From positions 1 through 35,523 of the forward strand of contig CAZMJP010000005.1 in assembly GCA_964566895.1 (NCBI GenBank): a stretch of 35,523 nucleotides of DNA, written 5' to 3'. This document shows positions 1-35,523 of the stretch, in pieces. Below the pieces are notes generated by a model. The model saw nothing but the letters and a program-made list of their open reading frames with translations. It had not been told where the DNA came from and did not search any database. This DNA comes from an uncultured Gammaproteobacteria bacterium. Lineage in GTDB: Bacteria; Patescibacteriota; Patescibacteriia; UBA2591; UBA6264. A program made the position numbers and the translations under genes. Each line of letters begins with the position of its first letter. Within the stretch, counting starts at the first letter, position 1.

Positions 1-6
1 AATATA

Positions 7-54
7 CTCCACAATTTGACTTTCGGGAATTTTTCCGAAAGTCAAATTGTGGAG
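7..54. repeat. Perfect 20-bp inverted repeat overlapping the tRNA-Thr 3' end
   Basis: CTCCACAATTTGACTTTCGG (7-26) and CCGAAAGTCAAATTGTGGAG (35-54), 8-nt spacer. Confidence 0.9.
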
Positions 55-125
55 CCCGCGGTCGGAATTGAACCGACGACCTACTCCTTACCATGGAGTC
101 GCTCTACCAACTGAGCTACACGGGC
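50..125 (-). tRNA. tRNA-Thr(GGT), CCA encoded
   Basis: Minus strand GCCCGTG TA GCTC AGTTGGTA GAGC G ACTCC AT-GGT-AA GGAGT AGGTC GTCGG TTCAATT CCGAC CGCGGGC T CCA; full cloverleaf. Confidence 0.96.
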
Positions 126-145
126 ATTGATTTTAGACAAATCTT

Positions 146-466
146 TTACTTAGAAAATTTTCTTATTATTTTAACCAATTTTTTAGAAACTTCAAGAACT
201 CTATTTGTCCCAACTTTAATCTGTCCAGCCCCCTTTTTAAAACAATCCCAAAAACCCTTAGCTCCAAGTTTAAATTTATCCTCAAAGTCTCTTATTTGGC
301 GACTAACTTTCTTCTTTAATAACTCCTTTTTGGTTTTAGCGGCTATCTCTTCGGGTGTCCGCGATAAATCAATCTTGGTTAAAAAAAATAATTTTTTACC
401 AACGATAAAAAGAATTCCACTTAAGGAAAGAAAAAAAACCGCTAAAACAACAATGTTTACGATCAT
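146..466 (-). CDS. Hypothetical protein with N-terminal transmembrane helix and basic tail
   Basis: 106-aa ORF overlapping the fba stop (ATGA coupling); hydrophobic residues 2-22. Confidence 0.7.
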   Translation of the reverse strand: MIVNIVVLAVFFLSLSGILFIVGKKLFFLTKIDLSRTPEEIAAKTKKELLKKKVSRQIRDFEDKFKLGAKGFWDCFKKGAGQIKVGTNRVLEVSKKLVKIIRKFSK

Positions 467-1332
467 ATTTTATTTTGGCTACCAAACATCAAAATCTTAT
501 CTTTAACTACCCTTGCTACTTCATCAATGCATGGTGATAAAAGACATCGCGGGTCGTATTCTTGTTTCTTTTTAAGAGAATCAGTTAAGCCTTGTTTAAA
601 AGCAAATCTAATTTCAGTATCAATGTTTATTATTCTTACCCCCAAGTCAATGGCTTTTTTAATTTGATTTTTGGGGATGCCCGAAGCGCCGTGTAAAACC
701 AGGGGAATTTTAACTCTTTTTTGGATTTCTTTTAATCTGTTCAAAAAAAGACTGGGCACGCCGTGTTTCATTTTATAAGGACCATGGACATTGCCGACAG
801 ACACAGCTAAAGTGTCTATTTTTGTTTTTTTAACAAACTCCTGAGCTTGATCAGGGTCGGTTAAAAACTCCTCTGGACCCTTAATCAATCTCTTAATCTC
901 CCCTTCTTTCTTCACCACCCGACCCAATTCTCCTTGAGCCCAAACATTGTAACGATGAGCATATTCAGACGATTTTTTAGTTATGGCCACGTTCTTATCA
1001 AAAGATAAATCTGAGGCATCAATCATAATTGAAGAAAAACCCGATTTAACACATTCGACTACGGCAGAAAATGTTCTGCCGTGATCAAGATGAAGAGCGA
1101 TTGGAACGCCTTTTGCCTGATTTTCAGTTATAGTTTGAACAAGATGAGCAATGACTTCAACTCCGGTGTAACGAAGCGTTGTTTCGCTAACTTGGATAAC
1201 AATCGGCCCTTGAGCCCAAACAGCTCCTTTAACAACACCCAGCGTCATTTCTAGATTAAAAGTATTAAAAGCCCCTAAGGCATATTTGCCTTTCTCCGCT
1301 CTCCGAACAAGTTTTTTGATATGGGTCAACAT
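463..1332 (-). CDS. fba: Class II fructose-1,6-bisphosphate aldolase
   Basis: Motifs ALGAFN, ALHLDHG, SSIMIDAS, LAVSVGNVHG, LVLHGASG, INIDTE. Confidence 0.93.
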   Translation of the reverse strand: MLTHIKKLVRRAEKGKYALGAFNTFNLEMTLGVVKGAVWAQGPIVIQVSETTLRYTGVEVIAHLVQTITENQAKGVPIALHLDHGRTFSAVVECVKSGFSSIMIDASDLSFDKNVAITKKSSEYAHRYNVWAQGELGRVVKKEGEIKRLIKGPEEFLTDPDQAQEFVKKTKIDTLAVSVGNVHGPYKMKHGVPSLFLNRLKEIQKRVKIPLVLHGASGIPKNQIKKAIDLGVRIINIDTEIRFAFKQGLTDSLKKKQEYDPRCLLSPCIDEVARVVKDKILMFGSQNKI

Positions 1333-1482
1333 AAGCGCTGATGTTGAATAAAAATTAAAAATGAAAAATCACAATCTGAAATTAAAAACCATTCTCAAAA
1401 TAACCAATGGCCAAAAAATAATAGTTGGGTAATCAGGTAATCGAACACTTAAAATCCCAATCCCCAGTCCCCAATTAACCAA

Positions 1483-2268
1483 TTAGCTGACTGCTGTTTC
1501 GCACATTTTAACAAATTCCTGCGCCCTTAGGGAAACACTTCCGACCAAAACTCCGTTAATGGTCGGCTCGTCAATAAAGGACTTAATGTTTGTCGAATCA
1601 ACGCTGCCACCATAGAGGATTCGAATATTATTTCTAACAATCGGCAAGGGGAAAAGGTCAACCATTCTTTGTAGAAGAACTTTAGCTGTATATTCGGCGT
1701 CTTCCGGAGACACGGCCCGTCCTGAACCAATTACCCAAATTGGCTCATAGGCAACAATAATTTTCTGGTCGGAGTTTAAACTAATTCCTTCCAACGCCCG
1801 AGAAACTTGTTCAAGAATCACATAATCCTTGAGTCCTTTGTGTCTTTCTTCAAGCGTCTCTCCAACGCAAACTACCGGGACCAAACCAATTTGAAGAGCC
1901 GCTTTGACTTTCTTGTGAACCATTTCATCTGTCTCCCCCAGGTTAAGTCGCCGCTCTGAATGGCCAAGAACCACATACTGACAACCTATCTCTTTCAACC
2001 AGACCGGAGAAATCTCGCCGGTAAATTCGCCCTTTTCCTCCCAAAAGCAGCTTTGGGCGCCCAAAAACAAACCGTTAATGGACTTTATCTTTTTCGCCGC
2101 TTCAGCCAAACTGACGAAGGGTGGACAAAAAACAATGTCAATGGTCAACAAACCCTTTCTCTTTTTTGACTTCTTTAACAATTTTACAATATCGTTAATC
2201 AAAACCTCGCCGTTTTTAAAGCCGGGATTCATCTTCCAATTAGCAATAATAATAGGCTTCTTTGTCAT
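1483..2268 (-). CDS. tpiA: Triosephosphate isomerase
   Basis: ANWKMN, GEFTGEIS, LGHSERR, AYEPIW, LYGGSV. Confidence 0.96.
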   Translation of the reverse strand: MTKKPIIIANWKMNPGFKNGEVLINDIVKLLKKSKKRKGLLTIDIVFCPPFVSLAEAAKKIKSINGLFLGAQSCFWEEKGEFTGEISPVWLKEIGCQYVVLGHSERRLNLGETDEMVHKKVKAALQIGLVPVVCVGETLEERHKGLKDYVILEQVSRALEGISLNSDQKIIVAYEPIWVIGSGRAVSPEDAEYTAKVLLQRMVDLFPLPIVRNNIRILYGGSVDSTNIKSFIDEPTINGVLVGSVSLRAQEFVKMCETAVS

Positions 2269-2289
2269 AATTACTAAATCAAAAATTTT

Positions 2290-2748
2290 TTAAAGAATTG
2301 AAATAATACCCAAGGTACTTAAAGTAACAATAGCGCCGGCGATTACCACTCCGACGAAAATCAAACCCAGGCTTCGCCAATAAGGAATGCCAAAAAGGAA
2401 AGCGGCGACCGCTCCGGTCCAGGCGCCGGTCAAGGGCAGAGGGATAGCCACAAATAAAGTTAAAGCCAAGTCGCCATAGAGAGCGTGTTTTTTATAAAAC
2501 CGCTGACGGGTTCTGATAAAAAGCCAATTAAAAAACTTATTGAAATAAATGTTTTTAGCCATTAAAAGATTGACTAAGCGCCGCAAAAACCAAAGGAGAA
2601 AAAAAATCGGTAAGATATTCCCCAGACAAGCCAAAAAGAAAGCTTTTAAAGGACTAATTTGCCAAAGACTGATCGCGACCGGAATTGTTCCCCTCAATTC
2701 ATTTATCGGCGTTAAGGCCAGTAAAATTGTCTTTAATTCCGAAATCAT
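2290..2748 (-). CDS. Putative small multidrug export family membrane protein (COG2426-like)
   Basis: PINELRGTIP and LFVAIPLPLTGAWTG motifs, about 4 TM segments. Confidence 0.85.
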   Translation of the reverse strand: MISELKTILLALTPINELRGTIPVAISLWQISPLKAFFLACLGNILPIFFLLWFLRRLVNLLMAKNIYFNKFFNWLFIRTRQRFYKKHALYGDLALTLFVAIPLPLTGAWTGAVAAFLFGIPYWRSLGLIFVGVVIAGAIVTLSTLGIISIL

Positions 2749-2749
2749 T

Positions 2750-3682
2750 TTAATATTCTAATGTTCCTATCTTACCATGTTCCAATGAAGATGTCCACCA
2801 AATCAGGCCTTTAACTTCCTGAAATCTATCTTGGTCAGTTGCCGCTCCCAAAACCACCACGGCTGTCCGATAGCCCTGATAATCGCTTAAACCGGCGAAA
2901 CAATATCCACTTTCTCGCAAATACCCGGTCTTCGCTCCAATCAAATCAATAAAACCGCCCAGTAATTTATTGGTATTGTAAACCCGCTGATATATTTTCC
3001 CGCTCCCCGGTCTTAAGATTGAAACATCGTAGGTTTTAGTGTTTAGGGCCCGCTTGATATTATCGTTTTTCACCGCTTCAATAATTAATTTAGCCAAGTC
3101 GCTGGCCGTAGAACAATTCTTCGAATCCAATCCGGTTGGCTCGACAAAATGAGTGTCGGTCATACCCAAAACTTCGGCTTTCTTATTCATTAAATCAACA
3201 AATGCCTCGTTGGTATCGGACTCAATTAAACGGGCTAAAATCTTCGCCGCATTATTAGCTGACTTAACCAGACTGCCATAAAAAATATCTTCAATAGACA
3301 GACTGTCCTCCGGTTTTATCACCAGCCCAGCCGGTTCAAGGTCGGATTCAATGTTGGTTTCTATAACTAAATCCCCCTGTTCCACCTTAACCTTGTCGCT
3401 TAACGCTCTGGTATTGTTCTCCCAAAATACCAGAGCCGTCATCAATTTAGTAATGCTGGCAACTGGCAAAACAACGGTTGGATTCTTCTCAAATAAAACC
3501 TCCCCAGTCTCTACGTCAAGGGCCAAAGCGCTTTGGCTGGTCAATTTCGGTCCTAAAGAATAAGGAAAATTCCGGCCGTTTTGATAAGGGTCTAATCTGA
3601 CAATATTGTCCAAAAAAACCGCTTGAGAAAAAACTGGCGACAAACCTAAAACCAATAAGATAGATAGAATAAATGAAAGCAT
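2750..3682 (-). CDS. D-alanyl-D-alanine carboxypeptidase/endopeptidase (peptidase S11)
   Basis: Signal peptide; SxxK (ASITK), SxN (SAN), KTG motifs; HFVEPTGL. Confidence 0.9.
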   Translation of the reverse strand: MLSFILSILLVLGLSPVFSQAVFLDNIVRLDPYQNGRNFPYSLGPKLTSQSALALDVETGEVLFEKNPTVVLPVASITKLMTALVFWENNTRALSDKVKVEQGDLVIETNIESDLEPAGLVIKPEDSLSIEDIFYGSLVKSANNAAKILARLIESDTNEAFVDLMNKKAEVLGMTDTHFVEPTGLDSKNCSTASDLAKLIIEAVKNDNIKRALNTKTYDVSILRPGSGKIYQRVYNTNKLLGGFIDLIGAKTGYLRESGYCFAGLSDYQGYRTAVVVLGAATDQDRFQEVKGLIWWTSSLEHGKIGTLEY

Positions 3683-3730
3683 AAACTCATTTTAAGATAA
3701 AATTTTGGTTGACCAAATCCTTTTTTTATC

Positions 3731-4741
3731 TCACATTTTAATGCCCCTGCCTATCCGGTATAAATAATACCAAAATCTGCAAATCGGCAAATCAAAAGTG
3801 CCCGGATAAGCGACTCTCTGACCGCCGAAACTACTTTTAAAACGGGTTAAGCTCGGCCAATTTTTCTCGCTGATTCCCCAAAAATCATAAAATTGGAAAC
3901 CTCGCTCTTTGGCTTGTTTAATAATCTCCCAATGAAGCAAATGGGGGGCCATCGCTTGTTTATATTGCCGCGAGGAAGCGCCATGGACATAAGTAGCAAC
4001 GCCGCCAAAATAAATAACGATATAAGCAGCAACGGTCTGCCCTCTATATTTAGCCAAATAAAGCCGAGAAAAATCGTGATTAAATTTTAGCATCCGATAA
4101 TAATAATCAGCCGAATGCGGTTTAAACCCCTCTCGCTTGGCTGTCTGACAAAGCAAATTCAAGAATTCTTTTATAGATTGATCGCTTTTATCTTCCTTTA
4201 CTACAACTCCGTACTTCTCGGCTAAATGAATATTATATCTGGTTTTAGCGTGCATCTGGGACAAAATCTCCTGTTCCGGCTTGGTTAAATCTAAAAGCAG
4301 AGTCTCGGACGGCTGAACATCTTTAATCTTTTTTAACCTTCCCGCTGTAAGTTTTAAATCTGTCTCTGGCTCAAAACGGAAAAAAATAGCTCCTTCTTTC
4401 TTAGCCAATTTCTTTAATTCATCAATAAAAAATAAATTCAATAATCTTCCGTTTCGGGGTTTTTCCAAATCTGCCCCTGATTGAAAAGGGCGGAAAAGCG
4501 GCCCCCGCGGACAATAAAAATAACTTTTTCTAAAGGGCAAAGGATATTTGATTATCAAAGATTGACCAATAACTCTCTCTTCATTTTTAACCGCCAACCG
4601 CCAAATCCTTCTCCCCAAAACCCTTTGAAAATCGCCCCATTGCCAGGATTGCAAGAATCGTCCCGCTTGCGTTGACGAGCCGCCATTGAAAGTAATAAAA
4701 TTATCCCATTCCTTCTGGTTCGAAATTTCATTTATCTGCAT
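3731..4741 (-). CDS. FemABX-family aminoacyl-tRNA:peptidoglycan peptidyltransferase
   Basis: FLQSWQWG, YCPRGP, KTRYNI, YDFWGI, LTRFKSSFGG. Confidence 0.9.
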   Translation of the reverse strand: MQINEISNQKEWDNFITFNGGSSTQAGRFLQSWQWGDFQRVLGRRIWRLAVKNEERVIGQSLIIKYPLPFRKSYFYCPRGPLFRPFQSGADLEKPRNGRLLNLFFIDELKKLAKKEGAIFFRFEPETDLKLTAGRLKKIKDVQPSETLLLDLTKPEQEILSQMHAKTRYNIHLAEKYGVVVKEDKSDQSIKEFLNLLCQTAKREGFKPHSADYYYRMLKFNHDFSRLYLAKYRGQTVAAYIVIYFGGVATYVHGASSRQYKQAMAPHLLHWEIIKQAKERGFQFYDFWGISEKNWPSLTRFKSSFGGQRVAYPGTFDLPICRFWYYLYRIGRGIKM

Positions 4742-5274
4742 GTTGTTATTCTAAACCGGTAAGGTTTGTCAGCCCATTGACCGGCGTATTCAACGCCGAT
4801 TCTTTTTTCGGAGGCGATTCGACTCGGTTTAATTTTAACTCCCCTGTCTTCAATCCAAAGGCCTGTTTTTTTGCTGGCTGACCGACCATTAAATTTTGAA
4901 TCGATTTTTAAGCGCTTTGTCAGCCGGGCCGGACCAATGGCTTGTTCCGTCCCTCTGATCAAAACCGCCGCCGGATATTCTTTCGGACCAGTAACGATGT
5001 TCAGCAGCCAATGCATTCCATAGATGAAATAAACATACCAATATCCGGCTGGGCCAAACATAATTTTATTCCGTTCGGTTTTGCCACGACTGGCGTGGGA
5101 AGCCCTGTCTTCAAGCCCATCATAAGCTTCTACCTCAGTAATCATCAAAACTGTTTCTTTTCCTCTATATCTTCTGACTAAAAACTTGCCTAAAAGAGAT
5201 TTAGCCGCTTTTAACGTCGGCTGATTAAAAAATCCCAAAGACAAGACTCTCTTTTGAAAACTCCCCTTCGCCAT
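4732..5274 (-). CDS. DNA-3-methyladenine glycosylase (MPG/AAG family)
   Basis: LLGKFLVR, ITEVEAY, RASHA, YVYFIYGMH, AVLIR, GPARLT, RIGV; ATG at 5274 preferred over the track start 5298. Confidence 0.92.
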   Translation of the reverse strand: MAKGSFQKRVLSLGFFNQPTLKAAKSLLGKFLVRRYRGKETVLMITEVEAYDGLEDRASHASRGKTERNKIMFGPAGYWYVYFIYGMHWLLNIVTGPKEYPAAVLIRGTEQAIGPARLTKRLKIDSKFNGRSASKKTGLWIEDRGVKIKPSRIASEKRIGVEYAGQWADKPYRFRITTCR

Positions 5275-5320
5275 ATAAATGGAACATTTCCCAAACAAAG
5301 AAACGCCGTCTGCTAAAAAG

Positions 5321-6601
5321 TTAAATAAAATTTTTAGCTCTTTTCGCCGCTTGCTTAAGAATCTGCTCTTCCCCTTCCACTTTTCCGTCTCTCATTAAGA
5401 TTCTGCCCTGGCAAATGACATCGGTAACACAATTCCCATTACAAGAATAAACTATATTTGAGATTAAATTATGACCAGGGGCAAAACAAACCTGATTTAA
5501 GTTTAGTAAAATTAAATCAGCTAGATAACCCTGCTTAATTTGACCAACTCTTATTTTCAAAGCTTGTCCCGCATTCTCTGTCGTTGCCTTGAAAATTTCT
5601 AAACCTGGAGCTACTGCCGGGTCCATTTCTTTTACTTTCTGTAAAAGAGAGGCGAATTTCATCTCTTCAAACAAATCCAAATTGTTATTGGAAGCCGCGC
5701 CATCTGTTCCTAAACAAACGTTGATCTTTGCTCTCTTTACTCTCAAATAAGGAAAAATCCCCGAAACCAATTTCATTTCAGAACAGGGAGTATAAACCAA
5801 ACTGCATTTTCTCTGACTCAAAATCCCAGTCTCCCTCTCAGAAAGCCAAAGAGCATGAGCTAAAAGGCAATTTCTATTTAGAAATCCAATTTTGTCAAGA
5901 TATTCAACTGGCCGAAGTTTATACTTTTTTAAACAATCGCTAACCTCCTTTTGCGTTTCCGATAAATGAATGTGCAAAAGCAGATTGTTCGCCTGGGCAA
6001 AATTTTTCGCCCAAACTAAATTTTCCCGACTAACACTATAAATGGCATGAGGCGCTATGGCGAAGGTTACCGTTTTGAAAATTTTCCTTTTAACATCTTG
6101 CCAGAGCTTCTCCACGTATTCCCGACGGCCCAAGGGAAAAGAATCCAAAATGACTAAACCGACAACAGCGCGCAGCCCCATCTCCTTAATCGCTTCAATC
6201 GCCGCCGGTTGAAACCAGTACATATCGTTAAAACAAGTCGTCCCGGTTCTAATCATTTCCAAACAAGCCAATTTAGTCCCCCAATAAATGTCGTCGGGGG
6301 AAAACTTTCGTTCAATGGGCCAAATCTTCTTTTCAAGCCAATCCTTTAAGGGCAAATCATCGCTGTACCCCCGCAAAAGAGACATTGCCGCGTGAACATG
6401 GGCGTTAACCAATCCGGGTAAAACAGCTTTTTGCCCGCGGCCATCAATTCTTTGGTCAGCTTTTCTGTTTATTCCAGGACTGATTTTTTCTATTTTCCCG
6501 TCTCGGATGAAGATATCGGTTTTCCTACTCTTTAAAATTACATTTTTTATTAGAAAAGTCGTCTCTCCCCCGGCAGTTATACTCCTTTTAGGATAAAACA
6601 T
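5321..6601 (-). CDS. mtaD: MTA/SAH deaminase-like amidohydrolase
   Basis: PGLVNAHVH, APHAIY, HIHLSET, LAHA, LGTDGAASNNNLDLFEE; next to a nucleoside phosphorylase gene. Confidence 0.78.
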   Translation of the reverse strand: MFYPKRSITAGGETTFLIKNVILKSRKTDIFIRDGKIEKISPGINRKADQRIDGRGQKAVLPGLVNAHVHAAMSLLRGYSDDLPLKDWLEKKIWPIERKFSPDDIYWGTKLACLEMIRTGTTCFNDMYWFQPAAIEAIKEMGLRAVVGLVILDSFPLGRREYVEKLWQDVKRKIFKTVTFAIAPHAIYSVSRENLVWAKNFAQANNLLLHIHLSETQKEVSDCLKKYKLRPVEYLDKIGFLNRNCLLAHALWLSERETGILSQRKCSLVYTPCSEMKLVSGIFPYLRVKRAKINVCLGTDGAASNNNLDLFEEMKFASLLQKVKEMDPAVAPGLEIFKATTENAGQALKIRVGQIKQGYLADLILLNLNQVCFAPGHNLISNIVYSCNGNCVTDVICQGRILMRDGKVEGEEQILKQAAKRAKNFI

Positions 6602-6608
6602 AAACTTT

Positions 6609-6617
6609 ATTCTACCA
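6609..6617 (-). promoter_or_regulatory. Extended -10 promoter, probable leaderless transcript
   Basis: TG-G-TAGAAT 7 nt upstream of the ATG at 6601. Confidence 0.5.
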
Positions 6618-6627
6618 TTAAACCTTT

Positions 6628-7374
6628 TTATTCAATCTCCCGCCCAGGAACGAGACATTTTTGTCGCGGCTGGACGAGAAATAAAATTTTTTGAACTATT
6701 TTCTCAATTTTCTTCCCTATTTTTAATTCATTTTTTTCAACCATCTTCTGGGTTAAAGCCGTTTTAACAACTCCGTGGGCATAATTATCTATAGAACACA
6801 AAGCCGCATATTCTAAATCAAGTTCCCTGGCCAAAGTTGATTCATTAGCCATAGTCATCCCAACCACATCGGCAAAATTTTTAATTAAATTAATTTCCGC
6901 TCTTGTTTCATATCTCGGTCCCCGAGTTTGAAAATAAATTCCCCGACTCTTAAAATTGAATTTTAGTTCTCTTAAAATCTTAATTAAGATCTTTCTTAAC
7001 CGAGGAGAAACTTCGGGGGTAATATGCTTGCATTCTTCGCTATAAAAAGTGAGGGGACTAAAACTAATATAATCATCAGGGATTAAAAATTCCCCCGGTT
7101 TAATATTCCTTTTACAAGAACCGACTGAGTTAAAAGCGCAAATGTATTTTACCCCCAATTTTTTAAAAGCAAAGATATTGGCTTGATAATTTACTTGATG
7201 CGGCGGAACATTTCTCTCCGGCCCATGCCTTAAAATTAAGGGAGTGCCGTCAATGAAATAATAAAAAACTTTCCCATAGGGAGTGAGAAGATCTCTCGGC
7301 TTAATTTTTTTTAAAAAAGTGAGGTGAGACAAACCCCCGCCGCCAATAAATCCTATTTTAATCTTATTGTCCAT
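6628..7374 (-). CDS. MTAP-family purine nucleoside phosphorylase (probably methylthioinosine phosphorylase)
   Basis: TPYG, RHG, PPHQVNYQANI, GPRYETRAE, DVVGMT, IDNYAHG. Confidence 0.85.
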   Translation of the reverse strand: MDNKIKIGFIGGGGLSHLTFLKKIKPRDLLTPYGKVFYYFIDGTPLILRHGPERNVPPHQVNYQANIFAFKKLGVKYICAFNSVGSCKRNIKPGEFLIPDDYISFSPLTFYSEECKHITPEVSPRLRKILIKILRELKFNFKSRGIYFQTRGPRYETRAEINLIKNFADVVGMTMANESTLARELDLEYAALCSIDNYAHGVVKTALTQKMVEKNELKIGKKIEKIVQKILFLVQPRQKCLVPGREIE

Positions 7375-7409
7375 AATTTTTTACTAATAAACAAAAAATG
7401 CCTTAATAG

Positions 7410-8015
7410 CTAAATTATCTTTCGGTTTTTCAAGGCGTCACTCAAGGTTATTTCATCGGCATATTCTATTTCTCCGCCTAAAGGTATACCTCTGGCAATT
7501 TTAGTCAGTTTAATCCGCTGACTTATTTTTGGATCTTTCTTAATCAGACTCGCAACGTATAAAGCGGTGCTTTCCCCTTCAATGGTTGAATTAAGAGCAA
7601 AAACAAGTTCTCTAACCGACGGACTCTTTAACCTTTGAATCAGTTCTTTAATTCTTAATTGCTCAGGACCTAAATTTTGAACAGGATTGATTAAACCACC
7701 TAAAATATGGTAAAGCCCTCTGTACTCGCCAATTTTTTCAATAGCCATTAAATCCTGGGGCTCGGCCACTAAAGCGATGACTGCTTGGTTTCGATTTTTA
7801 TCGCGGCAAATTGAACAAATATTCCGGTCTGAAAAATTGCCGCAAATGGAACAAAAAAAAATATTTTTTAACTCTCTAATCAAGGTGATAAATCTTTCCA
7901 AGTCTCCTTGACTCCCCTGGAGTAAATAAAAAACAAACCGCTGAGCGGTCTTCGGACCAATACCGGGGAATTTACTAAACTCATCTATTAAGTTTTGAAT
8001 TGGCCGAAGATACAT
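7410..8015 (-). CDS. recR: Recombination mediator RecR
   Basis: PGIGPKTAQR HhH, C4 Zn finger, YHILGG, TIEGESTA, IARGIPLGGEIEYAD. Confidence 0.97.
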   Translation of the reverse strand: MYLRPIQNLIDEFSKFPGIGPKTAQRFVFYLLQGSQGDLERFITLIRELKNIFFCSICGNFSDRNICSICRDKNRNQAVIALVAEPQDLMAIEKIGEYRGLYHILGGLINPVQNLGPEQLRIKELIQRLKSPSVRELVFALNSTIEGESTALYVASLIKKDPKISQRIKLTKIARGIPLGGEIEYADEITLSDALKNRKII

Positions 8016-8024
8016 AAGTATAAA

Positions 8025-9434
8025 TTAAAACGGCTCTTCAATGCCTTCCCCCGACGGCATGTCTAGGCCTGTCTTTGACCAATTTTTAAAACTGGATTTC
8101 TCATTATCAAAATATAAACGGACAGTCACTCCAGCCGGACCATGGCGATGTTTATCAATATGAATCTCGGCTAAATTCTTTTCCTCATCGGGGCAAATTT
8201 TAATCCCCCGATCCATTGCTTTACGATAAATAAACATCACCACGTCCGCGTCCTGTTCAATCGAGCCTGACTCGCGTAGGTCGGACAATTTGGGAATGGC
8301 CGGCGTTCTCAATTCAGGAGCCCGAGAAAGTTGGGAAAGGGCTAAAACTGGAATATTCAATTCGCGGGCTACCGCCTTTAACGACCGAGAAATTTCAGAA
8401 ACTTCTTGGACCCTCCCTTCCGACGACCCGGTTCCGGAATCCATTAACTGCAAATAATCCACAATTAAAAGACCCAAACCATGTTCAATTTGCAAACGTC
8501 GGGCTTTAGTTTTAATTTCCATAATATTAGCCGTCGGAGAATCATCAATAAAAACTGGCGCTTCGGCCAAAACGCCAAGAGCTCGCCCCAATCTTTCAAA
8601 ATCTCCGTCATCGTCTTTGTGGGAAAGTTGACCGGTCCGCAATTTCCAAAGACTGACCTCGGCTTGGGCGCAAATCATCCTATCAACCACATGTTCCTTT
8701 GACATTTCTAAACTAAAAATACCAACTGGAATCTTGTGATAAACGGCCAGCTGTCGGGCGATATCAAGAGCTAAACTCGATTTCCCGAGGCCGGGTCTAG
8801 AAGCTAAAATAATTAATTCAGAAGGCTGAAGCCCAGCTAAAACGCCGTCTAAATCAACAAAACCCGTCGGCATGCCACGGATTCGCTTTGTCCCTTTATG
8901 CATCTCATCCATTCTTTCAAATGCCTGAACTAAAGTATCTTTTAAGGGAATAAAATTCTGTTTTAAAAATTTCTGCGAGATAGCAAATAATTTCTGTTCT
9001 GCTTTATCCAAAACATCGGTCGTCTCTTCTTCCTCTTTATAAGCCATTTGAATGGTTTCTGTGGAAACTTTTATCAACCTGCGCAAAGTTGATTTTTTCT
9101 GAACAATTTGGGCATAAGATAACACATGGCTAGACGTCGGCACGCTATTCGACAAAGAAGCTAAATACGTCCGCCCGCCAACTGTTTCCAACTGTTCTTT
9201 CTCTTCCAAGCGATTAGCTATACTTAAAATATCAATTGGCTCATGACGTTCCCAAATCTCGAACATAGCGGAATAAATCATTTGATGAATGTCTTTGTAA
9301 AAATCATCTTCGGTGATTAAATCAGCCACTTTAATAATGGCATCTTTATCAATCAATAAAGAACCCAAAAGAGCCTGTTCAGCTTCAATGTTTTGCGGAG
9401 GAAGTTTTTCTAAGACCTGTTCAAAGTCGGGCAT
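8025..9434 (-). CDS. dnaB: Replicative DNA helicase DnaB
   Basis: PPQNIEAEQALLG, Walker A RPGLGKS, FSLEM, VDYLQL, LSQLSR, LRESGSIEQDAD. Confidence 0.98.
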   Translation of the reverse strand: MPDFEQVLEKLPPQNIEAEQALLGSLLIDKDAIIKVADLITEDDFYKDIHQMIYSAMFEIWERHEPIDILSIANRLEEKEQLETVGGRTYLASLSNSVPTSSHVLSYAQIVQKKSTLRRLIKVSTETIQMAYKEEEETTDVLDKAEQKLFAISQKFLKQNFIPLKDTLVQAFERMDEMHKGTKRIRGMPTGFVDLDGVLAGLQPSELIILASRPGLGKSSLALDIARQLAVYHKIPVGIFSLEMSKEHVVDRMICAQAEVSLWKLRTGQLSHKDDDGDFERLGRALGVLAEAPVFIDDSPTANIMEIKTKARRLQIEHGLGLLIVDYLQLMDSGTGSSEGRVQEVSEISRSLKAVARELNIPVLALSQLSRAPELRTPAIPKLSDLRESGSIEQDADVVMFIYRKAMDRGIKICPDEEKNLAEIHIDKHRHGPAGVTVRLYFDNEKSSFKNWSKTGLDMPSGEGIEEPF

Positions 9435-9480
9435 AAAACGCTATATTAACAAAAAATAAAATACAAAAAACAAAAAATTA

Positions 9481-9509
9481 TTTACAGATTACTTTCTATA
9501 GTATATAAT
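9481..9509 (+). promoter_or_regulatory. Sigma70-type promoter for tRNA-Lys
   Basis: TTTACA-17nt-TATAAT with A-rich upstream tract. Confidence 0.6.
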
Positions 9510-9605
9510 AATTATATTATCCTTTCAAGTTTTATTTTACACATTTTATCAACATTCTCTAACGACCTATCCGCTAAAGCTCCTTTGTTAAAAATTTGTT
9601 ACTGC

Positions 9606-9676
9606 GGGTCTGTAGCTCAGCGGCAGAGCAGTAGCCTTTTAAGCTATTGATCTGGGTTCGATTCCCAGCAGACCCA
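9606..9676 (+). tRNA. tRNA-Lys(TTT), CCA not encoded
   Basis: GGGTCTG TA GCTC AGCGGCA GAGC A GTAGC CT-TTT-AA GCTAT TGAT CTGGG TTCGATT CCCAG CAGACCC A. Confidence 0.94.
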
Positions 9677-9864
9677 TTCCCTATTTTTTCTTTAAATCGT
9701 TCAGTGGTACTTGCCTGTGAGCGGACGGGGAAATTAAAAACCAAAAAATTAAAAACCCATTATGCGTAACTATTCAAGAAAAACAAATAAAAAATTAACT
9801 CGGTTTCGAACGCCGAGCTCGTTTATTATCAGAAAATCCATTAAATTAAAAAAGGGGAAATAAA

Positions 9865-12510
9865 ATGTCTGAACCGGTCTGGCACAATTTATCAATAAAA
9901 AACGTTTTGGAGCTCGCCCAAACCAATAAAGACGGACTTTTTTTCAAGGAAATTGACGAACGGCTGAAAAAACACGGCCTCAACAGACTGCCGAAAGAAA
10001 AGAAATTTTCTATCTTGAAAACCCTTTTAACCCAATTTAAAAGTCCCTTGGTTTATATTTTGATAATCGCCGCCGCTGTCACTTTAGCTTTGAAAGAATT
10101 TATTGATCTGATTGTAATTTTAGCCGCGGTCTTAATCAACGCCGGGGTTGGTTTTTCCCAAGAATACAAAGCGGAAAAGATTTTCAAGCACCTTAAAAAT
10201 TTAATCCAGTATAAAGCTCGAGTTTTACGTCAAGGATCTCCTGATAACCCATCGTCAACCGAAATAAAACAAGAATACGTTATTGACAGCCAGAAATTGG
10301 TGCCGGGCGATATTATTATTTTGGAAGCCGGCGACATTATTCCGGCTGATGCCCGACTAATTGAAACCCATAACTTAGAAACTAAAGAAGCGGCGCTAAC
10401 CGGCGAGTCTCTTCCCTCTTTTAAAAAAAATGAGATTTTAAAACCGGACACTCCTTTGGCCGACCGAAAAAATATGGTTTATTCGGGCACTAATGTGGCC
10501 AAGGGCAAGGCAAAAGCGGTGATAATTGCCACTGGTTCAAAAACCGAGTTGGGTAAAATCGCCAATCTAATTAGAACTACTGAGGAGGATAAAACACCCT
10601 TGCAAAAAAAAATCTCCAGTTTAGCCGAAACCTTAGGTATAATCATCGCCGGCCTATCTTTAATGCTCTTTATCGCCGGTTTAATTATTGGTCGACCGTT
10701 TCTGGAAATGTTGCTTGTTTCCGTGGCCGTGGCCGTAGCCGGCATTCCGGAAGGTCTGCCTATCGCGGTAACGGTTTGTTTGGCTGTCGGCATGCAGAGG
10801 ATATTAAAAAAGAAAGCTCTAATCAAAAAACTAATTGCCGCGGAAACACTTGGATCAATTACGGTTATTGCTTTGGACAAGACAGGGACATTGACTGAAG
10901 GTAAAATGGCCGTAACTCATCTCATCCCCTATAAAGATGCCTCAAACAAAGACCTGCTAAAAGTCGGATTGCTCTGCAGTAATATCATTATTGAAAACTC
11001 GGAGCAAGAATTAAAAAATTGGAAAATGACCGGCGACTCAACGGAAATCGCCTTAGTTCAGGAAGCCGTTCAAGCGGGATTAGAAAGAAAAAAACTGCTC
11101 AGCAATTATCAACGGATCGACGAGATACCCTTTGAATCAGAAACAATGCGCATGGCCACCTTGTCTAAAATGAGATCTAAAAAAAATCAATCTGCTCTTT
11201 TTATTAAAGGAGCTCCGGAGCGAATCCTTGATATTTGTTCACTAACAATTGAAGAAAAAAGGGAGATAAAAAAAGAATTTGAGCAACTGACTGACAGAGG
11301 TTTAAGGGTTTTGGCTTTTGGACAGAAAATCTTTTACCCCCAAAATAAAGAAAACCTGTCTGAAAACGACTTAAATAATATTAAATTTATCGGTCTAATC
11401 GCGCTGAGAGATCCTTTAAGACCGGAAACTAAAAAAGCCGTCAACGACTGCAAATTGGCTGGGATTAGGTCAGTTCTTGTCACCGGAGATCATCAACTAA
11501 CTACCCGAGCCATCGCTCAAGAAATAGGATTAATAAGACAAGAAGAAAAAATTTTACAGGGCGGTGATATAGACAGACTTTCTGACGAGGATTTAAGAAA
11601 AAAATTGAAAAAAACTAACGTTTTTGCTCGAGTTGAGCCAAAACACAAGATTAGAATCGTTGACGCTTTGCAAGCCCAGGGCGAAGTAGTAGCTATGACT
11701 GGCGACGGAGTTAATGACGCCCCGGCCATCAAGTCGGCTGATATTGGTCTGGCTCTTGGTTCTGGGTCAGAAATAACTAAAGAGACGGCGGACATCGTTC
11801 TTTTAGACGATAATTTTAAAACCATTGTTGAAGCAATCAAGTCCGGGCGAGATATTTTTAATAACATCAAAAAAATCGTCCTTTTCCTTTTAAGTGACAC
11901 CTTTACTGAATTTATTCTCATCGGCGGATCCCTTTTTTTGGGGTTACCCTTACCTGTTTTAGCCGGGCAAATTCTTTGGATTAACATTATTGAAGATACC
12001 TTGCCGGCAATGGCTCTTTCTTATGAAAAAGAAGGGAGAGAAATTCTTAAAGAAAGGGCTCGCGGTCATAAAACCAAGATATTGGACAAAAAAATGAAAT
12101 TTCTTATTTTGGTTATCGGTGTTATAACCGACCTAATCCTCTTAGGACTGTTTTTACTCCTTTATTATCAGGGGAAGGATATCGCTTACATTCGGACAAT
12201 GATTTCTGTCGGATTGGGAATCGATACTTTGTTTTATGTTTTTGCCTGTAAAAATTTGAAAAAAATAATCTGGAAATACAATCCTTTTAATAATCTGTTT
12301 TTAGATTTCAGCGTTGTTTTTGGTTGGGGAATGCTTTTTGTCGCTCTTTATGTCCCGTTTTTTCAAAAAATTCTTCGTCTCGTCCCGCTCCATAGAAATG
12401 ATTGGCTGATTATGGTAGGATTAGGATTGATTGAAATTGCCTTAATTGAATTAGGAAAATTTTTCTTCACTCCTTGTCCGATCCGCCGGTTAAGGGACAG
12501 GGAATTGTGA
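9865..12510 (+). CDS. P2-type cation-transporting P-type ATPase
   Basis: LTGES, PEGLP, DKTGTLT, KGAPE, TGD, MTGDGVNDAPA; several TM helices. Confidence 0.95.
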   Translation: MSEPVWHNLSIKNVLELAQTNKDGLFFKEIDERLKKHGLNRLPKEKKFSILKTLLTQFKSPLVYILIIAAAVTLALKEFIDLIVILAAVLINAGVGFSQEYKAEKIFKHLKNLIQYKARVLRQGSPDNPSSTEIKQEYVIDSQKLVPGDIIILEAGDIIPADARLIETHNLETKEAALTGESLPSFKKNEILKPDTPLADRKNMVYSGTNVAKGKAKAVIIATGSKTELGKIANLIRTTEEDKTPLQKKISSLAETLGIIIAGLSLMLFIAGLIIGRPFLEMLLVSVAVAVAGIPEGLPIAVTVCLAVGMQRILKKKALIKKLIAAETLGSITVIALDKTGTLTEGKMAVTHLIPYKDASNKDLLKVGLLCSNIIIENSEQELKNWKMTGDSTEIALVQEAVQAGLERKKLLSNYQRIDEIPFESETMRMATLSKMRSKKNQSALFIKGAPERILDICSLTIEEKREIKKEFEQLTDRGLRVLAFGQKIFYPQNKENLSENDLNNIKFIGLIALRDPLRPETKKAVNDCKLAGIRSVLVTGDHQLTTRAIAQEIGLIRQEEKILQGGDIDRLSDEDLRKKLKKTNVFARVEPKHKIRIVDALQAQGEVVAMTGDGVNDAPAIKSADIGLALGSGSEITKETADIVLLDDNFKTIVEAIKSGRDIFNNIKKIVLFLLSDTFTEFILIGGSLFLGLPLPVLAGQILWINIIEDTLPAMALSYEKEGREILKERARGHKTKILDKKMKFLILVIGVITDLILLGLFLLLYYQGKDIAYIRTMISVGLGIDTLFYVFACKNLKKIIWKYNPFNNLFLDFSVVFGWGMLFVALYVPFFQKILRLVPLHRNDWLIMVGLGLIEIALIELGKFFFTPCPIRRLRDREL

Positions 12511-12558
12511 AAAGCGACATAGACATTTTCAATTTTTATTATTAACGCTTTTACTCTT

Positions 12559-13851
12559 ATGAAATATATACTTCTAAGAGATATTCAAAAATATCTTGAA
12601 CAATCCGTGATTTTGAGGGGTTGGATTTTTAATTTTCGCTGTTCCGGCTCGATTTACTTCTTACAATTCCGCGACGGCACAGGTGAAATTCAAGCCGTAA
12701 TTTCAAAAAAGGAGGTCAATAAAAATTTTTGGTCTGTTTGTAAAAAATTGACTATCGAGTCCAGCCTTGAAATAACCGGCAGGATTTATTCTGAAAAACG
12801 TTCGCCCTACGGTTATGAGATGGCTGTCAAAAAAATAAAAATCATCTCTCTATCTCAAGAATATCCCATTAGTAAAAAAGCTCACGGAATTGATTTTTTA
12901 ATGGACTATCGCCATCTTTGGATTCGTTCCAATCGTCAAGCGGCTATTCTGAAAATCAGGGATGAGATCGTTTTTGCCCTTCGCGTTTTTTTAAGAAACC
13001 AGGGCTTTGTTTTAACTGACGCCCCCATTTTAACTCCAACCAGCTGTGAAGGAACAACCACCCTTTTCTCGACTAAATATTTTAATCAAAAGGCTTATTT
13101 GTCTCAATCAGGCCAACTTTATCTTGAAGCCCTAATTTACTCTTTAGGAAAAGTTTACGATTTTGGCCCGACTTTTAGGGCGGAAAAGTCAAAAACTCGG
13201 CGTCACTTAACCGAGTTTTGGATGATGGACGCTGAATCCGCCTTTGTTGAACATAAGGAAAATATGAAAATCCAGGAAAATCTAATTTGTTTCGTTGTCC
13301 AACAAATCTTAAAAAATTGTCAGAAAGAATTAACCCTTCTGGGAAGAAATTTAAAACTGTTAAAAAATATAAAATCGCCGTTTCCCAAAATCACCTATGA
13401 CCAAATAATCAAAAAACTTCAACAAAGGGGAATCAAAATTAAATGGGGAGACGACCTTGGCGGCGATGAGGAGACCGTCATCTCAAAAATGTTTGATAAA
13501 CCGGTGTTTATTGAAAAATATCCGGGGGAAATCAAAACCTTTTATATGGAACCAGATCCAAAAAATCCAAAATTAGTTTTAAATAACGACTTAATCGCCC
13601 CGGAAGGCCATGGAGAAATCATCGGCGGCTCCCAAAGAATTGATGACTTAAAAATCCTAAAACAAAAAGTAAAGGAATTTAAATTACCAAAGAAATCATT
13701 AGAATGGTACATTGATTTACGGCGCTACGGCTCAGTGCCCCACTCTGGATTTGGTTTAGGTCTTGAAAGAACCGTGGCTTGGCTTTGCGGTTTAGACCAC
13801 GTTCGAGAGACCATTCCTTTCCCTAGATTAATTAACAGGTTGAACCCCTAA
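12559..13851 (+). CDS. asnS: Asparagine--tRNA ligase
   Basis: OB fold FLQFRDGTG, RHLWIRS, CEGTTTLF, YLSQSGQLY, FRAEKSKTRRHLTEFW, GEIIGGSQR, GFGLGLER. Confidence 0.94.
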   Translation: MKYILLRDIQKYLEQSVILRGWIFNFRCSGSIYFLQFRDGTGEIQAVISKKEVNKNFWSVCKKLTIESSLEITGRIYSEKRSPYGYEMAVKKIKIISLSQEYPISKKAHGIDFLMDYRHLWIRSNRQAAILKIRDEIVFALRVFLRNQGFVLTDAPILTPTSCEGTTTLFSTKYFNQKAYLSQSGQLYLEALIYSLGKVYDFGPTFRAEKSKTRRHLTEFWMMDAESAFVEHKENMKIQENLICFVVQQILKNCQKELTLLGRNLKLLKNIKSPFPKITYDQIIKKLQQRGIKIKWGDDLGGDEETVISKMFDKPVFIEKYPGEIKTFYMEPDPKNPKLVLNNDLIAPEGHGEIIGGSQRIDDLKILKQKVKEFKLPKKSLEWYIDLRRYGSVPHSGFGLGLERTVAWLCGLDHVRETIPFPRLINRLNP

Positions 13852-13917
13852 CCCCATTGGAAGCCCGCTTTCCGAAAAAAAGCGGTAAAAACCAACGATT
13901 TCTTGCTTCTAATGGGA
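13852..13917. repeat. Inverted-repeat element, copy A
   Basis: CCCCATTGGAAGC (13852-13864) with GCTTCTAATGGGA (13905-13917); internal CCGCTTT/AAAGCGG hairpin. Confidence 0.7.
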
Positions 13918-13945
13918 TTGACATCTCTTAAATTTATGTTATTAT
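13918..13945 (+). promoter_or_regulatory. Promoter of the Asn leader / tRNA-Asn unit
   Basis: TTGACA (13918-13923), 16-nt spacer ending TGt, TATTAT (13940-13945); ATG 7 nt downstream. Confidence 0.75.
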
Positions 13946-13952
13946 TAAAACA

Positions 13953-14015
13953 ATGTTAGAACGAGTTCCCCAAAACTTAAATAATAACAACAATAATCGT
14001 CTCCGGCGGGTCTGA
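13953..14015 (+). CDS. Asn-rich attenuator leader peptide MLERVPQNLNNNNNNRLRRV (not in ORF track)
   Basis: 7 Asn codons within 8 codons (AAC TTA AAT AAT AAC AAC AAT AAT); stop codon overlaps the 5' arm of the antiterminator. Confidence 0.85.
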   Translation: MLERVPQNLNNNNNNRLRRV

Positions 14016-14050
14016 TTGATTTTTAGTAAAATTGTTGCGAACAGACCCGC
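14006..14050 (+). promoter_or_regulatory. Antiterminator helix of the attenuator
   Basis: GCGGGTCTG (14006-14014) is the perfect reverse complement of CAGACCCGC (14042-14050), which overlaps the terminator 5' arm. Confidence 0.82.
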
Positions 14051-14074
14051 TCTGAAAGGCGGGATTTTTTATTT
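14046..14074 (+). terminator. Intrinsic terminator (attenuator)
   Basis: CCCGCT-ctgaaa-GGCGGG followed by ATTTTTTATTT. Confidence 0.82.
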
Positions 14075-14103
14075 AGAGCGGTTTACGCCGTCCCCCGCTA
14101 AAT

Positions 14104-14176
14104 TCTAGGGTAATTCAATTGGTAGAATGCGCCGCTGTTAACGGCGAAGTTACTGGTTCGAATCCAGTCCCTAGAG
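14104..14176 (+). tRNA. tRNA-Asn(GTT), CCA not encoded
   Basis: TCTAGGG TA ATTC AATTGGTA GAAT G CGCCG CT-GTT-AA CGGCG AAGTT ACTGG TTCGAAT CCAGT CCCTAGA G; G73 discriminator. Confidence 0.95.
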
Positions 14177-14326
14177 TTTAGCGGGGAACTAACGAGGTTA
14201 TAAAAATCCAAATTTCCTCCCCTAAAATTTCTTAACCGCGTCAAACCGGATAACCGTCTAACTGAACCAGAAAGGGGGATAATCTTTTATCAACTTCTTA
14301 ATCATCCTTTTGTTTTTTCTTATCTA

Positions 14327-14335
14327 TGCTATAAT
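14327..14335 (+). promoter_or_regulatory. Extended -10 promoter candidate upstream of aspS
   Basis: TGCTATAAT. Confidence 0.5.
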
Positions 14336-14457
14336 CCCTAAGGGTAAACCAAATGGAAGAATTATTCTTATTTTGGTGAATTCTAATAGAATTCCAGGTT
14401 TTGCTCATATTTTCACCAAAAAGTAAAAAAACAAAAAGGTTTTTAATTAGAAAAACT

Positions 14458-15861
14458 ATGGAACGGACGCAAAATATAGAAACAATTAAAAAAATCGGGC
14501 AAAAAATTGGCCTCTGCGGCTGGGTCAATAGCCGCAGAAATATGGGTAAAATTGTTTTTATTGATTTAAGAGATCGCTCTGGTTTAATCCAAATAGTACT
14601 CAATCCTTCTGAACTTGACCAAGAATCGCAAAGGACGGCAAGGGAAATCCGTCCCGAGTTCGTCGTCGAAATAGAAGGAATAGTCAACCAAAGACCCAAA
14701 AACCAAATTAATAAAAATCTGCCCACCGGAGCAATAGAAATAGCGGCTAAAAAATTGACTATTTTAAACCAGGCCAAGACTCCGCCGTTTGAAATTGACA
14801 ACGAAACCTTAAGAGCCAATGAAGAACTTCGTTTAAAATATCGCTATTTGGATCTGCGTCACGAAAGAATGAAAAACAATCTAATTCTCCGACATCGAGT
14901 CATTAAGTTTATCCGCGATTATCTGGACAAAAAAGGCTTTTTGGAAATTGAAACGCCAATTTTAACCAAAGGCACGCCTGAGGGGGCGCGGGAATTTATC
15001 GTTCCTTCCCGGCTTTATCCCGGTAAATTTTATGTTCTGCCTCAGGCGCCTCAGCAATTTAAACAACTCCTTATGGTCGCCGGCATCGAGAAATATTTCC
15101 AAATTGCCCGCTGTTTCCGCGACGAAGACACCCGCGGCGACCGCCAACCGGAATTCACCCAACTGGACTTGGAAATGAGCTTTGTCAACCAAAACGACAT
15201 TTTAAGCTTAACCGAAGAACTATTTATCGCCCTGGTTAAAAAGATAACTCCCGATAAAAAAATATCCGTCGTCCCATTTCCACGACTGACCTTTGAACAG
15301 ACGATGGAAAAATATAAAACCGACAAACCTGATTTAAGGAAAGACAAAAAAAATCCGGACGAGCTGGCCTTTTGCTTTATCACCGATTTTCCTTTGTTTG
15401 AATATTCAAAAACAGAGAAAAAACTGGTTTCCGTTCACCATCCTTTTACCTCTCCCCAAAAACAAGACATCCCTCTTTTGGATAAAAACCCCCTAAAAGT
15501 AAAATCTCAACAATACGACTTTGTCTGTAACGGTTATGAATTGGCCGGGGGGTCAATCAGAATTCACCAAAGAGAACTCCAGGAAAAAATCTTCAAAATT
15601 TTAAAACTATCCGATAAAGAAGTGAAAAGACGCTTTGGACACTTGCTTGAAGCTTTTGAATACGGCGCTCCGCCGCATGGCGGCATCGCCCCCGGTTTAG
15701 ACCGGGTAATTATGATCCTAGCTAACGAGCCCAATATTCGTGAAGTTATCCCTTTTGCTAAAACAGCCGATGCTAAAGACCTAATGATGGACGCGCCCAG
15801 CGAACTACCAAAAAAACAACTCAAAGAAGCGCATGTAAGAATCATAAATCATAAACCATAA
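14458..15861 (+). CDS. aspS: Aspartate--tRNA ligase, bacterial type lacking the GAD insertion
   Basis: FIDLRDRSG, YRYLDLR, TPEGAREF, QIARCFRDED, PEFTQLDLEMSF, HHPFT, GAPPHGGIAPGLDR; ATG 14458 preferred over TTG 14401. Confidence 0.96.
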   Translation: MERTQNIETIKKIGQKIGLCGWVNSRRNMGKIVFIDLRDRSGLIQIVLNPSELDQESQRTAREIRPEFVVEIEGIVNQRPKNQINKNLPTGAIEIAAKKLTILNQAKTPPFEIDNETLRANEELRLKYRYLDLRHERMKNNLILRHRVIKFIRDYLDKKGFLEIETPILTKGTPEGAREFIVPSRLYPGKFYVLPQAPQQFKQLLMVAGIEKYFQIARCFRDEDTRGDRQPEFTQLDLEMSFVNQNDILSLTEELFIALVKKITPDKKISVVPFPRLTFEQTMEKYKTDKPDLRKDKKNPDELAFCFITDFPLFEYSKTEKKLVSVHHPFTSPQKQDIPLLDKNPLKVKSQQYDFVCNGYELAGGSIRIHQRELQEKIFKILKLSDKEVKRRFGHLLEAFEYGAPPHGGIAPGLDRVIMILANEPNIREVIPFAKTADAKDLMMDAPSELPKKQLKEAHVRIINHKP

Positions 15862-15874
15862 ACCAACCAAATCA

Positions 15875-16771
15875 ATGAGGATTTTAAAATTATCTTTGCA
15901 AAATTCATTCCGCAATTTCTGGCTTTCCTTGGCAAGTATTGTTATTATGCTTTTAATGCTTCTTTCTTTGAGCTTGATTTACTGTCTTAATGTTATCGGA
16001 CAAGAAACATTAACCTATTTTAAAGATAAAATGGACTTGGGGATTTACTTAAAACAAAATATTAACGAGAGTACTGTTAATTTACTCAGAACAGAATTGG
16101 AAAGTATGGACGAGATCAAAGAAATACGCTACTTGACTCCGGAACAGTCTCTTGAAGAATTTGAACAAAAGCATCGGAATGACCAACTCATTTTAAAATC
16201 CCTAAGGGAATTAAAAGAAAATCCTCTCGGGGCAACTATTACCTTGAAGTTTTATAACCCGGAAGATTATCAAAAAGTCCTCTCAGTAATCAGCCAACCA
16301 GAATATCAGGACTTAATTCAAAACCAAGATTTTTACGATTATCAAAAGCTCATCCGGGGTTTTAGTAAATTCAATCAAAAAATCTCCTACCTCGGACTGG
16401 GGATCAGCGGGGTTTTTATCTTCGTCGCTATTTTAGTAATTTTCAACACTATCAAATTAGGCGCTTTATCTCAACAAAAACAAATTAAAATAATGAAATT
16501 AGTCGGGGCTACTTCTCGATTCGTCCGGGCTCCCTTCTTAATCCAAAGCTGTTTTTACTCTTTAGTTGCCTGGATTTTAGATATAGGGATTCTCGTTGCC
16601 GCAGCTGTTTCCGTCCAGCCGTACATTCAGCAACTCTTAGAATTAAATTTTGATTTTCTTTTGTATTTAAAAACCGACGGCTTAGTATTCTTAATTTGCC
16701 TTTTAATTTTCTCCTTGTTTGTCTCAACTATTAGTAGCGGTTTAGCTATTCGAAAATACTTGAAAATTTAG
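15875..16771 (+). CDS. ftsX: Cell division permease FtsX
   Basis: TM1, extracellular loop with ENPL, IFNTIKL, IMKLVGAT..FVRAPF, C-terminal RKYLK. Confidence 0.9.
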   Translation: MRILKLSLQNSFRNFWLSLASIVIMLLMLLSLSLIYCLNVIGQETLTYFKDKMDLGIYLKQNINESTVNLLRTELESMDEIKEIRYLTPEQSLEEFEQKHRNDQLILKSLRELKENPLGATITLKFYNPEDYQKVLSVISQPEYQDLIQNQDFYDYQKLIRGFSKFNQKISYLGLGISGVFIFVAILVIFNTIKLGALSQQKQIKIMKLVGATSRFVRAPFLIQSCFYSLVAWILDIGILVAAAVSVQPYIQQLLELNFDFLLYLKTDGLVFLICLLIFSLFVSTISSGLAIRKYLKI

Positions 16772-16800
16772 TTTAGTGTTCAACTCTTGCGTCTAAAAGT

Positions 16801-16872
16801 GGCCCGATAGCCAAGTAGTAAGGCAACTGTCTGCAAAACAGTTATACGCGGGTGCAATTCCCGCTCGGGCCT
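16801..16872 (+). tRNA. tRNA-Cys(GCA), CCA not encoded, atypical D/T loops
   Basis: GGCCCGA TA GCC AAGTAGTAA GGC A ACTGT CT-GCA-AA ACAGT TATAC GCGGG TGCAATT CCCGC TCGGGCC T; U73 discriminator. Confidence 0.9.
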
Positions 16873-16957
16873 TTAAAAATAATTTTCACTTTGGTGTTTC
16901 CGCCAGTGGCAGACAGGCTAATCTTCTCTTGGCCTTTTTGTTTTTAATTTAAATTTA

Positions 16958-16966
16958 TGGTAAAAT
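16958..16966 (+). promoter_or_regulatory. Extended -10 promoter, probable leaderless transcript
   Basis: TG-G-TAAAAT 6 nt before the ATG at 16973. Confidence 0.55.
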
Positions 16967-16972
16967 AAAAAT

Positions 16973-17893
16973 ATGTCGGGAAAAATTCCAAAACTCGTGG
17001 CCATTGACGCGCCAGCCGCATTGCACCGGGCTTGGCACGCCTTACCAAAATTAACCGACCCAAAAGGCCAAACGATTAACGCCGTCTATGGTTTTACTGT
17101 TCTATTGCTTAAACTGCTTCGTGAGCAAAAACCGGACTACTTAGCCGCGTGTTTCGATACCAAAGCCCCAACCTTTCGGCATAAAAAATATAAAAATTAT
17201 AAAGCGACGAGAATACCTCAGCCGCAAGAGTTTTACGACCAAATACCTCTGACCAAACGGATTATCCGGGGTTTTAATATTCCAATATTTGCCTTAGACG
17301 GTTTTGAAGCCGACGATTTGATCGCCGCCATAATCAAAGAACAAAAACAAAAAATCTCCGGTTTAAAATCTTTAATCGTCACTGGCGACCTTGATTTGCT
17401 CCAGTTGGCCGATGAACAGACCTCTATTTATTTTCTCCACCAGGGTTTAAATCAAATTAAAATTTACGGGCCGGATGAAGTGGGGGAACGGTTCGGGCTT
17501 AAGCCGAAACAACTGATCGACTTCAAGGCCCTGCGCGGCGACGCCTCTGATAATATAAAAGGCGTGCCTGGCATTGGAGAAAAAACCGCCCTTGATTTAA
17601 TAAAAAAATTCAATAATTTGGAGAACATTTACGCCTATCTGAGAAAAAACAAAAAACAAAAACTTATTAAAACAACTATCGCTGAAATCCTCCAGAAAAA
17701 CAAAAAACGGGCTACTTTAGCTAAAGAGTTGGTCACCATTAAGCAAGATATAAAAGATTTAAACCCAAAAGAAATTATTCCTTTTGACAGACCGAATCGC
17801 GAAAAAATAACCCAAATTTTCAAAGAATTCGGTTTTAAAAGTTTAATCAAAAAATTAGGGGAGGACATCTCTCTGCAAAATAAATTATTCTAA
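16973..17893 (+). CDS. Stand-alone 5'-3' exonuclease/flap endonuclease (Pol I N-terminal domain)
   Basis: NAVYGF, TFRH..Y..YKATR, GFEADD, TGDLDLLQL, GDASDNIKGVPGIGEKTA; no polymerase domain. Confidence 0.92.
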   Translation: MSGKIPKLVAIDAPAALHRAWHALPKLTDPKGQTINAVYGFTVLLLKLLREQKPDYLAACFDTKAPTFRHKKYKNYKATRIPQPQEFYDQIPLTKRIIRGFNIPIFALDGFEADDLIAAIIKEQKQKISGLKSLIVTGDLDLLQLADEQTSIYFLHQGLNQIKIYGPDEVGERFGLKPKQLIDFKALRGDASDNIKGVPGIGEKTALDLIKKFNNLENIYAYLRKNKKQKLIKTTIAEILQKNKKRATLAKELVTIKQDIKDLNPKEIIPFDRPNREKITQIFKEFGFKSLIKKLGEDISLQNKLF

Positions 17894-17918
17894 TAAAATT
17901 ATTTTTAGATGATTTAAT

Positions 17919-18971
17919 ATGGTTATCTTTTTATACGGCCCGGATACTTACTCTTCCAAACAAAAATTATCCAAGTTAAAACAAAAATTTTCCCAACAAA
18001 AAGATAAGCAGGGCTTAAATATCTCGGCCATTCAGGCGGGAGACTTGTCTGTTGATGAACTGCGTAAATTCGTTCTAACCGGCGGTCTTTTTGCTGAGAA
18101 AAGATTAATTATCATTGAAGGAATTCTGTCGAAAATTGAGACAACCCCCCGCCGGCAAACAAACGGGCAACAACCCTCAGAATCCCTTATCCAAGAGACG
18201 ATAAATATTTTAAAAAAATCCTCCGCCTATTTTGGGAAAAAAACGAAGGACAAAAATAATATTATTATTTTTTGGGACAGAGAAATTAAGCAGAAAGAAT
18301 TAACTAATTCTCAGCAAAAATTATACCAACTTCTGAAAAAAGAAAAGTATGCCCAAGAGTTTAAGCTTCTAAAACCCGACCAAATAAAAATCTGGATTAA
18401 AAAAGAAACTAAAAAACAGGGAATGGAAATTGAAGAAAAGTCGGTAAAATTTTTAATGGATATTTGCGGAAACGACCTCTGGACGCTTAAAAATGAATTG
18501 GATAAACTGGCTGCCGCCTCTTTTTCTCCCGACCTGCCCAAGAGAGAATCAGTTATTTATTTAGAAAATCTAAAAGATATTATTTTGTCTAAAACTGAAC
18601 AAAGCATCTGGCAATTAACAGACGCTTTGGGACGGAAAAACAAAGCCCTCTCCCTTAAACTCCTCTCCGACCAGCTCAGAAACGGAACAAGCGTTGATTA
18701 TCTAATCTCTATGTTAGCCCACCAATATCGAACTATTTTCCGAATCAAGTCTCATCTCGAGACCAATAGATTTTCCTCTCTTTATCAATTAGCCAACCAG
18801 CTCAATCTCCATCCATTTGTTTGTCAAAAAGTTCTGGAACAAGAAAAAAATTATACTTTAGGAGAATTAAAAAAAATCTATCAACGACTGTTAGAGATAG
18901 ATTTCTTGCGTAAAACCCGGCCGATCAACCCCGAGGTTTTATTAGACCTATTGATTGTCAAAAACCAATAA
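17919..18971 (+). CDS. holA: DNA polymerase III delta subunit
   Basis: MVIFLYGPD, LFAEKRLIII, GNDLWTLKNELDKL, IWQLTDAL, LHPFV. Confidence 0.9.
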   Translation: MVIFLYGPDTYSSKQKLSKLKQKFSQQKDKQGLNISAIQAGDLSVDELRKFVLTGGLFAEKRLIIIEGILSKIETTPRRQTNGQQPSESLIQETINILKKSSAYFGKKTKDKNNIIIFWDREIKQKELTNSQQKLYQLLKKEKYAQEFKLLKPDQIKIWIKKETKKQGMEIEEKSVKFLMDICGNDLWTLKNELDKLAAASFSPDLPKRESVIYLENLKDIILSKTEQSIWQLTDALGRKNKALSLKLLSDQLRNGTSVDYLISMLAHQYRTIFRIKSHLETNRFSSLYQLANQLNLHPFVCQKVLEQEKNYTLGELKKIYQRLLEIDFLRKTRPINPEVLLDLLIVKNQ

Positions 18972-19075
18972 AATAGAGTTAACCCGCGAACAGAGACGAA
19001 CCCCGCGAATAAAAAAATAATTTTATTAAAATATCCGCTGTCCCCGGACAAGGCTTGCCAGCAAAACCATTTAAA

Positions 19076-19339
19076 TTATTTCATTAAGTTAAGTTTTTTA
19101 GCTAAACGCGATTTTTGACGGCTGGCCGTATTCTTTTTAATAACCCCTTTCTGAAGAGCTTTATCCATCGCCTTTTGCAACTTTAAATAAAGGCCGCCGG
19201 CATTTTTTTTATTTTTGGCAGAGACTGCTTTTAAAAATTGACGTTTGAGCCAACTTATGTTTTGTTTGATTTTTGTATTTCGCTCTTGACGCTTTTTTGT
19301 TTGACGAAGCGCCTTGACCGCGGATTTCTTAATCGACAT
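19076..19339 (-). CDS. rpsT: 30S ribosomal protein S20
   Basis: KKSAVKALRQ..KR..RN, DKA..KGVIKKNTASRQKSRL. Confidence 0.96.
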   Translation of the reverse strand: MSIKKSAVKALRQTKKRQERNTKIKQNISWLKRQFLKAVSAKNKKNAGGLYLKLQKAMDKALQKGVIKKNTASRQKSRLAKKLNLMK

Positions 19340-19361
19340 ATAAAATTATTTCAACATTCTG

Positions 19362-19413
19362 ACATTTAAACATAAGAATTTTTGCCCTGCAAAAATTCTT
19401 TTCTCGTTTGCCG
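19362..19413. repeat. 52-bp dispersed repeat, copy 1 (contains a 12-bp perfect hairpin)
   Basis: 44/52 identical to 24885-24936; AAGAATTTTTGC-cct-GCAAAAATTCTT. Confidence 0.85.
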
Positions 19414-19487
19414 AGATTATAACTCGGCGAGACAAAGACAAAGAACGCTCGCTATCGCCCCGCAATATGTTCCCCCTGCTTTAATAA

Positions 19488-19808
19488 CTATAAAATGTCC
19501 TCCTCCTCTTTTTCAAGCATTTCCTCCTCATGGGCAATTAATTTATCCCATTTATCTCTTCCGTTAACCAGAATGTCTAATCTAGCTTTAAAATCCTCGT
19601 TAAATTCTTTGATTATTTTTGGGTTTTTTGTAAAAATCCGGCAGAGGTCATCAACCGCCTGTTCTGGTAAAACGGGCAAAAAAATAAGCAGGTCATTCTG
19701 ATCAGCTGGAGAAACCTGGGAAGTTGTAATAATCTCCCGTAATTTGTCCAATGCCTTACTCATATCTAAAATATCTTCGGGCTTAAATTTAAGCTCCGGC
19801 CATTTCAA
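19488..19808 (-). CDS. Hypothetical acidic helical protein
   Basis: 106-aa ORF (start may be at MSKAL, 19763); follows the 91-aa ORF. Confidence 0.65.
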   Translation of the reverse strand: MKWPELKFKPEDILDMSKALDKLREIITTSQVSPADQNDLLIFLPVLPEQAVDDLCRIFTKNPKIIKEFNEDFKARLDILVNGRDKWDKLIAHEEEMLEKEEEDIL

Positions 19809-20064
19809 TCATTTCTTTGGTGCGTTTCGGATTTTCTCGCAATGAATCCGCCCAATTCAAGGAATGAAAATAAGCCGAGGATAAATCCGTCTTGGTTGAA
19901 CCCAAAACACCCTCATTGCGGTGTTTCATCGTATTATAAAACAAAAGAGCCTCTTTCTCCGGATTCTCCCACTTAAGCATAAACGCTCGGGCAAATTCTT
20001 GCATGTCTCTCCCTGTTTCAACTTTTTTCTCCGGACGGGGGAAATTTTCAAACTTAAATGCCAT
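19789..20064 (-). CDS. Hypothetical protein
   Basis: 91-aa ORF with a consensus promoter upstream. Confidence 0.65.
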   Translation of the reverse strand: MAFKFENFPRPEKKVETGRDMQEFARAFMLKWENPEKEALLFYNTMKHRNEGVLGSTKTDLSSAYFHSLNWADSLRENPKRTKEMIEMAGA

Positions 20065-20106
20065 ATGGATAATATCTTATAAGTCCTCCGAATTATTTAC
20101 TCTTAT

Positions 20107-20134
20107 ATTATACAAGATTTTTAAAATCTGTCAA
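20107..20134 (-). promoter_or_regulatory. Consensus promoter with palindromic spacer
   Basis: TTGACA-16nt-TATAAT; AGATTTT-t-AAAATCT dyad at 20115-20129. Confidence 0.75.
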
Positions 20135-20265
20135 CCCCGTTAGAGATAGGTCTTTTGAAAACCGGACGAGTTTCGGAGAGAAACTCTATCTCTAATGGGG
20201 CAACTCCCCGAGCAAGAAACCCCTGTCTTCTGCCGCTTTTTTTAGAAAGCGGATTTCTAACGGGG
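20135..20265. repeat. Inverted-repeat element, copy B plus a degenerate tandem copy
   Basis: CCCCGTTAGAGATAG (20135-20149) with CTATCTCTAATGGGG (20186-20200); second right arm TTTCTAACGGGG (20254-20265) preceded by a CCGCTTT/AAAGCGG hairpin. Confidence 0.8.
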
Positions 20266-20459
20266 TCAGCCCCCTAACAAATTAATTATTTTGTGTTATA
20301 ATTTAGAAAAGACAGGTCAGATAAAAGTCGTCTTTCGCCTTCAATCTTATTATAATCATACCATCATCATAACACAACTCTTTGTTAAAACAATTGTGGA
20401 TAAATAATTGCCGATCTTTGGATCAAATCATAAATCTTAAATCATAAATTTTAAATTAA

Positions 20460-21029
20460 ATGATTTACTCTATCCAGGGGACAATCAGCCATAAAGACAA
20501 AAATTCTTTGATTATTGAAACTAATGGATTGGGATATCAAATTTTTGTCATTGGTTCATTATTTAAAAAAGTAAAAATCGGACAAACCCTCAAACTATTT
20601 ACTTACCTGTCTATAAAAGAAGAAACTATAGAATTATACGGCTTTGAAAAACAAGAAGAATTAAAATATTTTAAACTTTTAAAAACTGTCTCCGGCATCG
20701 GGTCAAAATCAGGAATGAATATACTCTCTCTGATTCATTGGCCGGATTTAGAAAGGGCTATTGTGAATGAAAATGTGTCTATTTTAACCAAGATTTCCGG
20801 TATCGGCGCAAAAATCGCCCAAAAAATCATCCTTGAACTTAAGGGGAAAATCGAAGAGACTGTTTCTAAAGCATCAGAGTTAGAAAATGATGACTTGGTA
20901 ATCGACGGTTTAGTTAATTTGGGATATACCTTAGCCCAAGCGCGGGAAGCGACAAAACAAATTCCGCCGGATATTTTGGAAATAAAAAAAAGAATTAAAC
21001 AGGCCCTGAAAATCTTATCTAATAGATAA
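20460..21029 (+). CDS. ruvA: Holliday junction branch migration protein RuvA
   Basis: IETNGLGY, LYGF, VSGIG, ISGIGAKIAQKIILELKGK, LVNLGY. Confidence 0.96.
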   Translation: MIYSIQGTISHKDKNSLIIETNGLGYQIFVIGSLFKKVKIGQTLKLFTYLSIKEETIELYGFEKQEELKYFKLLKTVSGIGSKSGMNILSLIHWPDLERAIVNENVSILTKISGIGAKIAQKIILELKGKIEETVSKASELENDDLVIDGLVNLGYTLAQAREATKQIPPDILEIKKRIKQALKILSNR

Positions 21030-21047
21030 AATCTTAATAACAAAATT

Positions 21048-21398
21048 CTAAATTCTTGTTTTTTCCACCGCCTTCGGTTTCTCGGTTGAGCCAATTTTTA
21101 ATATCTTCACTTTTGTGTACAACTGCCGATACCCCCGCTTTTTATGATAGCGGGTTTTTGGTTTATATTTGACTATCCACACTTTTTTGCCCTTTTCCTG
21201 GGCGACAATCTCCGCTTCAACATTGACTTTGAGAGTCGGCCGGCCGATTTCCGCCTTTTTGTCGTCAAAACTCAAAAGAACATCTTTAAAAGATATTTTG
21301 TCACCAACTTTCTTGTTTAATTTTTCAATCCGAAACACATCTCCTTTTTTAACCAGATATTGCTTGCCTCCGGTTTTAATAACAGCAAATGAAATCAT
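21048..21398 (-). CDS. rplU: 50S ribosomal protein L21
   Basis: AVIKTGGKQYLV, IGRP, KYKPK..Y.KKRGYRQLYT. Confidence 0.97.
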   Translation of the reverse strand: MISFAVIKTGGKQYLVKKGDVFRIEKLNKKVGDKISFKDVLLSFDDKKAEIGRPTLKVNVEAEIVAQEKGKKVWIVKYKPKTRYHKKRGYRQLYTKVKILKIGSTEKPKAVEKTRI

Positions 21399-21423
21399 AA
21401 GTTTATTCGTTATTTTTTCCCTA

Positions 21424-21451
21424 ATTATACCAAATTAAAAAAATTTCTCAA
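21424..21451 (-). promoter_or_regulatory. rplU promoter
   Basis: TTGAGA, 16-nt spacer ending TGg, TATAAT. Confidence 0.7.
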
Positions 21452-21469
21452 TAACAAGTAGAAACAAAT

Positions 21470-22117
21470 TTATCTCTTTTCCGCGTCGTTTTTTATCATT
21501 TTCACAAGTTCCGGGAAACTAGATATTCTAAAATGCCCATTCTTGCTTTTATAAATTATGATCTTCGCTTTTTCCAACCTTTCTCCGTATTTTTTCGCAT
21601 CCGCCACCGGAACTATATCGTCGTCTTTTGAAAACAGCAAAACAAGTCGCGGAGAATTTTTTTCAAGCAACGACAACTTCCGCCTAAGTTTAAATCCTCC
21701 GGCCGAACCTCGACCGGGCAATGTTTCGTCAAACGGCGGACAAATCAAATAAGTGGAAAGTATCTTTTTGGGAAACTTATTCTCGGACAAATACTTCGCC
21801 AAAAAAATTCCGCCCAATGAAATTCCAATGAGAACAAGGCGATTTTTTAAAAAAGAAAAATGTTTTTCAAAATGAATTTTCCAATCGCCATATCTCGCAT
21901 TATCATTTGAAGGCATCTGCGGTCTGATAATCTCAAAATTTCTGCCCATTTTTCTGTCCAAATAGTCGTTTTGCCATTCTACCCTCCTCTTAAGGTAAAT
22001 CTTCCTCGTTCTTAAAAAGCGCAAATAATCTTTTCTGTTTTTAGAGACCATTCCTCCGTGAATTATAAATATCTGAATTTTGCCTTTCATCATAACTAAA
22101 CTTTCTAAATTCTTCAT
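21470..22117 (-). CDS. Alpha/beta hydrolase (RBBP9/YdeN-like)
   Basis: IIHGG, GISLG nucleophile elbow, SKDDDIVP, GHF. Confidence 0.85.
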   Translation of the reverse strand: MKNLESLVMMKGKIQIFIIHGGMVSKNRKDYLRFLRTRKIYLKRRVEWQNDYLDRKMGRNFEIIRPQMPSNDNARYGDWKIHFEKHFSFLKNRLVLIGISLGGIFLAKYLSENKFPKKILSTYLICPPFDETLPGRGSAGGFKLRRKLSLLEKNSPRLVLLFSKDDDIVPVADAKKYGERLEKAKIIIYKSKNGHFRISSFPELVKMIKNDAEKR

Positions 22118-24853
22118 TTAAATCTTCCTGGCTTTTTCCACTCTGATTTGCCCGCCTTTTTCCAAAACCACCACGTCCCGCCGTTCAAGTTTGCCGGTCA
22201 AAAGAAATTTGGCTAAAACATCGCTGACCCGATTCTGAATCGCTCGGTTTAAGGGACGGGCGCCAAAAAGCGGGTCAAATCCCGCTTCAGCGATTTCAAT
22301 AATCGCCTCTTCAGTCAACTTTAAAATAATACCTTTTTGCTCCAATTGTTTAACTAATTTATTTAAAAGTAACTTGGTAATTTGTCTTATTTCCTCTTTC
22401 CCTAACGGCTTAAAAACAATCACTCCGTCAAAACGATTTAAAAACTCGGGGCGAAAATACGGTTTTAATTTCTCCCGAATTAAAACCTCAGTAATTACCT
22501 CAATCGACGTTCCTTTGGTAATTTCCTCTTGAATAAATTGGGTTCCGGCATTAGAAGTGCCAATCAGGATAATATTGGTAAAATCAATAGTCCGCCCCAA
22601 AGCATCGGTTAAACGACCGTCATCCATCACCTGAAGAAAAACATTTAAGATGTCGGGGTTGGCTTTTTCAATCTCATCAAGCAAGAGTAATGAAGAAGGA
22701 TTTAAACGCACCGCCTCGGTCAATTGGCCGCCTTTTTCACCTCCCGGAGTGCCAATCAAACGATTAATACTCGCCTTTTCCTGATATTCGCTCATATCCA
22801 AACGGATCATTCTGTCTTCTCGGCCAAAATAAACTTCGGCCACTGTTTTAGCCAGTTCTGTTTTACCAACTCCGGTTGGCCCTAAAAAAAGCAAATTAAC
22901 AATCGGCCTTTTAGCACTACGCAACTCTGTCCTCCCTCGTCGCAAAGCCGCGGCGACCATATCAACCGCCTCATTTTGGTCAACTAAACGTTGATGAATC
23001 TGCTCCTCGAGATTAAGCAATTTTTCTGACTCTTTTTCCGTAATTTTAGTCACTGGAATTTTAGTTTTTTCAGCCACTAATTTAGCCACATCCTCGGCCT
23101 GAACAACGGTCCGCTCTCCTCGCTCACTTTTAACCGCGATAGCCACCTCTTTTAGAAGACTAATCGCCTTTTCCGGTAAAAACCGCTCATGCAAATACCG
23201 AATTGACAAATCCACAACCCGGTCAAGAGCGCTGTAAGAAAAATATACTTTCTCTCTCCCTTCAATCAAAGCTGTGTGGGCTTGTAAAATTTGAATAGTC
23301 GCGTTTTTGTCCGGTTCTTCAATATTTACTCTCTGGCAAACCTCTCCTAAAATTTGTCCATCAATTAATCGCCGATATTCAGAAGGATTGGAGGTAGCTA
23401 AGGTTAAAAAAAGTTTGCCTTCCAAGGCGTCGGCTAAAATTTTAGAAACATCAAGCTCGCCTTCGGTTGTTTTGACTCCGCTCATATTATGAATGTCTTT
23501 GACAAAAAGAATAATATTCCCGGACCTGACGATTTCATTAATAATAATTTGCAACCTTTCTTCAATTTCGCCTGGACGAGAAGCGCCGGCAATCAAACTG
23601 GGAAGATCTAAACCAACAAACCTTTTATCTTGTAAAAATTTTGGCACGTCTTCCGCAACCATTCTCCGGGCTAACCCTTGAATAATCGTCTTCTTACCAA
23701 CTCCGGGCTCACCAACCAAAATAACACTTTGCCGACCGCCTTCGGCAATCCTTAATATCTCTTGAATTTCCTTTTCCCGATTTATGCAAAAACCGAAATA
23801 TCCACCCCGGGCTAATTGAGTCAAATCCTGACTATAAGCGTCAAGATACGGGGTAGCCGTCGCCGTATAAGCTCGGTTAATCGGCCCTTTGGGTTTAAAT
23901 CGGGCCTGGCCAGCAAAACGGTACTGCTCTTGCCTTAATTGATTATAAACATCTATCCAGAGGCAGACGTTTTTTACCTGGACAGGCTCTATCTCTAAAT
24001 CATAAAAAATCTCTTTAACCGGCCCTTCAAAACTAACAACAGATTCTAAAATCTCCAAAGGAGACAAAGCTAAACGGTTTTTTACTCCGGCTAAATTATA
24101 AGCCTGCAAAAGAGCTTTTTTGGTCTCTAATGAATAAACAATTTCCCCCCCGTCTTTAGCGACCGGGAGGTCAACCAAGGCCCTGGCTACTTTGCTTTGC
24201 AGAACTTTCCGGTTTAATCCTAAACGACCTATAACCAAGACAATGTCATTAATTTCTAAACCGGCGGCCAAGATATGAATTGACTCTATTTTCTGATGCT
24301 TAAGCCTTTTAGATAAATTCCAGGCTTTCTGCATTAACCTAATTGCCTGACGAGAGAAAGCGCTAGCAACATCTATCTTAAACCTTTTTGGCAAACGATG
24401 GATTTCCGCCCAGGTATCGGGTTGATTAGCGGCCTCTCGGCTGGATTTAGGCCAGCTTTTCTGTTGGCTCTCCCGATTATGCTCAATAAAATAGAATAAG
24501 TACGAATCAAATAAAACCGACAACCAGAAAAATAAAACCAAGCTTTTCTGGTCCAAATTCAGCCAAACAAAATAATTTTTTAAAAAATCCAGAGAAAGGT
24601 TGGGCAGATCAATTATTATTTTTAATAAGCAAAGCAATCCCCCTAAGCCAAACAGAACTAATAAAATATTGATAATGGCTCTAAAAAACCTTTTTATTTT
24701 AAAAGTAATTATTTCGTTCCGGCCTAATAGCTTATCTGAAAGTAAAACATAACCGCCAAACCAAGAATAAACCCCCCGACCAGAACAAGTCTTACAAACC
24801 TTGTGGTCAAAACTCCCTTCTCCGTTACATTGTGGGCAAAGAATAAAATCCAT
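22118..24853 (-). CDS. Clp/Hsp100 AAA+ ATPase with N-terminal CxxCxGxG Zn finger and two TM helices
   Basis: Clp N-domain repeats, GEPGVGKK (NBD1), GPTGVGKT, RLDMSEY, LLDEIEKA, FRPEFLNR, GARPL (NBD2). Confidence 0.9.
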   Translation of the reverse strand: MDFILCPQCNGEGSFDHKVCKTCSGRGVYSWFGGYVLLSDKLLGRNEIITFKIKRFFRAIINILLVLFGLGGLLCLLKIIIDLPNLSLDFLKNYFVWLNLDQKSLVLFFWLSVLFDSYLFYFIEHNRESQQKSWPKSSREAANQPDTWAEIHRLPKRFKIDVASAFSRQAIRLMQKAWNLSKRLKHQKIESIHILAAGLEINDIVLVIGRLGLNRKVLQSKVARALVDLPVAKDGGEIVYSLETKKALLQAYNLAGVKNRLALSPLEILESVVSFEGPVKEIFYDLEIEPVQVKNVCLWIDVYNQLRQEQYRFAGQARFKPKGPINRAYTATATPYLDAYSQDLTQLARGGYFGFCINREKEIQEILRIAEGGRQSVILVGEPGVGKKTIIQGLARRMVAEDVPKFLQDKRFVGLDLPSLIAGASRPGEIEERLQIIINEIVRSGNIILFVKDIHNMSGVKTTEGELDVSKILADALEGKLFLTLATSNPSEYRRLIDGQILGEVCQRVNIEEPDKNATIQILQAHTALIEGREKVYFSYSALDRVVDLSIRYLHERFLPEKAISLLKEVAIAVKSERGERTVVQAEDVAKLVAEKTKIPVTKITEKESEKLLNLEEQIHQRLVDQNEAVDMVAAALRRGRTELRSAKRPIVNLLFLGPTGVGKTELAKTVAEVYFGREDRMIRLDMSEYQEKASINRLIGTPGGEKGGQLTEAVRLNPSSLLLLDEIEKANPDILNVFLQVMDDGRLTDALGRTIDFTNIILIGTSNAGTQFIQEEITKGTSIEVITEVLIREKLKPYFRPEFLNRFDGVIVFKPLGKEEIRQITKLLLNKLVKQLEQKGIILKLTEEAIIEIAEAGFDPLFGARPLNRAIQNRVSDVLAKFLLTGKLERRDVVVLEKGGQIRVEKARKI

Positions 24854-24884
24854 AACAATTTATTTTAGTATTAGAATGTCTTTA

Positions 24885-24936
24885 ACATTTGAACATAAGA
24901 ATTTTTGCCCCGTGGGAATCCTTTTCTTGTTTGCCG
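24885..24936. repeat. 52-bp dispersed repeat, copy 2
   Basis: 44/52 identical to 19362-19413. Confidence 0.85.
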
Positions 24937-24951
24937 TAGGCGGAAAATGTT

Positions 24952-25335
24952 CTAATATCCAATTAAAATAATAATTTGCCAAACCGCCACAATAGGCAGG
25001 GCGAGCCAAAGAATAAAAAATAGCACCCGACCGGCCATCCCTAAACAAAATAAAAAAAGGCGCCAGAACAAAAGAATCAGACGCATAAAAAAACTGATGA
25101 TTCTTCCTGTTTTTGAACGCTCGCCGAACATTGGCTTAAAAAGATATTTAAACATTATACCTAGGGCGAGATTACGGGCCGACACCTTGCTCCCTTGAAT
25201 AAAACCGAGAAACCTCTTTTTCAAACCTTGGGTATACCACCAGAGAGGAAAATACAAAATATTTATTAGAGCGTCCAAAAATATAGATTTAACCAGGGTA
25301 GCAACTAAAGCCATAATATAAAAAATAAAAGACAT
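24952..25335 (-). CDS. Hypothetical membrane protein
   Basis: 127 aa, YFPLWWY motif, hydrophobic C-terminus; between yidC and the Clp ATPase. Confidence 0.8.
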   Translation of the reverse strand: MSFIFYIMALVATLVKSIFLDALINILYFPLWWYTQGLKKRFLGFIQGSKVSARNLALGIMFKYLFKPMFGERSKTGRIISFFMRLILLFWRLFLFCLGMAGRVLFFILWLALPIVAVWQIIILIGY

Positions 25336-25342
25336 TTAGACT

Positions 25343-26107
25343 TTAAGTTTTTATCTTTTTAATTTCTCCATTTTTTAAAAACCGTTTAAAAAACGACAGG
25401 CGGCCAAACGTAACTTCTTGCTCCAAAATGCTGATTAAAAGACTAGCTAGCCAATAAAGCATCAAGCCGCTGGGCAAACTTAAACCAATAAAAAACGTCA
25501 TGGCGGGCATTATAAATTTCATTTGTTTATTCATCATTGACATCATATTCTCGTCCTTAGCTACGTCTTTTTTAATAAATTCCTGAGGGGGCTTATGCAC
25601 GGCCAGCATTTTGGTCTGAAGATATTGGCAAAAAGCGGTTATCAAGGCCAGAAAGATATTTGGTTTGGCTAAATTTAGAAAACCAAAAGCCAGGACTTTT
25701 AAAGTGCCTGGGTTGGAGATAAAAGAGTACACTGGCAAAACACTCTCAGTCAAACCAACCCTAAAAACCTGAAAAACGGCGATTAAAATAGGCAGTTGAA
25801 TTAACAAGGGCAAACAAGAAGAAAAAGGATTAATCTTATTTTCTTTATAAAAATCCATTATGGCTTTAGACTGCTTTTCTTTGTCATGAGCGTATTTCGC
25901 TTTGATCGCATCTAATTTCGGTTGAATACCCTGAAGCGACTTTTGAGCTTTGATGCTTTGCCGCGAAAGCGGGTAGAGCAATAATTTAACCAAAACCGTC
26001 AATAAAATAATAGCCACGCCCAAATCATGACCGGGGACAATATTATAGAATAATATCAAAAGGTTTAGCAGCGGCTCATATAAAATGATTTTAAAAAATC
26101 CAATCAT
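25343..26107 (-). CDS. yidC: Membrane protein insertase YidC/Oxa1
   Basis: GVAIILLT..VKLLLYPL, INPFSSCLPLLIQLP, LPSGLMLYW; start uncertain (26107, 26113 or 26116). Confidence 0.95.
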   Translation of the reverse strand: MIGFFKIILYEPLLNLLILFYNIVPGHDLGVAIILLTVLVKLLLYPLSRQSIKAQKSLQGIQPKLDAIKAKYAHDKEKQSKAIMDFYKENKINPFSSCLPLLIQLPILIAVFQVFRVGLTESVLPVYSFISNPGTLKVLAFGFLNLAKPNIFLALITAFCQYLQTKMLAVHKPPQEFIKKDVAKDENMMSMMNKQMKFIMPAMTFFIGLSLPSGLMLYWLASLLISILEQEVTFGRLSFFKRFLKNGEIKKIKT

Positions 26108-26179
26108 ATACATCACTACGTTTATCCACCAGCTGGCGGATTAAAATTTAGTTTAAGGTTTATAGTTTAAATACTCGGC

Positions 26180-26437
26180 TTACGGTTCGTCCCAACCGCC
26201 GCGCGACCAAGGATGGCATCGCAAAATGCGACCCAAAACCTTGAAGCCGCCCTTTAAAAGACCGTATTTAGCAATGGCTTGATAAGCATATTCCGAACAG
26301 GTCGGTCTGAATTTACAAACTCCAGGCCAGGGATGAAAAAGAGAAAGGGGTCCATGGTCCGGCGAAAGCGTTTTTTGATACAAACGAATCAATTTTAAAA
26401 CTGAAAGTCTAAACAAAATAAATAAATTTTTAACCAT
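26180..26437 (-). CDS. yidD: Membrane protein insertion efficiency factor YidD
   Basis: YQKTLSP, CKFRPTCSEY, RILRCHPW..GG.D. Confidence 0.96.
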   Translation of the reverse strand: MVKNLFILFRLSVLKLIRLYQKTLSPDHGPLSLFHPWPGVCKFRPTCSEYAYQAIAKYGLLKGGFKVLGRILRCHPWSRGGWDEP

Positions 26438-26477
26438 AAACTCTTTCCAAGTACGCCGAAGATAAATAGATAAGTTA

Positions 26478-26825
26478 TTAAGGACCGATAACTAAATCGT
26501 TTCTCTTTAAAATATTCAGTAATTTATTTTTTATCTCCCGGTAGTTTGACTCTTTTATCCCTGCCTTGGTTAAAATTAAAAAATCATAGCCTTTAACAAT
26601 CTGAGATAAATTCTCTTTTAAGATTGCCCTGATAACTCTTTTGACGCGATTGCGGACAACCGCCCTTTTATCAACTTTTAAAGAAACAACAATGCCAAAG
26701 CGGGAGTAGGGCAGATTATTTTTAATCCATTTAAATCCCAAGTCTCGGACAAAAGCCGCTTGTCCTCGGCGAGCCAATTTGGCAAAATCCTTATTTTTAC
26801 TTAAACGATAACGTTTTGCCAACAT
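26478..26825 (-). CDS. rnpA: Ribonuclease P protein component
   Basis: RL.K.KDF, RFGIVVS, AVVRNRVKR (RNR motif); ATG 26825 preferred. Confidence 0.95.
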   Translation of the reverse strand: MLAKRYRLSKNKDFAKLARRGQAAFVRDLGFKWIKNNLPYSRFGIVVSLKVDKRAVVRNRVKRVIRAILKENLSQIVKGYDFLILTKAGIKESNYREIKNKLLNILKRNDLVIGP

Positions 26826-26913
26826 AAACATCGTTCCGCTCAAATTTCGTTTAGAGTTTCGAATTTAGGACCTAAAATTTGCTGTCTAAATTTTAAGAAA
26901 TTCAAGCAGATTA

Positions 26914-27048
26914 TCAAACGGTTAGACATTTTCTGCCTTTAGCTCTTCTTCTTTTTAAGACTTTTTGCCCGGATCTCGTCCGCATTCGTTTTAAAAATCC
27001 GTGAGTTCTAACCCTTTTTCGTTTTTTAGGCTGATAAGTTCTTTTCAT
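26914..27048 (-). CDS. rpmH: 50S ribosomal protein L34 (not in ORF track)
   Basis: Manual translation [44 protein letters not shown]. Confidence 0.98.
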
Positions 27049-27079
27049 TTTGACAAGATAACAATTTAATAACAAAAAC

Positions 27080-27088
27080 ATTATACCA
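27080..27088 (-). promoter_or_regulatory. Extended -10 promoter of the rpmH operon
   Basis: TG-G-TATAAT 31 nt upstream of rpmH. Confidence 0.6.
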
Positions 27089-27153
27089 CGAATATCAGAA
27101 TTGCTAAATGGTCCTAAGGTTAAGCTATTGAGCTGTTGTTGGCAGGCGATTCT

Positions 27154-28668
27154 TTACCGGGCGTATTCAATTACTCTATTTTCTCTAATCACCGCTACTT
27201 TTATTTCACCGGGATATTTTATATCTTCCTCTATTTTATCAGCAATGCTCCGGGCTAACTTGTGAGCGGCTAAATCATCAATTTCCTGGGGTCTAACAAA
27301 AACCCGCAACTCCCGACCAGCGGCAATGGCGTAAGCCTTTTCTATACCTTCAAAAGTTTTAGCTAAATTTTCCAGCTCCTCCAACCGTTTTATGTATTCT
27401 TCGTAACTGTCTCTCCTCGCCCCCGGTCTAGACCCGGAAAGGGCGTCGGACACTTTAACAATTATCCCTTCCAGGGTTGGCGGATGATCTTCGTGGTGAG
27501 ACATGGCGGCGGTAATCAAATCTTCGGCCAGTCCAAATTTCTCGCATAAATCTCGGCCGATTTCTGGATGTACCCCCTGAACCTCAAAATCAAGCGCCTT
27601 GCCAATATCATGAAGTAAACCGGCTTTTTTAGCCAAAGCGACATTGGCACCCAATTCAACCGCCAGCATCGCCGACAAATTAGCCACTTCTATAGAATGA
27701 AGCAAAACATTTTGTCCGTAACTGGTGCGAAACTTCAATCGGCCTAAAATCTGAACCAATTTCGGATCAAGCCCGGCAATACCCGTTTGATAAACCGCAT
27801 CTTCACCCGCTTGTTTGATTTCTTTAGCCAATTCTTTTTTGGTCTCCTCAACCATCTGCTCAATACGAGATGGCTGAATGCGACCGTCTAAAATCAATCT
27901 TTCTAAAGCCCGCTTAGCCAATTGTCGCCTGATGGGGTTAAATGCCGAAACAAGAACTACCTCTGGAGTATCATCAATAACGATTTCTACGCCAGTCAAC
28001 TGTTCAATAACCTTAATGTTGCGTCCTTCGCGACCAATAATCCGGCCCTTCATTTCATCTGTGGGTAAAGAAACAGAGGCCGTCGAAACTTCAGCCGCAT
28101 GAGAAGAGGCAGAACGCTCAATTACTAAAGTCATCAAATTTTTCGCTTTTTTCTCAATTTCCTCAGATCCATACTCCTCTAATTTCTTTATTCTCAACAA
28201 AATGTCATCTTTCATCTTCTTTTCCACGTTTTCTAAAAGTACTTTTCTCGCCTCTTCCCTGGTCATCCCGGCGACTTTCTCCAATTCCTGTTTAGCTTCA
28301 TTATAGAGCTGGCGAATTTTTTCTTTCGCTTGTTCTAAACGATCGGCTTGAGAAGCTAAATTTTTCTGGCGCTCCTCTAACTCAAAAATTTTTTTCTCAA
28401 AAAGACTCTGCCTCTTTTCCAGTCTATCTTCTAATTGTTTTAACTCATGACGACGGTCTGTCTCTTCCTTTTTGGCTTTTTCAATTATCTTTAGCGCTTC
28501 TTCCCGGGCTTTGAAAAAAATTTCCTGCTGCCTGACCTTAGCCTTAGTCAAAATATCCTTAACTTTAGCTTCGGCCGACTCGGTCTGATGTTTAGCTACT
28601 TGCTGACGGATTAACCAGCCTACTGAAGCACCGAAAACAACAGCAATAAAGACGAAAATGTAAATCAT
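27154..28668 (-). CDS. rny: Ribonuclease Y
   Basis: N-terminal TM, coiled coil, KH domain KGRIIGREGRNI, HD motif LLHDIGK, SRPGAR. Confidence 0.97.
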   Translation of the reverse strand: MIYIFVFIAVVFGASVGWLIRQQVAKHQTESAEAKVKDILTKAKVRQQEIFFKAREEALKIIEKAKKEETDRRHELKQLEDRLEKRQSLFEKKIFELEERQKNLASQADRLEQAKEKIRQLYNEAKQELEKVAGMTREEARKVLLENVEKKMKDDILLRIKKLEEYGSEEIEKKAKNLMTLVIERSASSHAAEVSTASVSLPTDEMKGRIIGREGRNIKVIEQLTGVEIVIDDTPEVVLVSAFNPIRRQLAKRALERLILDGRIQPSRIEQMVEETKKELAKEIKQAGEDAVYQTGIAGLDPKLVQILGRLKFRTSYGQNVLLHSIEVANLSAMLAVELGANVALAKKAGLLHDIGKALDFEVQGVHPEIGRDLCEKFGLAEDLITAAMSHHEDHPPTLEGIIVKVSDALSGSRPGARRDSYEEYIKRLEELENLAKTFEGIEKAYAIAAGRELRVFVRPQEIDDLAAHKLARSIADKIEEDIKYPGEIKVAVIRENRVIEYAR

Positions 28669-28744
28669 ATTTAGATTTAAAGTTTTAGACCTAAGACTTC
28701 AGTTAACTTTAATCCGTTAACTTATAATCTTAATCTTGTTAATT

Positions 28745-28768
28745 AAAAACCGAGACCTTTGTCTTCGG
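28745..28768 (-). terminator. Probable intrinsic terminator after clpP
   Basis: CCGAAGAC-aaag-GTCTCGG then TTTTT on the minus strand. Confidence 0.55.
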
Positions 28769-28801
28769 CTTTTAAAAAGGAAAAAATTATATTTATTCCA
28801 A

Positions 28802-29380
28802 TTATTTCTTAATAATCTTATCTATAATACCGTATTTTTTGGCTTCTTCGGCGGTCATATAAAAATCGCGGTCTGTATCTTTCTCAATTTTAAGCAATGA
28901 CTGTCCAGTATGTCTAGCTAATATTTTGTTTAGTCCATCCCTGACCTGTAAAATATGCTCAGCCCTAATTTTAATGTCTGAAGCCGGGCCTTCGGCTCCA
29001 CCCATAACCTGATGCAACATTATTTCCGCATTGGGTAAGGCAAAACGTTTTCCCTTCTTTCCAGCCGCCAAAAGCACCGCTCCCATAGAAGCGGCAATGC
29101 CAACACAAATAGTTGTCACGTCTGGCTTAACATATTGCATAGTATCATAGATAGCTAAACCGGCGGTTACTGAGCCGCCCAAAGTATTAATATAAAGCTC
29201 GATATCCTTATTCTTATCTTCGCTTCCTAAAAACAAAAGCTGAGCAATAACCGTATTGGCTACGTCATCGGTAATAGTATCGCCAAGAAAAATAATTCTT
29301 TCCTTTAAAAGCCGAGAATATATATCATAAGCTCGCTCGCCATAAGTAGATTTTTCAATAACTGTCGGAACGAGATACAT
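28802..29380 (-). CDS. clpP: ATP-dependent Clp protease proteolytic subunit
   Basis: [23 protein letters not shown] (Ser), MLHQ (His), DRD (Asp). Confidence 0.98.
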
Positions 29381-29411
29381 ATATATTATATAATTGATTA
29401 TTGATGAATTT

Positions 29412-29439
29412 ATTGTAACAGGCGAAATATAAATGTCAA
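29412..29439 (-). promoter_or_regulatory. clpP promoter
   Basis: TTGACA, 16-nt spacer ending TGt, TACAAT. Confidence 0.72.
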
Positions 29440-29518
29440 TCCCGTTGGAAGCCCGCCTCGCTAATTCTTTTTCAAATTATTTATTCATTGGCGCATCATC
29501 TACCCCTCTCTAATGGAT
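29440..29518. repeat. Inverted-repeat element, copy C (degenerate right arm)
   Basis: TCCCGTTGGAAGCCCGC resembles the copy A left end; TCTCTAATGGAT at 29507-29518. Confidence 0.6.
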
Positions 29519-29524
29519 CAACTC

Positions 29525-31144
29525 TTATCTCCGGCAAAGGCAAACTTTAATAAAAGCTTGAAACAGAGGATGAGGAAATAACAAACGCGATTTATACTCG
29601 GGATGAAATTGAGTGCCAATAAAAAAAGGATGATTGCCAATTTCAATTGCTTCAACTAATTTCCTGTCCGGGGAAATTCCGCTAATGATCAGCCCTTTTT
29701 GTTCCATTATTTCTCTATACTTATTGTTAAATTCATAACGATGGCGGTGACGTTCAAAAATTTTATCCTTTTTATAAATCTGGGCAATCCTCGTCCCCTT
29801 TTTTAACTGACAGGGCCAAGCCCCTAATCTAATTGTCCCTCCGTATCTTCCTTCTTCTAAAATATGTTTTTGCTTTGGGATAAGATGAATGACCTGATCT
29901 GGGGAATGGGAATTTATTTCTTGAGAACTTGCTTTCTTCAATCCACAAACATTCCTAGCAAACTCGACAACCATCATCTGCATGCCGTAACAAAGACCCA
30001 GGGTGGGTATTCCAGCTTCTCGGCAATATTGAATCGCCCTAATCATTTGTTCAGCCCCCCGAGACCCCCAGCCTTGAGGAATAATCACCCCGTCTAATTC
30101 TTCCAAATTTTTCGTTCCTTGTCTATCTATTTGATCCGTGCTGATCCAACGGAAAACTGGCTGGCAGCGATTTGTCCAACAGCCATGCTTAACCGCTTCA
30201 ATAACCGAAATATAAGAATCAGACAAAATAAATTCTCCTGTCCTAAAATATTTGCCGACCAAACCAATTTTGACTTTTTTTCTGCTGGTTTTGATTAAAT
30301 TAACTACCTTACTCCACTTTCTAAGATCTCTTTGTTTGGATTTTAGATTGAACTTTTTTAAAATTCTGTTTCCTAACTCATCTTTTTCAAAGTTAATTGG
30401 GATGTCATAGACTGAATCAACGTCAGGAGCAGAAATAACGTCTCTCTCGTCAATGTTGCAAAAAATAGAAATTTTTCTTTTTCTGACTTTATCTAAAGAG
30501 ACCGGAGCTCGAGCCAAAATAAAATCCGGTTGGATACCGGCTGAGTTAAGAACCCGAACCGCGTGCTGAGTGGGCTTAGTTTTCATTTCACCAATCTTAG
30601 CCGGCACGGGTAAATAAGAAAGCATAATAAAAAGAACATTTTCCGGCTCCCTTAAATGCATCATCCGAGCCGCCTCCAAAAAAATAATATTCTGATACTC
30701 GCCAACTGTTCCACCAACTTCAATAATCATTATCTCGGCTTTAGTTTTCTTAACCGCTTTTTTTATTTTCAAAATTACCTCGTTAGGAATATCAGGGACT
30801 ACTTCAACACAACGGCCGCCATATCCTAAATTCCTTTCTCTTTGAATCACTTCCTGATAAACGCTACCCGTCGTCATATAATTTACCTGGTAAATATTTT
30901 CTCCCAAAAAACGTTCATAATTACCAATATCCTGATCTGTCTCCATCCCGTCTTCGGTAACAAAAACTTCTCCGTGTTCCATGGGGTTCATCGTCCCGGC
31001 ATCAACATTGATATAGGGGTCAATTTTCACTGCCGAAACCCGGTAGCCTCTACTTTGCAAAATTTTACCAATTGAAGCCACAGCTATTCCCTTGCCCAAA
31101 CCGGACATCACCCCTCCCATAACAAAAATATATTTAGTTCTCAT
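29525..31144 (-). CDS. pyrG: CTP synthase
   Basis: GGVMSGLGKG, KIDPYINVD.GTM.P.EHGEVFVT, GLCYGMQ, ERHRHRYE, QFHPE. Confidence 0.98.
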   Translation of the reverse strand: MRTKYIFVMGGVMSGLGKGIAVASIGKILQSRGYRVSAVKIDPYINVDAGTMNPMEHGEVFVTEDGMETDQDIGNYERFLGENIYQVNYMTTGSVYQEVIQRERNLGYGGRCVEVVPDIPNEVILKIKKAVKKTKAEIMIIEVGGTVGEYQNIIFLEAARMMHLREPENVLFIMLSYLPVPAKIGEMKTKPTQHAVRVLNSAGIQPDFILARAPVSLDKVRKRKISIFCNIDERDVISAPDVDSVYDIPINFEKDELGNRILKKFNLKSKQRDLRKWSKVVNLIKTSRKKVKIGLVGKYFRTGEFILSDSYISVIEAVKHGCWTNRCQPVFRWISTDQIDRQGTKNLEELDGVIIPQGWGSRGAEQMIRAIQYCREAGIPTLGLCYGMQMMVVEFARNVCGLKKASSQEINSHSPDQVIHLIPKQKHILEEGRYGGTIRLGAWPCQLKKGTRIAQIYKKDKIFERHRHRYEFNNKYREIMEQKGLIISGISPDRKLVEAIEIGNHPFFIGTQFHPEYKSRLLFPHPLFQAFIKVCLCRR

Positions 31145-31183
31145 ACTTGTCTATATTATCGTAATGACGAAATTTCATCTAAC

Positions 31184-31933
31184 CTAATGAGCTAACCATC
31201 CACCATCGACGACCAAAGTATGTCCGGTTATATAATCCGAATCACCCGACGCCAAAAAAACCACCGCCCTTCCTATTTCCTCAGGTCTACCCACCCTTTT
31301 AAGGGGAATATTTGCCAATAAACCTTCCTTTGCTCTCTTATCCCCCAATATACCTTCTGTCATTTTTGTCACAATTATTCCGGGAGCTACAGCATTGACG
31401 TTAATATTATGAGGGGATAATTCTAAAGCAAGTTCTCTGGTCAGATTTATAATCCCCGCCTTAGAAGCGCAATAAGCAGAGATATTCATAAATCCAACCT
31501 CTCCCGCGATAGAAGCTATTGAAACTATCTTACCGCTCTTTTGTTTGACCATCTGTTTCACCACGGCGCTTGTGCAAAAAAATATTCCCTTTAAATTTAT
31601 GTCTAAAATAAAGTCCCAATCTTTTTCCGTCATTTCCACAAACGGCTTCATTAAAACAACGCCGGCGTTGTTGACTAAAATATCTATTCTCCGAAATTTT
31701 TGGATGGTCCTTTTCACCAGGTTATCGACATCTCTTTTTTTAGAGACATCGCATTTCAGGGCGATCGCGGAAGAACCAATTTTTTTTATTTCATCACAAA
31801 CATCTCGGCATTCTTTCAGATCAACATCAGAGATAACCAATTTAGCTCCTTCTTTCGCCAATTCTAAGGCTATGGACTTACCAATACCCCTTTTTGAACC
31901 GGTGACAATGGCAATTTTGTTTTTTAACTTCAT
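31184..31933 (-). CDS. Short-chain dehydrogenase/reductase (FabG-like)
   Basis: TGSKRGIG, LVNNAG, YCASK, VAPG, VDGG. Confidence 0.92.
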   Translation of the reverse strand: MKLKNKIAIVTGSKRGIGKSIALELAKEGAKLVISDVDLKECRDVCDEIKKIGSSAIALKCDVSKKRDVDNLVKRTIQKFRRIDILVNNAGVVLMKPFVEMTEKDWDFILDINLKGIFFCTSAVVKQMVKQKSGKIVSIASIAGEVGFMNISAYCASKAGIINLTRELALELSPHNINVNAVAPGIIVTKMTEGILGDKRAKEGLLANIPLKRVGRPEEIGRAVVFLASGDSDYITGHTLVVDGGWLAH

Positions 31934-32079
31934 TATATTAATAAATTTATAGCCGATTAAATGCCACCTTGCGACAATCCACCAAAATGGATTATTTAAC
32001 CGAGCGGAGATAAAAACTCGACGTCTTGAATTATAACATATTTGGAAAACTTGAGAATGTCTAAAAAACCGCCTTTTTC

Positions 32080-32108
32080 AACCCTCGCCAAAGTCTTTGG
32101 CGAGGGTT
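32080..32108. repeat. Perfect 14-bp-arm palindrome
   Basis: AACCCTCGCCAAAG-t-CTTTGGCGAGGGTT. Confidence 0.85.
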
Positions 32109-32239
32109 AACCCTTTGAAAACGACTGCCTCACTCAGCCAAATATGACAAAAAGGGTTCAATAACGAATAAAGAACTCTTTTCCCTTTGATAAAAAAATT
32201 TTTAAAGCTCCCTTTTCTGGAATTCAAAACCTTGTTTTA

Positions 32240-32479
32240 CTATGGCTGAACAGGAAGAACAACTTCCTCTAAAGGAGGGGCGACCGGCTCTTCCGGAGAA
32301 ACAACTTCCTCTAAAGGAGGGGCGACCGGCAATTCTTCGGGGACAACCACTTCTTCTGGCTCGGCGGGGATCTGTTCCGGCTGCGGTTCTTCAATCATTT
32401 TGGTGGTACAGCCACTGCCGCTTACTAAAAAAAGAGTTAAAACAACGACCAACGCTGAAAACAAAACATTTCTTTTCAT
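32240..32479 (-). CDS. Small putative lipoprotein with Pro/Glu-rich repeats
   Basis: MKR + hydrophobic stretch + SGSGC; PVAPPLEEVV occurs twice. Confidence 0.7.
   Translation of the reverse strand: MKRNVLFSALVVVLTLFLVSGSGCTTKMIEEPQPEQIPAEPEEVVVPEELPVAPPLEEVVSPEEPVAPPLEEVVLPVQP
32258..32330. repeat. In-frame direct repeat, 31 bp identical, 42-bp period
   Basis: AACAACTTCCTCTAAAGGAGGGGCGACCGGC at 32258 and 32300. Confidence 0.9.
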
Positions 32480-32586
32480 AAAATTCCCAAATTAAAATTA
32501 CTCTTAATAAATATATTTTTTGACCTTTACTATAACAACATAATTCTCAATAAATTTTTTGTCAAGCCAAAAATCCTTTTGTTCTT

Positions 32587-32976
32587 CTATTCTTTAATAT
32601 CGCAAAAAGCGTCCAAAACTTTTTTAGCCCGCGCCAAATTTTTCTCTTCAACTAAAACATAATTGGTCTCATAGGTCGAAACATTGAAAACGCTAATTCC
32701 CGCTTCGGCTAAAGGTTTTGTCAAAGAGGCAATAACGCCTATTGAAGCCAGCTCTAAATCGCCCTCTAGTTTAAAAGCTCGCCAGTCTCTTTCTGCGAGC
32801 ACCCCCCCCGGAATTTTTTCTTGAGGCAGGGTTATGGAGAGCTCGTCCATTGTTCTGGTTATTGAAGTGAAATTCGTTTTCTCTAGCGCCCAAGATGGAA
32901 GCGGGCTGTTTTTATTAAAATAACAAATGCCTATTTTCTCGGGCAGAATAATTAGGGTGAACTTTTCAATTTTCAT
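32587..32976 (-). CDS. Stand-alone ACT-domain protein
   Basis: FTSITRTMDELS, WRAFKLEG, GVIASL..PLAEAGISVFNVSTYETNYVLV. Confidence 0.88.
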   Translation of the reverse strand: MKIEKFTLIILPEKIGICYFNKNSPLPSWALEKTNFTSITRTMDELSITLPQEKIPGGVLAERDWRAFKLEGDLELASIGVIASLTKPLAEAGISVFNVSTYETNYVLVEEKNLARAKKVLDAFCDIKE

Positions 32977-33120
32977 AATATAATGATTAAAATAATTTAT
33001 GCTATATTTAATCTCTTCTCCGCTACTAGCAAACGATTAGCTCGCTTGATTTGAAATTTTGGCGGACAACTCAGGATTTGGCTGGACAAAAAATTAATTC
33101 CTAAAAACAGAAAATTTTAA

Positions 33121-34026
33121 TTAAACTTCCATTCCTCTCAGGGCTCTGACGCGTTCTTCGACCGGGGGATGAGTCATAAACAATCTGGTGAACCAACTTT
33201 TGTTTTGTTCCCCTTTAAAAGGAGATGAAATAAAAAGATGGGCGGTGGAATTCGAGGCCGTTCTCATTGGAGTTGAATCAGAAGAAATCTTTTCCAAAGC
33301 TCGAGCCAGTCCTTCAGGGTATCTAGTCAAAAGAGCGCCTGATGTATCGGCTAAAAATTCCCTTTTTCTTGAAATAGCAAGCCTTATCAAGCTGGCTGCT
33401 AAGGGAGCTAAAATTGCCGCTACCAATCCCAAAATTAAGATTAAAGCTCCAACACTGTTTCTTTCCCTTCTCCCGCTTCCTCCTCTTCCTCCCCAAAAAC
33501 TTACTCTTAAAAAAAAGTTGGAGACCATCGCCACAATCCCGGCCAGAACAACAATAACTGTTTGCAAAAGCATATCCTTATTCCCAATGTGAGAGAGTTC
33601 ATGGGCTATTACCCCTTCAATTTCCGCTCTTTCTAACTTGCTTAATAATCCCTGAGTCACGGCAACCGCGGCATGATTTTTATCTCTGCCGGTGGCAAAA
33701 GCGTTCAGTTGGGTTTCCGGTAAAACAAAAATTCTGGGGAGGGGAAGACCGGCGGTAAGACAAAGATTTTCAACGATTCGATAAAGCTCGGGGTTGTCTT
33801 TTTTTTCTATTGGCTGAGCTCTGGTCATTGATAAAACAATTTTATCTGAATACCAGTAGCTTGAAAAGCTCACTAAAATACTGAAAATTATGGCGATGAT
33901 TAAAACCAAAGAACTGTCCAAAATAAAACTTACCAGCCAGCCTAAGACAATAATTAAAATTAAAAAACCGCCAATCAAAAACCAGGTCCTGCGGATATTT
34001 GACTCAGCATGAGTATATAAAGTCAT
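33121..34026 (-). CDS. htpX: Zinc metalloprotease HtpX (M48)
   Basis: NAFATG, VIAHELSH, ISRKREFLAD, LF.THPP. Confidence 0.95.
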   Translation of the reverse strand: MTLYTHAESNIRRTWFLIGGFLILIIVLGWLVSFILDSSLVLIIAIIFSILVSFSSYWYSDKIVLSMTRAQPIEKKDNPELYRIVENLCLTAGLPLPRIFVLPETQLNAFATGRDKNHAAVAVTQGLLSKLERAEIEGVIAHELSHIGNKDMLLQTVIVVLAGIVAMVSNFFLRVSFWGGRGGSGRRERNSVGALILILGLVAAILAPLAASLIRLAISRKREFLADTSGALLTRYPEGLARALEKISSDSTPMRTASNSTAHLFISSPFKGEQNKSWFTRLFMTHPPVEERVRALRGMEV

Positions 34027-34090
34027 CTTAACAATTTAACAAATGTTTTCCTTTAACAACTGAAAATGATTTTGTTCAACCGTCAGGCCA

Positions 34091-34648
34091 TTAAAATCTC
34101 ACTTCCGGCACCTCTCGGACGGCTGATTCTGTAATCTCAAACAACTCCATCTTTTTGAACCTAAAAATTCTAGCGACTATGTTCGAAGGAAAACTCTCGA
34201 TCTTAATACTCAGGTCACGGACATTACCATTGTAAAAGCGCCGAGCGGCCTGAACTTTATCTTCAGTATCGCGGAGTTCTCTTTGAAGCTCCAGAAAATT
34301 TTGGGAGGCTTTCAAATCAGGATAATTTTCCGAAAGGGCAAAAAGAGATTTTAAAGTTCCGGCTAACATATTTTCCGCTTTTGCTTTCTCCTCAATCGTC
34401 TGAGCTCCCATAGCTCTCGCCCTTGCCTGAGTGACCTCTTCCAAAACCCCTTTCTCGTGAGCAACATAACCTTTAACTGTTTCAACTAAATTCGGAATTA
34501 AATTATATCTCCTCTTCAACTGAACATCAATATCAGCCCAGGCCTCTTCTGCCCTGTTTTTTCCTTTGATCAAACCATTGTAAACTGCGATAAACCAAAC
34601 GACGATTACAATAACTGCCGCGATAATTAGATAACAATAATTTGACAT
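34091..34648 (-). CDS. lemA: LemA family protein
   Basis: YN.L, W.DIDVQLKRR..LIPNLVE.VKGY, ENYPDLKA, ARRFYN. Confidence 0.96.
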   Translation of the reverse strand: MSNYCYLIIAAVIVIVVWFIAVYNGLIKGKNRAEEAWADIDVQLKRRYNLIPNLVETVKGYVAHEKGVLEEVTQARARAMGAQTIEEKAKAENMLAGTLKSLFALSENYPDLKASQNFLELQRELRDTEDKVQAARRFYNGNVRDLSIKIESFPSNIVARIFRFKKMELFEITESAVREVPEVRF

Positions 34649-34751
34649 AATTGTTTTGTTTTTAAAAATATTCTCCGACCTTTGTATTATTATATCGTAA
34701 TTCTAATTATTTCTCAACCAGAAAAAGGGAAGATGTTAAACAAAAACTATT

Positions 34752-35279
34752 TTAATCGCAAAAATTGGGCCTTAAAATCTCGTCCGGAAATCCGTATGCC
34801 TGTCGCATTTTATCGCAATCAACACTGCCGTTGCCATCAAAAACCACTTGCCAACCGCTTTCATCTCTAAACGCCAAAACCAAACCCCCTTCTCCTTGTC
34901 CGCCGTCGCGACCAAAAAAAACACTGGCGGTAACGTAATCTCCGCTTTTTCTCATCGTTCCGACACTCACTTCACTGACATCTTTTCCATATTTATCCGC
35001 CAAAATATGCTCTATTTCCTCCTCAACACTCGGATAACACGGAGTTTCCCAGATGCGCAAACATCTTTTTTGCGACTCGCACCACGAATACCCGGCCGAC
35101 GGAATGCAGCCGTGTTCATCGCGGTCATCCCCAACCATATCGTCTTCGGGAATAATATCCGGAGAAATAACAAAAGGGGCATTATTTTGAGTCCTGTCTT
35201 TAAATAAAAACAAAACAAAAATCGACCCTAAAACCAAAACGATTAAAATAACGATCGCAATTTTTACTTTTTTAGACAT
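34752..35279 (-). CDS. Membrane-anchored hypothetical protein with Cys-rich motif
   Basis: N-terminal TM; GDDRDEHGCIPSAGYSWCE..KRCLRIWE; start MSKK preferred over 35312. Confidence 0.8.
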   Translation of the reverse strand: MSKKVKIAIVILIVLVLGSIFVLFLFKDRTQNNAPFVISPDIIPEDDMVGDDRDEHGCIPSAGYSWCESQKRCLRIWETPCYPSVEEEIEHILADKYGKDVSEVSVGTMRKSGDYVTASVFFGRDGGQGEGGLVLAFRDESGWQVVFDGNGSVDCDKMRQAYGFPDEILRPNFCD

Positions 35280-35523
35280 ATTCTTAAAATGAATTTGACT
35301 AAAAACATTCAAACCCTTTGACAGGGTCAGGTCCTGTTAAAATCCTGTCAAAAAAACTGACGACTTCCGGAAGTAGTCAAAATAGATTTTCGCCAGGAAA
35401 TCCGCTTGAATAAACAATTTCCGAGCGCCGTTTTCAGGGGATAACCCCCCTTTAAACACTTAATGCCATTCCGAATCCGCCGGCTGGCAGAGTAGGATGG
35501 CGATGTATTCGAAAATATCCGAA

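What the first reader, a model, noticed from the sequence alone, without database searches (positions are those of the whole stretch)
13918..14176. Asparagine-sensing leader-peptide attenuator whose first downstream gene is tRNA-Asn
Seen: promoter TTGACA-16-TATTAT, then a 20-codon ORF with six consecutive Asn codons (seven in eight, mixing AAT and AAC, so not a pure microsatellite). GCGGGTCTG, overlapping the stop codon, pairs perfectly with CAGACCCGC, the 5' arm of a GC-rich terminator with a U-tract. CAACAAT within the Asn run (13988-13994) can also pair with ATTGTTG (14031-14037) as a competing helix. About 30 nt past the terminator lies tRNA-Asn(GTT), between asnS and aspS. Established: this is the architecture of trp/his/thr/ilv attenuators, where stalling on control codons frees the antiterminator; these normally control biosynthetic or synthetase genes. 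Inference: shortage of Asn-tRNA(Asn) increases transcription of the tRNA that reads those codons, a direct tRNA-supply feedback loop, perhaps with readthrough into aspS. I know of no described Asn leader peptide or ribosome-attenuated tRNA gene, but could not search the literature.
Basis: partly seen in the sequence, partly recalled or inferred. Interest (0 to 1): 0.95.

Follow-up and report, generated by a model that had tools for sequence, protein, structure and literature searches.

The report
Asparagine-sensing attenuator before tRNA-Asn gene
A tiny translated reading frame full of asparagine codons, followed by a switchable transcription stop signal, sits directly in front of a tRNA-Asn gene in this small bacterial genome and in dozens of related ones, so the cell appears to make more of this tRNA when ribosomes run short of charged tRNA-Asn.

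Summary
There is a near-consensus promoter, a 20-codon ORF (MLERVPQNLNNNNNNRLRRV), an intrinsic terminator, a 10-bp alternative helix that uses the terminator's 5' arm, and tRNA-Asn(GTT) 33 nt later, between asnS and aspS.

It is not chance. It is the only one of 4,049 short ORFs in the genome with 6 or more Asn in 8 residues. The same unit recurs in 13 of 55 genomes of the order, in further families of the class, and in 20 independently found loci titled Patescibacteria, Saccharibacteria, Magasanikbacteria, Komeilibacteria and Dojkabacteria. The antiterminator covaries strongly: 9 of 10 pairs show compensatory changes, and 0 of 500 shuffles reach the observed values. The neighbouring genes vary; tRNA-Asn is the constant partner.

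- The leader mRNA looks leaderless.
- Untranslated RNA folds as the antiterminator, so termination needs a ribosome at the stop codon.
- The controlled tRNA is a distinct "type B" tRNA-Asn. Eight of 13 leader-bearing genomes also have a canonical, leaderless tRNA-Asn. None was found in this assembly.

There is no expression data. Nine literature searches and Rfam found no prior description. Verdict: a real, conserved, new variant of leader-peptide attenuation whose target is a tRNA gene.

The parts
12559..13851 (+). asnS (asparagine--tRNA ligase). An upstream neighbour, not controlled by the leader.
   Evidence: NF003037 at 546.9 bits against a cut-off of 414. Pfam tRNA-synt_2 plus an OB domain.
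13918..13945 (+). Promoter of the leader: TTGACA, 16 nt, TATTAT with TG upstream.
   Evidence: 11 of 12 matches, the best site in 12000-17500. A TTGACA-like -35 and a -10 ending 6-10 nt before the leader ATG recur in most of the 22 relatives printed.
13953..14015 (+). Leader ORF of 20 codons, MLERVPQNLNNNNNNRLRRV*. It starts 7 nt after the -10 hexamer, so it is probably leaderless.
   Evidence: An ATG ORF carrying an Asn run was found in 22 of 23 aligned relatives.
13974..13997 (+). Control codons: Asn at codon 8 and at codons 10-15 (AAC, then AAT AAT AAC AAC AAT AAT).
   Evidence: It is the only short ORF of 4,049 in the genome with 6 or more Asn in 8 residues.
14005..14014 (+). 5' arm of the antiterminator (GGCGGGTCTG). 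It overlaps the stop codon at 14013-14015.
   Evidence: Pairing counts. In 21 of 22 leaders the stop codon starts -7 to +14 nt from the start of this arm.
14042..14051 (+). 3' arm of the antiterminator (CAGACCCGCT). Its last six bases are the 5' arm of the terminator.
   Evidence: The antiterminator hairpin is -19.0 kcal/mol and the terminator -10.4 kcal/mol.
14046..14070 (+). Intrinsic terminator: stem CCCGCT/GGCGGG (14046-14051 and 14058-14063), loop CTGAAA, T-run 14065-14070.
   Evidence: 95% of cells are paired in 10 relatives, but the helix is nearly invariant there.
14093..14187 (+). tRNA-Asn with an inverted repeat of about 11 nt on either side that extends the acceptor stem.
   Evidence: Fold of 14072-14200: -57.1 kcal/mol, z = -5.49, 0 of 200 shuffles as good.
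14104..14176 (+). tRNA-Asn(GTT), 'type B': U3-A70, a D-stem with U11-A24, and no encoded CCA.
   Evidence: It is the only tRNA-Asn in the assembly.
14327..14335 (+). Extended -10 element (TGCTATAAT) ahead of aspS, conserved in relatives.
   Evidence: Read directly. The scanner did not call it, because no -35 is present.
14401..15861 (+). aspS (aspartate--tRNA ligase, bacterial type, without the usual inserted domain). Exact start uncertain. A possible readthrough target.
   Evidence: NF001750 at 678.9 bits, in two stretches. No + strand terminator was found between 14178 and 14400.

Best explanation
This is a ribosome-mediated transcription attenuator that senses the supply of Asn-tRNA(Asn) and controls transcription of a tRNA-Asn gene.

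Proposed sequence of events:
1. Transcription starts at or within a few bases of the leader's AUG. (Inferred from promoter spacing.)
2. A ribosome translates the 20-codon leader close behind the polymerase.
3. If Asn-tRNA(Asn) is plentiful, the ribosome runs to the stop codon. It then covers the 5' arm of the antiterminator (14005-14014). The strand 14046-14051 is left free to pair with 14058-14063, the terminator forms, and transcription ends at the T-run before the tRNA.
4. If Asn-tRNA(Asn) is scarce, the ribosome stalls in the Asn run, 10-31 nt upstream of that arm. The more stable antiterminator forms, and the polymerase reads into tRNA-Asn. In this genome it probably continues into aspS.

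The result is negative feedback on the supply of the tRNA that decodes the control codons.

Shown by computation: the parts, their conservation, the covariation of the antiterminator, the geometry, and the constant link to tRNA-Asn.

Inferred: translation of the ORF, coupling of ribosome and polymerase, and the response to Asn-tRNA(Asn).
For: 1. All parts are present.
2. Uniqueness: 1 of 4,049 short ORFs has such an Asn run. None of the other 40 tRNAs in the genome has a comparable cognate-codon leader ORF upstream; a looser filter (3 or more cognate residues in 8) gave only weak matches, such as an open frame without a start codon upstream of tRNA-His.
3. Recurrence with covariance models:
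   - Family: 6 of 21 genomes.
   - Order: 14 of 55 genomes, 13 of them with an Asn leader plus tRNA-Asn.
   - Class: 13 of 151 genomes including this one, 8 of the other 12 with an Asn-codon run and terminator next to tRNA-Asn. In one of these, G124, the run is out of frame with the ATG.
Twenty had a real tRNA-Asn at the match. Nineteen of those 20 have an ATG ORF with an Asn run.
5. Antiterminator helix on 23 leaders: 90% of cells paired, 9 of 10 pairs with compensatory changes (44 cells), covariation score 0.541 against 0.189 shuffled, and 0 of 500 shuffles reach any of the five measures. With the 3' partners slid, only 31-52% of cells pair. RNAalifold predicts the same helix unprompted.
6. 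In the 20 loci found without the model, 16 pass an antiterminator test. In 19 of 20, at most 3 of 100 shuffles do as well.
7. Geometry: in 21 of 22 leaders the stop codon starts -7 to +14 nt from the start of the 5' arm. The last Asn codon lies 7-19 nt upstream of it.
8. The peptide sequence outside the Asn run is not conserved between families, as expected of a leader peptide.
9. tRNA-Asn is the constant partner:
   - asnS and aspS flank it only in some genomes.
   - Terminators follow the tRNA in G030, G016 and G049.
   - An opposite-strand gene follows it in G058, a leader read that the models did not detect.
   - In G002 and G030 the T-run abuts the tRNA.
10. None of 32 canonical (type A) tRNA-Asn genes examined has such a leader.
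Against: - There is no expression, 3'-end or ribosome data. No RNA run was available.
- The single-sequence fold is not better than shuffles (z = -1.16).
- The terminator stem is short: 6 bp including one G-U, at -10.4 kcal/mol.
- There is no 1:2 helix, so the classical 'no translation gives termination' behaviour is not predicted.
- The alignments used for pair counts were fitted to the model's structure, which favours it.
- One of 23 aligned leaders (G124) has its ATG out of frame with the Asn run.
- One leader (G294) is followed by tRNA-Leu, with no tRNA-Asn within 3 kb.
- One related element (G047) precedes a protein gene.
- Raising tRNA-Asn does not obviously help if free asparagine is the limiting factor.
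- Eight of 13 leader-bearing genomes also have a leaderless tRNA-Asn, so the physiological need is unclear.
Confidence: 0.78

Rival explanations
1. The real target is the downstream protein gene (aspS here), and the tRNA is a passenger inside an Asn/Asp-tRNA supply operon.
For: - In five genomes of the family the order is asnS, leader, tRNA-Asn, aspS.
- G050, from another family, also has an aspS-like gene after the tRNA.
- No + strand terminator was found between the tRNA and aspS in the window.
- Four of these five genomes have one or two Asp codons inside or beside the Asn run.
Against: - aspS is not downstream in G016, G030, G049, G045, G037 or G058. Terminators or opposite-strand genes follow the tRNA there.
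- aspS has its own conserved extended -10 element.
- Other substitutions (Ser, Gly, Arg, Leu) also interrupt Asn runs elsewhere, so the Asp codons may be tolerated noise.
- The five genomes are close kin and count as about one lineage.
Confidence: 0.1
2. The short ORF with its terminator is a self-contained small gene (a micropeptide or a small RNA). It merely lies next to tRNA-Asn, which is transcribed on its own.
For: - The unit has its own promoter and terminator.
- In G016 about 120 nt, including a TATGCTATAAT-like element, lie between the terminator and the tRNA.
- tRNA genes in these genomes attract insertions.
Against: - In G002 and G030 only 2-3 nt separate the T-run from the tRNA.
- The peptide is conserved only in its Asn run, and in the part constrained by the RNA helix.
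- The alternative helix that disables the terminator covaries. A plain terminator does not need one.
- The association is with tRNA-Asn specifically.
Confidence: 0.06
3. The RNA senses something without translation. For example, tRNA-Asn or a protein binds the AAY repeats, in the manner of a T-box or a protein-dependent attenuator.
For: Repeated AAY triplets could in principle pair with the GUU anticodon. The terminator/antiterminator logic does not by itself prove ribosome involvement.
Against: - No Rfam family, T-box included, matches at gathering or at E up to 10.
- The ATG keeps a fixed 6-10 nt distance from the -10 element.
- The stop codon keeps its place at the 5' arm in 21 of 22 leaders.
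- The AAY run is in frame with both in 22 of 23 leaders. Only translation explains these three constraints.
Confidence: 0.04
4. A chance low-complexity AAT/AAC run beside an ordinary asnS terminator in AT-rich DNA.
For: The DNA is AT-rich, and the single-sequence fold is not significant.
Against: Recurrence in dozens of genomes with covariation, and the 1 in 4,049 figure.
Confidence: 0.01

Closest known systems
Leader-peptide attenuators of amino-acid biosynthetic operons (trp, his, leu, thr, phe, ilv of enterobacteria; recalled textbook knowledge). The general mechanism is also described in the abstract of PMC1183508, seen in a search listing.
   Same: A short ORF with a run of codons for one amino acid. 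An intrinsic terminator. An alternative helix that shares a strand with the terminator. The ribosome's position chooses the fold.
   Different: - The controlled gene is a tRNA, not an enzyme.
- The amino acid is asparagine, for which I found no described leader.
- There are only two competing helices, with no 1:2 helix, so untranslated RNA should read through.
- The leader mRNA appears leaderless.
- No Rfam leader family matches. Trp_leader scores 13.8 bits against a gathering score of 41, over the terminator part only.
Leader peptides in front of aminoacyl-tRNA synthetase genes: the histidine leader upstream of hisS paralogues and hisZ in bacilli (passages read in PMC2965389), and the pheST leader of E. 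coli (recalled).
   Same: Control by a codon run of a gene of the charging machinery rather than of biosynthesis.
   Different: The product there is still a protein. Here the product is the tRNA itself, so the loop closes on the molecule that is sensed.
T-box riboswitches (recalled).
   Same: They sense the charging state of one tRNA species and act through a terminator/antiterminator choice upstream of genes for that amino acid's supply.
   Different: A T-box binds uncharged tRNA directly and needs no translation. No T-box match was found here. The conserved start and stop codons point to translation.
Bacteria with two routes to Asn-tRNA(Asn): AsnRS plus a non-discriminating AspRS with GatCAB, as in Bdellovibrio, Thermus and Deinococcus (abstract of PMC4206432 read).
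   Same: This genome has asnS, one aspS and gatB, and no AsnA or AsnB was found. That is the same gene set as described there.
   Different: No regulation of the tRNA is described in that abstract. Whether this AspRS accepts tRNA-Asn is unknown.

Membership tests
Ribosome-mediated (leader-peptide) transcription attenuator | Short translated ORF in the 5' leader with a run of codons for the sensed amino acid | tested here: met
   A 20-codon ORF with 7 Asn in 8 codons. An ATG ORF with an Asn run is present in 22 of 23 aligned relatives and in 19 of 20 loci found independently. Translation itself is not shown.
Ribosome-mediated (leader-peptide) transcription attenuator | Intrinsic terminator between the leader ORF and the controlled gene | tested here: met
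   Stem at 14046-14063 plus a T-run. 95% of cells are paired in 10 relatives. In 18 of the 20 independently found loci the terminator hairpin ends directly at the T-run; the exceptions are L119 and L155.
Ribosome-mediated (leader-peptide) transcription attenuator | Mutually exclusive antiterminator helix that uses one strand of the terminator | tested here: met
   A 10-bp helix with 90% of cells paired, 9 of 10 pairs with compensatory changes, and 0 of 500 shuffles as good. In the window it is -19.0 kcal/mol against -10.4 for the terminator. 16 of 20 independent loci pass the antiterminator test.
Ribosome-mediated (leader-peptide) transcription attenuator | Placement of control codons and stop codon so that a stalled ribosome and a terminating ribosome select different folds | tested here: met
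   The stop codon starts -7 to +14 nt from the start of the 5' arm in 21 of 22 leaders. The last Asn codon lies 7-19 nt upstream. The ribosome footprint size is recalled, not measured.
Ribosome-mediated (leader-peptide) transcription attenuator | An upstream 1:2 (pause/anti-antiterminator) helix, so that an untranslated leader terminates | tested here: not met
   The minimum-energy fold of the free leader is the antiterminator. RNAalifold finds no conserved helix upstream of it. This feature belongs to the trp type, not to all attenuators.
Ribosome-mediated (leader-peptide) transcription attenuator | The controlled genes make or charge the sensed amino acid (protein-coding) | tested here: not met
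   The first and only constant downstream gene is tRNA-Asn.
Ribosome-mediated (leader-peptide) transcription attenuator | Readthrough rises on starvation for the amino acid and depends on translation of the leader | not testable with these tools
   No RNA run holds the stretch.
Rfam leader families (Trp_leader, His_leader, Leu_leader, Thr_leader, Phe_leader and others) | Match to the family's covariance model at its gathering score | tested here: not met
   At gathering score only the four tRNAs in the window match. At E up to 10, Trp_leader scores 13.8 bits against 41.
T-box riboswitch | Match to the T-box model (specifier loop and T-box sequence) | tested here: not met
   No match.

The most novel reading that the evidence does not exclude
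The attenuated gene is a specialised, inducible second tRNA-Asn (type B). It is switched on when the standing supply of Asn-tRNA(Asn) fails, together with aspS where that gene follows. It serves as the scaffold for making asparagine on the tRNA through a non-discriminating AspRS and GatCAB, or as a spare when the canonical tRNA-Asn is depleted. On this reading it is an amino-acid 'biosynthetic operon' whose regulated product is an RNA. It is spread across several lineages whose records are titled Patescibacteria group or by candidate names within it, and in some genomes (this one, G002) it has become the only tRNA-Asn.
Probability: 0.25. Interest if true: 0.92.

Novelty: new variant of a known kind. 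Interest (0 to 1): 0.85.

Why it matters
Bacterial tRNA genes are generally treated as growth-rate-controlled housekeeping genes. I found no described case in which a tRNA gene is switched by a leader peptide made of its own codons.

If this works as proposed:
- It is the most direct feedback imaginable on tRNA supply, because the ribosome measures the charged tRNA and the answer is more of that tRNA.
- It adds asparagine to the amino acids known to be sensed by attenuation.
- It shows classical attenuation, apparently on a leaderless message, in ultra-small uncultivated bacteria that have few recognisable regulators.
- It gives a simple, portable sensor of Asn-tRNA(Asn).

The existence of two tRNA-Asn types, only one of them regulated, raises a testable question about division of labour between the direct and the tRNA-dependent routes to Asn-tRNA(Asn).

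Tried and rejected
- **Rfam.** At gathering score and at E up to 10 on 13850-14110, only tRNAs and sub-threshold noise appeared.
- **Single-sequence fold.** z = -1.16, so it is no evidence by itself.
- **Expression.** The look-up of sequencing runs listed four DNA holders and no RNA holder.
- **Leader controls asnS.** Rejected. asnS lies upstream on the same strand, and the leader has its own promoter, whose -35 overlaps the asnS stop codon in G012 and G002.
It is present but not in the minimum-energy folds. The loop region does not align well enough for a covariation test, so it was left open.
- **Other tRNAs.** In this genome, none of the other 40 tRNAs has a convincing cognate-codon leader. 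I did not test other genomes for other amino acids. The planned control patterns (Lys, Asp, His) were dropped after the Asn pattern itself proved too narrow at phylum level: 1 of 301 genomes matched, that match (G281) was not examined, and G000 itself was missed because I set the second gap one base too short.
- **Phylum scan with model R2.** 6 of 151 genomes matched. Besides G000 and G151, one (G294) has an Asn leader but no tRNA-Asn nearby. Three (G328, G319, G253) are plain terminators. The models lose diverged leaders; for example, G058's leader, seen by eye, was not found. Model tallies are therefore lower bounds.
- **Link to asparagine synthesis.** The picture is mixed.
  - gatB is over its cut-off in 54 of 55 genomes of the order.
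  - asnS is over its cut-off in 39 of 55. Twelve of the 13 leader-bearing genomes are among those 39. The thirteenth (G030) has its asnS cut by a contig end. None of the other 15 genomes has the leader.
  - The asnS-less genomes come from few families, so this is a hint, not a test.
  - Strong Asn_synthase matches occur in 13 of 55 genomes, including 4 of the 13 leader-bearing genomes. The leader is therefore not tied to lack of AsnB.
- **A canonical tRNA-Asn in G000.** Regexes for both halves and blastn-short with 32 type A sequences found none. The assembly is 96% complete, so absence is not proven.
- **A suspected tRNA-Asp in G022.** It turned out to be a type A tRNA-Asn gene interrupted after CTGT of the anticodon loop.
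- **Literature.** Nine searches found no Asn leader peptide, no attenuated tRNA gene, and no paper linking Patescibacteria, CPR or Saccharibacteria with leader peptides. Subscription journals and supplements are not covered, so prior description cannot be excluded.
Full report
**What is in the window.**

Between asnS (12559-13851, NF003037 at 546.9 bits) and aspS (ORF 14401-15861, NF001750 at 678.9 bits) the + strand carries, in order:
- A promoter, TTGACA-16-TATTAT with a TG extension, at 13918-13945. It matches 11 of 12 positions and is the best of 14 sites in the 5.5 kb scanned.
- An ORF at 13953-14015 that reads MLERVPQNLNNNNNNRLRRV*.
- An intrinsic terminator: stem at 14046-14063 and T-run at 14065-14070.
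- tRNA-Asn(GTT) at 14104-14176.

GGCGGGTCTG (14005-14014), which overlaps the stop codon, is complementary to CAGACCCGCT (14042-14051). The last six bases of that second strand are the 5' arm of the terminator, so the two helices exclude each other.

The hairpin energies are -19.0 kcal/mol for the alternative helix and -10.4 kcal/mol for the terminator. The free RNA folds into the alternative helix. If the first 75 nt are masked, as by a ribosome at the stop codon, the terminator forms. The whole-leader fold is no better than shuffles (z = -1.16), so one sequence alone proves nothing.

**Chance.**

The assembly that holds the window (668,551 bases, 36 contigs, 96% complete) has 41 tRNA genes by ARAGORN, and one of them is tRNA-Asn. 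Of 4,049 ATG-started ORFs of 10-40 codons in six frames, one has 6 or more Asn in 8 residues, and it is this one. No other tRNA of the genome has a comparable cognate-codon ORF upstream. The looser filter gave only weak matches without a start codon or a run.

**Relatives.**

A DNA search of 61 related genomes matched in 19. Most matches covered only the tRNA, but in four genomes (G012, G002, G004, G030) the leader itself matched. Reading them showed the same unit:
- a promoter;
- a short ORF with an Asn run (MFKQIVRNLNNDNNNRLWRI, MFKQIVQNLNDNDNRLWRT, MFKQTFCQLNNNNNNNNDRHWRT, MLKELNLKLNNNNNNNLHRRA);
- a 5' arm ending at the stop codon;
- a matching 3' arm and a terminator;
- tRNA-Asn.

The arms change together: GTCTG:CAGAC, ATTTG:CAAAT and ACTT:AAGT.

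Scans with covariance models:

| Scope (call) | Model | Genomes matched | With an Asn leader next to tRNA-Asn | Other matches |
|---|---|---|---|---|
| Family (25) | R1 (4 sequences) | 6 of 21 | 6 | none |
| Order (44) | R2 (10 sequences) | 14 of 55 | 13 | G047: a related element, MSGYQKLNNLIIIGRDG, before a protein gene |
| Class sample (47) | R2 | 13 of 151, including G000 | 8 of the other 12 | G151, G128, G125, G064: no Asn run and no tRNA |
| Phylum sample (50) | R2 | 6 of 151, including G000 and G151 | none new | G294: an Asn leader with no tRNA-Asn nearby; G328, G319, G253: plain terminators |

The eight class-level genomes are G124, G178, G141, G155 (two copies), G080, G127, G192 and G131. 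In G124 the Asn run is out of frame with the ATG.

The models miss diverged leaders. For example, G058's MAMVNNNSNSNNP was seen by eye but not found. The tallies are therefore lower bounds.

**An independent route.**

I scanned one genome per species of all prokaryotes for four Asn codons, then a T-run, then the tRNA-Asn anticodon loop, at suitable spacings.
- In 60 of the 80 loci there is no tRNA-Asn at the match. By their titles these come from many phyla, and I take them for chance matches.
- In 20 loci there is a tRNA-Asn. Nineteen of those 20 have an ATG ORF of 13-23 codons carrying the Asn run. The twentieth has a GTG-started ORF.
- The titles of the 20 are: Patescibacteria group (4), Candidatus Magasanikbacteria or Magasanikiibacteriota (5), Saccharibacteria (2), Komeilibacteria (1), Dojkabacteria (1), 'bacterium' (1), and 'uncultured Gammaproteobacteria bacterium' metagenome bins (6).
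- I did not check the labels of those six bins. Their tRNAs resemble that of L134, a Patescibacteria single-cell genome.
- Two of the 20 repeat leaders already seen: L114 has G004's peptide and L164 has G127's.
- The pattern did not ask for an ORF or for an alternative helix.

In a fold test on these 20 loci, 16 have at least 80% of the terminator's 5'-arm bases paired with upstream sequence once the 3' arm is removed, at a lower energy than the terminator hairpin. In 19 of 20, at most 3 of 100 shuffles of the upstream part do as well. The one failure at 100 of 100 shuffles (L119) had a terminator hairpin of only -0.1 kcal/mol; I suspect the script anchored on the wrong T-run there, but I did not check.

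**Covariation.**

On the 23 leaders aligned to R2, the 10-pair alternative helix gives the following:
- 90% of 220 cells are paired.
- 9 of 10 pairs have changes on both sides, in 44 cells.
- There are 21 further pair types.
- The covariation score is 0.541, against 0.189 in shuffles.
- No shuffle of 500 reaches any of the five measures.
- Sliding the 3' partners by 1-3 columns leaves 31-52% of cells paired.

The smaller set of 10 gave 92% paired and 5 of 10 pairs with compensatory changes.

The alignment was fitted to the model, which favours the structure. However, RNAalifold predicts the same helix on its own, and the model-free set agrees.

The terminator helix is 95% paired, but 4 of its 6 pairs never vary within the order. 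At class level its sequence differs while the hairpin and the T-run remain.

**Geometry.**

In 21 of 22 leaders with an ORF, the first base of the stop codon lies between -7 and +14 nt from the first base of the 5' arm, most often at +8. The exception, G155a, has a paralogue at +8. The last Asn codon starts 7-19 nt upstream of the arm and the first Asn codon of the run 16-34 nt upstream.

From recalled knowledge, a ribosome covers roughly 12-15 nt beyond its A site. A terminating ribosome would then cover the arm, and one stalled early in the run would leave it free.

In the 22 leaders printed, most have a TTGACA-like -35 and a -10 element that ends 6-10 nt before the ATG (7 nt in the window). 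No Shine-Dalgarno sequence intervenes, except perhaps in G046 and G022. Transcription therefore probably starts at or within a few bases of the AUG, which makes the message leaderless. This is inference from spacing.

**What is controlled.**

The gene order varies:
- asnS, leader, tRNA-Asn, aspS in G000, G012, G002, G004 and G009.
- asnS, leader, tRNA-Asn, then a terminator and unrelated genes in G016 and G030.
- Neither synthetase within about 1.5 kb in G049, G045, G037 and G058. There the tRNA is followed by a terminator (G049) or an opposite-strand gene (G058).

In G002 and G030 the T-run ends 2-3 nt before the tRNA, so the tRNA can only be reached by reading through the terminator. tRNA-Asn is thus the constant partner.

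In the window, no + strand terminator was found between the tRNA and aspS, so readthrough may also raise aspS. But aspS has its own conserved TGnTATAAT element at 14327-14335.

Family members without the leader have either nothing or a gene of about 100 codons between asnS and aspS.

**Two kinds of tRNA-Asn.**

A pattern for the anticodon and T arms of tRNA-Asn matched in 40 of 55 genomes of the order. I fetched 33 sites that had not been examined before. Thirty-two gave a tRNA-Asn, and one was cut by a contig end. All 32 are of a canonical 'type A':
- The gene starts TCCGG.
- The D-arm reads GTAGCTCA...GAGC.
- CCA is often encoded.
- The gene often follows a sigma-factor-like gene.

None of the 32 has an Asn-run leader.

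The leader-linked genes form a distinct 'type B' within the order:
- The gene starts TCT, giving a U3-A70 pair.
- The D-stem has U11-A24.
- Position 26 is G and position 27 is C.

At class level the leader-linked tRNAs keep the U11-A24 D-stem, with one possible exception in G192.

In G080 a type A gene, the leader, and a type B gene lie in a row.

Of the 13 leader-bearing genomes of the order:

| Canonical (type A) gene | Genomes |
|---|---|
| Intact type A also present | G009, G012, G030, G037, G045, G046, G049, G050 (8) |
| Type A interrupted inside the anticodon loop | G022 (1) |
| No type A found | G000, G002, and the 75%-complete G004 and G016 (4) |

So 'the genome's only tRNA-Asn sits behind a terminator' is true of this assembly and of G002 (98% complete, 10 contigs). 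In most relatives, however, the device controls an extra tRNA-Asn.

**Why asparagine.**

This is open.
- The genome has asnS, one aspS and gatB, and no AsnA or AsnB was found. The abstract of PMC4206432 describes the same gene set for bacteria that make asparagine on tRNA-Asn through a non-discriminating AspRS and GatCAB.
- Within the order, gatB is nearly universal, in 54 of 55 genomes.
- The leader occurs only where asnS is present: in 12 of the 39 genomes with asnS over the cut-off, plus G030, whose asnS is cut by a contig end. It occurs in none of the 15 others. Those 15 come from few families, so this is a hint only.
- AsnB-like genes occur in 4 of the 13 leader-bearing genomes.

These facts fit two readings:
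- Plain homeostasis of Asn-tRNA(Asn).
- An inducible tRNA for the tRNA-dependent route, used when imported asparagine fails.

They do not decide between them.

**Known or new.**

Rfam 15 has no matching family. Nine full-text searches found no asparagine leader peptide, no leader-peptide control of a tRNA gene, and no paper joining Patescibacteria, CPR or Saccharibacteria with leader peptides.

What I read:
- Passages of PMC2965389. It reports histidine leader peptides before hisS paralogues in bacilli and says nothing on tRNA genes or asparagine.
- Passages of PMC5009743 and PMC9976931. Both were irrelevant to this question.
- The abstract of PMC4206432.

The library lacks most subscription journals, and supplements were closed.

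The mechanism belongs to a known kind. The target (a tRNA), the amino acid, the two-helix logic with default readthrough, and the leaderless start make it a new variant.

**Verdict.**

The feature is real and conserved.
- The regulated tRNA is often a second copy.
- Untranslated RNA should read through.
- The message is probably leaderless.

Its function in vivo is untested. My confidence in the mechanism is 0.78, and I score interest at 0.85.

Noticed in passing
Genome contig C23:5657-6068 of G000 (not in the window): A GIY-YIG-type ORF of about 90 codons is inserted into the tRNA-Phe gene. The first 22 nt of the tRNA are duplicated upstream, and a GC-rich hairpin follows that first copy. Similar GIY-YIG-like ORFs end just upstream of canonical tRNA-Asn genes in G011, G003, G012 and G049. 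tRNA genes look like homing sites for a small mobile element in this group.
   Followed up: partly
L035 (G022, reverse strand) about 1620-1830; also L037, L039, L045, L014, L008; L002 1686-1760: Between the attenuator's terminator and the ARAGORN-called tRNA-Asn lie 5' fragments of an older tRNA-Asn (they start tctggggtagttt), followed by a GC-rich insert. In G022 the remainder of the old gene, now with ATT at the anticodon, follows the new tRNA. In G012 a 3' remnant follows. The regulated tRNA-Asn seems to have been replaced repeatedly by inserted copies.
   Followed up: partly
L096 (G022:C2:203250-203450), about 81-201: A canonical tRNA-Asn gene is interrupted after CTGT of the anticodon loop by an insert of unknown length. 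It may be an intron.
   Followed up: no
window 14093-14103 and 14177-14187: An inverted repeat of about 11 nt flanks the tRNA-Asn and extends its acceptor stem (fold -57.1 kcal/mol, z = -5.49). G004 and the inner tRNA of G022 have similar flanks. It could be a processing stem or the ends of an inserted cassette.
   Followed up: partly
L036 (G047, reverse strand) 1501-1622; L044 (G151): Elements that score with the leader model but carry other peptides (MSGYQKLNNLIIIGRDG; MMRNCNIMFVNFIIFTTLGGSV). They precede protein genes, not tRNAs. These may be attenuators for other signals.
   Followed up: no
L038 (G124) 1471-1600: The leader ATG is one base out of frame with the Asn run, and an A7 homopolymer lies between them. 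In the Asn frame the stop codon falls at the usual place. This could be an assembly error, slippage or frameshifting.
   Followed up: partly
L051 (G294) 1441-1831: In another class, an Asn-run leader (MKKYFSKNNGNNNNRAI) with a terminator is followed 124 nt later by tRNA-Leu(CAG). No tRNA-Asn lies within the 3 kb fetched.
   Followed up: no
window 14401-15861: The AspRS is of the bacterial type but only 486 residues long. It matches the 590-position profile in two stretches, so the usual inserted domain seems to be missing.
   Followed up: no
L055-L059 (G003, G013, G007, G008, G006): Family members without the leader have a conserved ORF of about 100 codons and unknown function between asnS and aspS, in the place where this genome has the leader and tRNA.
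   Followed up: no
window 13998-14000, and the same position in relatives: An Arg codon (CGN), usually in the motif AAC CGN, follows the Asn run in nearly all leaders. RNAalifold pairs this CCG with the CGG of the terminator's 3' arm. It could be an RNA constraint or a peptide constraint.
   Followed up: no
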